Part shown: positions 1 to 55,308 of the stretch, piece after piece
Layout: each line of letters starts with the position of its first letter
Numbering within the stretch: position 1 is the first letter of the stretch
Assembly: GCA_042219475.1 (NCBI GenBank)
Contig: JBDGPX010000042.1
Coordinates: 1-55,308, forward strand
Length of the DNA stretch: 55,308 nucleotides
Direction of reading: 5' to 3'
Source of the DNA: Halobacteriales archaeon
Lineage (GTDB): Archaea > Halobacteriota > Halobacteria > Halobacteriales > Hikarchaeaceae
Notes under the pieces: model-generated
The model's input: the letters and a program-made list of their open reading frames with translations, nothing else
What the model was told of the DNA's origin: nothing
The model's database searches: none
Made by a program: the position numbers and the translations under genes

Positions 1-323
1 TCGAGACGGTGAATCCCCGGAACACGTCGAAGGCGTGCCACGCCTGCGGTGAACATGGCTACCGGCCACGACAGGCGACGTTCAGATGTTCGAACGACGA
101 CTGTTGGGTGGGTGAGTATCAAGCCGACGTGAACGGGGCGATAAACAATGCAGACAAGTATCACGACCGTAGTGGAGAGAGTCACGGCCGAAGCGAGCGG
201 GTTTGCCGGCAGAAGGCCGGTGACGATGACTCGGCTACGGATGGGGCTTCGTTGACCGGGCCACAAGACAGCCACGCGGATGCTGAACCCCAGCAGGTGA
301 GGCGTGGAACGGATGGGTCTTGA
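1..323 (+). CDS. tnpB: 3' part of RNA-guided endonuclease TnpB (IS200/IS605 family), truncated by the window edge
   Basis: VNPRNTSKACHACG...FRCSNDDC zinc ribbon followed by the RuvC-III motif QADVNGAIN; low-complexity C-terminal tail overlapping the omegaRNA. Confidence 0.93.
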   Translation, partial: ETVNPRNTSKACHACGEHGYRPRQATFRCSNDDCWVGEYQADVNGAINNADKYHDRSGESHGRSERVCRQKAGDDDSATDGASLTGPQDSHADAEPQQVRRGTDGS

Positions 324-398
324 AACCAACAGGCCGCAGTGCTGGGCCTGAAATCCCGTGGTGGGATTCCTCCGTGTTTACGCGGAGGAGGAGGTCAA
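1..398 (+). mobile_element. Right part of an IS200/IS605 (IS1341-like) element
   Basis: tnpB 3' end, subterminal hairpin CCTCCGTG-TTTA-CGCGGAGG (369-388) and terminal TCAA (395-398). Confidence 0.9.
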
Positions 399-418
399 CA
401 CATCCTCGATACCGTGAT
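170..418 (+). ncRNA. TnpB omegaRNA / haloarchaeal sense-overlapping RNA: scaffold plus ~20-nt guide from the flank; 5' end approximate
   Basis: Multiple stems (CAAGAC 264-269 with GTCTTG 317-322; AATCCC/GGGATT; terminal hairpin); homologous to the copy at ~43830-44058. Confidence 0.8.
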
Positions 419-542
419 CGATGTAGGTCAATCGAGTGGGATAAACGGCGTAGGGGCGAAACCGAGAACTCACCACCAGGCAGATGTGAGAAAGCCTCAC
501 CGCCGACGAAAGATTCGTGACCGACGAACCCTCGGTGAACAT

Positions 543-1841
543 ATGAACGGCGTCGTCATCGGCGGGACAAGATCCGGCGTCGGCAAGACGATCGCGACGC
601 TTGCGATCCTCCACGCCCTCGAAGGCGCCGGCTATGCGGTCCAACCCGCGAAAGCCGGGCCGGACTTCATCGATCCCAGCCACCACGAGCGCGTGGCCGG
701 GCGCCCGTCCCGAACGCTCGACCGCTGGCTCGAGGGCGAGACCGGACTCCGGCGGAACTACTATCGCGGCGATGGCGACATCTGCATCGTCGAAGGCGTG
801 ATGGGGTTGTACGACGGCGACGGTTCCAGCACCGCCATGGTCGCCGAGTCGCTCGATCTCCCCGTGATCCTCGTCGTCGACGCGAAGGCGGGCATGGAGA
901 GCATCGCCGCGACGGCACTTGGATTCCAGCGCTACAGCGACTACGCCGACAGCGAGGTCGAGGTCGCCGGGGTCATCGCCCAGCGTGCACACGGTGGCCG
1001 CCACGAGCAGGGGATCCGCGACGCGCTCCCGGACGAATTGACGTATTTCGGTCGGATTCCGCCACGCGATGCTCTCGAGATCCCCGACCGGCATCTCGGG
1101 CTGCACATGGGGGAAGAATCGCCCCTTGGGCCCGAAGCGCTCGATACGGCGGCCGAACACATCCAGACGGACGCGATCGTCGACATCGCCCGGGCGCCGC
1201 CACGACCCGATCCAGCATCGGTGCGGGCCGGGAGGGACAAACGGATCGCGATCGCACGGGATGAGGCGTTTCGGTTCTACTATCCGGCGACGATCGAGCG
1301 GCTCCGAGAGCGCGCTGACGTGGTCGCGTTCTCGCCGACGGCCGGGGACGCGCTCCCGGGCTGTGATGGCGTCTATCTGCCCGGCGGCTATCCGGAACTG
1401 CACGCCGAATCGCTGGCGAGCAGTCAAGCGATCCGGCAGCTCGGCGACGCGGCAGCCGATGGACGGCCGGTGCTCGGCGAGTGTGGCGGTCTGATGGCGC
1501 TCGCCGAGACGTTGACCACTACCGACGGCGACACCCACCGAATGGCCGGTATCCTCCCCGCGGATATCCGGATGCACGACCGCTATCAGGCGCTGGATCA
1601 CGTCGAGCTCCATGCCAGGACGGGAACACTCACCGCCGGGGCAGGGCAGACGCTGCGGGGCCACGAGTTTCACTACTCCAGCGCCGATCCGGCGACGGAC
1701 GCCCGGTTCGCGTTCGACGTCGAGCGCGGTGCCGGCATCGATGGGAGCCGGGACGGGCTCTTCGAGTACGAGACGCTGGGGACGTACTGTCACGTCCACC
1801 CCGCGAGCGGCGCCTTCGACACATTCATCGACGCACTATGA
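543..1841 (+). CDS. cobB: Cobyrinic acid a,c-diamide synthase (CbiA/CobB)
   Basis: GTRSGVGKT P-loop, KAGPDFIDP, VEGVMGLYDG, GGYPELH, ECGGLM, GHEFHYS. Confidence 0.96.
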   Translation: MNGVVIGGTRSGVGKTIATLAILHALEGAGYAVQPAKAGPDFIDPSHHERVAGRPSRTLDRWLEGETGLRRNYYRGDGDICIVEGVMGLYDGDGSSTAMVAESLDLPVILVVDAKAGMESIAATALGFQRYSDYADSEVEVAGVIAQRAHGGRHEQGIRDALPDELTYFGRIPPRDALEIPDRHLGLHMGEESPLGPEALDTAAEHIQTDAIVDIARAPPRPDPASVRAGRDKRIAIARDEAFRFYYPATIERLRERADVVAFSPTAGDALPGCDGVYLPGGYPELHAESLASSQAIRQLGDAAADGRPVLGECGGLMALAETLTTTDGDTHRMAGILPADIRMHDRYQALDHVELHARTGTLTAGAGQTLRGHEFHYSSADPATDARFAFDVERGAGIDGSRDGLFEYETLGTYCHVHPASGAFDTFIDAL

Positions 1842-1957
1842 CCGGAGCCGACGACGGGAGTAGTCTCGAACGCGACCCGCTGATCGGTTACGCGCGTTCT
1901 GCTCCTGACACCATCGACGGGAACGTCCGGGACCGGACGGGAGCTGAGGACCGATGA
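1838..1957 (+). other. 39-aa ORF coupled by ATGA overlaps to both cobB and cobQ; possible gene remnant
   Basis: ATGA overlaps at 1838-1841 and 1954-1957. Confidence 0.35.
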
Positions 1958-3426
1958 CCCACACGATCCTCGTCGCCGGAACGGCGAGTCACGTTGGCAA
2001 GAGTACGATCGTCGCCGGCCTCTGCCGCCGGCTCGCCCGACAGGGAACGGCGGTCGCCCCGTTCAAGGCGCAGAACATGAGCAACAACGCACGGGCGGTG
2101 CTGACGCCGGACGGCGAATGGGGGGAGATCGGCGTCTCACAGTTCGTCCAAGCGCGGGCCGCGACCGTGACGCCGACGACCGACATGAACCCCGTGCTGT
2201 TGAAACCCCGCGGCGAGGGCGAGAGTCAACTCGTCATCGACGGCGAGGCGATCGGCCATTACGAGCCCGGAGCGTACTACCGGGACCACTGGGATCACGC
2301 CCAACAGGCAGCCCGTGACGCCTACGAACGGTTGGCGGCGAAGCAGGACGTGATCATCGCCGAGGGCGCGGGGAGCATCGCCGAGATCAACCTCCACGAC
2401 CGCGATCTGGCGAACATCGAGACCGCCCGGTTCGCCGACGCATCGATCCTTCTCGTTGGCGACATCGAACGCGGTGGCGTCTTTGCCAGCCTCTATGGCA
2501 CGCTCGAACTCATGCCGGCGGACCTCCGGGACCGCGTCGAAGGGATCCTTATCACCAAATTCCGGGGAGACGATGCACTCCTCGAGCCCGGGATCGAGGA
2601 GCTGGAGGCCCGGACGGACGTGCCGGTCCTCGATGTCATCCCGTACGACGATCCGGGATTGCCCGAGGAGGACAGCGTCGCCCTCCCCTCGACGGAGGAA
2701 CGCACCGTCATCGGTACCGATGAGATGCCATCGGAGGCGGCGGTCACCATCGGTGTGCCCCGGCTTCCGCGGATTTCGAACTTCACGGACCTCGCACCGC
2801 TGGCCCGCGTCCCGGGTGTCCGCGTCGCATATGTCCCGCTCGATACGGGATTGGCCGATGTCGACGCCGTCGTCATTCCCGGGACGAAGAACACGGTCGA
2901 TGATCTGTTGGTCCTGCAGGACGCCGGATTCGACGACATCCTCACCGACTTTGAAGGCCCGATCGTCGGCATCTGCGGTGGTTACCAGATGCTCGGCGAG
3001 CGGATCACGAACGCCGCGATCGAGGGGACGGGGGACGAGGACGTCATCGATGGGATCGGGCTACTCCCCGTCGAGACCCGCTTTACCCACCGAAAACAGG
3101 TCCAGCAGATGACAGTGGAGATCAGTGGGAGTGGTCCGATCGACGGCGCCCGGGGGATCGTCTCGGGTTACGAGATCCACATGGGTCGGACCACGCCGGC
3201 GACACCGGTTGCTCAACCGCTGGAGGAACAGAGCGTCGCCACGGAATCCGTCCTCGGGACCTATCTCCACGGTCTCTTCGAAAACGCGCCGGTTCGCGAT
3301 GCGTTTCTCGACACGGTGTTCGAAACGGCCGACAAACAGCGTCCGGACAGGTCGGCGGATATACGGTCGCCGTATGCTGCGGCCGCCGATCAGGTCGGAG
3401 ATATCGACCTCTCGGCGCTGTGCTGA
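1954..3426 (+). CDS. cobQ: Cobyric acid synthase (CbiP/CobQ)
   Basis: [67 protein letters not shown]. Confidence 0.97.
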
Positions 3427-3585
3427 TGGGTATTCCGGCCCGAGCGTCACCGACCGAGGCCTGGAAGATCGACGGGATCCGGCGGTAGAAGCAAAAGTCA
3501 TCGATCGATGTTCCACCGAGCGGGGCCATGGAAACGATCGATGGACACACACGACCCGTCGAGGACGGCCCGACAATCGACCGGA

Positions 3586-3795
3586 TCAATCGGGCCGAAA
3601 CGCGTCGACGACGGCGGCGGCCGACCGTTCCAACCCGAGTTGCTCCCGGAGGCGTTCGACTTCCGGATGGTCGAGGTTGACGTGCGGACAGAAGGCGCCA
3701 CAGGTCTCCTCGGGACATTTGACCTCGACCAGCATGACGTCGTAGGGGCGCTCGACAGCCGTTCCCCCACACTGGGCACATTCGTATGTCGGCAT
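3586..3795 (-). CDS. Small (69 aa) CxxC zinc-finger protein
   Basis: MPTYECAQCGG...CPEETCG: two Cys pairs, typical of haloarchaeal small Zn-finger proteins. Confidence 0.7.
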   Translation of the reverse strand: MPTYECAQCGGTAVERPYDVMLVEVKCPEETCGAFCPHVNLDHPEVERLREQLGLERSAAAVVDAFRPD

Positions 3796-3898
3796 CCGAC
3801 TATCAGTATCAGGGGATGGCGGGCCAAATACCCTCGGATCGGGGCGATCGTATCCGGACAACCGAAACACCCATGCGCGAACCGGACCAGACCCAGAT

Positions 3899-4087
3899 AT
3901 GGTCTTGGGCATCGAAACGTGGCAACTCATGGCCGGGCTCAGTGTCGTGTTAGTCCTCTACGGCCTTGCCACCCAATTGCTGAACGCGCCGGCATCGATC
4001 GGCGGGCTGGTGGTGTTGTTGATCTTCGGCGGGCTGGGGATCGCCTTCGGCCAGTATATCGGCGAGCGGTTCGCCGGCGGGGATTGA
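3899..4087 (+). CDS. Small membrane protein (2 TM)
   Basis: 62 aa with two hydrophobic helices. Confidence 0.7.
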   Translation: MVLGIETWQLMAGLSVVLVLYGLATQLLNAPASIGGLVVLLIFGGLGIAFGQYIGERFAGGD

Positions 4088-4314
4088 ATCCGAGAACGCT
4101 GGTCACAACAGGATTGATTCCGAGCCACACGGGATCGGCTGACAGCACTCATTACCCTGGTCCGCTCGGCCGGAACGGCGGAATCTCATCCGGTCAATGG
4201 TATGCGATCGGTCTACTGTAGTGCGATTGGAGAACAGGGAAATCATCGACTCGGTTCAGTTTCACTAAGGAGTGAGAACCTTCTTATCACAGTGACCGGT
4301 AATGGATGTACCGA

Positions 4315-7300
4315 ATGGCCCAGACCGACGAACGGGAACTCGTCGATCGGTTCGAGCAGTTCTACCGGAACTACTACCGCGATGAGATCGGGGATCTCGC
4401 CCAACAGTATCCCACCGAACGCCGGTCGCTACATATCGACTGGCAGGACCTCTATCGCTTCGATCCGGACATCGCCGACGATTACCTCGCCCAGCCGGAT
4501 CAGCTCCGGGAGTACGCCGAGGAGGCCCTCCGACTCTACGATCTCCCAGTCGACGTGAGCCTCGGGCAGGCCCATGTCCGCATCGAGAACCTCTCGGACA
4601 CAACGGAGATCCGTGACATCCGCTCGCGGGACGTCAACACTCTCGTCGCCGTCCAGGGCATCGTCCGCAAGGCGACGGACGTCCGCCCGAAAGTCGAGGA
4701 GGCCGCCTTCGAATGCCAGCGCTGTGGAACGCTTACCTACATCCCCCAGACCGAGGGGGGGTTTCAGGAACCGCACGAGTGCCAGGGCTGTGAACGCCAG
4801 GGTCCCTTCGGCATCAACTACGACCAATCGACGTTCGTCGATGCCCAGAAACTCCGTGTCCAGGAGAGCCCCGAAGGGCTCCGTGGCGGCGAGACGCCCC
4901 AGAGCATCGACGTCAACATCGAGGACGACATCACCGGCGAGGTGACCCCCGGCGACCACGTCACGGTCACCGGTGCCCTCCGGATCGAACAGCAGGAGTC
5001 GGGCGGCCAGAAATCCCGCCTGTTCGACGTCTACATGGACGGCCACTCGCTGACGATCGAGGACGAAGAGTACGAGGACATGGACATCACCGAGGCCGAC
5101 CGCCAGGCGATCGTCGAACTCTCGAACGCGCCCGATCTCTACGAGCAGATGGTCGACTCGATCGCCCCTTCGATCTACGGGTATGAGAAGATCAAACTCG
5201 CCATCGCCCTCCAACTGTTCTCGGGCGTGACGAAACACCTCCCCGACGAATCTAGAATTCGGGGCGATATGCATATGCTTCTGATCGGGGACCCTGGGAC
5301 GGGGAAATGCGTCGGTGGCGATACGAGAGTGACACTCTCGGATGGACGTGAGATCCCCATCCGTAAATTAGTCGAAGAAAATCTCACCGATCCGAAACCA
5401 GTCGACGATGGAGTGTACGACGAGGTCGAGTTCACGGTCCCTTCGCTAGGCATCGACGGATCGATGGAGCATCAGCGAGCGACGAAAGTGTGGAAGCGAG
5501 AAGCACCGGATCGGATGTACTGCATTCGGACGGCGAGTGGACGGGAAGTCGAGGTGACGCCATCACACCCGCTGTTCGTCCAAGCCGACGGACAGTACAA
5601 ACCGGTGACTGCTGATAACCTCACGACCGGCGACTTCGTCGCAGTACCGCGAACACGTCCGGTGACGGGTAAAGATACGATAGACATCGGCTATCGTGAG
5701 TCGAAAGCATCGAACGCTGTTCGTCTCGATCTTCCCGAGGAATGGACACCGTGGCTTGCCCGTCTCATCGGCTATATCATCGCTGCTGGAGACGTCGAGC
5801 ACCGGGACGATAATGGTGGCTTTGTCTCGATTACGAACACCGATCAAGAGGTACTCGACGATGCAGCGGAAGCACTCGAACGACTCGGGGTTAATCACTT
5901 CGAACGCGGTCCACACAAGGGCAAGCAAGCCAGCGAGTTGATCTGCACAGCCGGCGAATTGGTGCGGTTCCTCGATAATCTCGAACTATCGATTCTGGAC
6001 GGATCAGCCGAACAACGAGTGCCGGAAGCGGTGATGCAAGCAACGTCGTCGATCAAAGAGTCGTTCTTGAAAGCGTACGTCGAAGGAGAGGGACGCGTCT
6101 CGACGACGGAACGAGAGATTACGGTAACATCAGCGAGCCGTGAATTGATAGCGAATCTCCGGAGCCTTCTTTTGGCTTGCGGGATCGGATCACAGCTCGA
6201 AACGCGTTGGGATGACAGCTATCGCCTGCGAATCAGCGGCGCGAACTTCGTCAGATACGCCGAGACAATCGGCTTTATTACGGACCGGAAAACCGCTGCA
6301 ACTCACGAGTCCGAGGGAACAGCGAAAAACACGACTATCGACGTGATCCCGGATATCGGCGACGAGTTACGCCGAATCAGGGAAACGCTCGAACTCGCAC
6401 AATCCGACTGTAATATTCCACGAACGACCTATCAACACTACGAACGTGGCGATCGAAACCCGAGTCACCACCACCTCCGAATGATTGTTGAGGCGTTCGA
6501 GCAACGCCTTGTGTGGTTGCGTGAAACACGGAATCGTATTGAGAACGGAAACTGGGAGGATATTGAAACCATCAGACAAGAGTTGAATATTGCTCGGAAA
6601 ACGCTCGCTGATGGGATGGATGTCACACAGTCCGCGATCGATTACTACGAACAAAAAAACGTGGTGCCGGATGGGGGACAGACCGCAGCTGCGAGACAAA
6701 CAGTACGCGACCAGATCAAGCGATCGCTCAACGTCGCTGAGGACATCAGAGCACTCCGTGAACTCACCGATGACGACGTCAGCTGGGAGCGGATCGAATC
6801 GATCCGGACGGTGGATCCCGACTACGACTGGGTCTACGATCTCGAGGTTGAAAATACTCACAATTACCTCACCAACGGTATTCTGTCACATAACTCACAG
6901 CTCTTGCAGTATATCCGCAATATCGCTCCACGATCGGTGTACACCTCGGGGAAAGGATCATCGGCCGCCGGCCTTACGGCGAGTGCGGTTCGCGATGATT
7001 TCGGCGACGGTCAACAGTGGACACTAGAAGCAGGTGCCCTCGTCCTCGCAGACAAGGGGATCGCTGCTGTCGACGAGTTAGACAAGATGCGGTGTGTCAC
7101 CGGCGATACGCTCGTCCGAATGGGTGATGGCCACAACAGACCAATCGAAACGGTAGCACGGCAGGCAGCAAACGAGGGAGAAATCGAGACGCTTGCCAAC
7201 GGTCGAACGATTCGCGATGTCGATGCATCAGTATATACCATGACTGATGACGAACGGATCGTCCGCCGACCGATCACAGCAGTTCACGAGTATACCGCGC

Positions 7301-8583
7301 CGGAGAGATTGTATACCGTTTCGCTAGAGTCTGGCGATTCGATAACAACGACCAGCGATCACCCGTTTATTATCGCAGAGGAAGGGGAACAAACGGAGCG
7401 ACCGGCATCGGAATTAACCGCTGGAGACGAAGTCTACGTGCCAACTCGGGAGGCGGGACTGGTCACGGACGGCGGTGCTAGCAACGATGCACCTGGAGCT
7501 TCGTCCATCCAATCTAAGGATACTCCGGAACGGACCAATCGAAAGGAGGTTGAGCAGGACGTCGAGCGATGTCGAGTAACCGACGTCAAAGAAGTTAGCG
7601 GCAAAGGGCGACAAGTGTATGATCTGACTGTCGAAGGCACCCACAATTTCATCGCCAACGGCATGGTCGTCCACAATTCCGAGGATCGGTCGGCCATGCA
7701 CGAAGCACTCGAACAACAAAATATCAGCATAAGTAAGGCCGGAATCAACGCCACACTCAAATCCAGATGCTCGCTATTGGGCGCTGCGAACCCTAAATAC
7801 GGCCGGTTCGACCAATACGAACCGATCGCCGAGCAGATCGATCTCGAGCCGGCATTGATCTCGCGGTTCGACCTGATCTTCACCGTCACCGACCAGCCCG
7901 ACGAGGAGGAGGATCGGGCGTTGGCCGAACACATCCTCTCGACCAACTACGCCGGCGAGGTCGCCACCCAGCGGACGGAACTATCGACCCCGAACGTCAG
8001 CGAGGACGAACTCGAGGCGATCGGCGCGGACGCCGAGCCGGCGATCGGACCGGAGCTGTTCCGGAAGTACATCGCCTATGCCAAACGCAACTGCTTCCCG
8101 ACGCTGACTGATGGGGCCAAGGCGGCGATCGAGGATTTCTACGTCGATCTCCGACTGCAGGGTACCGACGAGGACGCCCCGGTTCCGGTGACCGCACGGA
8201 AGCTCGAGGCGTTGATCCGGCTCGCGGAGGCCTCCGCACGCATCCGACTGTCGGACACCGTCGACGAGGCGGACGCCGAGCGTGCGATCGACATCGTCCG
8301 GTCGTGTCTGCAGGACATCGGCATCGATCCCGAGACCGGCCAGTTCGACGCCGACGTCATCGAGACGGGGACCTCGAAATCCCAGCGGGATCGGATCAAG
8401 AACCTCCTCGAGCTCATCCAGACCATCGAGGACGAGTACCAGGAGGGCGCGCCTATTGAGGAGGTCCTCTCACGGGCCGATGAGATCGGTATGGAGCAAT
8501 CGAAGGCCGAACACGAGATCGAGAAACTCAAACGACAGGGCGAGGTGTACGAGCCCTCGACCGATCATCTCCGGACGACTTAG
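4315..8583 (+). CDS. mcm: Replicative helicase MCM with two inteins (mature protein ~698 aa)
   Basis: N-terminal CQRC/CQGC zinc finger, Walker A GDPGTGK|S, LEAGALVLAD, Walker B VDELDKM, AANPKYGRF, SRFDL, C-terminal winged helix. Confidence 0.97.
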   Translation: MAQTDERELVDRFEQFYRNYYRDEIGDLAQQYPTERRSLHIDWQDLYRFDPDIADDYLAQPDQLREYAEEALRLYDLPVDVSLGQAHVRIENLSDTTEIRDIRSRDVNTLVAVQGIVRKATDVRPKVEEAAFECQRCGTLTYIPQTEGGFQEPHECQGCERQGPFGINYDQSTFVDAQKLRVQESPEGLRGGETPQSIDVNIEDDITGEVTPGDHVTVTGALRIEQQESGGQKSRLFDVYMDGHSLTIEDEEYEDMDITEADRQAIVELSNAPDLYEQMVDSIAPSIYGYEKIKLAIALQLFSGVTKHLPDESRIRGDMHMLLIGDPGTGKCVGGDTRVTLSDGREIPIRKLVEENLTDPKPVDDGVYDEVEFTVPSLGIDGSMEHQRATKVWKREAPDRMYCIRTASGREVEVTPSHPLFVQADGQYKPVTADNLTTGDFVAVPRTRPVTGKDTIDIGYRESKASNAVRLDLPEEWTPWLARLIGYIIAAGDVEHRDDNGGFVSITNTDQEVLDDAAEALERLGVNHFERGPHKGKQASELICTAGELVRFLDNLELSILDGSAEQRVPEAVMQATSSIKESFLKAYVEGEGRVSTTEREITVTSASRELIANLRSLLLACGIGSQLETRWDDSYRLRISGANFVRYAETIGFITDRKTAATHESEGTAKNTTIDVIPDIGDELRRIRETLELAQSDCNIPRTTYQHYERGDRNPSHHHLRMIVEAFEQRLVWLRETRNRIENGNWEDIETIRQELNIARKTLADGMDVTQSAIDYYEQKNVVPDGGQTAAARQTVRDQIKRSLNVAEDIRALRELTDDDVSWERIESIRTVDPDYDWVYDLEVENTHNYLTNGILSHNSQLLQYIRNIAPRSVYTSGKGSSAAGLTASAVRDDFGDGQQWTLEAGALVLADKGIAAVDELDKMRCVTGDTLVRMGDGHNRPIETVARQAANEGEIETLANGRTIRDVDASVYTMTDDERIVRRPITAVHEYTAPERLYTVSLESGDSITTTSDHPFIIAEEGEQTERPASELTAGDEVYVPTREAGLVTDGGASNDAPGASSIQSKDTPERTNRKEVEQDVERCRVTDVKEVSGKGRQVYDLTVEGTHNFIANGMVVHNSEDRSAMHEALEQQNISISKAGINATLKSRCSLLGAANPKYGRFDQYEPIAEQIDLEPALISRFDLIFTVTDQPDEEEDRALAEHILSTNYAGEVATQRTELSTPNVSEDELEAIGADAEPAIGPELFRKYIAYAKRNCFPTLTDGAKAAIEDFYVDLRLQGTDEDAPVPVTARKLEALIRLAEASARIRLSDTVDEADAERAIDIVRSCLQDIGIDPETGQFDADVIETGTSKSQRDRIKNLLELIQTIEDEYQEGAPIEEVLSRADEIGMEQSKAEHEIEKLKRQGEVYEPSTDHLRTT
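5308..6894 (+). mobile_element. Intein 1 of MCM (529 aa) with LAGLIDADG homing endonuclease and HTH insertions
   Basis: Starts CVGGDT inside Walker A; block B TPSHPL; LAGLIDADG-like LIGYIIAAG and FLKAYVEGEG; ends VYDLEVENTHNYLTNGILSHN|S. Confidence 0.95.
7093..7677 (+). mobile_element. Intein 2 of MCM (195-aa mini-intein, no endonuclease)
   Basis: Starts CVTGDT after DELDKMR; TTSDHPF; ends VYDLTVEGTHNFIANGMVVHN|S. Confidence 0.95.
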
Positions 8584-8602
8584 CGTCCGTTCTTGCGGGA
8601 CA

Positions 8603-9556
8603 TCAGTCGGCGGTGGACTGTTCGTGACTGTCAGTATCAGCGTCGGCGTCAGCGCGTTCAGCCACACCGGATGCATCCTCACCGTCGTCGTCCCGGAGCG
8701 CCACGTAGGTGGTTCGGAGCGTGACCGGTGTGACGTCGGCGACATCAGCGGCCGCTTGTTGAGTGAGTTCGACGCCCTGCTCGCGGGCCGCGAGGTAGAG
8801 ACAGGCGGCGGCGATCCCACAGGGGTTGCGGCCGATCACGAGCCCGCGATCGGCGGCGGTCGCGACGTGCTCGCGGGCGGCTCGTTCGATCGCCGCCGGG
8901 AGGTCGAGCTCGCTCGCAAACCGGGCGAGATACTCGGCGGGATCGATCGGTCCCGTCGGCAGGCCTAATTCGCGGTTCATGGCGTCGTAGGCCGTCTTGA
9001 GTTCGTTTTCGGTCGCGTGGGCGACGGCGACGACTTCCCCGATCGTGCGTGGCAGATCGTCGACCCGGGAGACCGCATACACCACCGCGGCGGCGAACCC
9101 TTCGATCGAGCGGCCGCGAAGCAGATCAGCGTCCTGTGCGGATTCAAAGAGGACACAAGCCCGGTCACGGACCGCGTGGGGCAGTCCGAGCTCGGCGACC
9201 AACCGACGGATCTCGGTGAACCCATAGACGCGGTTGCGATCGGCCTTCGTCGAGATCCGTGCGCGGTTGTGTTGCCGCCGCATGCGGGCCAACTGTCGGC
9301 GCTTGCGGCCGGCCACCCGGCGGGATCCGCGGCCGATCTCCGTCGAGAGGCCGCGGTCGTGCCGAGATCGGGTCAGCGGCGCGCCCGTCCGCTCGCGGTC
9401 GAGCGCCTCGAAGGGTCGCCACTCGGGTCCACGATCGATCCGGTCTTCGGCGACGATCAGCCCACAGTCCTCACAGATCGTTTCCCCGCCATCGATACGG
9501 AGTCGACCGCCACACTCCGGACAACACGATCGGTCGTCGGTATCTGTTCCCGACAT
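8603..9556 (-). CDS. tfb: Transcription initiation factor IIB (TFB paralogue)
   Basis: CPECGG...CEDCG zinc ribbon, IDRGPEWR, RTGAP, HDRGLSTEI, two cyclin repeats (GRSIE; GRNPCGIAAA). Confidence 0.95.
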   Translation of the reverse strand: MSGTDTDDRSCCPECGGRLRIDGGETICEDCGLIVAEDRIDRGPEWRPFEALDRERTGAPLTRSRHDRGLSTEIGRGSRRVAGRKRRQLARMRRQHNRARISTKADRNRVYGFTEIRRLVAELGLPHAVRDRACVLFESAQDADLLRGRSIEGFAAAVVYAVSRVDDLPRTIGEVVAVAHATENELKTAYDAMNRELGLPTGPIDPAEYLARFASELDLPAAIERAAREHVATAADRGLVIGRNPCGIAAACLYLAAREQGVELTQQAAADVADVTPVTLRTTYVALRDDDGEDASGVAERADADADTDSHEQSTAD

Positions 9557-9718
9557 GGTTAAAATTACTCTCGTCGGGATCGAATATAACATCTCGGATC
9601 CGTGTAAACAACGGATCGATCCGTGGCAAGAGACGGAGAAGATCCGATGAAACCGCAGGACTACGCTGAGATGTAGTGAGATGATGTACCGGACGATGAG
9701 AACAGTAGCGGCCAGTCA

Positions 9719-12676
9719 CTAATCGAGTGTATCAGCCACTTTCTCGATCGGATGCGGGGGTTTCGCGCCGACGTGATCGTGTAACTGAGAGCGACAGGAC
9801 GCGCCGGGGGCAACCACCGTGCCCTCCGTGGCGTCAACCTGGTCGTAGAGGATCCGGGCGATAGCTTTGCTCATCGAGTAGTGCTCGGCCTCGTAGCCGA
9901 AGCTTCCGGCCATCCCACAACAGCCCGAATCGAGCGTCTCGACATCGAACCCAACCGATCGAAGAACTGCGGCGGCGTGGGTGGCCTTCTTGGTCGCCTT
10001 CTGGTGACAGTGACCGTGGTAAACCAGCGATTCCTCGGGGGCCGACGACTCAAGATCGATGTCCTGGAGGTCGAGATACTCCATGACGCCGTAGGTGTTC
10101 GCGGCGACCGTCCCGGTATCGTCGGTGGGCAGTAGATCCCGATAATCGGATTGGATCATCACGGCGTCGGAGGGTTCGACGACGACGACATCCCATCCGC
10201 CGCGTATCTTCGGCGCAAGCGTAGCGACGTTCGTCCGGGCCGTCTCGCGGGCCCGATCGAGAAACCCCTTCGAGTGGGCGGGCCGGCCGCTGTCGCCGAG
10301 ATCGCCGGGGATCGCGACGTGACAGCCCGCGCGCTCAAGCACCGCGACCGCGGCCTTCCCCGCAGCGGGATTGTTGTAATTGGTATACGTATCCGGGAAG
10401 AGGAGCACGCGACGATCGGCGTCGGCCGCGGAGACGGTACTGCCACCGCGGTCAGCGAACCATTCCACCAGCGTCTCACGGTGAAAGGTGGGGAGCCGGC
10501 GGTCCGCGGCGATCCCGACGGTTCGTTCAAGTAGCCATCGGGCACCCGGAAGCCCCGGCAGCCAGTTCGAGAGGGGCGCGGTCGCACTGCCGATCGCCGA
10601 GAGGGCATCGATGCTGGCGAACAGCCGGTCCCGGAGCGTGGCCCCGTGACGGTTGTGATATTCGTGTTCGACTTCGGCCTTCAGTTTCGCCATGTCGACC
10701 TCGCTGGGACAGTCCCGGGCACAGCCCTTACAGCCCACGCAGAGATCGAGTACCTCATGCATGAATTCGACGTCGAACTGTTCCTCCTCGGGGAGATCGC
10801 CGCTCATTGCCTGCCGGAGCAGGTTCGCCCGGCCCCGCGTTGAGGTGATCTCTTCCTGGGACGCCCGGTAGGTCGGACACATCACCCCACCCAGGGTATG
10901 CTGATCGCCCCGACAGCCGCCACAGCCGTGACAGAGCTCGACCATCCCCTGGAAACCGTTGTCGTTGTCCCACTCAAGAGCGGGCTCGAAGCCGGCATCG
11001 AACTCGTAGTCGGGATCGAACCGGAGGTTCTCGGTCATATCGACGTCGCCACAGACCGTCCCCGGGTTGAGCAGCCAGTCGGGATCGACGGCGGTCTTCA
11101 GCTCCCGGAAGACTTCCCAGAGATGCTCGCCGTAGAGTTTCTTGTTCCACTGGGTTCGGGCGCGACCGTCGCCGTGTTCGCCCGATACCGAGCCGCCGTA
11201 TTTCACGGCCAGATCGGTTGCCGCGTCGGCGATCGACTCCATCCGAACGACACCCTCCTCGGTCTTGGTATTGATAAGCGGCCGGACGTGGATGCAGCCG
11301 GGACCGGCGTGGGCATAGAATGACCCGAAGGTGTCGTGTTCCTCGAACACCGCCTGAAAATCCGCGATATACGCCGGGAGGTTCTCCGGCGGCACCGCGA
11401 TATCCTCGATGAAGGCGATGTGTTTGGCGTCGGTCGTCCGCGAGAGCAGAATCGGCGTCGACGCTTTACGCATCTTCCAGAACTGCTCCTGTTCATCGGG
11501 ATCGAACGCAGTCAGCCCGTCGAAGGCGATGTCGCCGACCCGATCGTCGAGCAGCGCCTCGACGTCCGCCCGCGCGGCGTCGGCGGAGTCAGCGTAGAAT
11601 TCGACGAGGAGGAACACCTTCGTCCCCTCGGGAAGCGGCGCGAGGACGGGCTTGAACTCCTCTAAGTCGTGGGCGAGCTCGAGCAACGGCTCATCGAGCA
11701 CCTCGACGGCGGCGGGATCGTGTGCGAGGATCGTCTCGACGTCCTCCATGGCTTCGACGAGCCCATGGTAGGTGAGCAAGCCGACGGCCTTCGCCTCTGG
11801 GAGGGGTTCTAGGGAGACGGTCGCCTCGGTGGCGATACCGAGCGTTCCCTCCGAACCGACCATGAGACGGGCGAGGTTGACCGTCCCCGTTTTGGCCTCC
11901 TCGACGAGTACATCGAGGTTATAGCCCGAAACATTGCGCTTGATCGAGGGGTAGGCAGCCTCGATCTCGTCGCGTTCGTCCTCGATGATCCGTAGGGCCT
12001 CGGCGTAGAGCCGTGCTTCAAGCGAGCCATCGGTATCGGCTCGTGCACGGAGTTCCTCGAGTGTCATTTTCCCCAATCGGGTGACCGTTCCGTCGGCGAG
12101 GACGACTTCGAGTTCCTCGATGTAGGCGTCGGTCTTGCCGTACAACAGCGAGTGCGCGCCGGTGGTGTTGTTCCCGATCGCGCCCCCGATCGCGCTCCGA
12201 TCGGCCGTCGAGGGATCGGGGGCGAACTTCAGCCCATATTCCTCGAGTTGATGATTGAGGTCGCCGAGGATCGTCCCCGGCTGACAGATCGCTTCCCGGC
12301 CGTCGGGATCGATGTCCACGACGGTGTCCATATACCGGGTAAAATCGAGGACAACGGCCTCGTTGACCGTCTGGCCGGCCAGACTCGTCCCGCCGCCACG
12401 GGGAAGGACGGGTATTTCGTGATCGGCACAGTGGGCCATTACCGACGCGACATCCGCCGTCGATCGGGGGAAGACGACGCCGATCGGTGTCACCTCGTAG
12501 GCGGAGGCGTCGGTCGCATACAGCTGCCGGGAATATGAATCGAAGCGAACATCGCCCTCGATCCGGCTGTCGAGGGCTGCGAGGAGTTCGGGGCGCTCAA
12601 CCGCGTCGATCTGGTAGTCGTAGTTGGCCCGCCCGTCAGCCGCGGGATCGCTCGGCGGCTGGCCGCTGGTTACCAT
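9719..12676 (-). CDS. FAD-binding and Fe-S oxidoreductase (D-2-hydroxyacid dehydrogenase, GlcD-GlcF fusion type)
   Basis: PRGGGTSLAGQ FAD-binding motif, GEHGDG, CHGCGGC and CVGCKGCARDCP 4Fe-4S motifs, CCG domain. Confidence 0.92.
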   Translation of the reverse strand: MVTSGQPPSDPAADGRANYDYQIDAVERPELLAALDSRIEGDVRFDSYSRQLYATDASAYEVTPIGVVFPRSTADVASVMAHCADHEIPVLPRGGGTSLAGQTVNEAVVLDFTRYMDTVVDIDPDGREAICQPGTILGDLNHQLEEYGLKFAPDPSTADRSAIGGAIGNNTTGAHSLLYGKTDAYIEELEVVLADGTVTRLGKMTLEELRARADTDGSLEARLYAEALRIIEDERDEIEAAYPSIKRNVSGYNLDVLVEEAKTGTVNLARLMVGSEGTLGIATEATVSLEPLPEAKAVGLLTYHGLVEAMEDVETILAHDPAAVEVLDEPLLELAHDLEEFKPVLAPLPEGTKVFLLVEFYADSADAARADVEALLDDRVGDIAFDGLTAFDPDEQEQFWKMRKASTPILLSRTTDAKHIAFIEDIAVPPENLPAYIADFQAVFEEHDTFGSFYAHAGPGCIHVRPLINTKTEEGVVRMESIADAATDLAVKYGGSVSGEHGDGRARTQWNKKLYGEHLWEVFRELKTAVDPDWLLNPGTVCGDVDMTENLRFDPDYEFDAGFEPALEWDNDNGFQGMVELCHGCGGCRGDQHTLGGVMCPTYRASQEEITSTRGRANLLRQAMSGDLPEEEQFDVEFMHEVLDLCVGCKGCARDCPSEVDMAKLKAEVEHEYHNRHGATLRDRLFASIDALSAIGSATAPLSNWLPGLPGARWLLERTVGIAADRRLPTFHRETLVEWFADRGGSTVSAADADRRVLLFPDTYTNYNNPAAGKAAVAVLERAGCHVAIPGDLGDSGRPAHSKGFLDRARETARTNVATLAPKIRGGWDVVVVEPSDAVMIQSDYRDLLPTDDTGTVAANTYGVMEYLDLQDIDLESSAPEESLVYHGHCHQKATKKATHAAAVLRSVGFDVETLDSGCCGMAGSFGYEAEHYSMSKAIARILYDQVDATEGTVVAPGASCRSQLHDHVGAKPPHPIEKVADTLD

Positions 12677-12789
12677 TGTCCATGTGTTGGGCAATGGTCT
12701 CCTAAAGGTTGTTCAGTCGGCAGGGCTCGCCACAGCGGCCTATGACACTATGCGTCGAAATGCACGACCGGATCGATGATCGATATCGA

Positions 12790-13881
12790 TCAGGCGACGC
12801 GGTAGTCGTCGATCGTCGCCCAATCGATCGTCAGTCCGAGGCCGGGATCGGTCGGGAGCGTGACCTGACCGTCGTTCGACGCCGGCGGGTCCTCAAAGAG
12901 GATCTCGGCTGCCTTGGTGCCGTGATCATGGAATTCCACGCGCCAGCCGTTGGGAACGCCCGCCTGGAGGTGCATGTTGAGGTGAGGATACGCCCCACCG
13001 TTGGCGATCTTGCGGTTGAACGACTGGGCGGTCAAGGCGACCTGCTGGCCGCCAGTGAATCCTCCGACGAAACAGACGTTGGGTTGGCTGACGTCGATAG
13101 CATCGCGGCTCATGAACTCCCGGTGGCGGATCGGATCCCCTTCGTTCTGTCCGGCGGCCGTCGGGATGGATGACCGACGGCGGAAATCAGCCAGGAGATC
13201 GAGGTCGTTGGCCTGGATCGGCTCCTCGAACCAGGTGATATCGTATTGCTCGACCCGGTTGGCGAGCTCGAGGGCCTGGTTGAGCGAATAGCTATGATTG
13301 GCGTCGATCATGAGCTCGACATCGTCGCCGACGGCCTCCCGAACCGCCTGGACGCGGGCGCCATCGGCTCGAAGATCGGGATCATCGCCGCCGACACGCA
13401 GCTTCAGGCGGGATTCCCCGTCGGCGACGAACTCCTCGGCGACGGTCACGACCTGCTCGTCGGTGTACTCGAGCAGCCCGAACGTGATGTACGTCTCGAC
13501 GGTATCCTGAGCACCGCCAAGCAACCGCCAGATCGGCTCCTCGAAGCGCTTGCCATTGATATCCCAGAGTGCGATGTCGACCGCACTCACAGCGGTACAC
13601 CAGACACCCGACTGATAGCGGGCATTGAGCGCTGCACGAAGCCGTTCCCGGATACGATGGGTATCTATCGACGACTCACCGACGAGTAGTGGGGCGACGT
13701 CCGTGTTGATAAATTCCATCGTCGTTCGTGGCCACAGCATCCCAGTAATACCGTAGCCGGTCGGCCCGCCATCCGTTTCGATCGTCGTAATGACGTACGT
13801 CGACTGGATCGGCTCGTCTTTGTAGGCCATGTCGACCGGGAGCTGATACAGTTCGGCATCGACCTGTGTGATCGTGACCAT
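12790..13881 (-). CDS. Mandelate racemase/muconate lactonizing enzyme (enolase superfamily) protein
   Basis: SAVDIALWDI, LKLRVG, MIDAN, WFEEP, PGLG. Confidence 0.9.
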   Translation of the reverse strand: MVTITQVDAELYQLPVDMAYKDEPIQSTYVITTIETDGGPTGYGITGMLWPRTTMEFINTDVAPLLVGESSIDTHRIRERLRAALNARYQSGVWCTAVSAVDIALWDINGKRFEEPIWRLLGGAQDTVETYITFGLLEYTDEQVVTVAEEFVADGESRLKLRVGGDDPDLRADGARVQAVREAVGDDVELMIDANHSYSLNQALELANRVEQYDITWFEEPIQANDLDLLADFRRRSSIPTAAGQNEGDPIRHREFMSRDAIDVSQPNVCFVGGFTGGQQVALTAQSFNRKIANGGAYPHLNMHLQAGVPNGWRVEFHDHGTKAAEILFEDPPASNDGQVTLPTDPGLGLTIDWATIDDYRVA

Positions 13882-14090
13882 CGGCAGTAACTCGCTACTG
13901 CGCCAGTAGAGAGACGGCTGTATAATAGATGCTGATCGATCGGATGTCACCACAACCGATTTTCGCTGGGGAACGGGTCAAAGGATGACAAGGACGCGGT
14001 CAACTCGATCGAGAGATCGGGAATCAGAAGACAGCAAAAATCCGACTCGGCACCGAAACCGCTATTCCTATGGTTGCTACTGACACACAC

Positions 14091-14720
14091 ATGCGAGCGA
14101 TACGGGCTGGGCTGGCGATCAGCGTCGCGGTGTTGTTGAGTACCGCTGGCTGTCTTGGATTCGTTAGCGGATCGGAACCACTTAATTTCACCGCAACGGC
14201 GGCAACAATCGAAGAATCGGCACTTCAGGGGACTGGGTTCGAGGAGCAGTCAGTCCAACCGATCACCCTCAATCGAACCATCGAGTTTCAGGGCGAACAA
14301 CGGGAGCTGATCATCGAGAACCACGTCGCGAGCTATCAAAAAACGGCCGCCGGAAATGAGATCGGGATCGTGACCGTGGTCGCAACGCCGAAAGCGGAGG
14401 TGCTCGGTCAGGGTCTCAATCCGATCGGCCGAATGGATCGACAGGCCCTCCTCGAGCAAATGTTCAGTTTCGCCGGCGTCTCGAATACCGGGGATATGAC
14501 CGAGATCGGAACGGAGCGGACGACAATACTCGGCGAAGAACGGGACGTTTCGGTCTTCGAGACGACCCGAGAACAAGCCGGCCAGCAGATTACCGTCCGG
14601 ATCAGAATAGTCCGTTTCAGTCACAACGACGACTACGTAATCGCCCTGGGCATCTATCCGAAGCGAATGTCCGCTGAAAAACAGAACATCCAGCAGCTGT
14701 TCGCCGGTATCACCCACTGA
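14091..14720 (+). CDS. Putative lipoprotein (DUF6517-like)
   Basis: Signal peptide with lipobox TAGC; TPKAEVLGQGLNPI motif. Confidence 0.7.
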   Translation: MRAIRAGLAISVAVLLSTAGCLGFVSGSEPLNFTATAATIEESALQGTGFEEQSVQPITLNRTIEFQGEQRELIIENHVASYQKTAAGNEIGIVTVVATPKAEVLGQGLNPIGRMDRQALLEQMFSFAGVSNTGDMTEIGTERTTILGEERDVSVFETTREQAGQQITVRIRIVRFSHNDDYVIALGIYPKRMSAEKQNIQQLFAGITH

Positions 14721-14829
14721 CACCGCCAGCCTTCGACTGCGTGAAAGGCAAAGCTCGTTCGAACCGATCGGCCGACGTGATGGTCATCATCTCTTTGTAG
14801 CCGGGGTTTGAATCCGCCGAGACAGAACC

Positions 14830-15588
14830 ATGGCAGTGGACATCCCGGCGGTACTCAAACGTGGCTACGAAACGACACTCAGCCCTAATGGGGTTGTGTT
14901 CGTTGGGATCTTTTACGTACTCGCGTTACTCAGCGGCGTCGTCACAACGGGAGCGAACAGAGACGCGATGCCTCCGGATGGGATGGGCACCTCCGGAATG
15001 GGTGGTATGCCGTTCACCGGCGGCGGGATGCAGCCGTTCGCGCCCTCGCTCGGCCTCGCACCGCTCGTCGCGGCCGTGCTCTCGTTGGTGCTCACGATCG
15101 TCTCAATCGTGGTGACCATTGGAGCGCTTCGGATCTTCGTTGAGGATCCCTTAGGCAGCCTCCGGACGACGGTCTTCACCCGTAAGATCCTCTGGGCAGC
15201 GCTCAACACGATCGTCGGCGGGATCGTCTTCGGCATCGCCGTCGGAATCGGCCTGCTCCTCCTGATCGTGCCCGGGGTGTTCCTGTTGATCAGTCTGTTC
15301 TTCTGGAACGTCTTCGTCGTCGTCGAAGATACGAGCTTCATCGAAGGATTCCGTCGGAGTTGGGAGCTCACAGGGGGGAGTCGACTCTCGCTGTTCGGCC
15401 TTGGTGTCATCGTCGTGCTGATCGCGCTGTTCGTCAACATCGTGTTCAGTCTTCCAGGAGTGTTCCTCCCCGACATCGTTGGGTTTCTACTCGCCCAGTT
15501 CGGGTCGGCCGTGGTCAGTGTCTTCACCGTCGCTACCGCCGCTGCCGCCTACAACGGCCTCGATGGTGGGACGGCCAGTCGGCTGTGA
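14830..15588 (+). CDS. Integral membrane protein
   Basis: About 6 TM helices; LLIVPG and GFRRSWELT motifs. Confidence 0.8.
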   Translation: MAVDIPAVLKRGYETTLSPNGVVFVGIFYVLALLSGVVTTGANRDAMPPDGMGTSGMGGMPFTGGGMQPFAPSLGLAPLVAAVLSLVLTIVSIVVTIGALRIFVEDPLGSLRTTVFTRKILWAALNTIVGGIVFGIAVGIGLLLLIVPGVFLLISLFFWNVFVVVEDTSFIEGFRRSWELTGGSRLSLFGLGVIVVLIALFVNIVFSLPGVFLPDIVGFLLAQFGSAVVSVFTVATAAAAYNGLDGGTASRL

Positions 15589-15761
15589 GTTTGGACAGAC
15601 AAATGCAGTCACGTTATCGCTTCGGCTGGCGCTGCTGACCTCCCGCTCGACCTCCGTCCGATCCCGGAGGTATGCTCGCATTATGTATCAATCTTCCTCG
15701 TCTGTGTCGCTAATGATCCGATTGGACTGGCCCATAAGAGAAGGGACCTCCGAGTACAGGT

Positions 15762-16121
15762 ATGTCGTCTGCAGGGGATACAGCGATCTGGTGTGAGGGC
15801 GAAGACTGGTGTCCGATCACGGCGACGGGAACCCTACTCGGGCGAAAGTGGCATCCAGTCATCCTCCACCAGCTACTGGAACACGATCGACTGGGGTATA
15901 ACGAATTGCTTGAAGGGATCGACGGGATCTCCAGTAAGGTACTGTCGGAGAGTCTCAAACATCTTGAGGAATACGACTTGATCGACCGAAGGATCGTTAG
16001 CGAACAGCCGTTCCGGGTTGAATACACGCTTACAACGGCCGGCGAGTCGACCGAACCGATCATTCAGGCCATGGCCGAGTGGGGCTCAACCCATCTCACC
16101 GATCCATCGGACGAGTGGTGA
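15762..16121 (+). CDS. HxlR-family winged-helix transcriptional regulator
   Basis: CPI...LLGRKW, GISSKVLSESLKHLE, PFRVEYTLT. Confidence 0.92.
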   Translation: MSSAGDTAIWCEGEDWCPITATGTLLGRKWHPVILHQLLEHDRLGYNELLEGIDGISSKVLSESLKHLEEYDLIDRRIVSEQPFRVEYTLTTAGESTEPIIQAMAEWGSTHLTDPSDEW

Positions 16122-16158
16122 CACCCGAAACTGGTCGCGTCGGTGCATCGGTCACCGA

Positions 16159-16683
16159 TCACTGTTCGCGGAAGATCTTCCAGTCGGCATCCTCCTCATC
16201 GGACTCGACGATCGCTTCGATTTTCTCCCGACGAAGTTCATCGATGAGGACAGCTCCTTCTCGAACCCAAGCGAGAAACTGCCGGCGGAAGCTCCGACGG
16301 ACGGTTTCCGGGTCGGCCGGTGTGTAGACGTAGACCTGTCCCCCCTGATCGAGCAATCGTCGTTGTTTATACAGGACATCCAGCTCGACAAGATCGTTGA
16401 GATGGCGTGAGATGACACTCCGATCGTATCCGATCTCCTCAGCGAGCTCCTTGACGGTTGTCTCGCCGGCTTCCATCACGCAGAGACACACCGTCAGTTC
16501 CGTCTCGGAGATATCGAAGACACTTCGTAATAGCTGCTTGAGCGTCGGGGAGTCGATCACTAGGTCGTCTTCGGAGACGGCCTGCATCGGTTCCTCACAA
16601 CAGGTGATCTCCCGGCTCCCAAGTCCGATATTCCCGCATGTGGAACATTCGAAGACATTCATCGGATCGTCGACCGTGCTCAT
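16159..16683 (-). CDS. TrmB-like HTH regulator with N-terminal CxxC...CC metal-binding domain
   Basis: FECSTCGN...ITCCEEPM, then TVKELAEEIGYDRSVISRHLNDL. Confidence 0.85.
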   Translation of the reverse strand: MSTVDDPMNVFECSTCGNIGLGSREITCCEEPMQAVSEDDLVIDSPTLKQLLRSVFDISETELTVCLCVMEAGETTVKELAEEIGYDRSVISRHLNDLVELDVLYKQRRLLDQGGQVYVYTPADPETVRRSFRRQFLAWVREGAVLIDELRREKIEAIVESDEEDADWKIFREQ

Positions 16684-16805
16684 ACTATACTGTTCGAAAC
16701 GAGACATAAGAATGTTAACCGGTGCGGCCGGTGGAGCCGCGACGGAATGACGAATATCGCTGTGCATCCCCGATCTTAATGTGGTGGCAGTGGTGGCCGC
16801 GATCA

Positions 16806-17675
16806 ATGGAGGCCGACGTCATCGCCGAATGGGTCGGAACTGAACTCGGTGCAACGATCAACAGCATCGAACCACTCAACGGCGGACTGGTGGGCAGGGT
16901 TCATCGCGTCGATCTCGTCTCTGGACAGACGGTGGTCGCGAAAACCGGCGAGACGCCGCTGTCGGTCGAAGGGCGGATGCTTGAATACCTCCATGATCGA
17001 ACGGATCTTCCGGTGCCGACGGTCCACGCCGTGGACGAGACACTGCTGATATTGGCGTACGTGCCGGGATGTGTCGGGAGCGACGCGATTACGCCGACCG
17101 TCGAACGGGATATCGCTGACGGGCTCGCTGCCCTCCATAGCGTAACTGCCTCGAAGGCTGGCTTTCCGTTCGATACCCTCGCCGGTCCGGTCGAACAACC
17201 GAATCCATGGACGGCTTCGTGGGACGAATTCTTCCGGCAGTATCGGCTCGAACACGTCGCCGAGATCGCCCACACGGCGGATGCTCTCCCGGACACGATG
17301 TACGATCGGGTGCTGGCGCTGGCGACGGATCTCGATGAAATCCTCACCGATCCGCCAGCGTATTCGTTGCTTCACGGCGACGTGTGGTTTCAGAATCTGA
17401 TCGTCAATCCCGATACCGAGACGGTGGCGGCGTATATCGATCCGGCCGTCTATTACGGCCATCCCGAAGTCGAACTCACCTATGTCCACTGGACAGAAAC
17501 GGTTGCCGAGGCGTTCTATGACCGATACCGCGATCATCGATCGATCGAGAGCGGTTTCTTCGAGCAGCGGTATCCGGTGTATGCCCTCCAGAAACAGCTC
17601 GAACAGTACTGGTATTTCGAATCCGCAACGACCGAACAGATGGTCGATAAGTATCTCGATACGCTGGGATATTGA
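16806..17675 (+). CDS. Fructosamine-kinase family protein
   Basis: EGRMLEYL, LAALH, QPNPW, LLHGDVW..N, IDPAVYYGHPEVEL. Confidence 0.9.
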   Translation: MEADVIAEWVGTELGATINSIEPLNGGLVGRVHRVDLVSGQTVVAKTGETPLSVEGRMLEYLHDRTDLPVPTVHAVDETLLILAYVPGCVGSDAITPTVERDIADGLAALHSVTASKAGFPFDTLAGPVEQPNPWTASWDEFFRQYRLEHVAEIAHTADALPDTMYDRVLALATDLDEILTDPPAYSLLHGDVWFQNLIVNPDTETVAAYIDPAVYYGHPEVELTYVHWTETVAEAFYDRYRDHRSIESGFFEQRYPVYALQKQLEQYWYFESATTEQMVDKYLDTLGY

Positions 17676-17806
17676 TCGACTCACCCACGAACGTTGGCAT
17701 ACTCTGACGTCCGTGCCCCAATTACTCTGCTATGAGAACCGAGAGACGGTCGGGATGTCCTCGACGAACCCGGCCGAAATGAGAGTAGTAGTGTGATTCG
17801 AAGGAA

Positions 17807-18235
17807 TTACACCAGTTGAGTAGCGATATCGTCGGCGATCGAATCGAGTTCGGCGTCGTCCAGATCCGGCCGATCGCCGGCGATCGCATGGACCGGTGCC
17901 CCGCCGTCGCCAGTGAACCGGGGGATAATATGGCCGTGGACGTGGGGGATCTCCTGGCCGGCTGCTTCTCCGTTGTTGAACGCGACATTGCTCCCGTCGG
18001 CATCGACGGCGGTCTCGACAGCCGGCGTGAGCCGGTGGAGCGTCGTTAACACCTCACATCCGATATCGGTCGGGAGATCGTTCAGTCGCTCGTAATGGGA
18101 TTTCGGGATGACAAGTGTATGGCCCGGTGCGAGCGGGTTGGCATCGAGAAACGCCTGCACATTCTCATCCTCATAGACCGTCCGGCTGGGCAACTCGCCA
18201 TCGACGATACGGCAGAACACACAGTCACCGCTCAT
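17807..18235 (-). CDS. HIT-family nucleotide hydrolase
   Basis: CVFCRI, GHTLVIPK, AGQEIPHVHGH triad. Confidence 0.95.
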   Translation of the reverse strand: MSGDCVFCRIVDGELPSRTVYEDENVQAFLDANPLAPGHTLVIPKSHYERLNDLPTDIGCEVLTTLHRLTPAVETAVDADGSNVAFNNGEAAGQEIPHVHGHIIPRFTGDGGAPVHAIAGDRPDLDDAELDSIADDIATQLV

Positions 18236-18346
18236 ACGCGAACCAACGGCGGCAGCGGCCAAAAACGCCCGGATCATCGGATGGGAGATCGGCACCGAAA
18301 GTGTGCGGATCAGTTTTTTTATCCCGTGGAGTGGTAGATCAGACCG

Positions 18347-19354
18347 ATGTCGATCCAGTTCGCCGCCGACACCCAAACGACCGCGTTCTACAGCCCGCTC
18401 GAGGACTTCGAAGAGGTCGAAATCGACGTCGAGGTCCGGACGGACCCGCTCACGGGGCGATCGGCCCGTATCGTCCCCGAGAACTTCCTCATGCCCGATG
18501 ACGAACCTGACATCACAGCCGTTGTCGAGGACGACGAGGGCTGTTTCTTTTGTCCCGGCATGGTCACGGAGGCGACGCCGGAATATCCCGACTGGGTCGG
18601 GATGGATCGCGGCGAACGCGGGGAAGCCGTCTCGTTTCCGAATCTTAATCCCTACGGCGCCCATTCAAATGTCGTCGTGCTCACCGAGGCACACTTCCAG
18701 CCACCGTCGGCGTTTACCGCAACACAGTTCGCCGACGGGTTGGAGGCGGCGCTCGAATTCATCCAGGCAGCGTTTGACCACGATCCCGACGCGGAATACG
18801 CCTCGATCAACATGAACTTCCTGCGGCCAGCCGGTTCGAGCATCATCCACCCGCACATGCAGACACTGGTCGACGACCGAGGGACCAACGAACAGCGCCG
18901 GCGGATCGATGCGGCGCGTCGGTATCATGACCGTGAGGGGTCGACGTATTGGGACGACCTCCGAGATGCCGAACAGGACGGCGACCGACACGTCGGATCG
19001 ACCCACGGCGTCGAGTGGTTCGCCGCCTTCGCGCCGAAACATCACCGCCACATCATGGGCATCGCCGAACGCACGGCCGTCCCGGAACCGGACGCCGCCG
19101 TCGTCTCGGGGCTGGCTGAGGGGATCACCAACGTGCTGTCGTATTACGACGACCTCGGATTGAACAGCTTCAATATCGCCCTGCACCTGGTAGCCGACGA
19201 TCCGGCTTGCCCGCCAGTCATCGACATCGTTGCCCGATCGGTCTTCGAAGAGTATTACTGGTCAGACTCGCCGTTTTTTGTGGCGCTTCACGACGAGGGT
19301 GTCGTCGATGTCGCTCCCGAATCGTACGCTAACGAGGTGAGTACACAGTTCTAA
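18347..19354 (+). CDS. Galactose-1-phosphate uridylyltransferase-like (GalT branch of the HIT superfamily)
   Basis: RTDPLTG, CFFCPG, FPNLNPY, AGSSIIHPHMQ. Confidence 0.85.
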   Translation: MSIQFAADTQTTAFYSPLEDFEEVEIDVEVRTDPLTGRSARIVPENFLMPDDEPDITAVVEDDEGCFFCPGMVTEATPEYPDWVGMDRGERGEAVSFPNLNPYGAHSNVVVLTEAHFQPPSAFTATQFADGLEAALEFIQAAFDHDPDAEYASINMNFLRPAGSSIIHPHMQTLVDDRGTNEQRRRIDAARRYHDREGSTYWDDLRDAEQDGDRHVGSTHGVEWFAAFAPKHHRHIMGIAERTAVPEPDAAVVSGLAEGITNVLSYYDDLGLNSFNIALHLVADDPACPPVIDIVARSVFEEYYWSDSPFFVALHDEGVVDVAPESYANEVSTQF

Positions 19355-19442
19355 GTGATGGGCACCGTGATCACCCAAGCCGGTAGGTTCATTTGGCTCA
19401 CACGATCAGTCCAGGCAATGGGAGCGATCGATTGGATCCTCA

Positions 19443-19811
19443 ATGTCCCCCGACATCGTTATCGCTGACGACGACGATACCATCCGTGAACTCGTCGAGT
19501 TCAAGCTCGCGAACGCCGGGTACAGCGTTACATCCTTCGAAAACGGTCAGGACTGCTGGAACTATCTCACAGGTGTGGAACCACCGGATGGAATGGTATT
19601 GGACGTGATGATGCCGGGGATGACCGGGTTGCAAGTACTCGAACGGATCCGCGACGATCCGGAACTCACCGAGGTACCGGTGATCATCCTGACTTCCCGG
19701 GGGCGGGAAGAGCACGTCATCGAAGGGCTCGAAACCGGGGCGACCGAGTACATGACGAAACCGTTCAGCCCGAACGAACTCCTCGCCCGCGTCAACCGGC
19801 AGGTCGGGTAG
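19443..19811 (+). CDS. Single-domain response regulator (receiver)
   Basis: IADDD, LDVMMPGMTG (phospho-Asp), ILTS, KPF. Confidence 0.95.
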   Translation: MSPDIVIADDDDTIRELVEFKLANAGYSVTSFENGQDCWNYLTGVEPPDGMVLDVMMPGMTGLQVLERIRDDPELTEVPVIILTSRGREEHVIEGLETGATEYMTKPFSPNELLARVNRQVG

Positions 19812-19817
19812 GTCGGC

Positions 19818-20909
19818 ATGGTTGTCCCGGCAGGATCGATTGAGATTGCACTCTGGGCCGGCGTGGTGATCATCGCGTTGTTGATCGCGGTTGGATTTAT
19901 TACGCTTGCCGAGTCGATCGTCCGTCGGATCGACGACATCCGCCGGGAAAGGGTTCGATCGAGTGTTCGGTTCGGAATACTCGAACGGATGACGGTGGAA
20001 GGACCCGACTGGAAATCCTGGATCGATGAGCTCTCAGCCGTCGAACGGGATGTCGCGCGGAACCAACTCGATGAATACCTCCGGAATACCCGCGGAGCAG
20101 AGCGAAAGCGGTTGCAGGATCTCGGTCGGGCGTTGGACATTCCCGCGGAAGCCAAGCAAAGACTCGACAGTAACAAACGTCACAAACAACTGCAGGCACT
20201 GACGTGGCTCGCCCTACTTGAAGAGCCGGTCGAGATCGATCGACTCCGTTCGATCTGTTCGGCCGATAGCGGGCTCCGGGCTGCGGGAGCCCGGTTGCTG
20301 TATGCAACCAGCGATCCCGATGTCAGGACACACGGGACGGATCTACTCCTCGGTAACGGTGATGTGACCCTCTCGGTGTACGGCCTCGATACGCTCTATT
20401 TGTTACACCGGGACGATCCGACATCGCTGCTCGAACGGGGAAGGGTCGACCACCAGGAGTGGCGTCCCTCGCTCCTCATCCAAGTGCTGACCGTGCTCAG
20501 ACACTGTGGCATCGCGGGGCGTGATGCCCCAATGGCCTGGATCGTTGAACTCACCGAGCACGACCTCCCATCGGTCCGTGCCGCCGCCGCATTGACACTC
20601 GCCCCGGAAGGGTGGCGCTCCGATCTGCGGACCACCGTCGATGCTGACGCGTTGACGACGGATCCGGACCCGACAGCCCGACGCGCGATCTATACGATGT
20701 TGGCCGAATGGGGCAATCAGACGGCCCGTGAAACCCTCGCCATGGCGGCACGTTCGGAGACCGATCAGCGGAGTCGGGTCCAGGCCCTCGAACAGCTTCG
20801 GGGGGATCCCGAGTTGGCAGCGCCAGCGGCAATCGGGATCGACGACCAGGATTACGAACGAGCCTGGCGGTGGGTCCGGGCGAACGCGAAGGTCCTCGAT
20901 TCGTCATGA
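19818..20909 (+). CDS. Membrane-anchored HEAT-repeat protein
   Basis: N-terminal TM helix; repeats LRAAGARLL, VRAAAALTL, ARRAIYTML, SRVQALEQL. Confidence 0.8.
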   Translation: MVVPAGSIEIALWAGVVIIALLIAVGFITLAESIVRRIDDIRRERVRSSVRFGILERMTVEGPDWKSWIDELSAVERDVARNQLDEYLRNTRGAERKRLQDLGRALDIPAEAKQRLDSNKRHKQLQALTWLALLEEPVEIDRLRSICSADSGLRAAGARLLYATSDPDVRTHGTDLLLGNGDVTLSVYGLDTLYLLHRDDPTSLLERGRVDHQEWRPSLLIQVLTVLRHCGIAGRDAPMAWIVELTEHDLPSVRAAAALTLAPEGWRSDLRTTVDADALTTDPDPTARRAIYTMLAEWGNQTARETLAMAARSETDQRSRVQALEQLRGDPELAAPAAIGIDDQDYERAWRWVRANAKVLDSS

Positions 20910-22582
20910 GCGCCCGAACGACGTTCCTCGAATTCCTCGAAGTCACCGGTATCTTCGTCCTTGGATACTACCTGCTCATCAACGGGAACTACCTATTCAT
21001 CAACATCATGGGGCTGTTAGAACTCCGCGAGCAGGTCCGGGAATCGTCTTGGGAGCCCCTCTATGAGCCGTTCACAACCCCATTTTTACCCGGGATCGCG
21101 ATCATCGTACCCGCCTACAACGAGGCCGGTGTCATCGTCGAGAGCGTGAAATCACTCCTAACGGTGAACTATCCCGATAAGGAGATCGTGGTCGTCAACG
21201 ATGGATCGGACGACGGAACGCTCGATCGGCTTCGTGAATCCTATGCACTAGAGCCGGTCGATGCCGAAATCCCGTTCGATCTTCCCAGCGAGCGGGTGCG
21301 AGGCGTTTATCGATCGATCGATCACGACGATCTGCTCGTCGTCGATAAGGAAAACGGCGGCAAGAGCGACGCGCTCAACGCCGGGATCTGGCTGACCGAC
21401 CAAGAACTGTTCGGTGCAATCGATGCTGACTCGATCATCGATCGGGATGGGCTCCTCGAAATCGTCCAACCCTTCCTTGAGTATCCACGGACGATGATGG
21501 CAGTCGGCGGGACAGTCCGGGTCGCTAATGAATGTGAGATCGAACACGGACAAGTCGTCGATGTCGATCTCGATCGGAAGCGGCTGGTAGCCCTCCAAGC
21601 GATGGAGTATCTCCGAGCATTTTACTCGGGACGTCTCGGACTAAGCCGCCTGAAAGCATTGATCCTGATTTCGGGAGCCTTCGGTGTGTTTCGCACCGAA
21701 GCAATCCGAGAGATCGGCGGCTATCGCGAGGATACGGTCACCGAGGACCTCGACCTGCTCGTTCGACTCCACCGACGCTTTATCGACGACAACCGGGATT
21801 ATCGAATCGATTTCCTCCCACGTCCGGTGATCTGGACGGAAGTTCCCGAGACCAGACAGGTGTTGAGCCGACAACGCCGCCGCTGGTACCGGGGGATGGT
21901 CGAAACGCTGTGGACGAACCGCGATATGATCGGCAATCCACGCTACGGTCGGATCGGAACCTATGCACTCCCGTTTTTCCTGTTCGGGGAGATGTTGGGG
22001 CCACTCATCGAAGGATTCGGGTATCTGATCATTCCGTTGGCGGTGTATTTCGGCGCTATCGATTGGTCGTTTTTCGTGCTGTTTTTGCTCGTGACGACGG
22101 GGTTTGGCGTGTTCCTCTCGTGGTTCGGGCTCTTCAGCGAAGTTATGAGTTTTCGACGGTATGACCGACCCCGTGAAATCCTCCGATTGATGGTGGACGG
22201 CATCCTCGAGAACTTCGGGTATCGGCAGTGGAAAACCTTCGTCGCATGGCATGGTCTCATCGAGTATTTCCAAGGTGTCCAGTCCTGGGGAGTCATGGAA
22301 CGGACTGGTTTCGGTGATGACGTTGCCGAGACGATCACCACGGCCGAGGACCGCACACCGGCCGTTGTCGAACTAGCAGCCAAAGCCGACGACACCGACC
22401 TCGAATCCGGATCCGATGCCGGAACCGGGGCGGCGTTTCACTATCCGATGGCCGATCGCAGGACAGCAGAACCACCGGCCGATAGCTCCACAGCGACATC
22501 CGGGTCGGACGGGTTCATCTGGCAGACCGATCTCGAATCCAACGATCCCGATACGGACTCACAAGACGTCGACAGGGAATAG
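20906..22582 (+). CDS. Processive membrane glycosyltransferase, family GT2 (PgaC/IcaA-like)
   Basis: VPAYNE, VNDGSDD, NGGKSDALN, IDAD, SGAFG, TED, QRRRW; TM helices at both ends. Confidence 0.93.
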   Translation: MSARTTFLEFLEVTGIFVLGYYLLINGNYLFINIMGLLELREQVRESSWEPLYEPFTTPFLPGIAIIVPAYNEAGVIVESVKSLLTVNYPDKEIVVVNDGSDDGTLDRLRESYALEPVDAEIPFDLPSERVRGVYRSIDHDDLLVVDKENGGKSDALNAGIWLTDQELFGAIDADSIIDRDGLLEIVQPFLEYPRTMMAVGGTVRVANECEIEHGQVVDVDLDRKRLVALQAMEYLRAFYSGRLGLSRLKALILISGAFGVFRTEAIREIGGYREDTVTEDLDLLVRLHRRFIDDNRDYRIDFLPRPVIWTEVPETRQVLSRQRRRWYRGMVETLWTNRDMIGNPRYGRIGTYALPFFLFGEMLGPLIEGFGYLIIPLAVYFGAIDWSFFVLFLLVTTGFGVFLSWFGLFSEVMSFRRYDRPREILRLMVDGILENFGYRQWKTFVAWHGLIEYFQGVQSWGVMERTGFGDDVAETITTAEDRTPAVVELAAKADDTDLESGSDAGTGAAFHYPMADRRTAEPPADSSTATSGSDGFIWQTDLESNDPDTDSQDVDRE

Positions 22583-22728
22583 CAGGCCGACCAGGAGTGA
22601 GATCCCAACTCCCGATTCGGAGGAGACAGCTGGTGCTGACCGAAAGGCATCGATCGCCCGAATAGCGGTCTGACTGTCGCGTTTGTCCAACCGATTATCC
22701 TTTTAGCGTCTAGTGAGACTGTGTCGAT

Positions 22729-25700
22729 ATGGACCGATTCGCCGAGGTCGACGACCAGTATTCGCCACACGCCCTCGAGGACGAGGTGGCGACGTACTGG
22801 GACGAGGTCGACGCCTACGAGAGGACCAAGGAGCACCGATCCGACGGCGAGCCGTATTTCTTCGTCGATGGTCCGCCCTACACCTCCGGGGCGGCCCACA
22901 TGGGAACGACCTGGAACAAGACCCTCAAGGACGCCTATATCCGGTATCTCCGAATGCAGGGCTATGATGTGAAAGACCGGCCGGGCTATGACATGCACGG
23001 TCTGCCGATCGAGACGAAGGTCGAAGAACGGCTGGACTTCGAGAACAAAAAGGACATCGAGGAGTTCGGGATCGAGAACTTCATCGAAGAGTGCAAAGCC
23101 TTCGCCGAGGAACAACTCGACGGTCTGCAGGAAGACTTCAAATCCTTCGGCGTCTGGATGGACTGGGCCAACCCCTACAAGACGGTTACACCGGAGTACA
23201 TGGAGGCAGCGTGGTGGGGCTTCAAGCAGGCCCACGAACGCGGCCTCGTCGAGCGCGGCAAACGTTCGATCAGCCAGTGTCCCCGGTGTGAGACCGCGAT
23301 CGCGAAAAACGAGGTCGAATATCATCAGGTCGAAGATCCCTCGATCTACGTGAAGTTCCCCCTCAGCGATCGTGAGGGATCGCTCGTCATCTGGACGACC
23401 ACCCCGTGGACGATCCCGGGCAACACCTTCGTCGCCGTCGACGAGGACCTGACCTACACCGCCGTTCGGGCCGAGAAGGGCGGCGAGTCGGAAGTCCTCT
23501 ACCTCGAGGAAACCCTCATCGAGGACGTTCTCAAAAAGGGTCGGTACGAGGACTACAAGGTGATCGAGGACTACGAGGGGGCGGAGATGATCGGCTGGGA
23601 ATACGACCATCCCCTTGCCGAGGAGGTGCCCGATCACGTCGAGTTCGACGGGAGCCATGAAGTCTACCACGCCGACTACGTCGAGGCCGATCGGACCGGA
23701 TTGGTCCACTCCGCCCCAGGCCATGGTGAGGAAGACTTCCAACGCGGCACCGAACTCGATATGGAGATCTTCTGTCCGGTCGCGGCCGACGGCGTCTATA
23801 CGGAGGCTGCCGGCGACTACGCCGGCCAATTCGTCCGGGATGCCAACGAGAACATTATCGCCGACCTCGAGGACAAGGGACTGATGCTGGCCAACGAGAC
23901 CTACACTCACGACTACGGCCAGTGTTGGCGGTGTGACACCGATATCATCCAGATCGTCACCGATCAGTGGTTCATCACGATCACCGATGTCAAAGACGAA
24001 CTCCTCGAAAACATCGAGGACTCCGAGTGGTATCCGCCGTGGGCCCGGGACAACCGCTTCCGGGATTTCGTCGAGGAAGCGCCCGACTGGAACGTCTCCC
24101 GCCAGCGCTACTGGGGGATTCCGATCCCGATCTGGACCCCGGAGAACGCCACACCCGATGAGGAAGCCGAGGACATGATCGTCATCGGCGACCGCGAGGA
24201 ACTCGCCGAGCGGGTCGATCAGGACATCGATCCCGACGCGGTCGATCTCCACAAACCGACCGTCGATGATCTGACGATCACTGAAGACGGGACGACCTAC
24301 ACCCGTGTCCCGGACGTCTTCGACGTCTGGCTCGATTCCTCGGTCGCCTCCTGGGGAACACTCGACTTCCCCGAAACCGAGGCCACCTTCGAGGAGCTCT
24401 GGCCGGCCGACCTGATCATCGAAGCCCACGATCAGACGCGGGGATGGTTCTGGTCCCAACTCGGCATGGGCACCGCCGCGATGGATCAAATCCCCTATGA
24501 GCAGGTGCTCATGCACGGCCACGCTCTCGACGCCGACGGCCGAAAGATGTCGAAATCGCTCGGCAACATCGTCGCCCCCGAGGAGGCGATCGACCGCCAT
24601 GGCCGGGATGTGATGCGGACATTCCTACTGTCGGCGACGCCACAGGGCGATGACATGCGGTTCTCCTGGGACGGAATGGAGGACATCCAACGGGAGCTGA
24701 ACATCCTCTGGAACGTCTTCCGGTTCCCGCTGCCGTACATGCGGATGGACGGCTTCGAGCCCGAGGCCGTCTCACTGGCCGACTGCTCCCTCGAGCGCGA
24801 GGACGAATGGGTGCTCTCGCGCCTGCAGACGGTCATCGACGGGATGACCGCCGACTGGGAAGCCTTCGAGCAGCACAAAGCTCTCGATAGGCTGCTGGAG
24901 TTCGTTGTCGAGGACGTTTCGCGATACTACATCCAGACCGTCCGTGAGCGGATGTGGGAAGAAAAACAAAGCGAGTCAAAGACCGCCGCCTACGCGACGA
25001 TCTACGAGGTGCTCCAGCAGGTGACGGCACTGCTCGCGCCGTACGCGCCCTTCCTCGCCGAGGAGATCTACCAGCAACTCACCGGCGATACCGGGTTCGA
25101 CACCGTCCACATGCGTGACTGGCCCGAGCCCGACGGGCGGTTCCATGATCCCGAACTCGAAGCGACGATCGACACCGTCCGGGCAATCGAGGAGGCCGGC
25201 TCGAACGCTCGCCAACAGGCCGGCCGGAAGCTCCGATGGCCGGTCCGACGGGTGGTCGTCGACGCGGATGAGGAATCCGTCGTCGATGCCGTCGAGGCCC
25301 ATCGGGAACTGCTGGCCGACCGCCTCAATGCCCGCGAGATCGAACTCGTCGAACCGGACGAGCGCTGGACTGAACTCCGCTACAGCGCCGAGGCTGACAT
25401 GAGCGTGCTCGGCCCCGCCTTCGGCGATATGGCTGGCGAAGTCATGGAAGCCCTCAACGATGCCAGCGTCGAACGGAAGGACCTCGATACCCTCGCTGAC
25501 ACCGTCGGCGACGCTGTCGGCGAACCCATCGACCTGACCGACGAGATGGTCACGTTCGTCGAGGAGCTCCCCGACGAGATCACCGGCACCGACTTCGAAG
25601 GCGGGACAGTCTACGTCGATACGAGGCTGACCGACGAGATCGAATCCGAGGGCTATGCTCGTGAAGTCATCCGCCGCGTCCAGGAGATGCGCAAGGAACT

Positions 25701-25911
25701 CGATCTCGATATGGACGAATCGATCCGCCTCGAAATCGAAGTCTTCGACGAACGGGTCGGCCAACTCATCGCCGAGCACGAGGAGCTCATCAAAGAGGAA
25801 GTCCGGGCGGCCGAACTCACCGAGATCGAAGACGGCTACGAAGAGGAGTGGGACGTCGAGGACATCAAAATGCGGTTCGTGATCGATCCCCTCGCCGAGG
25901 CGACGGCCTGA
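22729..25911 (+). CDS. ileS: Isoleucine--tRNA ligase
   Basis: DGPPYTSGAAHMG, WTTTPWT, DWNVSRQRYWG, DQTRGWF, KMSKS. Confidence 0.98.
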   Translation: MDRFAEVDDQYSPHALEDEVATYWDEVDAYERTKEHRSDGEPYFFVDGPPYTSGAAHMGTTWNKTLKDAYIRYLRMQGYDVKDRPGYDMHGLPIETKVEERLDFENKKDIEEFGIENFIEECKAFAEEQLDGLQEDFKSFGVWMDWANPYKTVTPEYMEAAWWGFKQAHERGLVERGKRSISQCPRCETAIAKNEVEYHQVEDPSIYVKFPLSDREGSLVIWTTTPWTIPGNTFVAVDEDLTYTAVRAEKGGESEVLYLEETLIEDVLKKGRYEDYKVIEDYEGAEMIGWEYDHPLAEEVPDHVEFDGSHEVYHADYVEADRTGLVHSAPGHGEEDFQRGTELDMEIFCPVAADGVYTEAAGDYAGQFVRDANENIIADLEDKGLMLANETYTHDYGQCWRCDTDIIQIVTDQWFITITDVKDELLENIEDSEWYPPWARDNRFRDFVEEAPDWNVSRQRYWGIPIPIWTPENATPDEEAEDMIVIGDREELAERVDQDIDPDAVDLHKPTVDDLTITEDGTTYTRVPDVFDVWLDSSVASWGTLDFPETEATFEELWPADLIIEAHDQTRGWFWSQLGMGTAAMDQIPYEQVLMHGHALDADGRKMSKSLGNIVAPEEAIDRHGRDVMRTFLLSATPQGDDMRFSWDGMEDIQRELNILWNVFRFPLPYMRMDGFEPEAVSLADCSLEREDEWVLSRLQTVIDGMTADWEAFEQHKALDRLLEFVVEDVSRYYIQTVRERMWEEKQSESKTAAYATIYEVLQQVTALLAPYAPFLAEEIYQQLTGDTGFDTVHMRDWPEPDGRFHDPELEATIDTVRAIEEAGSNARQQAGRKLRWPVRRVVVDADEESVVDAVEAHRELLADRLNAREIELVEPDERWTELRYSAEADMSVLGPAFGDMAGEVMEALNDASVERKDLDTLADTVGDAVGEPIDLTDEMVTFVEELPDEITGTDFEGGTVYVDTRLTDEIESEGYAREVIRRVQEMRKELDLDMDESIRLEIEVFDERVGQLIAEHEELIKEEVRAAELTEIEDGYEEEWDVEDIKMRFVIDPLAEATA

Positions 25912-25979
25912 GTCCGGCACACACCGGTCAGATCGGCGGTGTAAGACTATTTCTCCGCGACGATGAACGACCAAGAGAC

Positions 25980-26849
25980 CTACAGCGCGTCGGCAATCGC
26001 CGGCGCGACCGATACCGAACTGACGGCCCGTTCGATCGTATCGGTGCCGTAGATGGCTTCGACGCCGGCACGGGCGAGCTTGATCCGGGCGTCGTTGACC
26101 AAGACCGGATGGACACAGCCGACGAACACCCGCGCGGCATCCTGATCGTTCAGGACGGCGATCGACTGACTCATTGTCGACCCGGTCGCGATGATATCGT
26201 CGACAATGACCACGTCACGACCGGCGACGGTCGCATCGTTGGGGGCGATCTCGATCTCTGAACCGGACAGACGGGTCTTCTCGAAATGATCGACGATGCC
26301 GTGGCCGTAGGCGGCCTGGACGCTCTCGGCGAGATCGATCGCCCCGGCATCCGGCGAAAGAAACACCGGATCGGTCAGCCCCGCCGGGAGCGGTTCGGCG
26401 AGGTGGGCGGCCGCATCGATCGGGTCGGCGGGTACGTCGAAGAACTCACAGACGGCCGTCTCGTGGGGTGTCACCGTCAGCACACGATCGGTACCAGTGC
26501 TGATGGCCCGAGCGACCGCACGAGCGGAGACCGGATAGCCGCTCTGTTCGGTACCATCAGGTGCGTAGGCGGCGTCCTGACGGCCGTATCCCAGGTATGG
26601 AATGACAGTAACGACGTTTTCGATACCCGCCTCGACGGCCGCGTCCTGGAGTTGAAGGAGTTCGATGTGTGCCTCAGCCGAGGTCGTCGAGGCGACGATA
26701 ACGGCCCGCTCGGTGCCGTCGATGTCCGGGGCCGCCGCGAGCAGTTCACCATCCGGGAAGCGATCGTAGACGACCGAAGCGAGCGGGTCATCCAGCTCGG
26801 CGGCCAACGACGCGGCGAGTGATTGGGAGGCGGAGCCGCTGATGATCAT
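25980..26849 (-). CDS. prs: Ribose-phosphate pyrophosphokinase
   Basis: RFPDGE, PYLGYGRQD, SPDAGA, VDDIIATGST. Confidence 0.96.
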   Translation of the reverse strand: MIISGSASQSLAASLAAELDDPLASVVYDRFPDGELLAAAPDIDGTERAVIVASTTSAEAHIELLQLQDAAVEAGIENVVTVIPYLGYGRQDAAYAPDGTEQSGYPVSARAVARAISTGTDRVLTVTPHETAVCEFFDVPADPIDAAAHLAEPLPAGLTDPVFLSPDAGAIDLAESVQAAYGHGIVDHFEKTRLSGSEIEIAPNDATVAGRDVVIVDDIIATGSTMSQSIAVLNDQDAARVFVGCVHPVLVNDARIKLARAGVEAIYGTDTIERAVSSVSVAPAIADAL

Positions 26850-26897
26850 ATCCAAGCATCACCACGATGGATAAACCCGTTTTCGATTCCGCCCTCA

Positions 26898-27728
26898 TTA
26901 CGGGATCGCGATGCCGGTAACATCCAGTAGGCCGAGAGGATACGTCCGCCAGCCAGTCTCGCCGGGGAGTGCCAGCGTCCCATCGTTGGTGACGACACAG
27001 GACGTCTCGCCGTAGGCGATATCGGCGACGGGTGCATCGATCGGGATGTCGACGACGGTCCAGTCGCCGTCGGTGGTCGCGTACACCGTTTCTGCGGCCG
27101 CCGCATGAGCGTGGTCGCCATCTGATGATGCGGCCACGACTCTGAAATCACCCGCTAAGGTTTCGAGCCATCCGTTGCCCAGCGTGAACAATCCCTCGGC
27201 AGTCGCAGCACGCGGAACGCCCGTTGTCGAAATATCACGGACCCCCGTGAGCCCGACGTGTTGAAGGCCGTCGGCGATCCGATAGACACCTGCCTCCGTC
27301 GCCACGAGGTCGCCATCGATAGCAGTGACTGTCCCATCGACGGCGCCGATCGTCCGCCAGCCATCGTCGGTCTCAGCGTGGATGGTACCATCGGCATCGG
27401 CCACGCGGAGGCGATTTGACGCGAAACCGACAACGGTCGCGTCGGGGCCATCCAAGGCTGTAAACTCGACGCCATCAGTCGGCTCAGTGGTCGATTCGCC
27501 ATCGGTATCCTTGTCTGCGGTCCAGTACAGAAGTTCCGTGTCTGTCGCCACCGCGACACACTGATCGCCCGCGGCGATATCGTTGGGCGTACACCGACGA
27601 TCGATCCGGACTTCACCGACACGATCGTCCGCGATCCCGACGGTTGCGATGCCCAATCCAGCGGCAACGAACGCGACCGTGCGGCCGATTCGCTCGGCGA
27701 AGATTCGTTTTTCCTCGATGGCGCTCAT
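26898..27728 (-). CDS. Conserved haloarchaeal beta-propeller-like protein
   Basis: Beta-strand-rich repeats; acidic; sits between prs and glmM. Confidence 0.7.
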   Translation of the reverse strand: MSAIEEKRIFAERIGRTVAFVAAGLGIATVGIADDRVGEVRIDRRCTPNDIAAGDQCVAVATDTELLYWTADKDTDGESTTEPTDGVEFTALDGPDATVVGFASNRLRVADADGTIHAETDDGWRTIGAVDGTVTAIDGDLVATEAGVYRIADGLQHVGLTGVRDISTTGVPRAATAEGLFTLGNGWLETLAGDFRVVAASSDGDHAHAAAAETVYATTDGDWTVVDIPIDAPVADIAYGETSCVVTNDGTLALPGETGWRTYPLGLLDVTGIAIP

Positions 27729-27851
27729 ATCGATCCTCCCGCGGGGAATGCTCGAAAGGGTTATGCCTGGACGCGAGGCGATAGCGCAATACCCATCCGA
27801 GCCGATGCCGGCTCCGGAACCACTTTGGCTTGGGCTGTCCAGCCTTTAGCC

Positions 27852-29210
27852 ATGAAGGTCTTCGGCTCGAGCGGAACACGTGGTGTGGCGAACGAGGAGC
27901 TGACACCAGCGTTCGTCCTGCGTGTTGCAACGGCAGCGGGGTCGGTCTGGGATGCCGATCGTGTCGCGCTCGGCCGGGACACCCGAGTGACCGGTCCGAT
28001 GCTCGGCGACGCCGCGGCAAGCGGGCTCCAGAGCGTGGGCGCGGACGTCGAACGGCTTGGGATCGTCCCCACGCCGGGCCTGCAGGCATACTGTGAGGCC
28101 GAAGCCATCCCGGGGATTATGATCACGGCCTCACATAACCCGGCAGAATATAACGGCATCAAGCTCGTCGGCGATGACGGCGTCGAACTCCCGGTCACGA
28201 AGCTCGAACGGGTCGAGGACGTGTTCTTAGCGGATTCCGTCGAGCCGATACAGTGGGATCAGGTGGGGACCTCACGATCCATCGATATAGGGCGTGATCG
28301 ATATATCGACCAACTCAAGACGGCGCTCGATCGTGACGCGATCGCCGACGCCGGCCTGACGGTCGCACTCGATCCGGGACATGGCGCCGGCACGCTCACT
28401 AGCCCGCGGTTTCTTCGGGAGCTCGGCTGTGACGTCGTCACGGTTAACGCACAGGCGGATGGCCATTTTCCGGGACGGGATCCCGAACCGGTCGAGGCGA
28501 ATCTCGCCGATCTGGGTCGACTGGTCCGGACCGCCGACGCCGACGTCGGGATCGCCCACGATGGCGATGCCGACCGTGCGATCTTCTTCGACGAGGAGGG
28601 TTCCTACATCGAGGGCGATGCGACGCTTGCGGCGCTGGCGGCGGCGGAGCTGTCGGCGAGAACCATCGCGGTGTCGGCGGTGAACGTCTCCCAGCGCCTC
28701 GTCGACATCGTCGAGTCGATCGGGGCAGATCTCGAGCTCACAGCCATCGGCTCGACCCGGATCATCACCCGGATCCGTGAACTCCAAGCCGATGGCGAGA
28801 CGGTCGCAGTGGCCGGCGAGGGCAACGGTGGAATCATCTTCCCTGACTACCGGCTAGCCCGGGACGGTGCATACACCGCCGGGAAGTTCCTCGAACTGCT
28901 CACGGAACGATCAGCACGCGAGATCATCGAGGAGTACGACGGCTATCACAACGACCGCCGAAAGATCGAGTACGACACCGACGACGAACTGGCGACGCTT
29001 CAACAAGCGGCGGCCGACTACGCTGCCGACGCCGACGGCGACGTCACTACCATCGACGGCCACCGTATCGACTACGGCGACGCGTGGATCCTCGCTCGAC
29101 CCAGCGGAACCGAGCCAGTCGTCCGGATCTACGCGGAGGCACGAACGCCAGAGCGGGCGGCTACACTCGCCGACGAAATAGAAACACAATTAGTACAAGC
29201 GATCGAGTGA
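27852..29210 (+). CDS. glmM: Phosphohexomutase (phosphoglucosamine mutase/phosphomannomutase)
   Basis: FGSSGTRG, TASHNP, DGDADR, RPSGTEP. Confidence 0.88.
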   Translation: MKVFGSSGTRGVANEELTPAFVLRVATAAGSVWDADRVALGRDTRVTGPMLGDAAASGLQSVGADVERLGIVPTPGLQAYCEAEAIPGIMITASHNPAEYNGIKLVGDDGVELPVTKLERVEDVFLADSVEPIQWDQVGTSRSIDIGRDRYIDQLKTALDRDAIADAGLTVALDPGHGAGTLTSPRFLRELGCDVVTVNAQADGHFPGRDPEPVEANLADLGRLVRTADADVGIAHDGDADRAIFFDEEGSYIEGDATLAALAAAELSARTIAVSAVNVSQRLVDIVESIGADLELTAIGSTRIITRIRELQADGETVAVAGEGNGGIIFPDYRLARDGAYTAGKFLELLTERSAREIIEEYDGYHNDRRKIEYDTDDELATLQQAAADYAADADGDVTTIDGHRIDYGDAWILARPSGTEPVVRIYAEARTPERAATLADEIETQLVQAIE

Positions 29211-29217
29211 CGACAGC

Positions 29218-30336
29218 TTATCGTTCCGGATAGGTGTCGAGTGCGTCGGTGAGCCGTTCGTATTCCGCCCGGGCTGACTCGAGTTGGGCCTCGATCGTGC
29301 CGTCCTGCAGCCGGGCACGATCACGCTCCGAGAGTTCGCTCTTCGCCACCGCCGCCTCGCGTCGTCGTCGGTACTGCTCGGGAGCGAGCGCCCGCTCGCG
29401 GACTGTACGGAGTGTCGCGATCACGTCCTCGGGGGCGAATCGATCGACAAGCGGAATCAACTCCCGGCACCGAAAGCGCAACGTTTCGGCTGACGGCGGT
29501 GGCCACTGGATCTGGAGTGGTTCGGCATCCAGTCGTTGGAGATACGTCTGGTTGGTCGCGATATGGCGTTTGAGCGTTTGTGGCTGATCGACGTAGTGAT
29601 CGAGTTTCGACCGGGAATAGTCGGCGTATTCGAGGAGGGTCGAGATCGGTTCGGTACCGACAGCCGCCGATTCAATGAACTCGACAAGGTCCGGGGGCGG
29701 TTGACGGTATTCGACAAGTGGATACTCCTCGGTTGCAGTGACGAAAGCGAGGACTGAACGGGCGCTGGCCTCGCGTTTGAAGGATGTAAACGCCGTCTGG
29801 ACGGCCGTGTTGTACTCCTCGATCGGAGCCCGAAGCGCGTCGGTCTCGGCATCGAAATCGACGTCTGCGTGTTCGAGCAGCGCTTCGAGTTCGCCGATCT
29901 GATCGCGGAGTTCCCGCCGACGCCGTTCGACGGCGTGACGGGCATCGCGATACCGCTGGCGAGCCTGCTTACGAGTTTCGAGCCGGTCGACGATCTCGGC
30001 GGCCGGCTGGAGCTTCCGGCGTGCGTCGTCGAAATCGCTATGCGAGAGGCGACGCTGATCGAAGATCTCCGTGAGCACCTCGAAGGCATCCCGTCGAGGG
30101 AGATCCTCCGGTAATCGATCGACGAAATTGACGATCGTTTCCTGAAACTCGATGTAGGCCTCGAAGTTTCCCGATCCCGTCGCTTCGTTCTCGTATTCAT
30201 CGAACAGCGCCAGCGCTTCCTGATAATACTCGGCGACCGTTTGCGCTTGGTCCTCGCCGATCTCCTCGACAGCGGCGACGGCTTGCTGATAGGATTCATC
30301 GGCCGCCCGGAGGTCGGCGATCAGATCCTCGGACAT
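29218..30336 (-). CDS. Conserved haloarchaeal coiled-coil hypothetical protein
   Basis: 372-aa acidic helical ORF directly downstream of hisI. Confidence 0.8.
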   Translation of the reverse strand: MSEDLIADLRAADESYQQAVAAVEEIGEDQAQTVAEYYQEALALFDEYENEATGSGNFEAYIEFQETIVNFVDRLPEDLPRRDAFEVLTEIFDQRRLSHSDFDDARRKLQPAAEIVDRLETRKQARQRYRDARHAVERRRRELRDQIGELEALLEHADVDFDAETDALRAPIEEYNTAVQTAFTSFKREASARSVLAFVTATEEYPLVEYRQPPPDLVEFIESAAVGTEPISTLLEYADYSRSKLDHYVDQPQTLKRHIATNQTYLQRLDAEPLQIQWPPPSAETLRFRCRELIPLVDRFAPEDVIATLRTVRERALAPEQYRRRREAAVAKSELSERDRARLQDGTIEAQLESARAEYERLTDALDTYPER

Positions 30337-30339
30337 CGA

Positions 30340-30711
30340 TCAGTCGTAGACAGTATCGGGATCGAACACCTGCTCGCCGACGGTCATACCATCGATGGTG
30401 CGATGGAAACAGGAACGGTATCCGGTGTGACAGGCGCCACCGGTCTGTTCGACTTCATAGAGGGCGGCATCGGCATCACAATCGACCCGGATCTCCGTGA
30501 TCGATTGGGTGTGACCGCTGGTCGCCCCTTTCTCCCAGAGTTCCTCGCGACTGCGGGAGTAGTAGTGCGCCCGGCCGGTTTCGGCCGTCCGTTCGATCGC
30601 ATCCCGGTTGGCGTAGGCGAGCATCAGTACCTCGCCGGTGTCGGCGGATTGGGCGACAACGGGGATCAGTCCGTCGTCGCCGAAATCGATCTCGACGCCG
30701 AAATCAGTCAT
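30340..30711 (-). CDS. hisI: Phosphoribosyl-AMP cyclohydrolase
   Basis: [30 protein letters not shown]. Confidence 0.97.
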
Positions 30712-30846
30712 GGCGGACGGAACGGGACTCCGCCCGATAGGCCTTTCGTCACCGTGCAGCCAACGGATCGGTGCCGGTGCTAGTGGACAAACCAACCCTC
30801 CGCCGAGTAACGACTATAACGACGCTGGACGACATTAACCAGGTGT

Positions 30847-32172
30847 ATGGCGCAACAAAGTGATTCAACGACATATGACCGGAGCGAGAGCAAGCGGCTC
30901 CATGAGGCCGCGACATCGGTCTTCCCGGGTGGAGTGTCGCATAATATCCGGTATGCTGAACCCCACCCGATCTACGTCGCCGAGGCGTCGGGGGCGACGA
31001 TCACCGATGTCGACGGCAATGAGTACGTCGATTATTGGATGAACCATCAGACGAGCGTACTCGGTCACGCCCATCCGGACGTCGTCGAGGCCGTTCAAGA
31101 GCAGGCTGCGAAGGGACTGCACTATGGGGCGCTCAACGAGACAGCCCTCGAACTCGGCGAAAAGGTCAAGTCATTCGTGCCTTCAGCCGAGCGAGTGCGG
31201 TTCTGTGCGTCGGGGACCGAGGCTACGATGTACGCCGTCCGACTCGCCAGGGCGTTTACCGGCCGGGATCACGTCCTCAAGGCAGAGGGCGGCTGGCACG
31301 GTGGTAACACCGACCTCTCGAAGGCGATCCATGCGCCGTTCGACGAACCGGTGACGACTGGACTGCCGCCGGGGGCTGAAGAACACATCCATGCCTTCCC
31401 GGTGAACGACCGCGAGGCGGTAACAACGCTGTTGGACGAACACGAGGTGGCGGCGATCATCATCGAGCCGATGTTGCTGGCCGGCGGTGGCGTCACCTGT
31501 GACGACGGATTCCTCGAATTCCTTCGCGAGGAGACCGCAAACCGTGATATCCTGTTGATCTTCGACGAAGTCGTAACGGGGTTTCGAGTCTCGCCAGGGA
31601 GTTATCAGGCGCGTGTCGACGTGATCCCCGATATGACCACCTTCGGGAAGTTCCTCGGTGGCGGCCTGCCGGTCGGTGGTCTGGGTGGCCGGGCCGACCT
31701 CTTCGAGAACGCCCGTCCGGACGTTGACGTTCCACCAGCGGACCGAGTGTTGGCCGGCGGCGGGACATTCACCAACAACCCCATGACCGCGACCGCTGGG
31801 GTGAGGAGTCTCGAAATCGTCGAGGACGAGCCAGTCTATGAGTACACCGAATCACGGGCTGAGCGAGTCCGTGACGGATTGGCGGATATCTTCGCCGATC
31901 ACGGTATCGACGCCGTCGTCCTCGGGGAGAGCTCGCTGTTCTGTCCGCACTTCGAGCCGGAGGGCGATCTCGATACCGTCGGGGCCGTCGAGACCGGCAC
32001 GAACCGTGAGGCACTCGTCGAGTTCCACACCCGGTTGCTCGATCACGGCCACTACCATCTCCCCGGTCACATGGGGAGCGTCTCCTACCAGACCACCGAA
32101 GAACAGCTCGATGATCTCCTCAAGGCGGCCGATACGGTCGCCGGTGCAATGACATCGGAGGGGATCCTATGA
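30847..32172 (+). CDS. Class III PLP aminotransferase (GSA-aminomutase-like)
   Basis: FPGGVS, DVDGNEYVD, SGTEAT, WHG, FDEVVTGFR, FGKFLGGGLP, GTFTNNP. Confidence 0.9.
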   Translation: MAQQSDSTTYDRSESKRLHEAATSVFPGGVSHNIRYAEPHPIYVAEASGATITDVDGNEYVDYWMNHQTSVLGHAHPDVVEAVQEQAAKGLHYGALNETALELGEKVKSFVPSAERVRFCASGTEATMYAVRLARAFTGRDHVLKAEGGWHGGNTDLSKAIHAPFDEPVTTGLPPGAEEHIHAFPVNDREAVTTLLDEHEVAAIIIEPMLLAGGGVTCDDGFLEFLREETANRDILLIFDEVVTGFRVSPGSYQARVDVIPDMTTFGKFLGGGLPVGGLGGRADLFENARPDVDVPPADRVLAGGGTFTNNPMTATAGVRSLEIVEDEPVYEYTESRAERVRDGLADIFADHGIDAVVLGESSLFCPHFEPEGDLDTVGAVETGTNREALVEFHTRLLDHGHYHLPGHMGSVSYQTTEEQLDDLLKAADTVAGAMTSEGIL

Positions 32173-33161
32173 CACTCACGGCAGTCCAGTACGGCATCGG
32201 ACCGATCGGCGGACGGATCGTCGAAACCGCAGTCGACCGTGGCTTCGAGTTCGTCGGAGCGATCGATATCGACCCGGCGAAGGTCGGGGAAGATCTAGGG
32301 ACCGTTGCAGGCCTCGACCGGGAGCTTGGCGTCACCGTCACCGATGACGCTGAGGATGCACTCGCAGCCGATCCCGATGTCGTCTTTCACTCGACGCTGT
32401 CATCGATCGAGGCGGTCGCCCCACAGCTCGAGGAAGCCATGGCAGCCGGAGCGGATGTCGTTTCGACGACCGAGGAGTTGGCCTATCCCTGGCGCGACAA
32501 CCCAGCGGTGGCCGAGGAGATCGATGCAACGGCAAAGGATCATGGGACCACCTGTCTCGGCACGGGGATCAATCCGGGCTTTGCGATGGACACCCTTGCG
32601 GCCGTGCTCTCGACACCATGTCAATCGGTCGAAACGGTCCAGGTCGAGCGTGTCCAGGATGCCGGCGAGCGACGTAAACCCCTCCAGGAGAAGGTCGGCG
32701 CCGGCATGGCCGTCGATCGATGGCGCGATGAGATCGCCGCCGAGGCCGGCCACGTCGGGCTCCCCGAATCGATCGCGATGCTGGCGGGGGCTTTCGGCTG
32801 GGATCTCGACTCCGTCGAGGAGACGATCGAACCGGTCGTCGCGGATGAGCGGGCCGAAAGCGAACACTTCACCGTCGAACCGGGCGAAGCTGCGGGAATC
32901 CATCAGGTCGGTCGGGGCTTCGTTGACGGGGAGGCAGTGATCGAACTGGACCTCAAGATGTACCTCGGTGCCGGAGAGATGCTCGATGCCGTTCATCTCC
33001 GTGGCACACCCGATCTCGACGTCACCGTCGAGGGCGGGTTTCACGGCGATATCGCGACGCCTGCGGTCGTCTGTAACACAGTACCGGCGGTCCAGTCAGC
33101 CGATCCAGGATTGGCGACGATGATCGATCTGTCCACGCCGAGCTACAAACCGATCGAATGA
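32169..33161 (+). CDS. NAD(P)-dependent amine dehydrogenase / 2,4-diaminopentanoate dehydrogenase-like (DapB-like N-terminus)
   Basis: YGIGPIG Rossmann motif, VSTTEELAYP, GTGINPGF, GHVGLPES, GGFHGDIAT. Confidence 0.82.
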   Translation: MTLTAVQYGIGPIGGRIVETAVDRGFEFVGAIDIDPAKVGEDLGTVAGLDRELGVTVTDDAEDALAADPDVVFHSTLSSIEAVAPQLEEAMAAGADVVSTTEELAYPWRDNPAVAEEIDATAKDHGTTCLGTGINPGFAMDTLAAVLSTPCQSVETVQVERVQDAGERRKPLQEKVGAGMAVDRWRDEIAAEAGHVGLPESIAMLAGAFGWDLDSVEETIEPVVADERAESEHFTVEPGEAAGIHQVGRGFVDGEAVIELDLKMYLGAGEMLDAVHLRGTPDLDVTVEGGFHGDIATPAVVCNTVPAVQSADPGLATMIDLSTPSYKPIE

Positions 33162-33209
33162 GTCACCTACCGAACCATTATCGGAACCGAACCGATCGAT
33201 GGCCATCGA

Positions 33210-34208
33210 TCAGAGTCCACCGATCGCAGTGACCAGACTGTGGAGGAGGTCGCCATAGGCAAGCGTGACCAGCAGGCCGGTGAACAACGGCAGGAGAAAC
33301 GGGATGCCGGGTGAAACCCAGACGACATCGGCCTCGACGAGGAGGTCGAGCGCTTGACGGAGTTGAGGAGCGGTCGTACCGTAGGCATTACCGTCGACCG
33401 AGGCGAGAAATCGCTCAGCACCCCAGGGGTCCGGATAGGCATCGTTCGCCTGAGGATTATCGGCCATTTTAGTAAACGCGATAGTTCCATTCCCAGTATC
33501 AGCGGTCGTTTTGACGGCACCGTCGGTCGGCGGATTGGGATCGGTTGGGAGCGTGGCCGGATCGCGCGCCTGTTCGGCGTGATCACGGAGAGTGGTAAGC
33601 GAGAGCCCCCGCCACCGGAGATACATCCGAAGCGCATCGAGATCGAGTCCCTGTCGCGTCATTCCGGTCGGCGTTTCGAGGAGCCGTCCGTGGGTCGTTG
33701 GCAGCTCCGTCCACGCCACCCGGCGACCGATGAACATCGGGAGGCCGATTTCCCCGGCAAGGAGATTGCGGACCGCGAGCGCGATTGGATAGGCAAAACC
33801 GAGAATCACCGCGTTGGTGAGCACGGATATCGAAAAGACCCCGAGAGGTGGAACCGACAGCGGGAAGACCAGCCCGGCGAGTTCGTAGGTCGGATAGACC
33901 GGAAACAACACCGCCAGCACCATCAACGCCTTCGCGTCGGCGCCGCCGAATCCACCGAACCACCAGAACGCATAGGCAACCGGAATCAGAAAGCCGATGC
34001 TGATCGCCGTACGGATCGCGAACGATCGAGTGATGTAGGCCGGCTCGTCCAGCACACGAACGATATCGAGCCCCAGCGCAACCAGCGCCACCACGACGAG
34101 CGGGATCCAGACACGGTTCGGAACCCGGCGGGTGTGGTGATCACGCCAAGCGGCCCAGCCGAGGATCGGGATCGCTACCAATCGCAACACGTCGGCGGAT
34201 GTGGCCAC
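33210..34208 (-). CDS. pibD: Prepilin/prearchaellin peptidase (A24 family)
   Basis: AAWRD..TRRVPN, FGGADAKAL, VWVSPGIPFLLP; GTG start. Confidence 0.9.
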   Translation of the reverse strand: MATSADVLRLVAIPILGWAAWRDHHTRRVPNRVWIPLVVVALVALGLDIVRVLDEPAYITRSFAIRTAISIGFLIPVAYAFWWFGGFGGADAKALMVLAVLFPVYPTYELAGLVFPLSVPPLGVFSISVLTNAVILGFAYPIALAVRNLLAGEIGLPMFIGRRVAWTELPTTHGRLLETPTGMTRQGLDLDALRMYLRWRGLSLTTLRDHAEQARDPATLPTDPNPPTDGAVKTTADTGNGTIAFTKMADNPQANDAYPDPWGAERFLASVDGNAYGTTAPQLRQALDLLVEADVVWVSPGIPFLLPLFTGLLVTLAYGDLLHSLVTAIGGL

Positions 34209-34341
34209 GATCTCATGGGCGGAGCCGATGGCAATAGGTGTTGGGTCAGCCGTTCCCTCTTAAACGGATAAAACGACTAAATTGACGGCAATCCGTCCTT
34301 CAAAATCCGCCATTTGTTAAACGGGTGTTTTACTCTAATAA

Positions 34342-34731
34342 CTAGATAACGCGGTTCTGGAGGTAGTCGAGGTGCTTCGCGTTATAGACGATGCGGACCT
34401 CCTCAGTCTCGGGGGTGCCGATACAGGTCAGGCGGACGTCCTTCTCTTCGACCTCCTCGTTTGAGAGGATCTGCTGCATGTCCATGTTGATCTCGCCTTC
34501 CCTGACGATGGCGGCACAGTTCGCACAGGCGCCAGCCCGACAGGAGAACGGCCAGTCGTACCCCTGGGCCTCGGCGGCCTCAAGAATATACTCCCCTTGA
34601 TTGACTTCGAGTGTGCCGTAGTCCTGGTCATCGAGACCGGCATCGGCGGCCTTCTCGAAAAGGTCGTCGTCGTCCATTTCCCACCCATGATCGTCCAGCA
34701 CTTCGTAGTTGAGGTATTCTACCGTGGGCAT
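34342..34731 (-). CDS. fdx: Halophilic 2Fe-2S ferredoxin
   Basis: [10 protein letters not shown]...[13 protein letters not shown]...RLTC...YLQNRVI. Confidence 0.97.
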
Positions 34732-35035
34732 CGGCGGGATTTCGCGCGCCAACTTGTTAGACCTTGCTGTTCGCGCCAGCCGCCGAGACGTCGTTACAGG
34801 TCAATTCAACGGAATTCAGCGGGCAAAATGAGGACAATCGTGATTGGTATTCGATCGAGACCAAAGGAGTACAAAGAACAAACAGCGTCGACAACGCCGA
34901 GCGAACGGCTAAACTAATCCGTTCGCGATCGACGAAGGCAGTCGGTCTCTCAAGCGCCATCAGGAATAGAGTAGAGTAGAGTCTTACCGAAAAGCCGGGG
35001 CTTTAGACAGTAGATCGTCCAACCCTGACTAACGA

Positions 35036-35767
35036 ATGGCAGCTTTCGACTCCTTCGACGTGATTCCTGCCGTCGATATGCAGGACGGCGAAGTCGTCCA
35101 ACTTGTGCAGGGTAAACGCGGGACCGAAAAGCGGTATGGCGATCCCGTCGAAGCCGCCGACCGGTGGGTCGCCGCCGGTGCTAATACCCTCCATGTCATC
35201 GATCTCGATGGAGCCTTCGAGGGGGAGCGACAGAACGCTCCGGCGGTCGATCGAATCATCGAAGCCGTCGACATCGAAATCCAGCTCGGTGGCGGCATCC
35301 GGACTGCCGAGGACGCGATGGACCTGCTCGACCGCGGGATCGATCGCGTGATTCTGGGAACGGCGGCCGTCGAAACGCCCGAGATCGTCGGCGAGATCGC
35401 TGCCGTGCATCCGGATGGCGTGATGGTCAGCCTCGATGCAAAGGATGGTGAAGTGGTCGTCTCGGGCTGGCAGGAAGGAACCGGTCTGGACCCGGCGGCC
35501 GCCGCCCAGCGCTATGAGGAACTAGGAGCGGCGGCGATCCTGTTTACGAACGTCGACGTGGAGGGCCAACTTGCCGGCGTGCGGACTGAACCGGTCGCCC
35601 GGCTTGTCGAAGCGGTGGACATTCCAGTCGTCGCCAGCGGCGGGGTTGCGACCATCGATGACATCGTCGCACTCCGGGATGTCGGGGCAGCGGCGGTCGT
35701 CGTCGGGAGCGCGCTGTATGAGGGTCGATTCTCGCTCGCCGAGGCGATCGAAGCCGCGGTCAAATAG
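35036..35767 (+). CDS. hisA: ProFAR isomerase HisA
   Basis: IPAVD, HVIDLDGA, QLGGGIR, VASGG. Confidence 0.96.
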   Translation: MAAFDSFDVIPAVDMQDGEVVQLVQGKRGTEKRYGDPVEAADRWVAAGANTLHVIDLDGAFEGERQNAPAVDRIIEAVDIEIQLGGGIRTAEDAMDLLDRGIDRVILGTAAVETPEIVGEIAAVHPDGVMVSLDAKDGEVVVSGWQEGTGLDPAAAAQRYEELGAAAILFTNVDVEGQLAGVRTEPVARLVEAVDIPVVASGGVATIDDIVALRDVGAAAVVVGSALYEGRFSLAEAIEAAVK

Positions 35768-35966
35768 CTGAACCGCCCGACTCCGAATCGGCGTCCGGGC
35801 TGGGAGTCGACTCCGTCGTCTCAGTACCGCCGGAATGGAGGTGTGGTAGTCCGAGCAGGAACCCGCCTGTGAGGAGGAGTAACAACCCCAACGGGACTGT
35901 TTCGGCCAACAGCATCGGCCCCCCGATCACCATCATCAATAAACCCAGCACCACCCGTTTGTACAT
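35760..35966 (-). CDS. Small membrane protein with acidic tail
   Basis: 68 aa with two hydrophobic segments. Confidence 0.6.
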   Translation of the reverse strand: MYKRVVLGLLMMVIGGPMLLAETVPLGLLLLLTGGFLLGLPHLHSGGTETTESTPSPDADSESGGSAI

Positions 35967-36081
35967 GGGTTATGCTGACGATTGGGTTGAGACAGCAAAT
36001 AGCCCCGTCAGACAGCCGTCAGCCGCCGTGAGGACCACAGAGAACGGAACCACCTTGTAGGTGGGCCCGCTGGATACGCGC

Positions 36082-36669
36082 ATGAGCGATCGGACGGCCG
36101 CCGTCACCCGCGAGACCGCCGAAACGACGGTTGAGTGTACGCTCGATATCGACGGCGACGGCGACGCGACGATCGATACTGGGATCGGCTTTTTCGATCA
36201 CATGCTCGAAAGCTTCGCTAAACACGGGTTGTTCGATCTGACGATCCATGCCGACGGCGATCTGCATATCGACGACCACCACACTGTCGAGGACATCGGG
36301 ATCGTCCTCGGGACGGCGTTCGCGGAGGCGCTCGGGGACAAACGGGGGATCGAGCGGTTCGCCGATCGGCGCCTACCCCTCGATGAGGCGATCGCTTCGG
36401 CAGTAATCGACCTCAGCGGCCGACCGCTCTATCGGTTCGACGGCGAGTTCTCCCAAGAGAACGTCGGGGAGTTGACCAGCACGATGGTCGGGCATTTCTT
36501 CCGGTCGCTGGCAATGAACGCCGGCGCAACGCTACATCTCGAAGTGACCGGGGAGAACGCCCACCATGAGATCGAGGCGCTGTTCAAGGCCGTCGCACGC
36601 ACGCTTGACGATGCAACGCGGGTCGACGATCGGCGAAGCGATACGCCGAGCACCAAGGGACAACTCTGA
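36082..36669 (+). CDS. hisB: Imidazoleglycerol-phosphate dehydratase
   Basis: [38 protein letters not shown]. Confidence 0.97.
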
Positions 36670-37062
36670 GACGAGAACAGCAAGTGACGGCACCGCACGC
36701 TTGCATCCGATTGCCTCATGCGATCGTATTTGAAGTGGCAAGGAAGGCCAATACTCGGGGAATTATTGCCTGGATTATGAGATCAGCAAATTTTTTCAGA
36801 TTTTCGCGATGATATGCCGTATGGAAGGGGACCATCCTGTTGACATACACCATGCCATTTCCTGTGCCCCTTCCATTCCAATGTATCCCGATCCGTGAAC
36901 GCGAAGGAAACAACAGAGTGACATCCGCACCGTGATCGATAGATTCGGTAGCCACCGATCGATGGCGAAAAGTTATCCAACGATAGAGAGAATGGACCCA
37001 TATGAGCGTCCCCCAACGATCGAGCGGTGAACGGCCAGCCACTCCCGCTACTCCTGTCTGAT

Positions 37063-37575
37063 ATGGTCAGTGAATTCGAATCGATCATGGAGAAATTCGA
37101 GGGGAGCCCAAGCCAGCAGGCGGTGATCCGGCTCCTCCTCGAACGGGGCTTTTCGGTAAACGACGACGGCCGGGTGGTCTCGGGACGGATCGAAATTCCG
37201 AACACCCAGATCGCCCGGGAAATCGGGGTCGATCGCCGGGTTGTCGATTCAACAACCGATGCGATTCTCAGCGACGAGGAACTCCGGCCGATCTTCCAGA
37301 ACATCTCCTCGATCCCGAGCCTACGGGACCTCGCACCGGTGTTGGATCTGACGGTGCTCACCATCATTCCGACCAATGCCGATCAGCCCGGCATCGTCGC
37401 GGGTGTGACGACCGTCCTCGCCGACAATGGTATTTCGATCCGTCAGACCATCAGCGAGGATCCGGAATTCACCGACGACCCGGAACTGTACATCATCACC
37501 GACGATCCGATCCCGGGGGACGTGATCACCGAAATCATCGCGCTCGAGTACGTCCGCAAGGTCGAACTCGAGTGA
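37063..37575 (+). CDS. ACT-domain amino-acid-binding regulator (archaeal)
   Basis: HTH-like IAREIGVDRRVV plus ACT PGIVAGV..ISIRQ. Confidence 0.85.
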   Translation: MVSEFESIMEKFEGSPSQQAVIRLLLERGFSVNDDGRVVSGRIEIPNTQIAREIGVDRRVVDSTTDAILSDEELRPIFQNISSIPSLRDLAPVLDLTVLTIIPTNADQPGIVAGVTTVLADNGISIRQTISEDPEFTDDPELYIITDDPIPGDVITEIIALEYVRKVELE

Positions 37576-37594
37576 ACAATAGCGTTATAGAGAT

Positions 37595-37885
37595 CTATCG
37601 GGCGGCGAAGGTAACGCTGTAGATGATGACCAGATAGCCGATGGTGGTGATCGAGAAGTTCACCGTCAACAGAAAGACCGCATCGTCGAAGCCGGAGACG
37701 AATCCCGAAAACGTCGTCGCCGCGGCGGCAGCGACGATGATCGAAAACCCGACCGACAGGTAGAGCATCGACCGTCGGTCCGTCCGGAAGTACGCCCGCA
37801 CTGCGAGCCCCACCATCGTCAGACCGGTGATCACCAGCGCCGTGCTTGCGATGATATAGATCGCTTCAAGCGGTTGGATGGCCAC
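37595..37885 (-). CDS. Small 3-TM membrane protein
   Basis: LAVRAYFRT..RSMLYLSVGF. Confidence 0.75.
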   Translation of the reverse strand: MAIQPLEAIYIIASTALVITGLTMVGLAVRAYFRTDRRSMLYLSVGFSIIVAAAAATTFSGFVSGFDDAVFLLTVNFSITTIGYLVIIYSVTFAAR

Positions 37886-37986
37886 GACTTGTCGACTTGC
37901 CGTTTGACAGGCACGTACTTAAACACCGTCGCACATCAAGGATCGATCAGGCTTTTGCGGGATGCCACCGGAGTGAGCGTGTGGGG

Positions 37987-38592
37987 ATGTCATCGCCCGA
38001 TACCCCGTATCGAACCGTCGACGACCGTGGTGTCACGGAATTCGAAATCCGTGGCTCGCGGTTTATCGGACACGCGGCGCCCGCTAGAACCGTCGGCGCG
38101 GCCGAGCAATTCATCGATGAGATCGCCTCGGAGTACGCCGATGCCTCCCATAACGTCCCGGCCTATCGAATACGGGCCGACCCGCTCCGGGAGTGGGCCA
38201 GCGACGACGGCGAGCCGACCGGTTCGGCGGGCAAACCCGCGTTGAACGTCCTCCAACAGCAGGACCTCGAAAACATCGTCGTCGTGGTGACCCGATACTT
38301 CGGGGGCACCGAACTCGGCGTCGGGGGGTTAGCACGCGCGTACAGTCGCGGGGTCAAAGACGCCATTGAGGCCGCCGGCGTCAGCGAACGCAAACCCCAC
38401 GAACGGGCGATCATCACCGTCGAATACGATGATTCCGGAACTGTCCGTGGGATCCTCGAAAGCGAAGGGATCGAATTCGAGGCCAGCTATGAGACCGAAG
38501 TGACCTTCGAAGCCGTGGTCCCGATGACGAAAGCGAGCGATCTGTATGACCGCCTCCAAAGTGCCACGAGCGGACGGGCCCGAATCGATTGA
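37987..38592 (+). CDS. IMPACT/YigZ family protein
   Basis: SRFIG, ASHNVPAY, SDDGEPTGSAGKP, VTRYFGGTELGVGGL. Confidence 0.95.
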   Translation: MSSPDTPYRTVDDRGVTEFEIRGSRFIGHAAPARTVGAAEQFIDEIASEYADASHNVPAYRIRADPLREWASDDGEPTGSAGKPALNVLQQQDLENIVVVVTRYFGGTELGVGGLARAYSRGVKDAIEAAGVSERKPHERAIITVEYDDSGTVRGILESEGIEFEASYETEVTFEAVVPMTKASDLYDRLQSATSGRARID

Positions 38593-38649
38593 TCGACGCC
38601 GATTGGCGAGGCACAAGCGCTATTAGACCGACGACCATCGGCCACGGCC

Positions 38650-40710
38650 ATGGCTATGAATCGGATTACCGCAACGGATTATCACGACATCGTCAAACCG
38701 AGCGATCCACAGCTGGCACCGAACGGGGAGACCGTCGCCTTCGTTAGGCAGGAACCCCGGTCGGAAACGGAATACGAACGCACGATCTATCGGACATCAC
38801 TCGGCGGCGAGGACACCGAACGAATGACAGTCGCCGAGGGCACCGACAGCGAGCCGCGATACAGCCCATCTGGCGATCGTCTGGCGTTCGTCAGCACTCG
38901 CGGGGTAGATGATGATCGCCCACAGCTGTGGATCATGCCGACCGACGGCGGCGAGGCCCGTCAGGTCACGGACGTGATCGGCGGCGTGAGTCAGATCGCC
39001 TGGGCCCCCGATGGCGAGCGGCTCGTCTTCACCCAACGGAGTACACCCGAGGAACGAGAACAGGGAACCGACCGGGATCGGGAGACAATCGACGACGATG
39101 AAGAGACCACCGAACGGGAGGATCCTGATCCGCGGGTGATCGATCGACTGATCTATCGGGCCGAGGAGGAGTACTTCGATGGAACCCGGAGCCATGTCTA
39201 CGTCGTCGACACCGAAACCGACGAAGTCAGTCGACTGACCGACGAGGAGTACGATTTTGTTGCCCCTGAGTGGGGCGATACGACGACACTATACTACGCG
39301 GTCAAGCGAACCGGCGAACCCGACGATAACATTCAATACGATGTCTGTGCCTACGATACCGAGACGGATACCGAACAGACGCTCTTCCAGACGACGAGCT
39401 GGGAACCGACGCTTGCGGCCACCGAGGACGGGCGAATCGCCTACACGTATACTCCCGAGGATCAAGCCTCGATGCGCCAAACCGAAATCGAAGTGTATGA
39501 CCGGGACACCGAAACGACCGTGCGGGTGACCGACGGTCTCGATCGGACGGTCGGCCGTGATGGCGGTCCGGAGTGGGATCCCGCCGGCGACGAGCTGTAC
39601 TTTCTGACACCGGACGAAGGGGGTGTCGTCCTCCGCCGTGTCGCCGGCGATGGCAGCGAGGATCCGGCGGTGGTGGTTGAGGACGGTCATCTGACCGGGA
39701 TGTCGATTGGGACAGATGCCGTCGCACTCACGAAAAGCGAGTGGGACCATCCAGGGGATGTGTTCGTCACGACGCCTGGAGGGACCGAGACGAACCGACT
39801 CACCCGGATCAACCGCGAGTATCTGGATGATCGGCCGGTCCGTCAGCCCGAAGAAATCAGTTTCGAATCGCCGAACGGAACTGAACTCCAGGGATGGGTG
39901 TTGACGCCACCGGATTTCGATCCCGAGGAGACGTATCCTTTAGTAGTCGAGATCCACGGCGGGCCACACGCCATGTGGTCAACCAGCGGCACGATGTGGC
40001 ATGAGTTCCAGCTGTTGGCCGCCCGTGGATACGTCGTCTTCTGGTCGAATCCGCGTGGCTCGACGGGATACGGCGAGGAGTTCGCGATGGCGATCGAGCG
40101 TGACTGGGGGGACGTGACCATGACCGACGTCATGGCCGGCGTCGAGACGGTAACCGACCAGCCGTACGTCGACGAGGACAACCTGTTCGTGACCGGGGGG
40201 AGTTTCGGTGGGTACATGGCCGGATGGATCGTTGGCCACACCGATCGCTTCGACGGCGCAGTCGCCCAGCGGGGCGTCTACGACCTGTCCTCGTTTTACG
40301 GCTCGACGGATGCATTCAAACTGATCGAATGGGATTACGACACCGTCCCGTGGGAGGAACCGACGCTACTCTGGGAGCAGTCACCGGTTGCCGCCGCCGA
40401 TGCCGTGACGACCCCGACACTGATCGTCCACGCCGAGAACGACTTCCGAGTCCCGATCAATAACGGGGAGATGTTCTATCTGTTCTTGAAGAAAAACGGC
40501 GTCGACACCCGGTTCGTCCGGTATCCACGGGAAGGCCACGAGCTGTCACGGAGCGGTGAACCGGGTCACGTAATCGATCGGCTCGAACGGATCGCTCGCT
40601 GGTTCGACGGCTACTCCGACCATCACGACGTGCCGCGGGCGCTCGACCGAGGTGACAACGGACTCTCGGCCGCCGAGGACGGTCCAGCGGACGATACAGA
40701 CAGAGAGTAG
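38650..40710 (+). CDS. S9-family (acylaminoacyl/dipeptidyl) serine peptidase
   Basis: Beta-propeller N-terminus, IHGGPH, NPRGSTGYG, GGSFGG nucleophile, D.RVP, EGH. Confidence 0.95.
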   Translation: MAMNRITATDYHDIVKPSDPQLAPNGETVAFVRQEPRSETEYERTIYRTSLGGEDTERMTVAEGTDSEPRYSPSGDRLAFVSTRGVDDDRPQLWIMPTDGGEARQVTDVIGGVSQIAWAPDGERLVFTQRSTPEEREQGTDRDRETIDDDEETTEREDPDPRVIDRLIYRAEEEYFDGTRSHVYVVDTETDEVSRLTDEEYDFVAPEWGDTTTLYYAVKRTGEPDDNIQYDVCAYDTETDTEQTLFQTTSWEPTLAATEDGRIAYTYTPEDQASMRQTEIEVYDRDTETTVRVTDGLDRTVGRDGGPEWDPAGDELYFLTPDEGGVVLRRVAGDGSEDPAVVVEDGHLTGMSIGTDAVALTKSEWDHPGDVFVTTPGGTETNRLTRINREYLDDRPVRQPEEISFESPNGTELQGWVLTPPDFDPEETYPLVVEIHGGPHAMWSTSGTMWHEFQLLAARGYVVFWSNPRGSTGYGEEFAMAIERDWGDVTMTDVMAGVETVTDQPYVDEDNLFVTGGSFGGYMAGWIVGHTDRFDGAVAQRGVYDLSSFYGSTDAFKLIEWDYDTVPWEEPTLLWEQSPVAAADAVTTPTLIVHAENDFRVPINNGEMFYLFLKKNGVDTRFVRYPREGHELSRSGEPGHVIDRLERIARWFDGYSDHHDVPRALDRGDNGLSAAEDGPADDTDRE

Positions 40711-40835
40711 CACTACCGATCGCGCCGCTGGCGAAGGATCACTAACAGGATAAAGCAGTCAGGACATCCAGCCGATCGGATCGACTGCTGGGATGAGGAA
40801 ACAGCCCCGGTCAGTCTCGGTCGACCGAGGCCGAA

Positions 40836-41036
40836 TCAGTCGACGATGATCTCGGAATCCTCATCGAGCGTCTCCGGGCCGGCCTGCATCTCCGCTTCAT
40901 ACCGATCGATCCACTCGGCGAAACACTCCGGACAGAGCCGCTGTGAATCGATCTCGGCCCGGTCGACGGTTAAACGAACGGTCCGGGCAAGTGCGTCGGA
41001 AACGGATTCATCACAGGCATCACACGGATCTGCCAT
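40836..41036 (-). CDS. Small CxxC zinc-finger protein
   Basis: CDAC...LCPECF, acidic tail. Confidence 0.8.
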   Translation of the reverse strand: MADPCDACDESVSDALARTVRLTVDRAEIDSQRLCPECFAEWIDRYEAEMQAGPETLDEDSEIIVD

Positions 41037-41104
41037 GCCGGGAGCTGGGGGCCGACGTGTCAAAATACTTGTCGACGATAAGAGAGGTGAGATCGTGAAG
41101 GCGA

Positions 41105-41782
41105 TCAGGTCGTCCGGAATGCCCGGTCTCCGGCATCGCCCAATCCCGGCACGATAAATCCCTCCTCATTGAGGCGATCATCGATCGCGACCGTCAGTAG
41201 GTCGGCTGTCGGATACGCATCGCTAACGGTCGTGATCCCCTCCGGTGCACTCACGGCAGCAAGAACGAGCAATCGAGCTGGATCGGCCTGCTGGTCGGTG
41301 ATCCGGTCGAGGACCGCACACATCGTGCTGCCGGTCGCAAGCATCGGATCGGCGACGATCACGGTGTCGTCGGACGTAATCTCCGGGAGCTTCACGTAGT
41401 CGACGCTGATCGGGAAGAGTCCCTCCTCATCGCGTCCGGCCTCCTCATCACGCCCGGCGCTAATAACGCCCTGTTTGGCTCGGGGGAATGCTTTGAGTAA
41501 CCCCTCGACGAACGGCGTGGCAGCTCGGAGCACATTGATGATAACGACGTCATCGATACCGGTGAGCCGTTCGCCCGTCATCTCCGCAAGCGGCGTCTCG
41601 ATGGCGACGTATTCGGTCTCCATGATCCCGTCGATGATCTCATAGCCACAGATGCGACCGAGCTTCACGAGACCTTTTCGGAAAGCAACCTGTTCGGTGT
41701 CGATATCGCGGATCTTCGAGAGGGTATCCTTCGCCATCGAGTGAGTGATCAATGACGCATCCCCGCGTGTTTCGATCGTCAT
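41105..41782 (-). CDS. upp: Uracil phosphoribosyltransferase
   Basis: [25 protein letters not shown]. Confidence 0.97.
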
Positions 41783-41986
41783 ATGCGACCATCCCACAGC
41801 CACGGCGTTGAAGATACTGGTCTCGGTCCAGTCGTCTGCTCCACCCGGAATTCAACGAATATCGAACAGTGATCTATTTCTCAAAAAATTGATAAAATAC
41901 GTCCGAAATATCAGTTAAATCCTAAATTTTTTACAATATCTTTAATAGCTCAACACGAATCACACCCCGCTGGGGCGTGACAACAC

Positions 41987-42157
41987 ATGCCAGTACTCGG
42001 GATGCCGACGGACATGTTTCTCGTGTTCGTCGCGACACTGATCGCAGGTAGTATCGGGGCGATGCACTTCATCGTCGTCCACGTGATCATGGGCAAACCG
42101 GTCGACGAAGGAGTTCTGATAGCCACTCAAGAGCGAGGTGAGAGCGATGGTAGTTGA
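41987..42157 (+). CDS. 56-aa single-TM protein upstream of the symporter (below the ORF-track cutoff)
   Basis: MPVLGMPTDMFLVFVATLIAGSIGAMHFIVVHVIMGKP...; overlaps the symporter start by 11 nt. Confidence 0.75.
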   Translation: MPVLGMPTDMFLVFVATLIAGSIGAMHFIVVHVIMGKPVDEGVLIATQERGESDGS

Positions 42158-43610
42158 TCAGTTAGGTGAGGGAGTTAATCCGTTTTACCTCGGGACATTC
42201 ATCGTTTATCTGTTGATCGTGCTTGCCATCGGCGCATGGGGCTATCGACAGACAACGGACGTCAATGACTTCTGGGTCTACGGTAAAGACCTCGGGCCAT
42301 GGCTGGCGACCTGGTCGTATGTCGCGAACTTCGTCTCGGCGGTCTCGGTGATCGGGTTTATCGGCGCCGTCTACGGCGGCGGTTACTCGATCCTGACCGG
42401 GATCATCCTCGGCCTGATGCTGGGCGTATCGGCGCTGTATTTCGTGGTGCACAAGGTCCGCGAGCTAGATAAGGTGACCTTCCCTGACATCATCAGAGAA
42501 CTGACCGGCCGGGAAGTCGCTCGTCCGATCGCGGCGATTCCTCTGCTCGCGAACGCGTGGGTCTACCTGATCATGCAGCTGGTGGGCGCAAGCCTGCTGG
42601 TGACGACGATCACCGGCGTCCCCTACAAGTACATGATTTGGGTGATCGGCTTCGTCTTCATTGCCTACACCGTGATGGGAGGCCTCATCTCGGTCGCCTG
42701 GACGGATCTGATCCAGGGCACGGTGATGGTATCGACGGTATTCCTCGCGCTGATCTTCATCGTCATCGACCAGGGTGGCTTGACGGCGATCAACACCCAA
42801 TTCACCCAACTTGAAGCCGCCAACACCATGCCGCTCGGTGACGGAGCGTACACTATTATCGGAATGCTCGGTTCACTAGTAGCGTTCTTCGGGACCATCT
42901 TCACCTCCCAGGGGACGATCATTCGAATCAACGCGACCAAGGACATCCGGACGGCGAAGATCCACCTCGCCTTCGGTGGGTTGATCCTTTCGGTGTTCTA
43001 CATGGCACTGATCCTGCTGGGCGGTGGTGTCGACGTCGCGCTACACAACGCCGGATTAGCGAACTTCGAAAACGTCGACCAAGCGTTCCCCGTGTTCATC
43101 ACTGAGTACCTGCCAACTGGGATCGGCGTCATCGTGATCCTGGCGGTGATGTCAGCGATCCTCTCGACCACCGATACGCGCCTACACTCGACGGGAGTGA
43201 CGACCGCACGCGACATCTACGACTGGTACGCCGAGGATGCCTCGGACGAACAGCTCATGAAGGTCTCGCGGATCGCGACGATCTTCTGGGGGCTGACGGC
43301 GACGGCGATGGCGGTCGATCCGCCGGGAACGATCATTACGCTGTATACGTTCCGGGCGATCCTGCTGACTAGTGCCTTCCTAATCCCGATCTATCTCGGG
43401 TTGTACTGGCGCGGGGTTGCCGGCAACGCGGTTATCGCGTCGATCATCGTAGGGACAATCCTCGGCGTCGGCTGGGATCTCAGCGGTGGCTTCTTCGGCG
43501 TCCCGGCGACGTTTATGGGCGTCGGCGGCGCGATTCTCGCCCTAGTGATCGGCCACTACATCTGGTCGGAATCGGGCGGCTCACCGACGGCCACCGCAGC
43601 CGGCGAGTAA
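42147..43610 (+). CDS. Sodium:solute symporter (PutP/SSS family)
   Basis: About 13 TM helices; YTVMGGLISVAWTDLIQG, SAILSTTD; SD-like GAGGTGA upstream. Confidence 0.93.
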   Translation: MVVDQLGEGVNPFYLGTFIVYLLIVLAIGAWGYRQTTDVNDFWVYGKDLGPWLATWSYVANFVSAVSVIGFIGAVYGGGYSILTGIILGLMLGVSALYFVVHKVRELDKVTFPDIIRELTGREVARPIAAIPLLANAWVYLIMQLVGASLLVTTITGVPYKYMIWVIGFVFIAYTVMGGLISVAWTDLIQGTVMVSTVFLALIFIVIDQGGLTAINTQFTQLEAANTMPLGDGAYTIIGMLGSLVAFFGTIFTSQGTIIRINATKDIRTAKIHLAFGGLILSVFYMALILLGGGVDVALHNAGLANFENVDQAFPVFITEYLPTGIGVIVILAVMSAILSTTDTRLHSTGVTTARDIYDWYAEDASDEQLMKVSRIATIFWGLTATAMAVDPPGTIITLYTFRAILLTSAFLIPIYLGLYWRGVAGNAVIASIIVGTILGVGWDLSGGFFGVPATFMGVGGAILALVIGHYIWSESGGSPTATAAGE

Positions 43611-43627
43611 CCACACACCCGACTTCA

Positions 43628-43640
43628 CCCGTTCTTTTTC
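43628..43640 (+). terminator. Archaeal oligo-U terminator of the symporter gene
   Basis: TTCTTTTTC about 20 nt after the stop codon. Confidence 0.5.
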
Positions 43641-43683
43641 GATCAGATATGGCGAAGAGCCGCGGGCGTCTCGTCCGCTTGAT

Positions 43684-44058
43684 TAACCGATAGCGGATAC
43701 CGCCGTCTTGAGGCGGAGGTCGAGCGGTCGGCCGGATGGGCAGCCGCCGACAGTGGCCGGGCGGGATTTCGACGGTTAAGCGTTTGTTGTGGCCCGGTGT
43801 AGCATAGAGTGCTACGGAATCGGTGATATACCGGCCCCGAAGGAGGGGGATGGCGAGCCAACAGTGGTTCGCACGGCGATGACACGGATTCCGATGGGAC
43901 CTGTTTGACCGGGCCACAGCCCGATACGGGAGAGCAAACGAGCGTTTCGCCGGGATATTCCCGGTTCCCCCCTGAGTGCGGGTTGGAACCTCGAACGCCA
44001 CACCCGGCGGGAATTCCATGGTGGGATTCCACGTCCTTCAGGGCCTGGAGGAGGTCAA
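43684..44058 (+). mobile_element. Non-autonomous IS200/IS605-derived element containing only an omegaRNA
   Basis: Preceded by TTGAT (43679-43683); left hairpin CCGCCGTCTTGAGGCGG (43700-43716); right end GTGGGATTCC...GGAGGAGGTCAA matching 361-398; no tnpA/tnpB ORF. Confidence 0.82.
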
Positions 44059-44078
44059 TAACCGATAGGGATCGAATG
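43810..44078 (+). ncRNA. Stand-alone TnpB omegaRNA (scaffold plus guide); 5' end approximate
   Basis: Shares CGATGAC, GATGGG, TTGACCGGGCCACA (43905-43918 = 252-265) and the 3' end with the tnpB-linked copy; compensatory stem changes. Confidence 0.8.
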
Positions 44079-44093
44079 CGAACCGGTGGACCG

Positions 44094-45254
44094 TCAGTCC
44101 AACAGCTCCCGGACGGCCCGCTTCAACACACGGAGTCCCGTGCCGGCCTGTGCGAGGTCGGTGTGTTCGTCGAACGTGTGAGCCTGATCGAGCGGACCAG
44201 GACCCCAGGTGACGGCTTCGATATCGGCGTCATTGACGAAGTTCCGGACATCGGTAGAGGCCTGGATGCCCCAGGGATCGCGTGAGATATCGGCGATGTC
44301 CTCGCTGTGGTCCCGGAGCGTCTCCGCCAGTTCGCTGTCGACAGGGATCTCGGCGGATTCGTAGGTGCGGGTACGCTCCCACTCGATTTCGATGTCGTGT
44401 TCGTCCTCGATGTCAGAGAGCAAAGCATCGATCTCGGCATCGATCTCCTCGGTCGATTCGGCCGGCAAGAACCGACGGTCGATCGTGATCGTTGCCCGTT
44501 CGGGAACGACGTTCTCCTTAGTGCCAGCTTCGAACATCGTGACCGTCGAGTACGCCTGCCCGACCAGCTCGTCCTCCCGCTGGCGGACCCTGGCATCATA
44601 CTCGATCAGGGCATCCAGTACCGGTCGGGCGTTGAGGATGGCGTTCGAGCCCTGATCCGGCCGGCTCGCGTGGGATGGATCACCCTCGATCGTTATCTCG
44701 TACCACGCGAGGCCTTTCTCGCTGGTCGCGGTCCGCAGCTCTGTCGGCTCAAGGACGACACCGTAATCGCCGTCGTATCCCAGCTCCAGCAGGCGTTTGG
44801 TTCCCGGTTCGGCAGTTTCCTCGCCGATGGCGGCATGGACGACGATCGATCCGTCGATGTCGCCCGATTCCAGGGGCTCCTGCAATTCGGCCGCCGCCAT
44901 CATCGCGACGGCGACACCACCTTTCATATCCGCACTACCTCGGCCATAGAGTTTACCATCCTCGATCGTACCACCGTATGGATCGTAGGCCCATTCGTCG
45001 CGGTCCCCGGCCGGAACGACATCGATGTGGCCATTCAGGACGACGGTCGGGTCGCCCGAACCGACTTGAGCGGCGACCTGTGGTCGGTCCTCGTAGGGAT
45101 CGCCGATGAGTTCGGCATCGATCCCGCGATCGCTGAACCACTCCTGAATGTATTCGGCACACGGTGCTTCATTGCCCGGCGGGTTTTCGGTCTCGATCGA
45201 GACCAGATCGGCGAGCAACGATTCGAGCTCCTCGTGGCGTGGTACGGCTGCCAT
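44094..45254 (-). CDS. M20 metallopeptidase/deacylase (ArgE/DapE family)
   Basis: NGHIDVVP, GRGSADMKGG, GEE, HAS.P, GPG..DQAH..DE. Confidence 0.93.
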   Translation of the reverse strand: MAAVPRHEELESLLADLVSIETENPPGNEAPCAEYIQEWFSDRGIDAELIGDPYEDRPQVAAQVGSGDPTVVLNGHIDVVPAGDRDEWAYDPYGGTIEDGKLYGRGSADMKGGVAVAMMAAAELQEPLESGDIDGSIVVHAAIGEETAEPGTKRLLELGYDGDYGVVLEPTELRTATSEKGLAWYEITIEGDPSHASRPDQGSNAILNARPVLDALIEYDARVRQREDELVGQAYSTVTMFEAGTKENVVPERATITIDRRFLPAESTEEIDAEIDALLSDIEDEHDIEIEWERTRTYESAEIPVDSELAETLRDHSEDIADISRDPWGIQASTDVRNFVNDADIEAVTWGPGPLDQAHTFDEHTDLAQAGTGLRVLKRAVRELLD

Positions 45255-45406
45255 AGCCGAAGTGAGACCGACTCGGCGCAAAAAGCCATCGTCGTCGTGA
45301 AGAACCACGAGTGATTAACGGCTATCGGGCGGCCAGCACGGCGTATCAAGACAGGGACAACGGTGACCCAAGGATCTTGCCTATCCGGCCCCGAAACGGG
45401 CTATCG

Positions 45407-46027
45407 ATGACAGACGAGCGCGAACAGTGGAACACCCTCTATGCCGGCGGGACGTTCGATCCGAGTACTGAACCGTCGGCACTGTTGACAGCATATATCG
45501 ATACCCTCCCCAGAGGACGGGCGCTCGATATCGCCACCGGCAACGGCCGCAACGCCGTTTATCTGGCCGAACAGGGATTCGACGTCGATGCGATCGACAT
45601 CGCCGATCAGGCGTTAGCACGAGCCCGGGATCTGGCGGCCGATCGAGGCGTCTCGGTCAACTGGATTCAGGCCGATATCAGCTCGTATCCGTTTCCGTCG
45701 GCGACATACGACGTCGTGATGGCCAGCCAGTACTACAAGCTCGATCGCATCACTGATTTCAAGGGGGCGCTCACGCCGGGTGGCTATCTGCTGTTTGAGC
45801 ATCACCTCCGGTCGGCCGATCCCGTCGATATCGGGCCAGGGACCGAACACTATCGGTTCGGGGCGAATGAACTCCTCCGGAGCTGTCTCGATCTCACGGT
45901 GTTACACTACGAGGAGAAATCCTACGAGCGGGATGGGCGGACCGGCGCCAAGGCGATGCTGGTCGCGCGCAAATCGACCGGTGCTGCCCAATCGTATCCG
46001 CGGCGCAAAGACCGTAATGTCGAGTGA
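45407..46027 (+). CDS. Class I SAM-dependent methyltransferase (TehB-like)
   Basis: ALDIATGNGRNAVYLA, LTPGG. Confidence 0.9.
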   Translation: MTDEREQWNTLYAGGTFDPSTEPSALLTAYIDTLPRGRALDIATGNGRNAVYLAEQGFDVDAIDIADQALARARDLAADRGVSVNWIQADISSYPFPSATYDVVMASQYYKLDRITDFKGALTPGGYLLFEHHLRSADPVDIGPGTEHYRFGANELLRSCLDLTVLHYEEKSYERDGRTGAKAMLVARKSTGAAQSYPRRKDRNVE

Positions 46028-46252
46028 TGCACGGAACGATCGAGGCCCGAATAAGCTTCCTTCAGGGTCAAACTTCGCCTTGTGTAAAATCCCGACATGG
46101 ACCTTAGTCCCCAGGGGCGATCCAGTGATCGAATCACGGGACATCGAACATGAGTCAATGAAACACCACGTAGAGCACGATACTTGGAAATAATACGTCC
46201 ATCATCGTAATAATCAAATATCTTTAAACGATAGGCGTTCCGAAACCGAAGT

Positions 46253-46771
46253 ATGCAGGAGCCGGATACGCGAGCTGCCGATTTGGATGAAACCGATCTC
46301 GCACTATTGGAGTATATCGAATCCGATTTCGACGTCAACCTCGAGGAACTCTCCGAGGAGCTCGGCCTCTCGAAATCGGCCATCCACTATCGCATCAACA
46401 AGCTACGCGATGAAAACATCATCCAAGGAGTCTCGGCCGAACTCGATCCGCTCGCGTTCGGGTTGAACATGATGATGATCACGGAGGTGTCGGTAACACA
46501 CGAGCGTGGATACGCCGAACAGATCGGCGAACAACTCGCGGCTGTCGACGGGGTGCAGCGGGTCTACTACACCATGGGCGATGTGGATTTCGTCGTGATC
46601 TCCCGTGTCCAAAACCGCGATCAGATGAACGAACTGCTCGATGTCATCGTCGGGATCGATGGCGTCAACGAGACATCGTCGCGATTCGTCATGCAAGAGA
46701 TGAGTCCGCCCGGCGGCACCCTCTCGAATATGTCCGATCAGATGCGGGAAACCGTTCTCGACCACGAGTGA
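46253..46771 (+). CDS. Lrp/AsnC transcriptional regulator
   Basis: LDETDLALL, ELGLSKSAIHYRINKL, YTMGDVDF; TATA-like TTTAAA at 46223-46228. Confidence 0.93.
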   Translation: MQEPDTRAADLDETDLALLEYIESDFDVNLEELSEELGLSKSAIHYRINKLRDENIIQGVSAELDPLAFGLNMMMITEVSVTHERGYAEQIGEQLAAVDGVQRVYYTMGDVDFVVISRVQNRDQMNELLDVIVGIDGVNETSSRFVMQEMSPPGGTLSNMSDQMRETVLDHE

Positions 46772-46840
46772 ATCTGGACATTTCGGTGAGCGAGATCGAT
46801 CGACAATTGTGGTATGTGAACATGTTTGATCGGAAAGAGG

Positions 46841-46848
46841 TTTATAAA
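46841..46848 (+). promoter_or_regulatory. TATA box with upstream BRE-like purines
   Basis: GAAAGAGG-TTTATAAA starting 33 nt before the ATG at 46874. Confidence 0.6.
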
Positions 46849-46873
46849 CGTCAGCCGTAATACAACCAAGAGA

Positions 46874-47560
46874 ATGGAGATCGAAGAGAGCGTCTCGGGA
46901 TTCAAAACAACCGGCGATTGGGGACGCATCGTCGAACACGGTGAGCGGATCACCCGGGCGCTTCGGGAAGCGGGTGTCGAGGGACAGGAATTCGAGGACT
47001 GGAACGACTGGCGACCGAAATCCCACGAAATCATCGGCGAGGACATCCGCAAGAAAACGGCCCAGTACGCAAGTGTCAGTGAAGGTGCCGGCGAAAAAGC
47101 TGGCGAGTCGCCAAACGACGACCTTCAGACCGCCAGCGATCGCCTCGCCGATTCGTACGAATCGCTCGAAGACAACGACACGGAATCGGCGGTCGAGCAG
47201 TGGCAGGATTCAGTCAGCTATGTCGCTCGAGCGGCGGATTCGGCCGGTCGGAAGGCACTGCGTTCGGTCGAAGATACTGTCTTCCGTCGAGTGATGACCC
47301 AGGTTGCTCCCTATTATTTCGACAACGGGCTTATCAGCGCGAATATCTCCCGGACCCGTGACAGCCAGGACCCTTTCAGATTCGAAGTCAATATCAATGA
47401 CGATGAACTGAAAGAGGAAGTCCGCGAGCAGCTCGAACGGTTCAACGACGAGATCGATCGGTGGCACGTCGACACCGAAAAACAAACCGAGAACTTCGAG
47501 GCGGTCGAGGGTGTCGAAGCGCCCGACACCGACGACGATTCGAGCTCGACAACGACGTAG
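46874..47560 (+). CDS. Conserved haloarchaeal protein (DUF5828-like)
   Basis: EESVSGFK..GDW..IVEHGERIT, WRPK, PYYFDN. Confidence 0.8.
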   Translation: MEIEESVSGFKTTGDWGRIVEHGERITRALREAGVEGQEFEDWNDWRPKSHEIIGEDIRKKTAQYASVSEGAGEKAGESPNDDLQTASDRLADSYESLEDNDTESAVEQWQDSVSYVARAADSAGRKALRSVEDTVFRRVMTQVAPYYFDNGLISANISRTRDSQDPFRFEVNINDDELKEEVREQLERFNDEIDRWHVDTEKQTENFEAVEGVEAPDTDDDSSSTTT

Positions 47561-47618
47561 CCGGGACCGGCTTCGCTAGACCACGACAGTCCGGATCGAT
47601 CGAGACCGATCCCGGCTC

Positions 47619-49019
47619 TCAATCCTCGACGATCGATTCACTTCCGGCCGATCGTGTCGAATCCGCTTCTTCAGAGTCCGGCGTTTGTTCATCGATCGAT
47701 TCCTGTGATGACGACGCGGAGATTCGGGCTTCCATGATGCGCGTGTTATCGACCTGTTCGACCCGGATGGTGACGCCGTCGTAGACGATCTCCTCGCCTT
47801 CCTCGACGAGTCGACCGGCCCGGTTGAAAATGAACCCGGCGATGGTCTCGAATTCCTCGCCCTCGGGGAGCTCTAAGTCGAGGACCTCGTTGACTTCATC
47901 GATGTTGACCTCGCCGCGGACCAGAACCGTCTCATCATCGATGAATTCGATCGGTTCCGCCTCTTCGCCTTCGAGGATTTCACCGACGATCTCCTCGGTC
48001 ATATCCTCCATGGTCACTAGTCCTTCGGTGGTACCGAACTCATCGATGACGACAACCATCTGCATGCGGTTTTCCCGCATCTCGGTCAACAGCTCGTCGA
48101 CGTTTTTGGATTCGGGGACGTGAAGGGTCGGCTGGATCAGATCCTCGAGTTCGACATCTTCGGATTCGCCGTAGAACCGCTCGCGGATCAGATCTCGAAT
48201 ATTGACGATCCCGATGACGTTGTCGAGACTGCCCCGATAGACCGGCAGGCGCGTGTGTCCGCTCTGGATACACGTCTCGATAGCTTCCTCCAAGCTCTGG
48301 TCATGCGAGACTGCAACCATATCGAGCCGGGGGGTCATCACCTCCTTCGCGATCGTATTATTAAACCGGAAGATCCGTTGGAGCATCTCCCGTTCGTCCT
48401 CCTCGATCACACCCTCACGCTCGCCGGTCTCGATCATCCCCTGGATCTCATCGCGGGTGACGTAGGACGTCTCAATCGCCGATCGGCCGCCCGTGACTTT
48501 GTTGACGATCCGCGTGAGGTAATCGAAGGTGACGATCAGCGGCAACAGGAAATATTCGGAGATTTTGAGCGGTTTGGCGATCCGGAGCGCCCAGGATTCG
48601 GTGTTCTCGACGGCGTAAGACTTCGGTGCACTTTCACCGAAGAGCAAGACCAGGGCCGTGATCCCGAACGTGGCGATCGCGACCGCCTGTCCCTGGGTGA
48701 CGTACAGGGCAAGCAGACCGGTTGCGACCGATGACATCGCGATATTGACGATGTTGTTCCCGACGAGGATCGTCACCAACAGCCGGTGGGGATCCTTCTT
48801 CAACGCCGCAACCGTTTCTGCCCCAGGACGACCGTCATCGACCATTTTATCGATGCGATGTTTCGCCAGCGAGAACATGGCGATCTCCGAGGAGGAGAAA
48901 AACGCCGACAACCCAAGCAGGATCACGATGAAGACAATGCCAACGGCGGTCACTAGCCCCGTCGAGATCGGAACGCCGAATACGGAGGCGAGCGGGTCAG
49001 CAACAGCACTCAGCAACAT
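47619..49019 (-). CDS. CNNM/CorC-type (hemolysin family) membrane protein with CBS pair
   Basis: SAFFSSSE.A, ILVGNN, FGE..PK, VMTPR, VIDEFGTTEGLVTMED, CorC domain; start uncertain. Confidence 0.93.
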   Translation of the reverse strand: MLLSAVADPLASVFGVPISTGLVTAVGIVFIVILLGLSAFFSSSEIAMFSLAKHRIDKMVDDGRPGAETVAALKKDPHRLLVTILVGNNIVNIAMSSVATGLLALYVTQGQAVAIATFGITALVLLFGESAPKSYAVENTESWALRIAKPLKISEYFLLPLIVTFDYLTRIVNKVTGGRSAIETSYVTRDEIQGMIETGEREGVIEEDEREMLQRIFRFNNTIAKEVMTPRLDMVAVSHDQSLEEAIETCIQSGHTRLPVYRGSLDNVIGIVNIRDLIRERFYGESEDVELEDLIQPTLHVPESKNVDELLTEMRENRMQMVVVIDEFGTTEGLVTMEDMTEEIVGEILEGEEAEPIEFIDDETVLVRGEVNIDEVNEVLDLELPEGEEFETIAGFIFNRAGRLVEEGEEIVYDGVTIRVEQVDNTRIMEARISASSSQESIDEQTPDSEEADSTRSAGSESIVED

Positions 49020-49286
49020 GGAGATTCCAGTAACCAAGCTTGCGTGGCCGGTGAAATAAGAATTGTCCATAGAATTCACTGCTTGCAACGACAACAAACG
49101 AACGCAATCACCCATAACGACGACCAGGCTACACTCAGGACTATTGATAGACGCGTCGAAATTCGGTACGTTCTCCCCAAGACGACGTACCACCGACAAC
49201 CCCCGCCGCGCCGTTCACGGCGGGCGTAGGTGACGATCCCTGCCGCGAGCGAAGTGTTTAGGCGTCGTTCGGTCTAATAGACGAGT

Positions 49287-49574
49287 ATGTCCGACACACC
49301 GGCCATCACCCTATACCGTCTGCAAGCGTGTCCATACTGTGAACGCGTCGTCCGCAAGCTCGAGGAGTACGACCTCGCCTACGAGTCGAAATTCGTCGAG
49401 GCGATGCACTCCGATCGCAACGTCGTCAAGCGGATCAGTGGCAAACGGACGGTTCCGGCGCTCGTTGATGAGAACACGGGCGTGACGATGTCCGAGAGCG
49501 GCAATATCGTCGAGTACTTAGAGAAGACCTACGGCCAGTCGGTCGAACCCCCCGAAGCCGAAGCCGAGGTCTGA
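49287..49574 (+). CDS. Glutaredoxin/GST-N-like thiol oxidoreductase
   Basis: CPYC, TVP, ESGNIVEYL. Confidence 0.9.
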   Translation: MSDTPAITLYRLQACPYCERVVRKLEEYDLAYESKFVEAMHSDRNVVKRISGKRTVPALVDENTGVTMSESGNIVEYLEKTYGQSVEPPEAEAEV

Positions 49575-49579
49575 TTTCG

Positions 49580-50089
49580 ATGGTCGATTTCGATGTGGTC
49601 ACGCTCCCGGAGACAGATCACGTCGATGAGGGCGACCAGGCACCGGATTTCACACGACCGCTCGTCAACGAGGAATACTGGGAGGATGTAAGCCTCTCGG
49701 AGCTGACCGCGGCCGGACCGGTGTTGTTGGTCTTTCACCCGATGGACGGCGCGTTCCCGGCGACGTACATCTGGAACGAGATCAAAGACCGCGGATGGGA
49801 CGGGAATGTCGAGGTCGTCGGCGTGGCGATCTCGACGCCGTACGATCACAAACGCTTCATCCGGGAGCGTGGAATCGAGGGATACCGCCTTTTTTCCGAT
49901 CCGGCTAATGGCGTCGCCGCCGAATACGGGATCGTCAATGATCTCGACGGGATGGCCGGGATCACCGAGCCACGGCCGGCGGTCTATCTCATCGACGAAG
50001 ATCGGACAGTCCAGTACGTCTGGGTTGCCGAGGAATGGCCCGACTTCCCGCCATACGATGCCATCGAGGCGGAACTCAGCCGAGTGTAA
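49580..50089 (+). CDS. AhpC/TSA redoxin-fold protein lacking Cys
   Basis: GDQAPDFT, VLLVFHP, LFSDP, RPAVYLID; no cysteine in the protein. Confidence 0.85.
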   Translation: MVDFDVVTLPETDHVDEGDQAPDFTRPLVNEEYWEDVSLSELTAAGPVLLVFHPMDGAFPATYIWNEIKDRGWDGNVEVVGVAISTPYDHKRFIRERGIEGYRLFSDPANGVAAEYGIVNDLDGMAGITEPRPAVYLIDEDRTVQYVWVAEEWPDFPPYDAIEAELSRV

Positions 50090-50130
50090 TGGAGTCGAAC
50101 TGATTCATCACTCGAACACGTATCCAATCG

Positions 50131-50724
50131 ATGACTAGGACAATCGTCGACGCCGCCGCCGCGATCCGTGACGGGGAAGCCGTCATCTATCCGACCGAAA
50201 CCGTCTACGGGTTAGGTGCTGATGCGCTCGATCCAGCGGCGATCGATCGGGTTTACGAGTTGAAAGGCCGTTCCCGTGATAACCCGCTCTCGGTTGCTGT
50301 CCCCGACATCCCGACGGCGTTAGAGTACGTGGCGGCAACCGAACGCGACCGCGCGTTCATGCAGGCGTTTCTCCCCGGACCCGTGACCGTCATCTGTGAG
50401 GCGACACCGGCGATTCCCCGCGAACTCACGGCCGGCCGTGATCGAGTCGGGATCCGCATTCCGGATCATGATCTGGCATTGGAGTTACTCGAGGAGGTCG
50501 CCCCGATCACTGCCACGAGTGCGAACCGAAGTGGAACTGGCAGCGTGACCCACCCATCGGATCTCGATGCCGAACTTCATGAGGCGGTTGCGGTCGTCAT
50601 CGATGACGGCGAAACGCCCGGGACCGAAAGTACGGTCGTCGATCCCGGCCGGAACGAGATCCACCGACGGGGCGCGATGGCCGGTGCCGTCGACGCCTGG
50701 CTGCAGGATCAAGGCAGGGAATGA
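50131..50724 (+). CDS. tsaC: L-threonylcarbamoyladenylate synthase (TsaC/Sua5/YrdC)
   Basis: YPTETVYGL, KGR..NPL, PGPVT, GIRIP, TSANRSG, ESTVVD. Confidence 0.94.
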   Translation: MTRTIVDAAAAIRDGEAVIYPTETVYGLGADALDPAAIDRVYELKGRSRDNPLSVAVPDIPTALEYVAATERDRAFMQAFLPGPVTVICEATPAIPRELTAGRDRVGIRIPDHDLALELLEEVAPITATSANRSGTGSVTHPSDLDAELHEAVAVVIDDGETPGTESTVVDPGRNEIHRRGAMAGAVDAWLQDQGRE

Positions 50725-50816
50725 TCGAACTGTCTGTTACAGCGGACCCACGTTGAGCGCTCGCTGGACGATGCCAGGTTCGATCACCGGGGAGAAATTA
50801 TATCAGCGATATCGCG

Positions 50817-51509
50817 ATGGCCTATGACATGCAAAGCGCACAGGTCGTCTTCGAAGTCGCCGATCCGGCGGCCGAACGATCGTTCCTCCGAACGTACCTG
50901 ACCTCGGCGTGGGACCGCCTGTACGCCCACGAATCCTTCGATCGAGGCTGGTTCTGGCGGTTCGGAACGACCGCTCAACATGGATCGATCGAACTCGAAG
51001 GCGGAACAACGGTCGAGGATGGTGGGATCATCCTCGTGTTGAACGGCGATCCGACGCCCGAACCGGTAATCGAAGCAGAACGGCCCCGATGGAGCGAACT
51101 CAAAGCGACAGGGGCGATCGACGACTGGGCGGTGACGTGGTTTCATCCCGAATATGAAAATGCCCGCGAGAAGGCGATTCAGCAGTTCGGGGCGGTGGGC
51201 GGTGATCGAACCTACCGGTTGCGACCGCTGGCAGCCGAACTCACGTTACTCGTCATCGAGGAATTCGACGAGCGACTCCCGGCCGTCGGATCAGTATCCG
51301 ACGACAATCCAGTTCCAGTCGGGTACTGGACGGTGATCCATTATCTGATGAAACAACAAGGGTATGACTGGTACGACGAGATCGAAGCGTGTCGGCAGGC
51401 CATCGAGAACCGAATCCGATCGTTAGCGTCGTTTCACGGTGACACCACCGCCGAAGAGGCGGTAACGTCGGTCATCGAGGAGCTCGAAGCCATCGAACTC
51501 GACGGTTAA
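50817..51509 (+). CDS. Hypothetical protein, possibly lantibiotic dehydratase C-terminal / thiopeptide biosynthesis-like domain
   Basis: WFWRF, FHPEYE...FG..GG and HYLMKQQG resemble the family motifs FFIRY, YEPE..RYGG and HM..NRLG. Confidence 0.55.
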   Translation: MAYDMQSAQVVFEVADPAAERSFLRTYLTSAWDRLYAHESFDRGWFWRFGTTAQHGSIELEGGTTVEDGGIILVLNGDPTPEPVIEAERPRWSELKATGAIDDWAVTWFHPEYENAREKAIQQFGAVGGDRTYRLRPLAAELTLLVIEEFDERLPAVGSVSDDNPVPVGYWTVIHYLMKQQGYDWYDEIEACRQAIENRIRSLASFHGDTTAEEAVTSVIEELEAIELDG

Positions 51510-51631
51510 CACTGCCGTCGGATGGTGTATCGGAGTCACCGAGCCTGATCAGACGGCCCACGCATCGCGTTGTTTCGCAGTGGCTTCAGGCGGCGACTGT
51601 GAACACGGGAGACCATGATTCCCGGTAAGAA

Positions 51632-52234
51632 TCAAAACGACACGTTCGTTTCGAGACCCTCAGTCGCCTCCTCGAGTCCGTCCTCTTGGATGTCCTCGGT
51701 CATCCGATCAGCGATTTCACGGTCGTGGAGGATAGCCTCGAATTCGTCCTGGAATCGTTCGCCAACCGTCCGGATCTCGTCTTGGACCTCAACGATATGG
51801 CGGTACCGTCTAACGGTCGATTCGCTGACATCGAGTTCGTCGGCGATCTCGCCGGTCGATCGATCGTCGGCGAGTAACTCACGGAGCGTATCGAGATCGA
51901 ATGGGGCATCCAGATCACGATCGCGAAGTAAATGGAGATCGATTCGGGCCCGGATAACCGCCTTCGTACTGATATCGGTTTCGAGTTCGCGGGCGATGTC
52001 CGCATCGCTATGGCCGGCGTAGAACCCACGAACAATGGTCACGAGTGCATCGGTCGAAAGGGAGGTCCGGAAGGAATACCGCTCGCGCATCGTCTCAACG
52101 ACCGACCGGAGGCGATCGTCGATCTCCTCGTCCGAGGCGAGCGATCCATGGGTCTCCTCTTGGGTTTCCGTCACCGTTTCCTCGTCGGCGACGTCAAGGA
52201 AGATATCCCGGAGTTCCTCGGTCTTTTCATCCAT
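51632..52234 (-). CDS. Conserved haloarchaeal HTH protein (conditioned medium-induced protein 4-like)
   Basis: MDEKTEELRDIF N-terminus, two HTH segments, DGLEEATEGLETNVSF C-terminus. Confidence 0.8.
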   Translation of the reverse strand: MDEKTEELRDIFLDVADEETVTETQEETHGSLASDEEIDDRLRSVVETMRERYSFRTSLSTDALVTIVRGFYAGHSDADIARELETDISTKAVIRARIDLHLLRDRDLDAPFDLDTLRELLADDRSTGEIADELDVSESTVRRYRHIVEVQDEIRTVGERFQDEFEAILHDREIADRMTEDIQEDGLEEATEGLETNVSF

Positions 52235-52401
52235 TGGGATAGCTTAGGATAGAGGTTGAGGGTCTATAAAAAACCGTCGGTGAGTATCGGCCCACAAAAG
52301 GCCAGCAGGAAAGGGGACAGAGAGTAACGATCGATTAATGCTAAGCGTTGGCTCAGGGACACAATGATTATTAGGCTGCCCGGGAACGGCAACAAAGAGG
52401 G

Positions 52402-53916
52402 ATGGCAGTTTCAACGGGGAGTCGTGTACTCGATCGGATGTTAGACGGGGGATTTCCAGAACAACGATCAGTCTTAGTGACGGGTGGACCAGGAGTCGGC
52501 AAGAGTACCCTCGGGATGCAGTTCCTCCAAGAAGGGTTGAAAACCGATGAAGAGTGTCTGTATGTCAGCACCGAACAGACCACCGAAGAGATCAGATCGT
52601 CCTTCGAGAACTTCACGTTCGATTTCGAACACCAGAACCTGACGATCGGTTCGATCCACGCTCGGTCGGGCAAGACACTCGAAACAGGAGCCGAAGAGTT
52701 GACTCTTCAAACGTTGGAGGGGGACGAGATGCTTGGCGGCGGCTACTCCGCCCCTCTTGAATCTCAATACGTCGAGGAGTATCTCACCCGATTCGGCCCC
52801 TGTGATCGGATCGTCTTCGACAGCGTGTCCGGACTGAATCTCATCAGCGAAGATCCCTACGAATTCAGACGGACAGTATTGGATCTCATCCGGTTGTTCG
52901 CCGACGAATTTGAAGCGACAACGATATTCACGGCGGAAGGATTCAATCCCGACGGCGAGCCCGCAGGTGGCCCGAGCATCACGACATCGGATGTCCTGGA
53001 GTTTGCAACACACGGTGTGATCCGCATGTGGTGGGAGCGGATCCAGGGCAACCGGCGCCGCCAGCTTCAGATCCTCAAGATGCGGGGCATCGATCACGAC
53101 ACCCGTGAATACGAAGTCAGCATCGGCGACGAAGGGATCAATTTGACCCCACATATCCGGTCAGGGGGACAGATGTACGGCGATTTAGAGCTGATCCCGA
53201 CCGGAATCAAAGGAATGGATCGACTCTGTGGCGGGCTTGTCAAAGGGAGCGGGGTATTGCTCGAACACGACGGCCGGGCCTTGGTTGACGGGCTAGTCGT
53301 CGGAATGGCTGTCAGCGCGTTCAAAAACGGGCTTGGGGTGTGGCTGGTGCCCTCACCATCGCTGACACCGAGCCGGGTCGAACGGATGCTTCCATCGGAT
53401 GTTGGGACGGTCGAGGGGCTGTTAGAGAAAGACCGCCTGTTCGTATTAGATTCGTTCAGCATCTGGAACGAACACGCCGACAACCGAAACGTCTATTTAG
53501 CGAGCACGGGCGGTCCGTTCAAACGACTCCTAGGGAAGAGTAGCTTCATGTCGAAAACGTTTGTCAAACGCGTACTTAGAGAAATCAGCAACCGACGGGA
53601 CGAAGCCGTACTCGCAACCGTGTATACCGAGGCATTTCTCAGATGGTTCGACGCTCCCGAAGTCCGTGAACTCTACTACTGGGCCCGTGAATCCGTCTCG
53701 TTCCCCAATGATATCGTCGTCTATATTCACAATCCCTCGACGATGGAAGAGAAACTCGCCGAGTTCTTTGTTTACGACGCCCAAGAGATGTTCCGGACCT
53801 GGAAGGAAGATAGCGGTATCCAGTATCTCCGGGCAGAAAAAACGCCAGAGGGTGATACTGGTGCGCTCGGTGTCGTCGACCATACAGAAGCGGAACCGTT
53901 CGTTCGGATCGATTAA
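52402..53916 (+). CDS. KaiC/RAD55-like RecA-superfamily ATPase with two domains; second domain degenerate
   Basis: STG..LD.ML.GG, GGPGVGKS, RIVFDS, KMRG; second repeat PTGIKGMDRLCGG lacks Walker A. Confidence 0.9.
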   Translation: MAVSTGSRVLDRMLDGGFPEQRSVLVTGGPGVGKSTLGMQFLQEGLKTDEECLYVSTEQTTEEIRSSFENFTFDFEHQNLTIGSIHARSGKTLETGAEELTLQTLEGDEMLGGGYSAPLESQYVEEYLTRFGPCDRIVFDSVSGLNLISEDPYEFRRTVLDLIRLFADEFEATTIFTAEGFNPDGEPAGGPSITTSDVLEFATHGVIRMWWERIQGNRRRQLQILKMRGIDHDTREYEVSIGDEGINLTPHIRSGGQMYGDLELIPTGIKGMDRLCGGLVKGSGVLLEHDGRALVDGLVVGMAVSAFKNGLGVWLVPSPSLTPSRVERMLPSDVGTVEGLLEKDRLFVLDSFSIWNEHADNRNVYLASTGGPFKRLLGKSSFMSKTFVKRVLREISNRRDEAVLATVYTEAFLRWFDAPEVRELYYWARESVSFPNDIVVYIHNPSTMEEKLAEFFVYDAQEMFRTWKEDSGIQYLRAEKTPEGDTGALGVVDHTEAEPFVRID

Positions 53917-53990
53917 GCGAAACGCCGATCTGATATTGGTATCAACACACATCGCTGCCGTCACGGGATCATTGGATGTTAGATGTCCAA

Positions 53991-54998
53991 TCAGATCCAG
54001 CCGCGTGCCGAGAGGAAATACCGGAGGACGATTTCCATACCCTCACAGTAGTCCGCAATGACGAAATCATCGATTTCGTCGGATGCCTCTTTGAGTTCGT
54101 CGTATTGGTTCTGCCATTCTGAGAGGAAGAAATCCTCCACATCGGCGTCTTTAATCGCCGTGACAATTTCATCGTGCTTCGCCGAATCACGCGTTCGTTC
54201 GAGTTCCTTCAGGTCTTCAAGATCGATAATCCCTTCCTCAAGAGCATAGACGACGGGACCTGAGGAGAAGTCATACTCGGTGAGTTCACGTTCCCAGGTC
54301 GCGATCCAGTTGCCGATCCGTGCCATGAGTTGTGCGTGCCAAATCGCATCCCGTAGCGGGGCAAGGTCTTCGGTCTCCATCCCTGGAGAGTACATCAGAT
54401 CGATATCGGCATACGAGAACATCATGACATTATGTGTATCGTGCTGGACGATCTCGCGATACGTCGAAATACCGGGATAGAGACTCATCAGGTAGGAATA
54501 TTCGATCGCATCGAACGCCTGCTTGGTGTCGAATTGAAACAAGGGCATATATACATGAGAGTTCGGCGCCGCGTTGAGTCGTGTTTCAAGTGTCGACCAG
54601 ACCCGCTGGGAGAACTCGAGATAATCTGTGCGGACACCCTCATGATCGAAATCGACCGACTGGCTGGGGTGAGGGATTTTCGTGATCTCTTCATACGTCG
54701 CCCGATCACGGTCCTTCTCCAAGACGTCATCAGCAAGGGTGATGAACATGGTGGCGATGGTCTTGACTTTTCGTACGTCGGAGACGTGTTCCTTCGGGAC
54801 GAAATCGAGGGTAAACTCCGGCGTTAGCGAGTGAATCCACCGCCACAGGAACGGATCTCGACTGCCTTCGAGAGTATCGTAATCCTCCACTAATGCAGCC
54901 AGGTCTGCCGGGAGAGTATGCTCAGCGACCTCCTTCATCAGATCAGTCGCTTTCTCTGAATCGGCAAATTCGGCTATACTCTCCGCCTCCGCACCCAT
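53991..54998 (-). CDS. Class I isoprenoid/terpene synthase-like protein
   Basis: All-helical acidic protein; LADDVLE (DDxxE), RIGNWIATWERE (NSE/DTE-like), C-terminal RY. Confidence 0.65.
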   Translation of the reverse strand: MGAEAESIAEFADSEKATDLMKEVAEHTLPADLAALVEDYDTLEGSRDPFLWRWIHSLTPEFTLDFVPKEHVSDVRKVKTIATMFITLADDVLEKDRDRATYEEITKIPHPSQSVDFDHEGVRTDYLEFSQRVWSTLETRLNAAPNSHVYMPLFQFDTKQAFDAIEYSYLMSLYPGISTYREIVQHDTHNVMMFSYADIDLMYSPGMETEDLAPLRDAIWHAQLMARIGNWIATWERELTEYDFSSGPVVYALEEGIIDLEDLKELERTRDSAKHDEIVTAIKDADVEDFFLSEWQNQYDELKEASDEIDDFVIADYCEGMEIVLRYFLSARGWI

Positions 54999-55088
54999 AG
55001 ATCTGTTTTAATGGTAGATTGTCCGGTACATTTATACCTTGGTGTAGTTCGAAACAAAAGAACAATTCCCCAATCAATCCTCTGAAGA

Positions 55089-55147
55089 ATCAGCATTTAG
55101 AGCTGATCTTTCTGCCAATTATATCATTTGAAGCTGATACGATCAGC
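55089..55147. promoter_or_regulatory. Putative operator: two inverted pairs of ATCAGC/GCTGAT
   Basis: ATCAGC-N7-GCTGAT (55089-55107) and GCTGAT-N3-ATCAGC (55133-55147) in an AT-rich region upstream of the terpene-synthase-like gene. Confidence 0.45.
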
Positions 55148-55308
55148 ATTTTAATCAGGTATTATTGAGTTCATCATTGTCTCTGTTCGGCAAAGAGACC
55201 AATACTCGGCGGATGAGCACCGACTCAAGCGTACCGGACGCGAGTTCGATAGCAGGTGCTGTCTGCACTGTTGGTGGAAACTGAGATATTCTCTGCCGTC
55301 CTCTGGAG

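What the first reader, a model, noticed from the sequence alone, without database searches (positions are those of the whole stretch)
43679..44073. The orphan omegaRNA guide matches a TAM-adjacent site at its own left end (self-targeting seed or atypical 10-bp duplication)
Seen: the predicted guide after TCAA is TAACCGATAG-GGAT (from 44059). At 43679 the sequence reads TTGAT-TAACCGATAG-C-GGAT, a perfect 10-nt match (14 nt with one gap) immediately 3' of TTGAT. Known: TTGAT is the TnpA target and TnpB TAM of ISDra2-type elements. IS200/IS605 elements normally make no target duplication, and insertion normally separates TAM from guide so the occupied site is immune. Here TAM plus seed is retained about 80 nt upstream of the putative promoter. 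Inference, three options: (a) seed-only pairing lets TnpB bind without cutting, giving RNA-guided autoregulation or protection of the left ends of this family; (b) the element inserted into or next to a relic left end, resembling an RE-LE junction; (c) a non-canonical insertion or repair created a 10-bp direct repeat. Option (a) would be an undescribed regulatory circuit.
Basis: partly seen in the sequence, partly recalled or inferred. Interest (0 to 1): 0.85.

Follow-up and report, generated by a model that had tools for sequence, protein, structure and literature searches.

The report
Mini transposon beside a copy of its own start
A 375-base gene-less haloarchaeal mini-transposon that carries a guide-RNA scaffold is flanked by a real 10-base direct repeat, so its guide resembles its own left end; this looks like a one-off accident of insertion or repair, not a regulatory circuit.

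Summary
TTGAT+TAACCGATAG lies at 43679-43693, and TCAA|TAACCGATAG lies at 44055-44068. The repeat brackets a 375-bp tnpB-less IS200/IS605 (IS1341-type) miniature element, a PATE. It has a left-end hairpin and a conserved omegaRNA scaffold, and it sits between a symporter gene and an M20 peptidase gene.

Eight of the ten repeated bases (ACCGATAG) are ancient left-end sequence of this IS family across the order. So the unusual part is the right flank, which is the predicted guide and which mimics the element's own first 14-15 nt.

One contig from a relative about 7% diverged shows the site empty, with a single copy of the 10-mer. Only this copy, 1 of 30 complete elements, shows the left-end/flank identity. 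No other RE|LE-like junction was found in 301 genomes.

The guide's best TGAT-adjacent match in the assembled genome is its own left junction: 11 of the first 12 positions and 0 of the last 4. In ISDra2 TnpB, double mismatches in positions 1-12 abolish cleavage.

Best reading: a historical by-product. Either the flank is a relic left-end junction, or the left end was remodelled by repair at a chance microhomology. A selected self-targeting circuit is unsupported but not excluded (about 5%). The element is of a known kind and interest is low to moderate.

The parts
43679..43683 (+). TTGAT: target pentanucleotide 5' of the left end, and inferred TAM
   Evidence: NTGAT precedes the left end in 12 of 13 junctions found by BLAST. 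It also does so in 28 of 30 elements, but that sample was selected with a GAT-containing pattern.
43684..44058 (+). 375-bp tnpB-less IS200/IS605 (IS1341-type) miniature element (PATE)
   Evidence: Copies at 75-84% identity occur in the same genome, in relatives and in named haloarchaeal plasmids. A contig in run X4 skips exactly 43684-44058 (table 5). The ORFs that overlap it mechanically have no Pfam family.
43684..43693 (+). Left copy of the 10-mer, the first bases of the left end; ACCGATAG (43686-43693) is family-conserved left-end sequence
   Evidence: The commonest junction in the order is TGAT|ACAGACCGATAGCGCATACC.
43700..43716 (+). Left-end subterminal hairpin CCGCC(N7)GGCGG, 16 nt from the cleavage site (18 nt in typical relatives)
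   Evidence: The stretch before the AGCG box is 8 nt here, 10 nt in 28 of 30 elements and 9 nt in 1 of 30.
43870..44058 (+). omegaRNA scaffold, homologous to the 3' end of tnpB-bearing relatives, ending in TCAA
   Evidence: BLAST to L100 and L102, inside and after tnpB. In a 13-sequence alignment, 20 of 43 predicted pairs carry compensatory changes. Weak Rfam HgcC hit at 43993-44067: 21.5 bits against a gathering score of 50.
44059..44074 (+). Predicted 16-nt guide, i.e. the right flank; 44059-44068 is the right copy of the 10-mer and 44059-44072 is the left-end-like 14-mer
   Evidence: The guide length of about 16 nt is taken from passages of 10.1101/2023.11.30.569447 and PMC10097598 and was not measured here.
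42138..43610 (+). Upstream gene: sodium:solute symporter
   Evidence: Pfam PF00474, E 5.9e-41.
44094..45308 (-). Downstream convergent gene: M20 peptidase
   Evidence: Pfam PF01546 and PF07687.
1..398 (+). 3' end of a tnpB gene with a related omegaRNA and a right end (GGAGGTCAA at 398): a resident relative that could supply TnpB in trans

Best explanation
What is shown. Positions 43684-44058 are a palindrome-associated transposable element (PATE) derived from an IS1341-type IS200/IS605 element. It has a left-end hairpin, a PATE-specific core and the omegaRNA scaffold, and it has no tnpB. It sits 3' of TTGAT and ends in TCAA, as the family does. Its 'guide' is simply the host DNA to its right. 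The guide resembles the element's own left end because the 14 nt right of TCAA (TAACCGATAG-GGAT) copy the element's first 15 nt (TAACCGATAGCGGAT). Eight of the shared ten bases are conserved left-end sequence. The arrangement is unique to this copy.

What is inferred. It is a historical by-product, not a selected device (about 0.7 overall). I cannot separate two histories.

(i) About 0.35, a slight preference: the right flank is a relic left-end junction. Either a copy inserted at the TTGAT that still precedes the left end of an older copy of the same lineage, or TnpA made a head-to-tail dimer. The downstream copy was later deleted except for about 15 nt. The empty allele then arose by precise excision or by deletion between the repeats.

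(ii) About 0.3: the host site happened to carry ACCGATAG two bases after TTGAT. After a canonical insertion, a repair event replaced the first four bases of the left end with the flank's TA. The repair would be TnpB-cut donor-joint repair or other microhomology-guided repair. The product would be an 8-nt rather than 10-nt left-end start and a perfect 10-bp repeat.

Consequence, inferred. A cognate TnpB loaded with this omegaRNA would find TTGAT plus 11 of 12 TAM-proximal matches at its own left junction and no distal matches. That may allow weak binding. I expect little or no cutting.
For: Element identity and mobility: and the 375-nt skip in X4. Family left end TGAT|ACAGACCGATAGCGCATACC in many genera: 70 of 301 genomes match the pattern. 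Only 1 of 30 complete elements has left-end start equal to flank. No other RE|LE-like junction among 301 genomes apart from one chance hit inside a coding region. No other TAAC-type left end was found. For (i): the similarity runs past the 10-mer to 14 of 15, and the TA start is shared by both copies. Passages of PMC3119063 report that haloarchaeal PATEs and IS605-type elements often nest in one another and suffer deletions that leave terminal remnants. For (ii): the left-end start is uniquely 2 nt short (1 of 30). Identity stops exactly where the lineage-typical CGGATACC, shared with copy C17, resumes. The empty allele with one 10-mer is then simply ancestral. Chance TGAT-N0-4-ACCGATAG sites do exist, about 4 in this assembly. 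On cleavage: PMC10097598 (passages read) reports that double mismatches in positions 1-12 abolish ISDra2 TnpB cleavage and that about 12 bp of heteroduplex is needed.
Against: Against (i): there is no relic sequence beyond 15 nt on either side. No tandem or relic junction was seen elsewhere. No second copy of this left-end variant was found anywhere searched. The empty allele needs an extra excision step or an old relic. Against (ii): it needs a chance 8-mer (12 of 13 if GGAT is counted) at the right offset, empirically about 4 of 25,485 TGAT sites. Against both: each rests on one locus and on one low-depth contig (depth 3.19, one run) for the empty allele, whose letters I could not read. No TnpA gene was found in this 72%-complete assembly, although 8 of 21 genomes searched (this one and 20 relatives) have one. 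The cleavage threshold comes from ISDra2 TnpB, not from a haloarchaeal enzyme.
Confidence: 0.7

Rival explanations
1. Selected RNA-guided self-recognition. TnpB loaded with this omegaRNA binds TTGAT plus the 10-11 nt seed at its own left end without cutting. It thereby blocks TnpA cleavage (immobilising the copy) or represses a promoter inside the element.
For: The geometry is right: same strand, TAM-adjacent, 11 of 12 proximal and 0 of 4 distal matches, and the only such site among 25,485 TGAT sites. Some nuclease-dead TnpB relatives (TldR) act with 9-11-nt guides (passages of 10.1101/2023.11.30.569447). Meers et al. saw weak seed dependence for binding (passages of 10.1101/2023.03.14.532601). 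TnpB genes are present: 9 Zn-ribbon matches.
Against: The arrangement is not conserved: 0 of the other 29 complete elements and no other junction of this kind in 301 genomes. No promoter, transcript or binding was shown. The cognate TnpB of this omegaRNA subtype is not assembled in the genome.
Confidence: 0.05
2. Pure coincidence. This element's natural left end begins TAACCGATAG, and it happened to land in front of the same ten bases.
For: Left-end starts drift quickly: the sister copy C17 has 3 changes in its first 6 nt. A very large scan can surface rare coincidences.
Against: The probability is about 4^-10 per insertion, before counting the extra GGAT. 0 of 2000 shuffles reach the alignment score, and 0 of 29 other elements come close.
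Confidence: 0.05
3. Non-canonical insertion with a true 10-bp target-site duplication. A left-truncated element (starting at CGGATACC) was inserted by another pathway that duplicated TAACCGATAG.
For: The structure reads formally as repeat-element-repeat, and the empty allele keeps one repeat.
Against: The duplicated target would by chance have to supply exactly the 8 conserved left-end bases that were missing, in register. The insertion point still follows TTGAT and the right end is the canonical TCAA. The family makes no duplication in 29 of 30 copies.
Confidence: 0.05

Closest known systems
Haloarchaeal PATEs (palindrome-associated transposable elements; Dyall-Smith et al. 2011, PMC3119063, passages read)
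   Same: It is too short for a transposase. It has subterminal palindromes instead of inverted terminal repeats. Its ends are shared with IS605/IS1341-type elements, it inserts next to a short targeting oligonucleotide, and its copies are heterogeneous. Occupied and empty alleles both exist.
   Different: PATEs are described as making no target duplication. This copy is bracketed by a 10-bp repeat because its right flank mimics its left end. The paper's tables of end sequences are in supplements that I could not open.
IS200/IS605 elements with TnpB-omegaRNA (IS608; ISDra2 as I recall it; ISGst elements)
   Same: The target/TAM pentanucleotide lies 5' of the left end and the right end finishes in TCAA. 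In IS608 the left cleavage site is 19 nt from the hairpin foot and the right one 10 nt from it (PMC3201880, passages). The omegaRNA scaffold spans the right end, and the guide is the flank. PATEs that carry omegaRNAs used in trans are noted by Meers et al. (10.1101/2023.03.14.532601, passages).
   Different: There is no tnpA or tnpB in the element. The left-end spacing is 16 nt here against 18 nt in relatives. Normally insertion separates TAM from guide target; here a TAM-adjacent near-match is retained.
TldR, nuclease-dead TnpB-like RNA-guided repressors (10.1101/2023.11.30.569447, passages read)
   Same: They act through TAM plus a short (9-16 nt) guide match used for binding rather than cutting.
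   Different: TldRs are domesticated, lack transposon ends, have inactivated RuvC sites and have conserved targets in promoters. None of that is shown here.
HgcC RNA / sense-overlapping transcripts of IS1341-type tnpB genes (Rfam RF00062; PMC4615843, listing and abstract only)
   Same: A non-coding RNA at the 3' end of IS1341-type elements. The terminal hairpins and the GGAGGAGGUCA motif align.
   Different: The Rfam score is 21.5 bits, below the gathering score of 50, so it is not a member by Rfam's threshold.

Membership tests
PATE / IS200-IS605 (IS1341-type) derived miniature element | Subterminal palindromes at both ends and no inverted terminal repeats | tested here: met
   Left-end hairpin at 43700-43716 and two right-end hairpins; both are conserved in copies. 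The left-end fold alone is not better than shuffles (z -1.17).
PATE / IS200-IS605 (IS1341-type) derived miniature element | Ends homologous to those of transposase/TnpB-bearing elements | tested here: met
   The left end and the last ~190 nt match 1.85-2.0-kb elements with 426-432-aa stop-to-stop frames, read as tnpB from their position and size only (L100, L102). The same left end precedes a Y1 tnpA in G008:C9.
PATE / IS200-IS605 (IS1341-type) derived miniature element | Insertion 3' of a fixed 4-5-nt target; right end finishes in a fixed tetranucleotide | tested here: met
   NTGAT in 12 of 13 junctions found by BLAST. TCAA at the right end in all 13 aligned copies.
PATE / IS200-IS605 (IS1341-type) derived miniature element | No target-site duplication | tested here: inconclusive
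   29 of 30 family members have none. This copy has a 10-bp direct repeat, but 8 of its 10 nt are inherited left-end sequence, so it is not a classical duplication.
PATE / IS200-IS605 (IS1341-type) derived miniature element | Too short to encode a transposase | tested here: met
   375 bp. Three overlapping mechanical ORFs have no Pfam family.
PATE / IS200-IS605 (IS1341-type) derived miniature element | Mobility: occupied and empty alleles | tested here: met
   One X4 contig joins 43683 to 44059. It is a single contig at depth 3.19 in one run.
TnpB omegaRNA | Conserved structured scaffold ending at the right-end boundary, shared with tnpB-linked copies | tested here: met
   13-sequence alignment including 3 tnpB-linked copies; 20 of 43 pairs have compensatory changes.
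TnpB omegaRNA | Transcribed and bound by a cognate TnpB; guide of about 16 nt | not testable with these tools
   The tools offer no way to test binding or guide length. TnpB genes are present (9 matches), but the cognate full-length element is not assembled.
Rfam HgcC (RF00062) | Score at or above the gathering threshold | tested here: not met
   21.5 bits against 50, E 0.046.
RNA-guided repressor of the TldR type | Conserved guide-target pair in a promoter across genomes; nuclease-dead effector | tested here: not met
   The guide/left-end match is seen in 1 of 30 elements only. Effector catalytic residues were not examined.

The most novel reading that the evidence does not exclude
This PATE may be a natural case of an omegaRNA whose guide recognises its own TAM-adjacent left junction (11 of 12 seed positions). 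TnpB would dock on the left-end cleavage site without cutting. It would thereby either lock the copy against TnpA excision or throttle its own transcription. Alternatively the single-base gap at guide position 11 is the scar of escape from lethal self-cutting after a head-to-tail duplication.
Probability: 0.06. Interest if true: 0.7.

Novelty: new member of a known kind. Interest (0 to 1): 0.3.

Why it matters
The element is an ordinary haloarchaeal PATE with an omegaRNA, a known kind. The junction is a curiosity. It offers a ready-made natural substrate for asking how much TAM-proximal pairing a haloarchaeal TnpB needs to bind or to cut. It also records either a tandem or relic insertion, or a repair event, at an IS200/IS605 end. 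If further cases were found, it would show that these elements can come to target themselves.

Tried and rejected
Orthologous empty site in reference genomes. The same-genus genome G001 keeps both flanking genes but has an unrelated 708-bp intergenic segment. More distant genomes lack the synteny.

JGI metagenomes. A search with the M20 protein gave 3 loci. The best (75% aa identity) has a different neighbour.

Exact scans all gave 0 hits. The left-end variant 21-mer was scanned in genome contigs and viral contigs. The right-flank 21-mer was scanned in genome contigs and viral contigs. TGAT plus the 16-nt guide was scanned in viral contigs. These find exact matches only, so diverged copies are missed.

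RE|LE pattern in 301 genomes. Besides the window, the only hit was a chance match inside a coding region (read by eye as a replication factor C gene with an intein; no family search was run).

A 'TGTAACCGAG' left-end-like hit in G087 is not an element of this family.

G021:C34 looked like a full-length relative but is a mini element interrupted by another insertion.

No RNA holder was listed for the locus, so expression could not be examined.

I considered TnpA excision of a downstream tandem copy at a pseudo-site (..GGAT|) to explain the relic's boundary. I rejected it because that position should be the left guide sequence next to the hairpin foot, by analogy with IS608 (PMC3201880).

I rejected integration of a circle by crossover in ACCGATAG, because it predicts ACAG/ATAG rather than TA in the right copy.

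Paper searches listed no report of an omegaRNA guide matching its own left end. That covers only the open-access library searched. The supplements of PMC3119063 (tables of PATE ends) are closed and may bear on this.

Sampling caveats. The 30 elements came from loci chosen with patterns that require GAT plus a left-end box and a 10-nt spacing. The script scanned 54 loci. It dropped copies with no recognisable right end within 2.45 kb and copies that failed the left-end regular expression. The spacing and TAM counts are therefore biased towards the pattern.

Full report
Observation. TTGAT lies at 43679-43683, followed by TAACCGATAG at 43684-43693, then C and GGAT. GGAGGTCAA ends at 44058, followed by TAACCGATAG at 44059-44068 and then GGAT. 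The exact 10-mer occurs only at these two places in the window. The 15-nt alignment (14 matches, one gap) between the right flank and the start of the element is reached by 0 of 2000 shuffles. Contigs that Logan assembled from run X1 cover both junctions without differences (records 4 and 7). X1 is probably the source sample.

What lies between the repeats. Positions 43684-44058 are a 375-bp repeat element. It sits in the convergent intergenic space between a sodium:solute symporter gene and an M20 peptidase gene.
- The same genome holds a sister copy at 84% identity (C17), a second copy (C82) and many ends at contig breaks.
- Relatives in several genera and named haloarchaeal plasmids (Natrinema, Natribaculum, Natronorubrum and others) carry copies at about 75-83% identity.
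- Its first ~50 nt and its last ~190 nt match elements of 1.85-2.0 kb. Each of those carries a 426-432-aa stop-to-stop open frame, which I take to be tnpB from its position and size; I ran no family search on it (L100, L102).
- The last ~190 nt overlap the 3' end of that frame and run to the right end, as an omegaRNA does.
- In an alignment of 13 copies, three of them tnpB-linked, 20 of 43 predicted pairs show compensatory changes. These include a long-range pairing of TTGACC with the terminal GGTCAA.
- Rfam's HgcC model hits weakly, at 21.5 bits against a gathering score of 50.
- The mechanical ORFs across the element have no Pfam family.

This matches the palindrome-associated transposable elements (PATEs) described for haloarchaea (PMC3119063, passages). 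It also matches the omegaRNA-bearing PATEs noted by Meers et al. (10.1101/2023.03.14.532601, passages).

Target and ends. Left junctions found by BLAST with the element interior are preceded by NTGAT in 12 of 13 cases and by TCAT in one. All aligned right ends finish in TCAA. The layout parallels IS608, where the left cleavage site is 19 nt from the hairpin foot and the right one 10 nt from it (PMC3201880, passages). No Y1 transposase gene was found in this 72%-complete assembly. Eight of the 21 genomes searched (this genome and 20 relatives) have one, including the same-genus genome. In G008:C9 a tnpA lies directly behind this family's left end. Nine TnpB Zn-ribbon matches are present in the genome. 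One is at the very start of the window, followed by a related omegaRNA and a right end at 398.

Which side is odd. Across 301 genomes of the order, 70 have the left-end pattern. The commonest junction is TGAT|ACAGACCGATAGCGCATACC; ATAG-, AGAG- and ACAA- starts also occur. So ACCGATAG, eight of the ten repeated bases, is old conserved left-end sequence and not a target duplication. The window copy differs only at its very start. It has TA in place of four bases, which gives 8 nt before the AGCG box. That stretch is 10 nt in 28 of 30 complete elements and 9 nt in one (the sample is biased by the search pattern). No other TAAC-type left end was found. The unusual side is therefore the right flank, which mimics the element's own start. 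In the other 29 complete elements the right flank is unrelated to the left end: 0-1 contiguous matches, and a local score of at most 14 against 24 here. A search for a right end followed within 6 nt by ACCGATAG found only the window and one chance hit inside a coding region.

Empty allele. When four public runs were laid on the locus, one contig of run X4 joined 43683 directly to 44059. The contig is 457 nt at depth 3.19 and differs at 25 of 338 letters over the peptidase gene. It skips 375 nt, and 10 letters fit either side of the joint. A relative about 7% diverged therefore has the site without the element and with one copy of the 10-mer. A second strain in X1, and the same-genus genome G001, have an unrelated ~700-760-nt segment there instead.

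Explanation. Everything fits a canonical insertion 3' of TTGAT, with the guide being the right flank. The open question is why the flank looks like the left end.
- Pure chance is about 4^-10 before counting GGAT.
- A true target duplication would need the target to supply exactly the conserved bases that were missing.
- Crossover of a circle in ACCGATAG predicts the wrong first bases in the right copy.

Two histories remain.

(i) The flank is a relic left-end junction. A copy inserted at the TTGAT that still precedes an older copy of the same lineage, or TnpA joined two copies head to tail. The downstream copy was later deleted except for about 15 nt. This history needs no sequence coincidence, and it explains the extension to GGAT. 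It also fits the nesting and deletion habits of these elements reported in PMC3119063 (passages). But it needs several events and leaves no further relic. It also needs the empty allele to be derived, or the relic to be old.

(ii) The host site happened to carry ACCGATAG two bases after TTGAT. About 4 such sites exist among the 25,485 TGAT sites of this assembly. After insertion, a repair event paired the flank with the left end and overwrote its first bases. Repair of a TnpB-cut donor joint from a sister copy is one possible route. This history explains the uniquely short left-end start. It also explains why identity stops exactly where the lineage-typical CGGATACC resumes, and why the empty allele carries the 10-mer. 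But it needs that coincidence.

My rough priors put the two within an order of magnitude of each other. I give 0.35 to (i) and 0.30 to (ii).

Function. The guide and the left junction lie on the same strand, with the TAM 5' of the match. Positions 1-10 and 12 match. Position 11 and positions 13-16 do not. For ISDra2 TnpB, double mismatches in positions 1-12 abolish cleavage. About 12 bp of heteroduplex is needed, and cuts fall 15-21 nt from the TAM (PMC10097598, passages). Here those cuts would fall at the foot of the left-end hairpin. Binding without cutting is conceivable. Some TldR proteins work with 9-11-nt guides (10.1101/2023.11.30.569447, passages). But nothing indicates selection. The arrangement is seen in 1 of 30 elements, and the guide has no match in the viral contigs scanned. 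Its ordinary target is the empty site itself.

Verdict. The element is a known kind. The self-match is a one-off structural by-product whose exact history is unresolved. The regulatory reading is not supported, but it can be tested.

Noticed in passing
window 1-398: The contig starts inside the 3' end of a tnpB gene (Zn-ribbon domain). A related omegaRNA follows, and a right end finishes at 398 (GGAGGTCAA|CACATCC...). This is a second IS1341-type element in the window, cut by the contig end.
   Followed up: partly
window 43728-43869: The central ~140 nt of the mini element is conserved among mini copies in several genera (for example GCTACGGAATCGGTGAGA). It has no BLAST match in the tnpB-bearing relatives examined. 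It is a PATE-specific core that may hold the promoter or the 5' part of the RNA.
   Followed up: partly
G000 C4, C19, C70, C118, C129 (left ends); C4, C20, C84, C135 (right ends): A second, near-identical multi-copy lineage (TGAT|AGAGAACGCGAGCGCATACC ...) breaks at least nine contig ends. Its interior is not assembled, so it is unknown whether these copies carry tnpB.
   Followed up: partly
L054 (G021:C34) 522-1520: A mini element of this family is interrupted by a ~1.1-kb insertion encoding a 332-aa protein with CxxC...CxxC motifs, which looks like another transposase. This is an example of one element nested in another.
   Followed up: no
L086 (G172:C1), right flank of a 378-bp copy: Ten bases after the right end, the flank reads AGCGGTAGTGTCCGG. 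This resembles AGCGGTAGGCCCGG just after the element's own left-end hairpin (local score 18, not tested against shuffles). It may be chance or another trace of adjacent element remnants.
   Followed up: partly
G000 C82; L050 and L051 (G022): Some copies carry a ~48-nt longer left-end hairpin region (CCCCCGCCTTCCCGTGAGTGA...GGAGCGAACAGGCGGGGG).
   Followed up: no
window 43612-44137 compared with L019 (G001:C27) and an X1 contig: The same intergenic position holds an unrelated ~700-760-nt segment in the sister species and in a second strain of the source sample. The segment has a possible small ORF. So at least three alleles of this spacer exist.
   Followed up: partly
L141 (G008:C9) 1-462: A Y1 transposase (tnpA) gene lies about 160 nt inside a left end of this family (TGAT|AGAGACCGCAAGCGCATACC). 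This is a candidate autonomous relative that could mobilise the mini elements.
   Followed up: partly

What the first reader, a model, noticed from the sequence alone, without database searches (positions are those of the whole stretch)
43684..44078. Protein-free IS200/IS605 mini-element carrying a stand-alone, structurally conserved TnpB omegaRNA
Seen: the non-coding gap between the symporter and the M20 gene aligns with the omegaRNA overlapping tnpB at 170-398. GACGATGACTCGGCTACGGATGGGGCTTCGTTGACCGGGCCACA matches GGCGATGACACGGATTCCGATGGGACCTGTTTGACCGGGCCACA, and both end GTGGGATTCC-hairpin-GGAGGAGGTCAA. The stems differ in sequence but keep their pairing: CAAGAC/GTCTTG (264-269/317-322) versus CAGCCC/GGGTTG (43917-43922/43980-43985), and the terminal hairpins have TTTA versus TTCA loops. 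There is no tnpA or tnpB coding sequence, only a left hairpin and a TATA-like TTAAG (43776-43780). Known: TnpB is guided by a right-end-derived RNA whose guide is the flank 3' of TCAA. Inference: this is a self-transcribed guide-RNA cassette that is mobilised by TnpA and loaded on TnpB in trans, with its RNA structure under selection.
Basis: partly seen in the sequence, partly recalled or inferred. Interest (0 to 1): 0.85.

Follow-up and report, generated by a model that had tools for sequence, protein, structure and literature searches.

The report
Protein-free transposon carrying a guide RNA
A 375-base mobile element with no gene, common in salt-loving archaea, keeps only its transposon ends, a promoter-like block and a complete guide-RNA scaffold of the TnpB nuclease type; the kind of element is already known, but this family is unusually widespread and conserved.

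Summary
Window 43684-44058 is a 375-bp protein-free IS200/IS605-type element. It has a TGAT left flank, a left-end hairpin, a promoter-like block, a 244-nt omegaRNA-type scaffold (43815-44058) and a right end closing in TCAA.

This is a PATE (palindrome-associated transposable element), a kind described in haloarchaea in 2011. PATE-derived RNAs were shown to be expressed in Halobacterium in 2015. A 2023 preprint states that PATEs "often encode omegaRNAs" that must use TnpB in trans.

What is new is the scale:
- The same mini-element occurs in 45 of 301 genomes of the order, and in 74 named Halobacteria loci.
- It sits at the 3' end of a tnpB gene at 0 of 97 distinct sites.
- Some isolates hold copies 97.6-99.6% identical with unrelated flanks.
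- Covariation supports 12 helices plus a pseudoknot: 93% of cells paired, 30 of 77 pairs with double changes.
It matches, helix for helix, the tnpB-linked omegaRNA at window 167-398.

Transcription, TnpB loading and TnpA mobilisation remain inferred. No TnpA was found in this 72%-complete genome.

Verdict: a new member of a known kind, of moderate interest.

The parts
43680..43683 (+). TGAT target / presumed TAM. It abuts the left end and is not part of the element.
   Evidence: TGAT stands at this place in 52 of 57 distinct elements that have a left and a right end. Sequences further upstream are unrelated.
43684..43814 (+). Left end (LE). It holds a subterminal hairpin (43700-43719, loop TTGA, one G.A mismatch) and a promoter-like conserved block (about 43764-43790).
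   Evidence: Aligns to the LE of copies in this and other genomes, and to the LE plus promoter region upstream of the ATG of a full-length tnpB element, L026. The LE stem covaries among copies: CCTCCG/CGGAGG, CCTGCG/CGCAGG, CCCGCG/CGCGGG. Promoter function is inferred.
43815..44058 (+). omegaRNA-type scaffold, 244 nt.
- P1: 43815-25 / 43883-93
- P2: 43829-33 / 43874-78
- P3: 43835-38 / about 43845-50
- P4: 43853-59 / 43866-72
- P5: 43898-901 / 43912-15
- Pseudoknot: 43905-10 / 44053-58
- P6: 43917-22 / 43980-85
- P7: 43928-33 / 43966-72
- P8: 43934-37 / 43945-48
- P9: 43950-55 / 43959-64
- P10: 43996-99 / 44006-09
- P11: 44012-17 / 44023-28
- P12: 44029-36 / 44041-48
   Evidence: In the 64-copy alignment A4, 93.2% of cells are paired, against 31-50% when partners are slid. 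30 of 77 pairs show changes on both sides, and 0 of 500 shuffles reach the observed values. The same architecture is seen in 23 tnpB-linked copies.
44029..44058 (+). Right end (RE): subterminal hairpin with a TTCA loop (44029-44048, one C.C mismatch in this copy), a linker, and the terminal GGTCAA ending in TCAA.
   Evidence: Conservation among 64 copies stops exactly after this point. Sub-threshold match to the 3' part of Rfam HgcC.
44059..44076 (+). 3' flank: the presumed guide segment of the RNA. Its length is inferred.
   Evidence: This stretch is unrelated among all copies. Its guide role follows from what is established for TnpB omegaRNAs and was not tested here.
43684..43693 (+). 10-nt direct repeat. 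The first 10 nt of the element are identical to the first 10 nt of the 3' flank (44059-44068).
   Evidence: Not seen in the other copies listed, judged by eye. With TGAT in front, this left junction is the only site in the genome that matches TAM plus the first 12 guide bases with 2 or fewer mismatches. Unexplained.
167..398 (+). The comparison copy: the omegaRNA scaffold overlapping the 3' end of a tnpB gene. The ORF reaches the stop at 321-323, and the gene is cut by the contig start.
   Evidence: Translation and the Pfam PF07282 match. The fragment is 84% identical to residues 327-430 of the 430-aa TnpB of L026. Helices are given.

Best explanation
Window 43684-44058 is a PATE, a non-autonomous, protein-free derivative of an IS200/IS605 (IS1341-type, tnpB-only) element of a haloarchaeon. 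It consists of four things and essentially nothing else: the left end with its TnpA-type hairpin; the promoter-like region that in full-length relatives precedes tnpB; a complete 244-nt TnpB omegaRNA-type scaffold; and the right end closing in TCAA.

Proposed mechanism:
1. The left-end promoter transcribes straight into the scaffold and on into about 16-20 nt of flanking DNA, which serves as the guide.
2. The RNA is loaded by a TnpB encoded elsewhere in the genome.
3. That complex cuts TGAT-flanked empty sites, so the element is kept or copied by homing.
4. The element moves as single-stranded DNA through a Y1 TnpA supplied in trans, inserting 3' of TGAT without a target duplication.

Shown here: the anatomy, homology to a tnpB-linked omegaRNA, family-wide covariation of the RNA helices, the TGAT/TCAA borders, wide dispersal, absence of tnpB linkage, and recent copying in other genomes.

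Inferred: transcription, TnpB loading and cleavage, mobilisation by TnpA, and whether this particular copy is still active.
For: Anatomy and borders
- TGAT flanks 52 of 57 distinct elements.
- Conservation ends at TCAA in 64 of 64 aligned copies, apart from TCAC/TCAG variants.

No coding capacity
- Only a 14-residue TnpB relic lies inside the scaffold.
- PF07282 and PF01797 searches find nothing in the gap.

Homology to a real tnpB-linked omegaRNA
- Alignment A1.
- The same helices P1 (with the same G.G mismatch at its eighth position), P2, P5, pseudoknot, P6, P10-P12 appear in 23 tnpB-linked copies: 96.8% of cells paired, 20 of 61 pairs with double changes, 0 of 500 shuffles reach this.

Structure under selection in the mini family
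- 93.2% of cells paired, against 31-50% when slid.
- 30 of 77 pairs and 324 cells have double changes; 0 of 500 shuffles reach this.
- The pseudoknot changes from UUGACC/GGUCAA to GUGACC/GGUCAC in 6 copies.
- 73% of stem substitutions keep pairing.

Dispersal
- 3 copies plus fragments in the own genome.
- 9 of 31 relatives.
- 45 of 301 genomes of the order.
- 74 loci, all in named Halobacteria.
- 31 plasmid records, nearly all unannotated at the match.

Never at the 3' end of a tnpB gene
- 0 of 97 distinct sites; 83 of these had at least 1 kb of upstream sequence to examine.
- The two sites with TnpB-like coding upstream are insertions of one mobile element into another.

Recent mobility
- 4 copies at 98.4-99.6% identity in one isolate and 4 copies at 97.6-99.2% in another, with unrelated flanks.
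- Y1 TnpA is present in 5 of 5 tested genomes that hold the element.

Literature
- PATEs are defined in PMC3119063 (passages read).
- PATE-derived RNAs are expressed in Halobacterium (PMC4615843, passages read).
Against: - There is no expression data for this element or its family.
- No TnpA (PF01797) was found in the own genome. The assembly is only 72% complete, so this is weak evidence.
- The only tnpB of the matching type in the assembly is cut by a contig end.
- Close relatives (60% identity or more) of the best-matching TnpB type were listed in only 18 of the 45 genomes that hold the mini-element. This is a hand tally, in which 67 matches were not listed. Five near-complete genomes with the element (G022, G141, G162, G181, G205) had none listed. 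The partner TnpB is therefore not identified.
- The three copies in this genome are old (79-86% identical).
- The window copy has mismatches in both terminal hairpins and in P2, P5 and P7, so it may be inactive.
- The central domain (P7-P9) differs from that of every tnpB-linked copy seen, so recognition by the same TnpB is not assured.
- Single-sequence folding is not by itself remarkable (z = -1.6).
- The structure I tested was drawn by hand from these same alignments, which favours it in the counts.
Confidence: 0.78

Rival explanations
1. The window copy is a dead relic. The family is or was functional, but this copy, and the two others in this genome, are decaying and neither move nor supply a working guide RNA. 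This is compatible with the main explanation at family level.
For: - The copies in this genome are only 79-86% identical to each other.
- The window copy has 7 unpaired positions of 77. These include one mismatch in each terminal hairpin and a TTGA loop in place of TTCA in the left hairpin.
- No TnpA was found in the assembly.
Against: - 12 of 18 stem substitutions in the window copy keep pairing, close to the family mean of 73%.
- One of the 7 mismatches is the family-wide G.G, and one is an alignment artefact in P3.
- At least five left ends and five right ends of a closely related element sit at contig ends. Near-identical repeats therefore exist in this genome, and the assembly is 28% incomplete.
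Confidence: 0.3
2. The RNA works without TnpB, for example as a regulatory small RNA or as a decoy for TnpA. This was proposed for PATE-derived and sot RNAs before omegaRNAs were understood.
For: - Overexpression of a PATE-derived RNA and of a sotRNA improved growth of Halobacterium salinarum (PMC4615843, passages read).
- There is no strict co-occurrence with the closest TnpB type.
Against: - The conserved helices match, one for one, those of the tnpB-linked omegaRNA, including the pseudoknot that ends at the last base of the element.
- Conservation stops exactly where a guide would begin.
- TnpB homologues are abundant in these genomes: 12 Zn-ribbon matches in the own genome and many candidates per genome.
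Confidence: 0.1
3. The conserved pairing serves the single-stranded DNA transposition intermediate rather than an RNA.
For: IS200/IS605 elements move as single-stranded DNA of the same strand (established knowledge). The terminal hairpins are TnpA recognition sites and covary.
Against: - TnpA is known to need only the subterminal hairpins and cleavage sites. Here ten internal helices and a long-range pseudoknot also covary.
- Many pairs are G.U: P6 has G.U in 64 of 64 copies, and P1 column pair 35/110 has G.U in 29 of 64.
- The same internal helices are kept inside the coding region of tnpB-linked copies, as expected for an omegaRNA.
Confidence: 0.05
4. It is a recent, local deletion derivative of a tnpB element with no family of its own.
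For: The element keeps a 14-residue relic of the TnpB C-terminus. Other independent deletion derivatives of the tnpB-linked type do exist in this genome, on C130, C14, C26, C43 and C142.
Against: The same fused arrangement, with the same junction, occurs in 45 of 301 genomes of the order and in 74 named loci. It lies at 0 of 97 sites next to its own tnpB.
Confidence: 0.02

Closest known systems
PATEs (palindrome-associated transposable elements) of Haloquadratum walsbyi and other haloarchaea (Dyall-Smith et al. 2011, PMC3119063)
   Same: Protein-free, with no terminal inverted repeats, subterminal palindromes like those of IS605-type elements, a short 4-5 nt targeting sequence at the left, and no target duplication. 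They are dispersed, are sometimes hit by other mobile elements, and some keep a C-terminal tnpB remnant (passages read).
   Different: That paper predates omegaRNAs and does not treat the elements as RNA genes. I could not see its supplementary tables (supplements are closed), so I cannot say whether this family is one of its HqIRS types. A Haloquadratum locus is among my hits (L114).
PATE-derived ncRNAs VNG_R0052 and VNG_R6334 and the sotRNAs of Halobacterium salinarum (Gomes-Filho et al. 2015, PMC4615843; Rfam sot0042 RF02656)
   Same: Intergenic RNAs from fused left and right ends, with the RE-like 8-bp stem and UUCA tetraloop. They are expressed and linked to Rfam HgcC. One of them is 275 nt long, starts about 226 nt before the hairpin and ends about 27 nt after it, which would fit the layout proposed here (passages read).
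   Different: No sequence link could be shown. The plasmid search returned no Halobacterium salinarum record. sot0042 scores 11.4 bits against a gathering score of 88. Their role was discussed without TnpB guidance.
PATE-like elements encoding omegaRNAs in Geobacillus stearothermophilus (Meers et al. 2023 preprint, PMC10055086)
   Same: The same concept: minimal IS200/IS605 elements without genes, 'which often encode omegaRNAs' that must be used in trans by TnpB and moved in trans by TnpA (Discussion passage read).
   Different: Those are bacterial, with different ends and different TAM/TEM motifs. Here the family spans a whole archaeal order, was never seen linked to tnpB, and has its own central RNA domain.
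tnpB-linked omegaRNA of the same superfamily (window 167-398; L026-type elements with a 430-aa TnpB)
   Same: P1 with the G.G mismatch, P2, P5 plus pseudoknot, the P6 stem, P10-P12, the shared single-stranded motifs, the TGAT left flank and the TCAA right end.
   Different: The interior of P6 differs: a three-way junction P7-P9 in the mini, against P6b/P6c in the tnpB-linked form. P3/P4 differ as well. The tnpB-linked RNA overlaps the last 50 or so codons of tnpB, whereas the mini has no ORF.
Rfam HgcC (RF00062)
   Same: The 3' module: two hairpins followed by GGAGGAGGUCA.
   Different: Below the gathering score: 21.5 bits (mini) and 30.6 bits (tnpB-linked copy) against 50.

Membership tests
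PATE (IS200/IS605-derived non-autonomous element) | Too short to encode a transposase; no tnpA or tnpB | tested here: met
   The element is 375 bp and all three forward frames are interrupted by stops. Only a 14-residue TnpB relic remains. There are no PF07282 or PF01797 matches in the gap.
PATE (IS200/IS605-derived non-autonomous element) | Subterminal palindromes at both ends that resemble those of IS605-type elements; no terminal inverted repeats | tested here: met
   The left hairpin is at 43700-43719 and the right hairpin at 44029-44048. Both are of the 8-bp stem plus tetraloop type and both covary across copies. The left end is homologous to that of a full tnpB element.
PATE (IS200/IS605-derived non-autonomous element) | Insertion next to a short conserved target, without target-site duplication | tested here: met
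   TGAT stands at the left in 52 of 57 elements. Flanks are unrelated and no duplication was seen in the other copies (by eye). The 10-nt repeat in the window copy is unique to it and remains unexplained.
PATE (IS200/IS605-derived non-autonomous element) | Mobility: several copies at different sites | tested here: met
   Four copies at 97.6-99.6% identity with unrelated flanks in each of two isolates; 97 distinct sites overall. An empty site for the window locus itself was not found, because the same-genus genome has a different insert there.
TnpB omegaRNA | Homology to the right-end / tnpB 3' region that gives rise to omegaRNAs | tested here: met
   Alignment to window 167-398 and to 22 further tnpB-linked copies, with the same helices.
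TnpB omegaRNA | Conserved structured scaffold that ends at the transposon border, followed by a variable guide taken from the flank | tested here: met
   Covariation. Conservation stops at TCAA in 64 aligned copies. The RNA's true 3' end was not measured.
TnpB omegaRNA | Transcribed and bound by TnpB; directs cleavage next to the TAM | not testable with these tools
   No RNA run was listed. Binding and cleavage need experiments.
Rfam HgcC (RF00062) / sot0042 (RF02656) | Score at or above the family's gathering threshold | tested here: not met
   HgcC scores 21.5 and 30.6 bits against 50. sot0042 scores 11.4 bits against 88. There were no gathering-level hits in the whole window.
MITE (miniature inverted-repeat element of a DDE transposon) | Terminal inverted repeats and a target-site duplication shared by copies | tested here: not met
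   The ends are not inverted repeats of each other. Only the window copy has a flanking 10-nt repeat.

The most novel reading that the evidence does not exclude
This PATE family is an independent, long-lived 'guide-RNA-only' lineage. It has shed tnpB altogether and evolves its own omegaRNA central domain under purifying selection. It persists across the whole order Halobacteriales as a hyperparasite that borrows both TnpA (to move) and TnpB (to home) from other elements, possibly from more than one TnpB clade.
Probability: 0.45. Interest if true: 0.6.

Novelty: new member of a known kind. Interest (0 to 1): 0.45.

Why it matters
If the RNA is loaded by TnpB in trans, this family is a clean natural example of the two modules of IS200/IS605 elements coming apart: the transposon ends and the guide RNA, with the guide RNA alone enough for long-term survival.

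The covariation-supported 244-nt structure, with its pseudoknot, gives a ready model for haloarchaeal omegaRNAs. It could seed an RNA family that current Rfam models miss. In the plasmid records searched, the copies are almost all unannotated: 26 of 31 records show no feature under the match, 3 show a protein-coding gene and 2 carry no annotation at all.

The young copies in cultured Natrinema and Halosimplex isolates make the in-trans hypothesis directly testable.

For genome annotation, it explains a recurrent, unannotated 330-440-bp intergenic repeat in Halobacteria.

Tried and rejected
- **Rfam at gathering thresholds.** No hit in the whole window. In E-value mode only sub-threshold HgcC and sot0042 matches appeared.
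- **Single-sequence folds.** z = -1.6 (mini) and -2.6 (tnpB-linked), not decisive alone.
- **RNAalifold on 29 copies**. It gave a partly different central fold (GGGC/GCCC hairpin). I replaced it with a hand-drawn model, because a double change in one copy and the cross-family comparison favour P5 plus pseudoknot and P6.
- **Empty site.** The same-genus genome G001 has the two flanking genes but a different 708-bp insert with a small ORF between them, so no clean empty site exists.
- **A supposed full-length parent in G021:C34.** This turned out to be a mini-element split by an IS1595-like insertion.
- **L058 and L065.** These looked 5'-truncated but are further protein-free variants.
- **L121 and L144.** These had TnpB-like coding upstream, but one is a TnpB element with its own right end inserted into a mini, and the other is a mini inserted into a decayed tnpB.
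- **Co-occurrence with the L026-type TnpB.** Not strict.
- **Link to the 275-nt Halobacterium RNA VNG_R6334.** Could not be tested, because no Halobacterium salinarum record was among the 31 plasmid hits.
- **Phage records and viral contigs.** No match.
- **RNA sequencing runs.** No RNA holder was listed.
- **Covariance model.** Not built. I did not attempt it because the scaffold (about 245-265 positions) is beyond the lengths for which the tool forecasts an acceptable calibration time. nhmmer and BLAST were used instead.
- **Supplementary tables of PMC3119063 and PMC4615843.** These list PATE types and sequences and could show that this family is already named. They were not seen because supplements are closed.
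- **Structure prediction, fold search, complex prediction and the large protein searches.** Not used.
Full report
**Observation.**
- The gap lies between an SSF-family symporter (42138-43610, +) and an M20 peptidase (44094-45308, -).
- The gap aligns with the 3' end of a tnpB gene at the window start. That gene is cut by the contig edge. Its last 106 residues carry the Cas12f1-like TNB zinc ribbon and are 84% identical to residues 327-430 of a 430-aa TnpB found in a relative, L026.
- All quoted motifs, stems and loops are at the stated coordinates.
- The gap has no coding capacity. The only protein relic is a 14-residue stretch corresponding to the TnpB C-terminus, and it lies inside the RNA scaffold.

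**Anatomy.** The element runs from 43684 to 44058 (375 bp). Its parts, in order:
- TGAT stands directly to its left.
- The left end holds an 8-bp hairpin with a tetraloop (43700-43719).
- A block follows (about 43764-43790) that is conserved among copies. It corresponds to the region about 30 nt upstream of the tnpB start codon in the full-length element L026. I read this block as the promoter, which is an inference.
- The scaffold occupies 43815-44058.
- The right end has the hairpin 44029-44048 and closes in TCAA.
- In alignments of 29 and 64 copies, conservation stops exactly after TCAA and the flanks are unrelated.

**Family in this genome.** The genome is an assembly of 159 contigs, 72% complete.
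- There is a second full-length copy (C17, 84% identity), a third with a different left part (C82, 80%) and a right-end fragment (C37).
- At least five left ends and five right ends of a closely related element sit at contig ends, so near-identical repeats broke the assembly. Whether these are minis or full elements cannot be told.
- Independent protein-free derivatives of the other, tnpB-linked RNA type also exist, on C130, C14, C26, C43 and C142.
- A right-end profile gave 19 hits in the genome. Only one of them (the window start) lies next to a TnpB zinc-ribbon match.

**Family elsewhere.**
- The mini-element matched in 9 of 31 relatives.
- A 276-nt stretch spanning the junction of the left-end region and the scaffold matched in 45 of 301 genomes of the order (31 of 91 genera, G000 included). 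Only two candidates per genome were scored.
- At least 12 further loci held one BLAST segment covering positions 9-375 or more at 74-83% identity.
- A motif pattern specific to this RNA's central domain found 74 loci in the genome collection. All are in named Halobacteria of many genera.
- The same pattern found none in viral contigs, and the element had no match in phage records.
- In 31 plasmid records the matches are mostly unannotated.
- Element lengths fall in classes of about 333-337, 363-372 and 408-443 bp, which differ in the left end.

**No tnpB linkage.**
- I collected 97 distinct sites with this central domain; 83 of them had at least 1 kb of upstream sequence.
- I searched the 1.7 kb upstream with two divergent TnpB proteins. 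Two sites scored.
- At L121, a complete TnpB element with its own right end is inserted into a mini.
- At L144, the mini sits inside a decayed tnpB N-terminal fragment.
- An apparent parent in G021 is a mini split by an IS1595-like insertion.
- So at 0 of 97 sites does the RNA lie in its native place at the end of a tnpB gene.
- The pattern search needs exact motifs, so diverged tnpB-linked relatives could have been missed.

**RNA structure.** RNAalifold on 29 copies already gave 65 pairs, 20 of them with compensatory changes. From the alignments I drew a model of 12 helices plus a pseudoknot.
- On 64 copies, 93.2% of cells form standard pairs, against 31-50% when partners are slid by 1-3 columns.
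- 30 of 77 pairs and 324 cells show changes on both sides.
- None of 500 shuffles reaches any observed measure.

Notable features:
- P1 is a long-range helix (43815-25 with 43883-93) that switches between two complementary versions in 15-28 copies.
- P4, P7, P9, P10 and the right-end hairpin P12 all covary.
- The pseudoknot joins the P5 loop to the last six bases of the element. It changes on both sides in six copies, taking the terminal TCAA to TCAC.

These controls have limits. The sequences are related, and the model was derived from them.

I then fetched the 3' ends of 20 further tnpB genes of the L026 type and aligned 23 tnpB-linked copies. They show the same P1 (with the same G.G mismatch at its eighth position), P2, P5, pseudoknot, P6 and P10-P12. 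Here 96.8% of cells are paired and 20 of 61 pairs have double changes.

Three conclusions follow:
- The omegaRNA scaffold of this superfamily begins at P1: window 167 in the tnpB-linked copy and 43815 in the mini.
- The mini keeps the whole scaffold and essentially nothing else of tnpB.
- What differs is the interior of P6 (a three-way junction P7-P9 in the mini) and P3/P4.

**Mobility.**
- TGAT precedes 52 of 57 distinct elements, and three of the five exceptions differ by one base.
- Four copies in one Halosimplex isolate are 98.4-99.6% identical. Four copies in one Natrinema isolate are 97.6-99.2% identical. Each has a different flank.
- The mini itself has therefore been copied recently.
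- Y1 transposase genes were found in 5 of 5 genomes with the element that I tested.
- None was found in the window's own incomplete genome.

**Partner TnpB.** Proteins at least 60% identical to the L026 TnpB were listed in 18 of the 45 genomes that hold the mini. This is my hand tally; 67 matches were not listed and only five candidates per genome were scored. Several near-complete genomes with the mini had none listed. The partner is therefore unidentified, and use by more than one TnpB clade is possible.

**State of the window copy.**
- It has 7 unpaired positions of 77, in the middle of the family's range. One is the family-wide G.G and one is an alignment artefact.
- 12 of its 18 stem substitutions keep pairing, against a family mean of 73%.
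- It carries one mismatch in each terminal hairpin.

I cannot tell whether it is active.

**An oddity.** The first 10 nt of the element equal the first 10 nt of its 3' flank. With TGAT in front, the element's own left junction is the only site in the genome that matches TAM plus the first 12 guide bases with two or fewer mismatches. Eight of these ten bases are ancestral left-end sequence. The flank may therefore be the stump of a second copy once inserted in tandem at the same TGAT. This is speculation.

**Comparison with the literature.**
- PATEs were defined in Haloquadratum in 2011, including types that keep C-terminal tnpB remnants and types hit by other mobile elements (PMC3119063, passages read).
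- In 2015, PATE-derived intergenic RNAs with the right-end tetraloop were shown to be expressed in Halobacterium salinarum, and the link to Rfam HgcC was noted (PMC4615843, passages read).
- A 2023 preprint on TnpB/IscB homing states that PATEs often encode omegaRNAs that must be used in trans (PMC10055086, passages read).
- Four full-text searches found no paper that describes this order-wide family or its structure. I saw listings only for the other hits, and supplements were closed.

**Verdict.** The element is a new, well-supported member of a known kind. The interest lies in the family's breadth, its complete loss of tnpB, and the strength of the structural evidence.

**Limits.** There is no expression, binding or transposition data. 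The assembly is incomplete. The structure model is hand-drawn.

Noticed in passing
window 43684-43693 and 44059-44068: A 10-nt direct repeat: the start of the element equals the start of its 3' flank. The presumed guide therefore partly matches the element's own TGAT-flanked left junction. This was not seen in the other copies I looked at.
   Followed up: partly
G000 contig ends (C4, C19, C70, C118, C129 left ends; C4, C20, C84, C110, C135 right ends): At least five left ends and five right ends of a closely related IS200/IS605-type element lie within 60 nt of contig ends. A near-identical multi-copy element broke this assembly, and its interior is not in the assembly.
   Followed up: partly
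G000 C130:~5272-5520(-), C14:~34980-35193(+), C26:~3370-3592(+), C43:~3466-3600(-), C142:~4143-4235(-): Further protein-free derivatives in the same genome, built from the other (tnpB-linked) omegaRNA type, with different deletion junctions. Loss of tnpB with retention of the RNA has happened repeatedly.
   Followed up: partly
L029 (G021:C34) 1350-2900; L121 2480-4112; L144 upstream of its mini: Mobile elements nested in each other: an IS1595-like element (332-aa ORF) splits a mini; a 444-aa TnpB element with its own right end sits inside another mini; a mini sits inside a decayed tnpB.
   Followed up: yes
alignment A4 columns 34/111 and alignment A5 columns 74/133 (window 43822/43886 and 174/233): The eighth position of helix P1 is a G.G mismatch in 23 of 23 tnpB-linked copies. 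In the minis it is not a standard pair in 44 of 64 copies (G.G in those I read), and it is C-G in 16. A conserved non-canonical pair like this may be a protein contact.
   Followed up: no
L036 (G001:C27) 2517-3224: In the same-genus genome, the symporter-M20 intergenic space holds an unrelated 708-bp insert with a small ORF of about 140 codons in place of the mini-element.
   Followed up: no
L064 (G065:C4), alignment A3 columns 121-173: One copy carries a 53-nt insertion just 5' of helix P5. It was not examined further.
   Followed up: no
window 279-411 and 43993-44067: Rfam HgcC (a family from methanogens and Thermococcales) matches the 3' module of both RNAs below threshold (30.6 and 21.5 bits, gathering score 50). 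This suggests the right-end module is shared across distant archaeal IS200/IS605 elements.
   Followed up: partly
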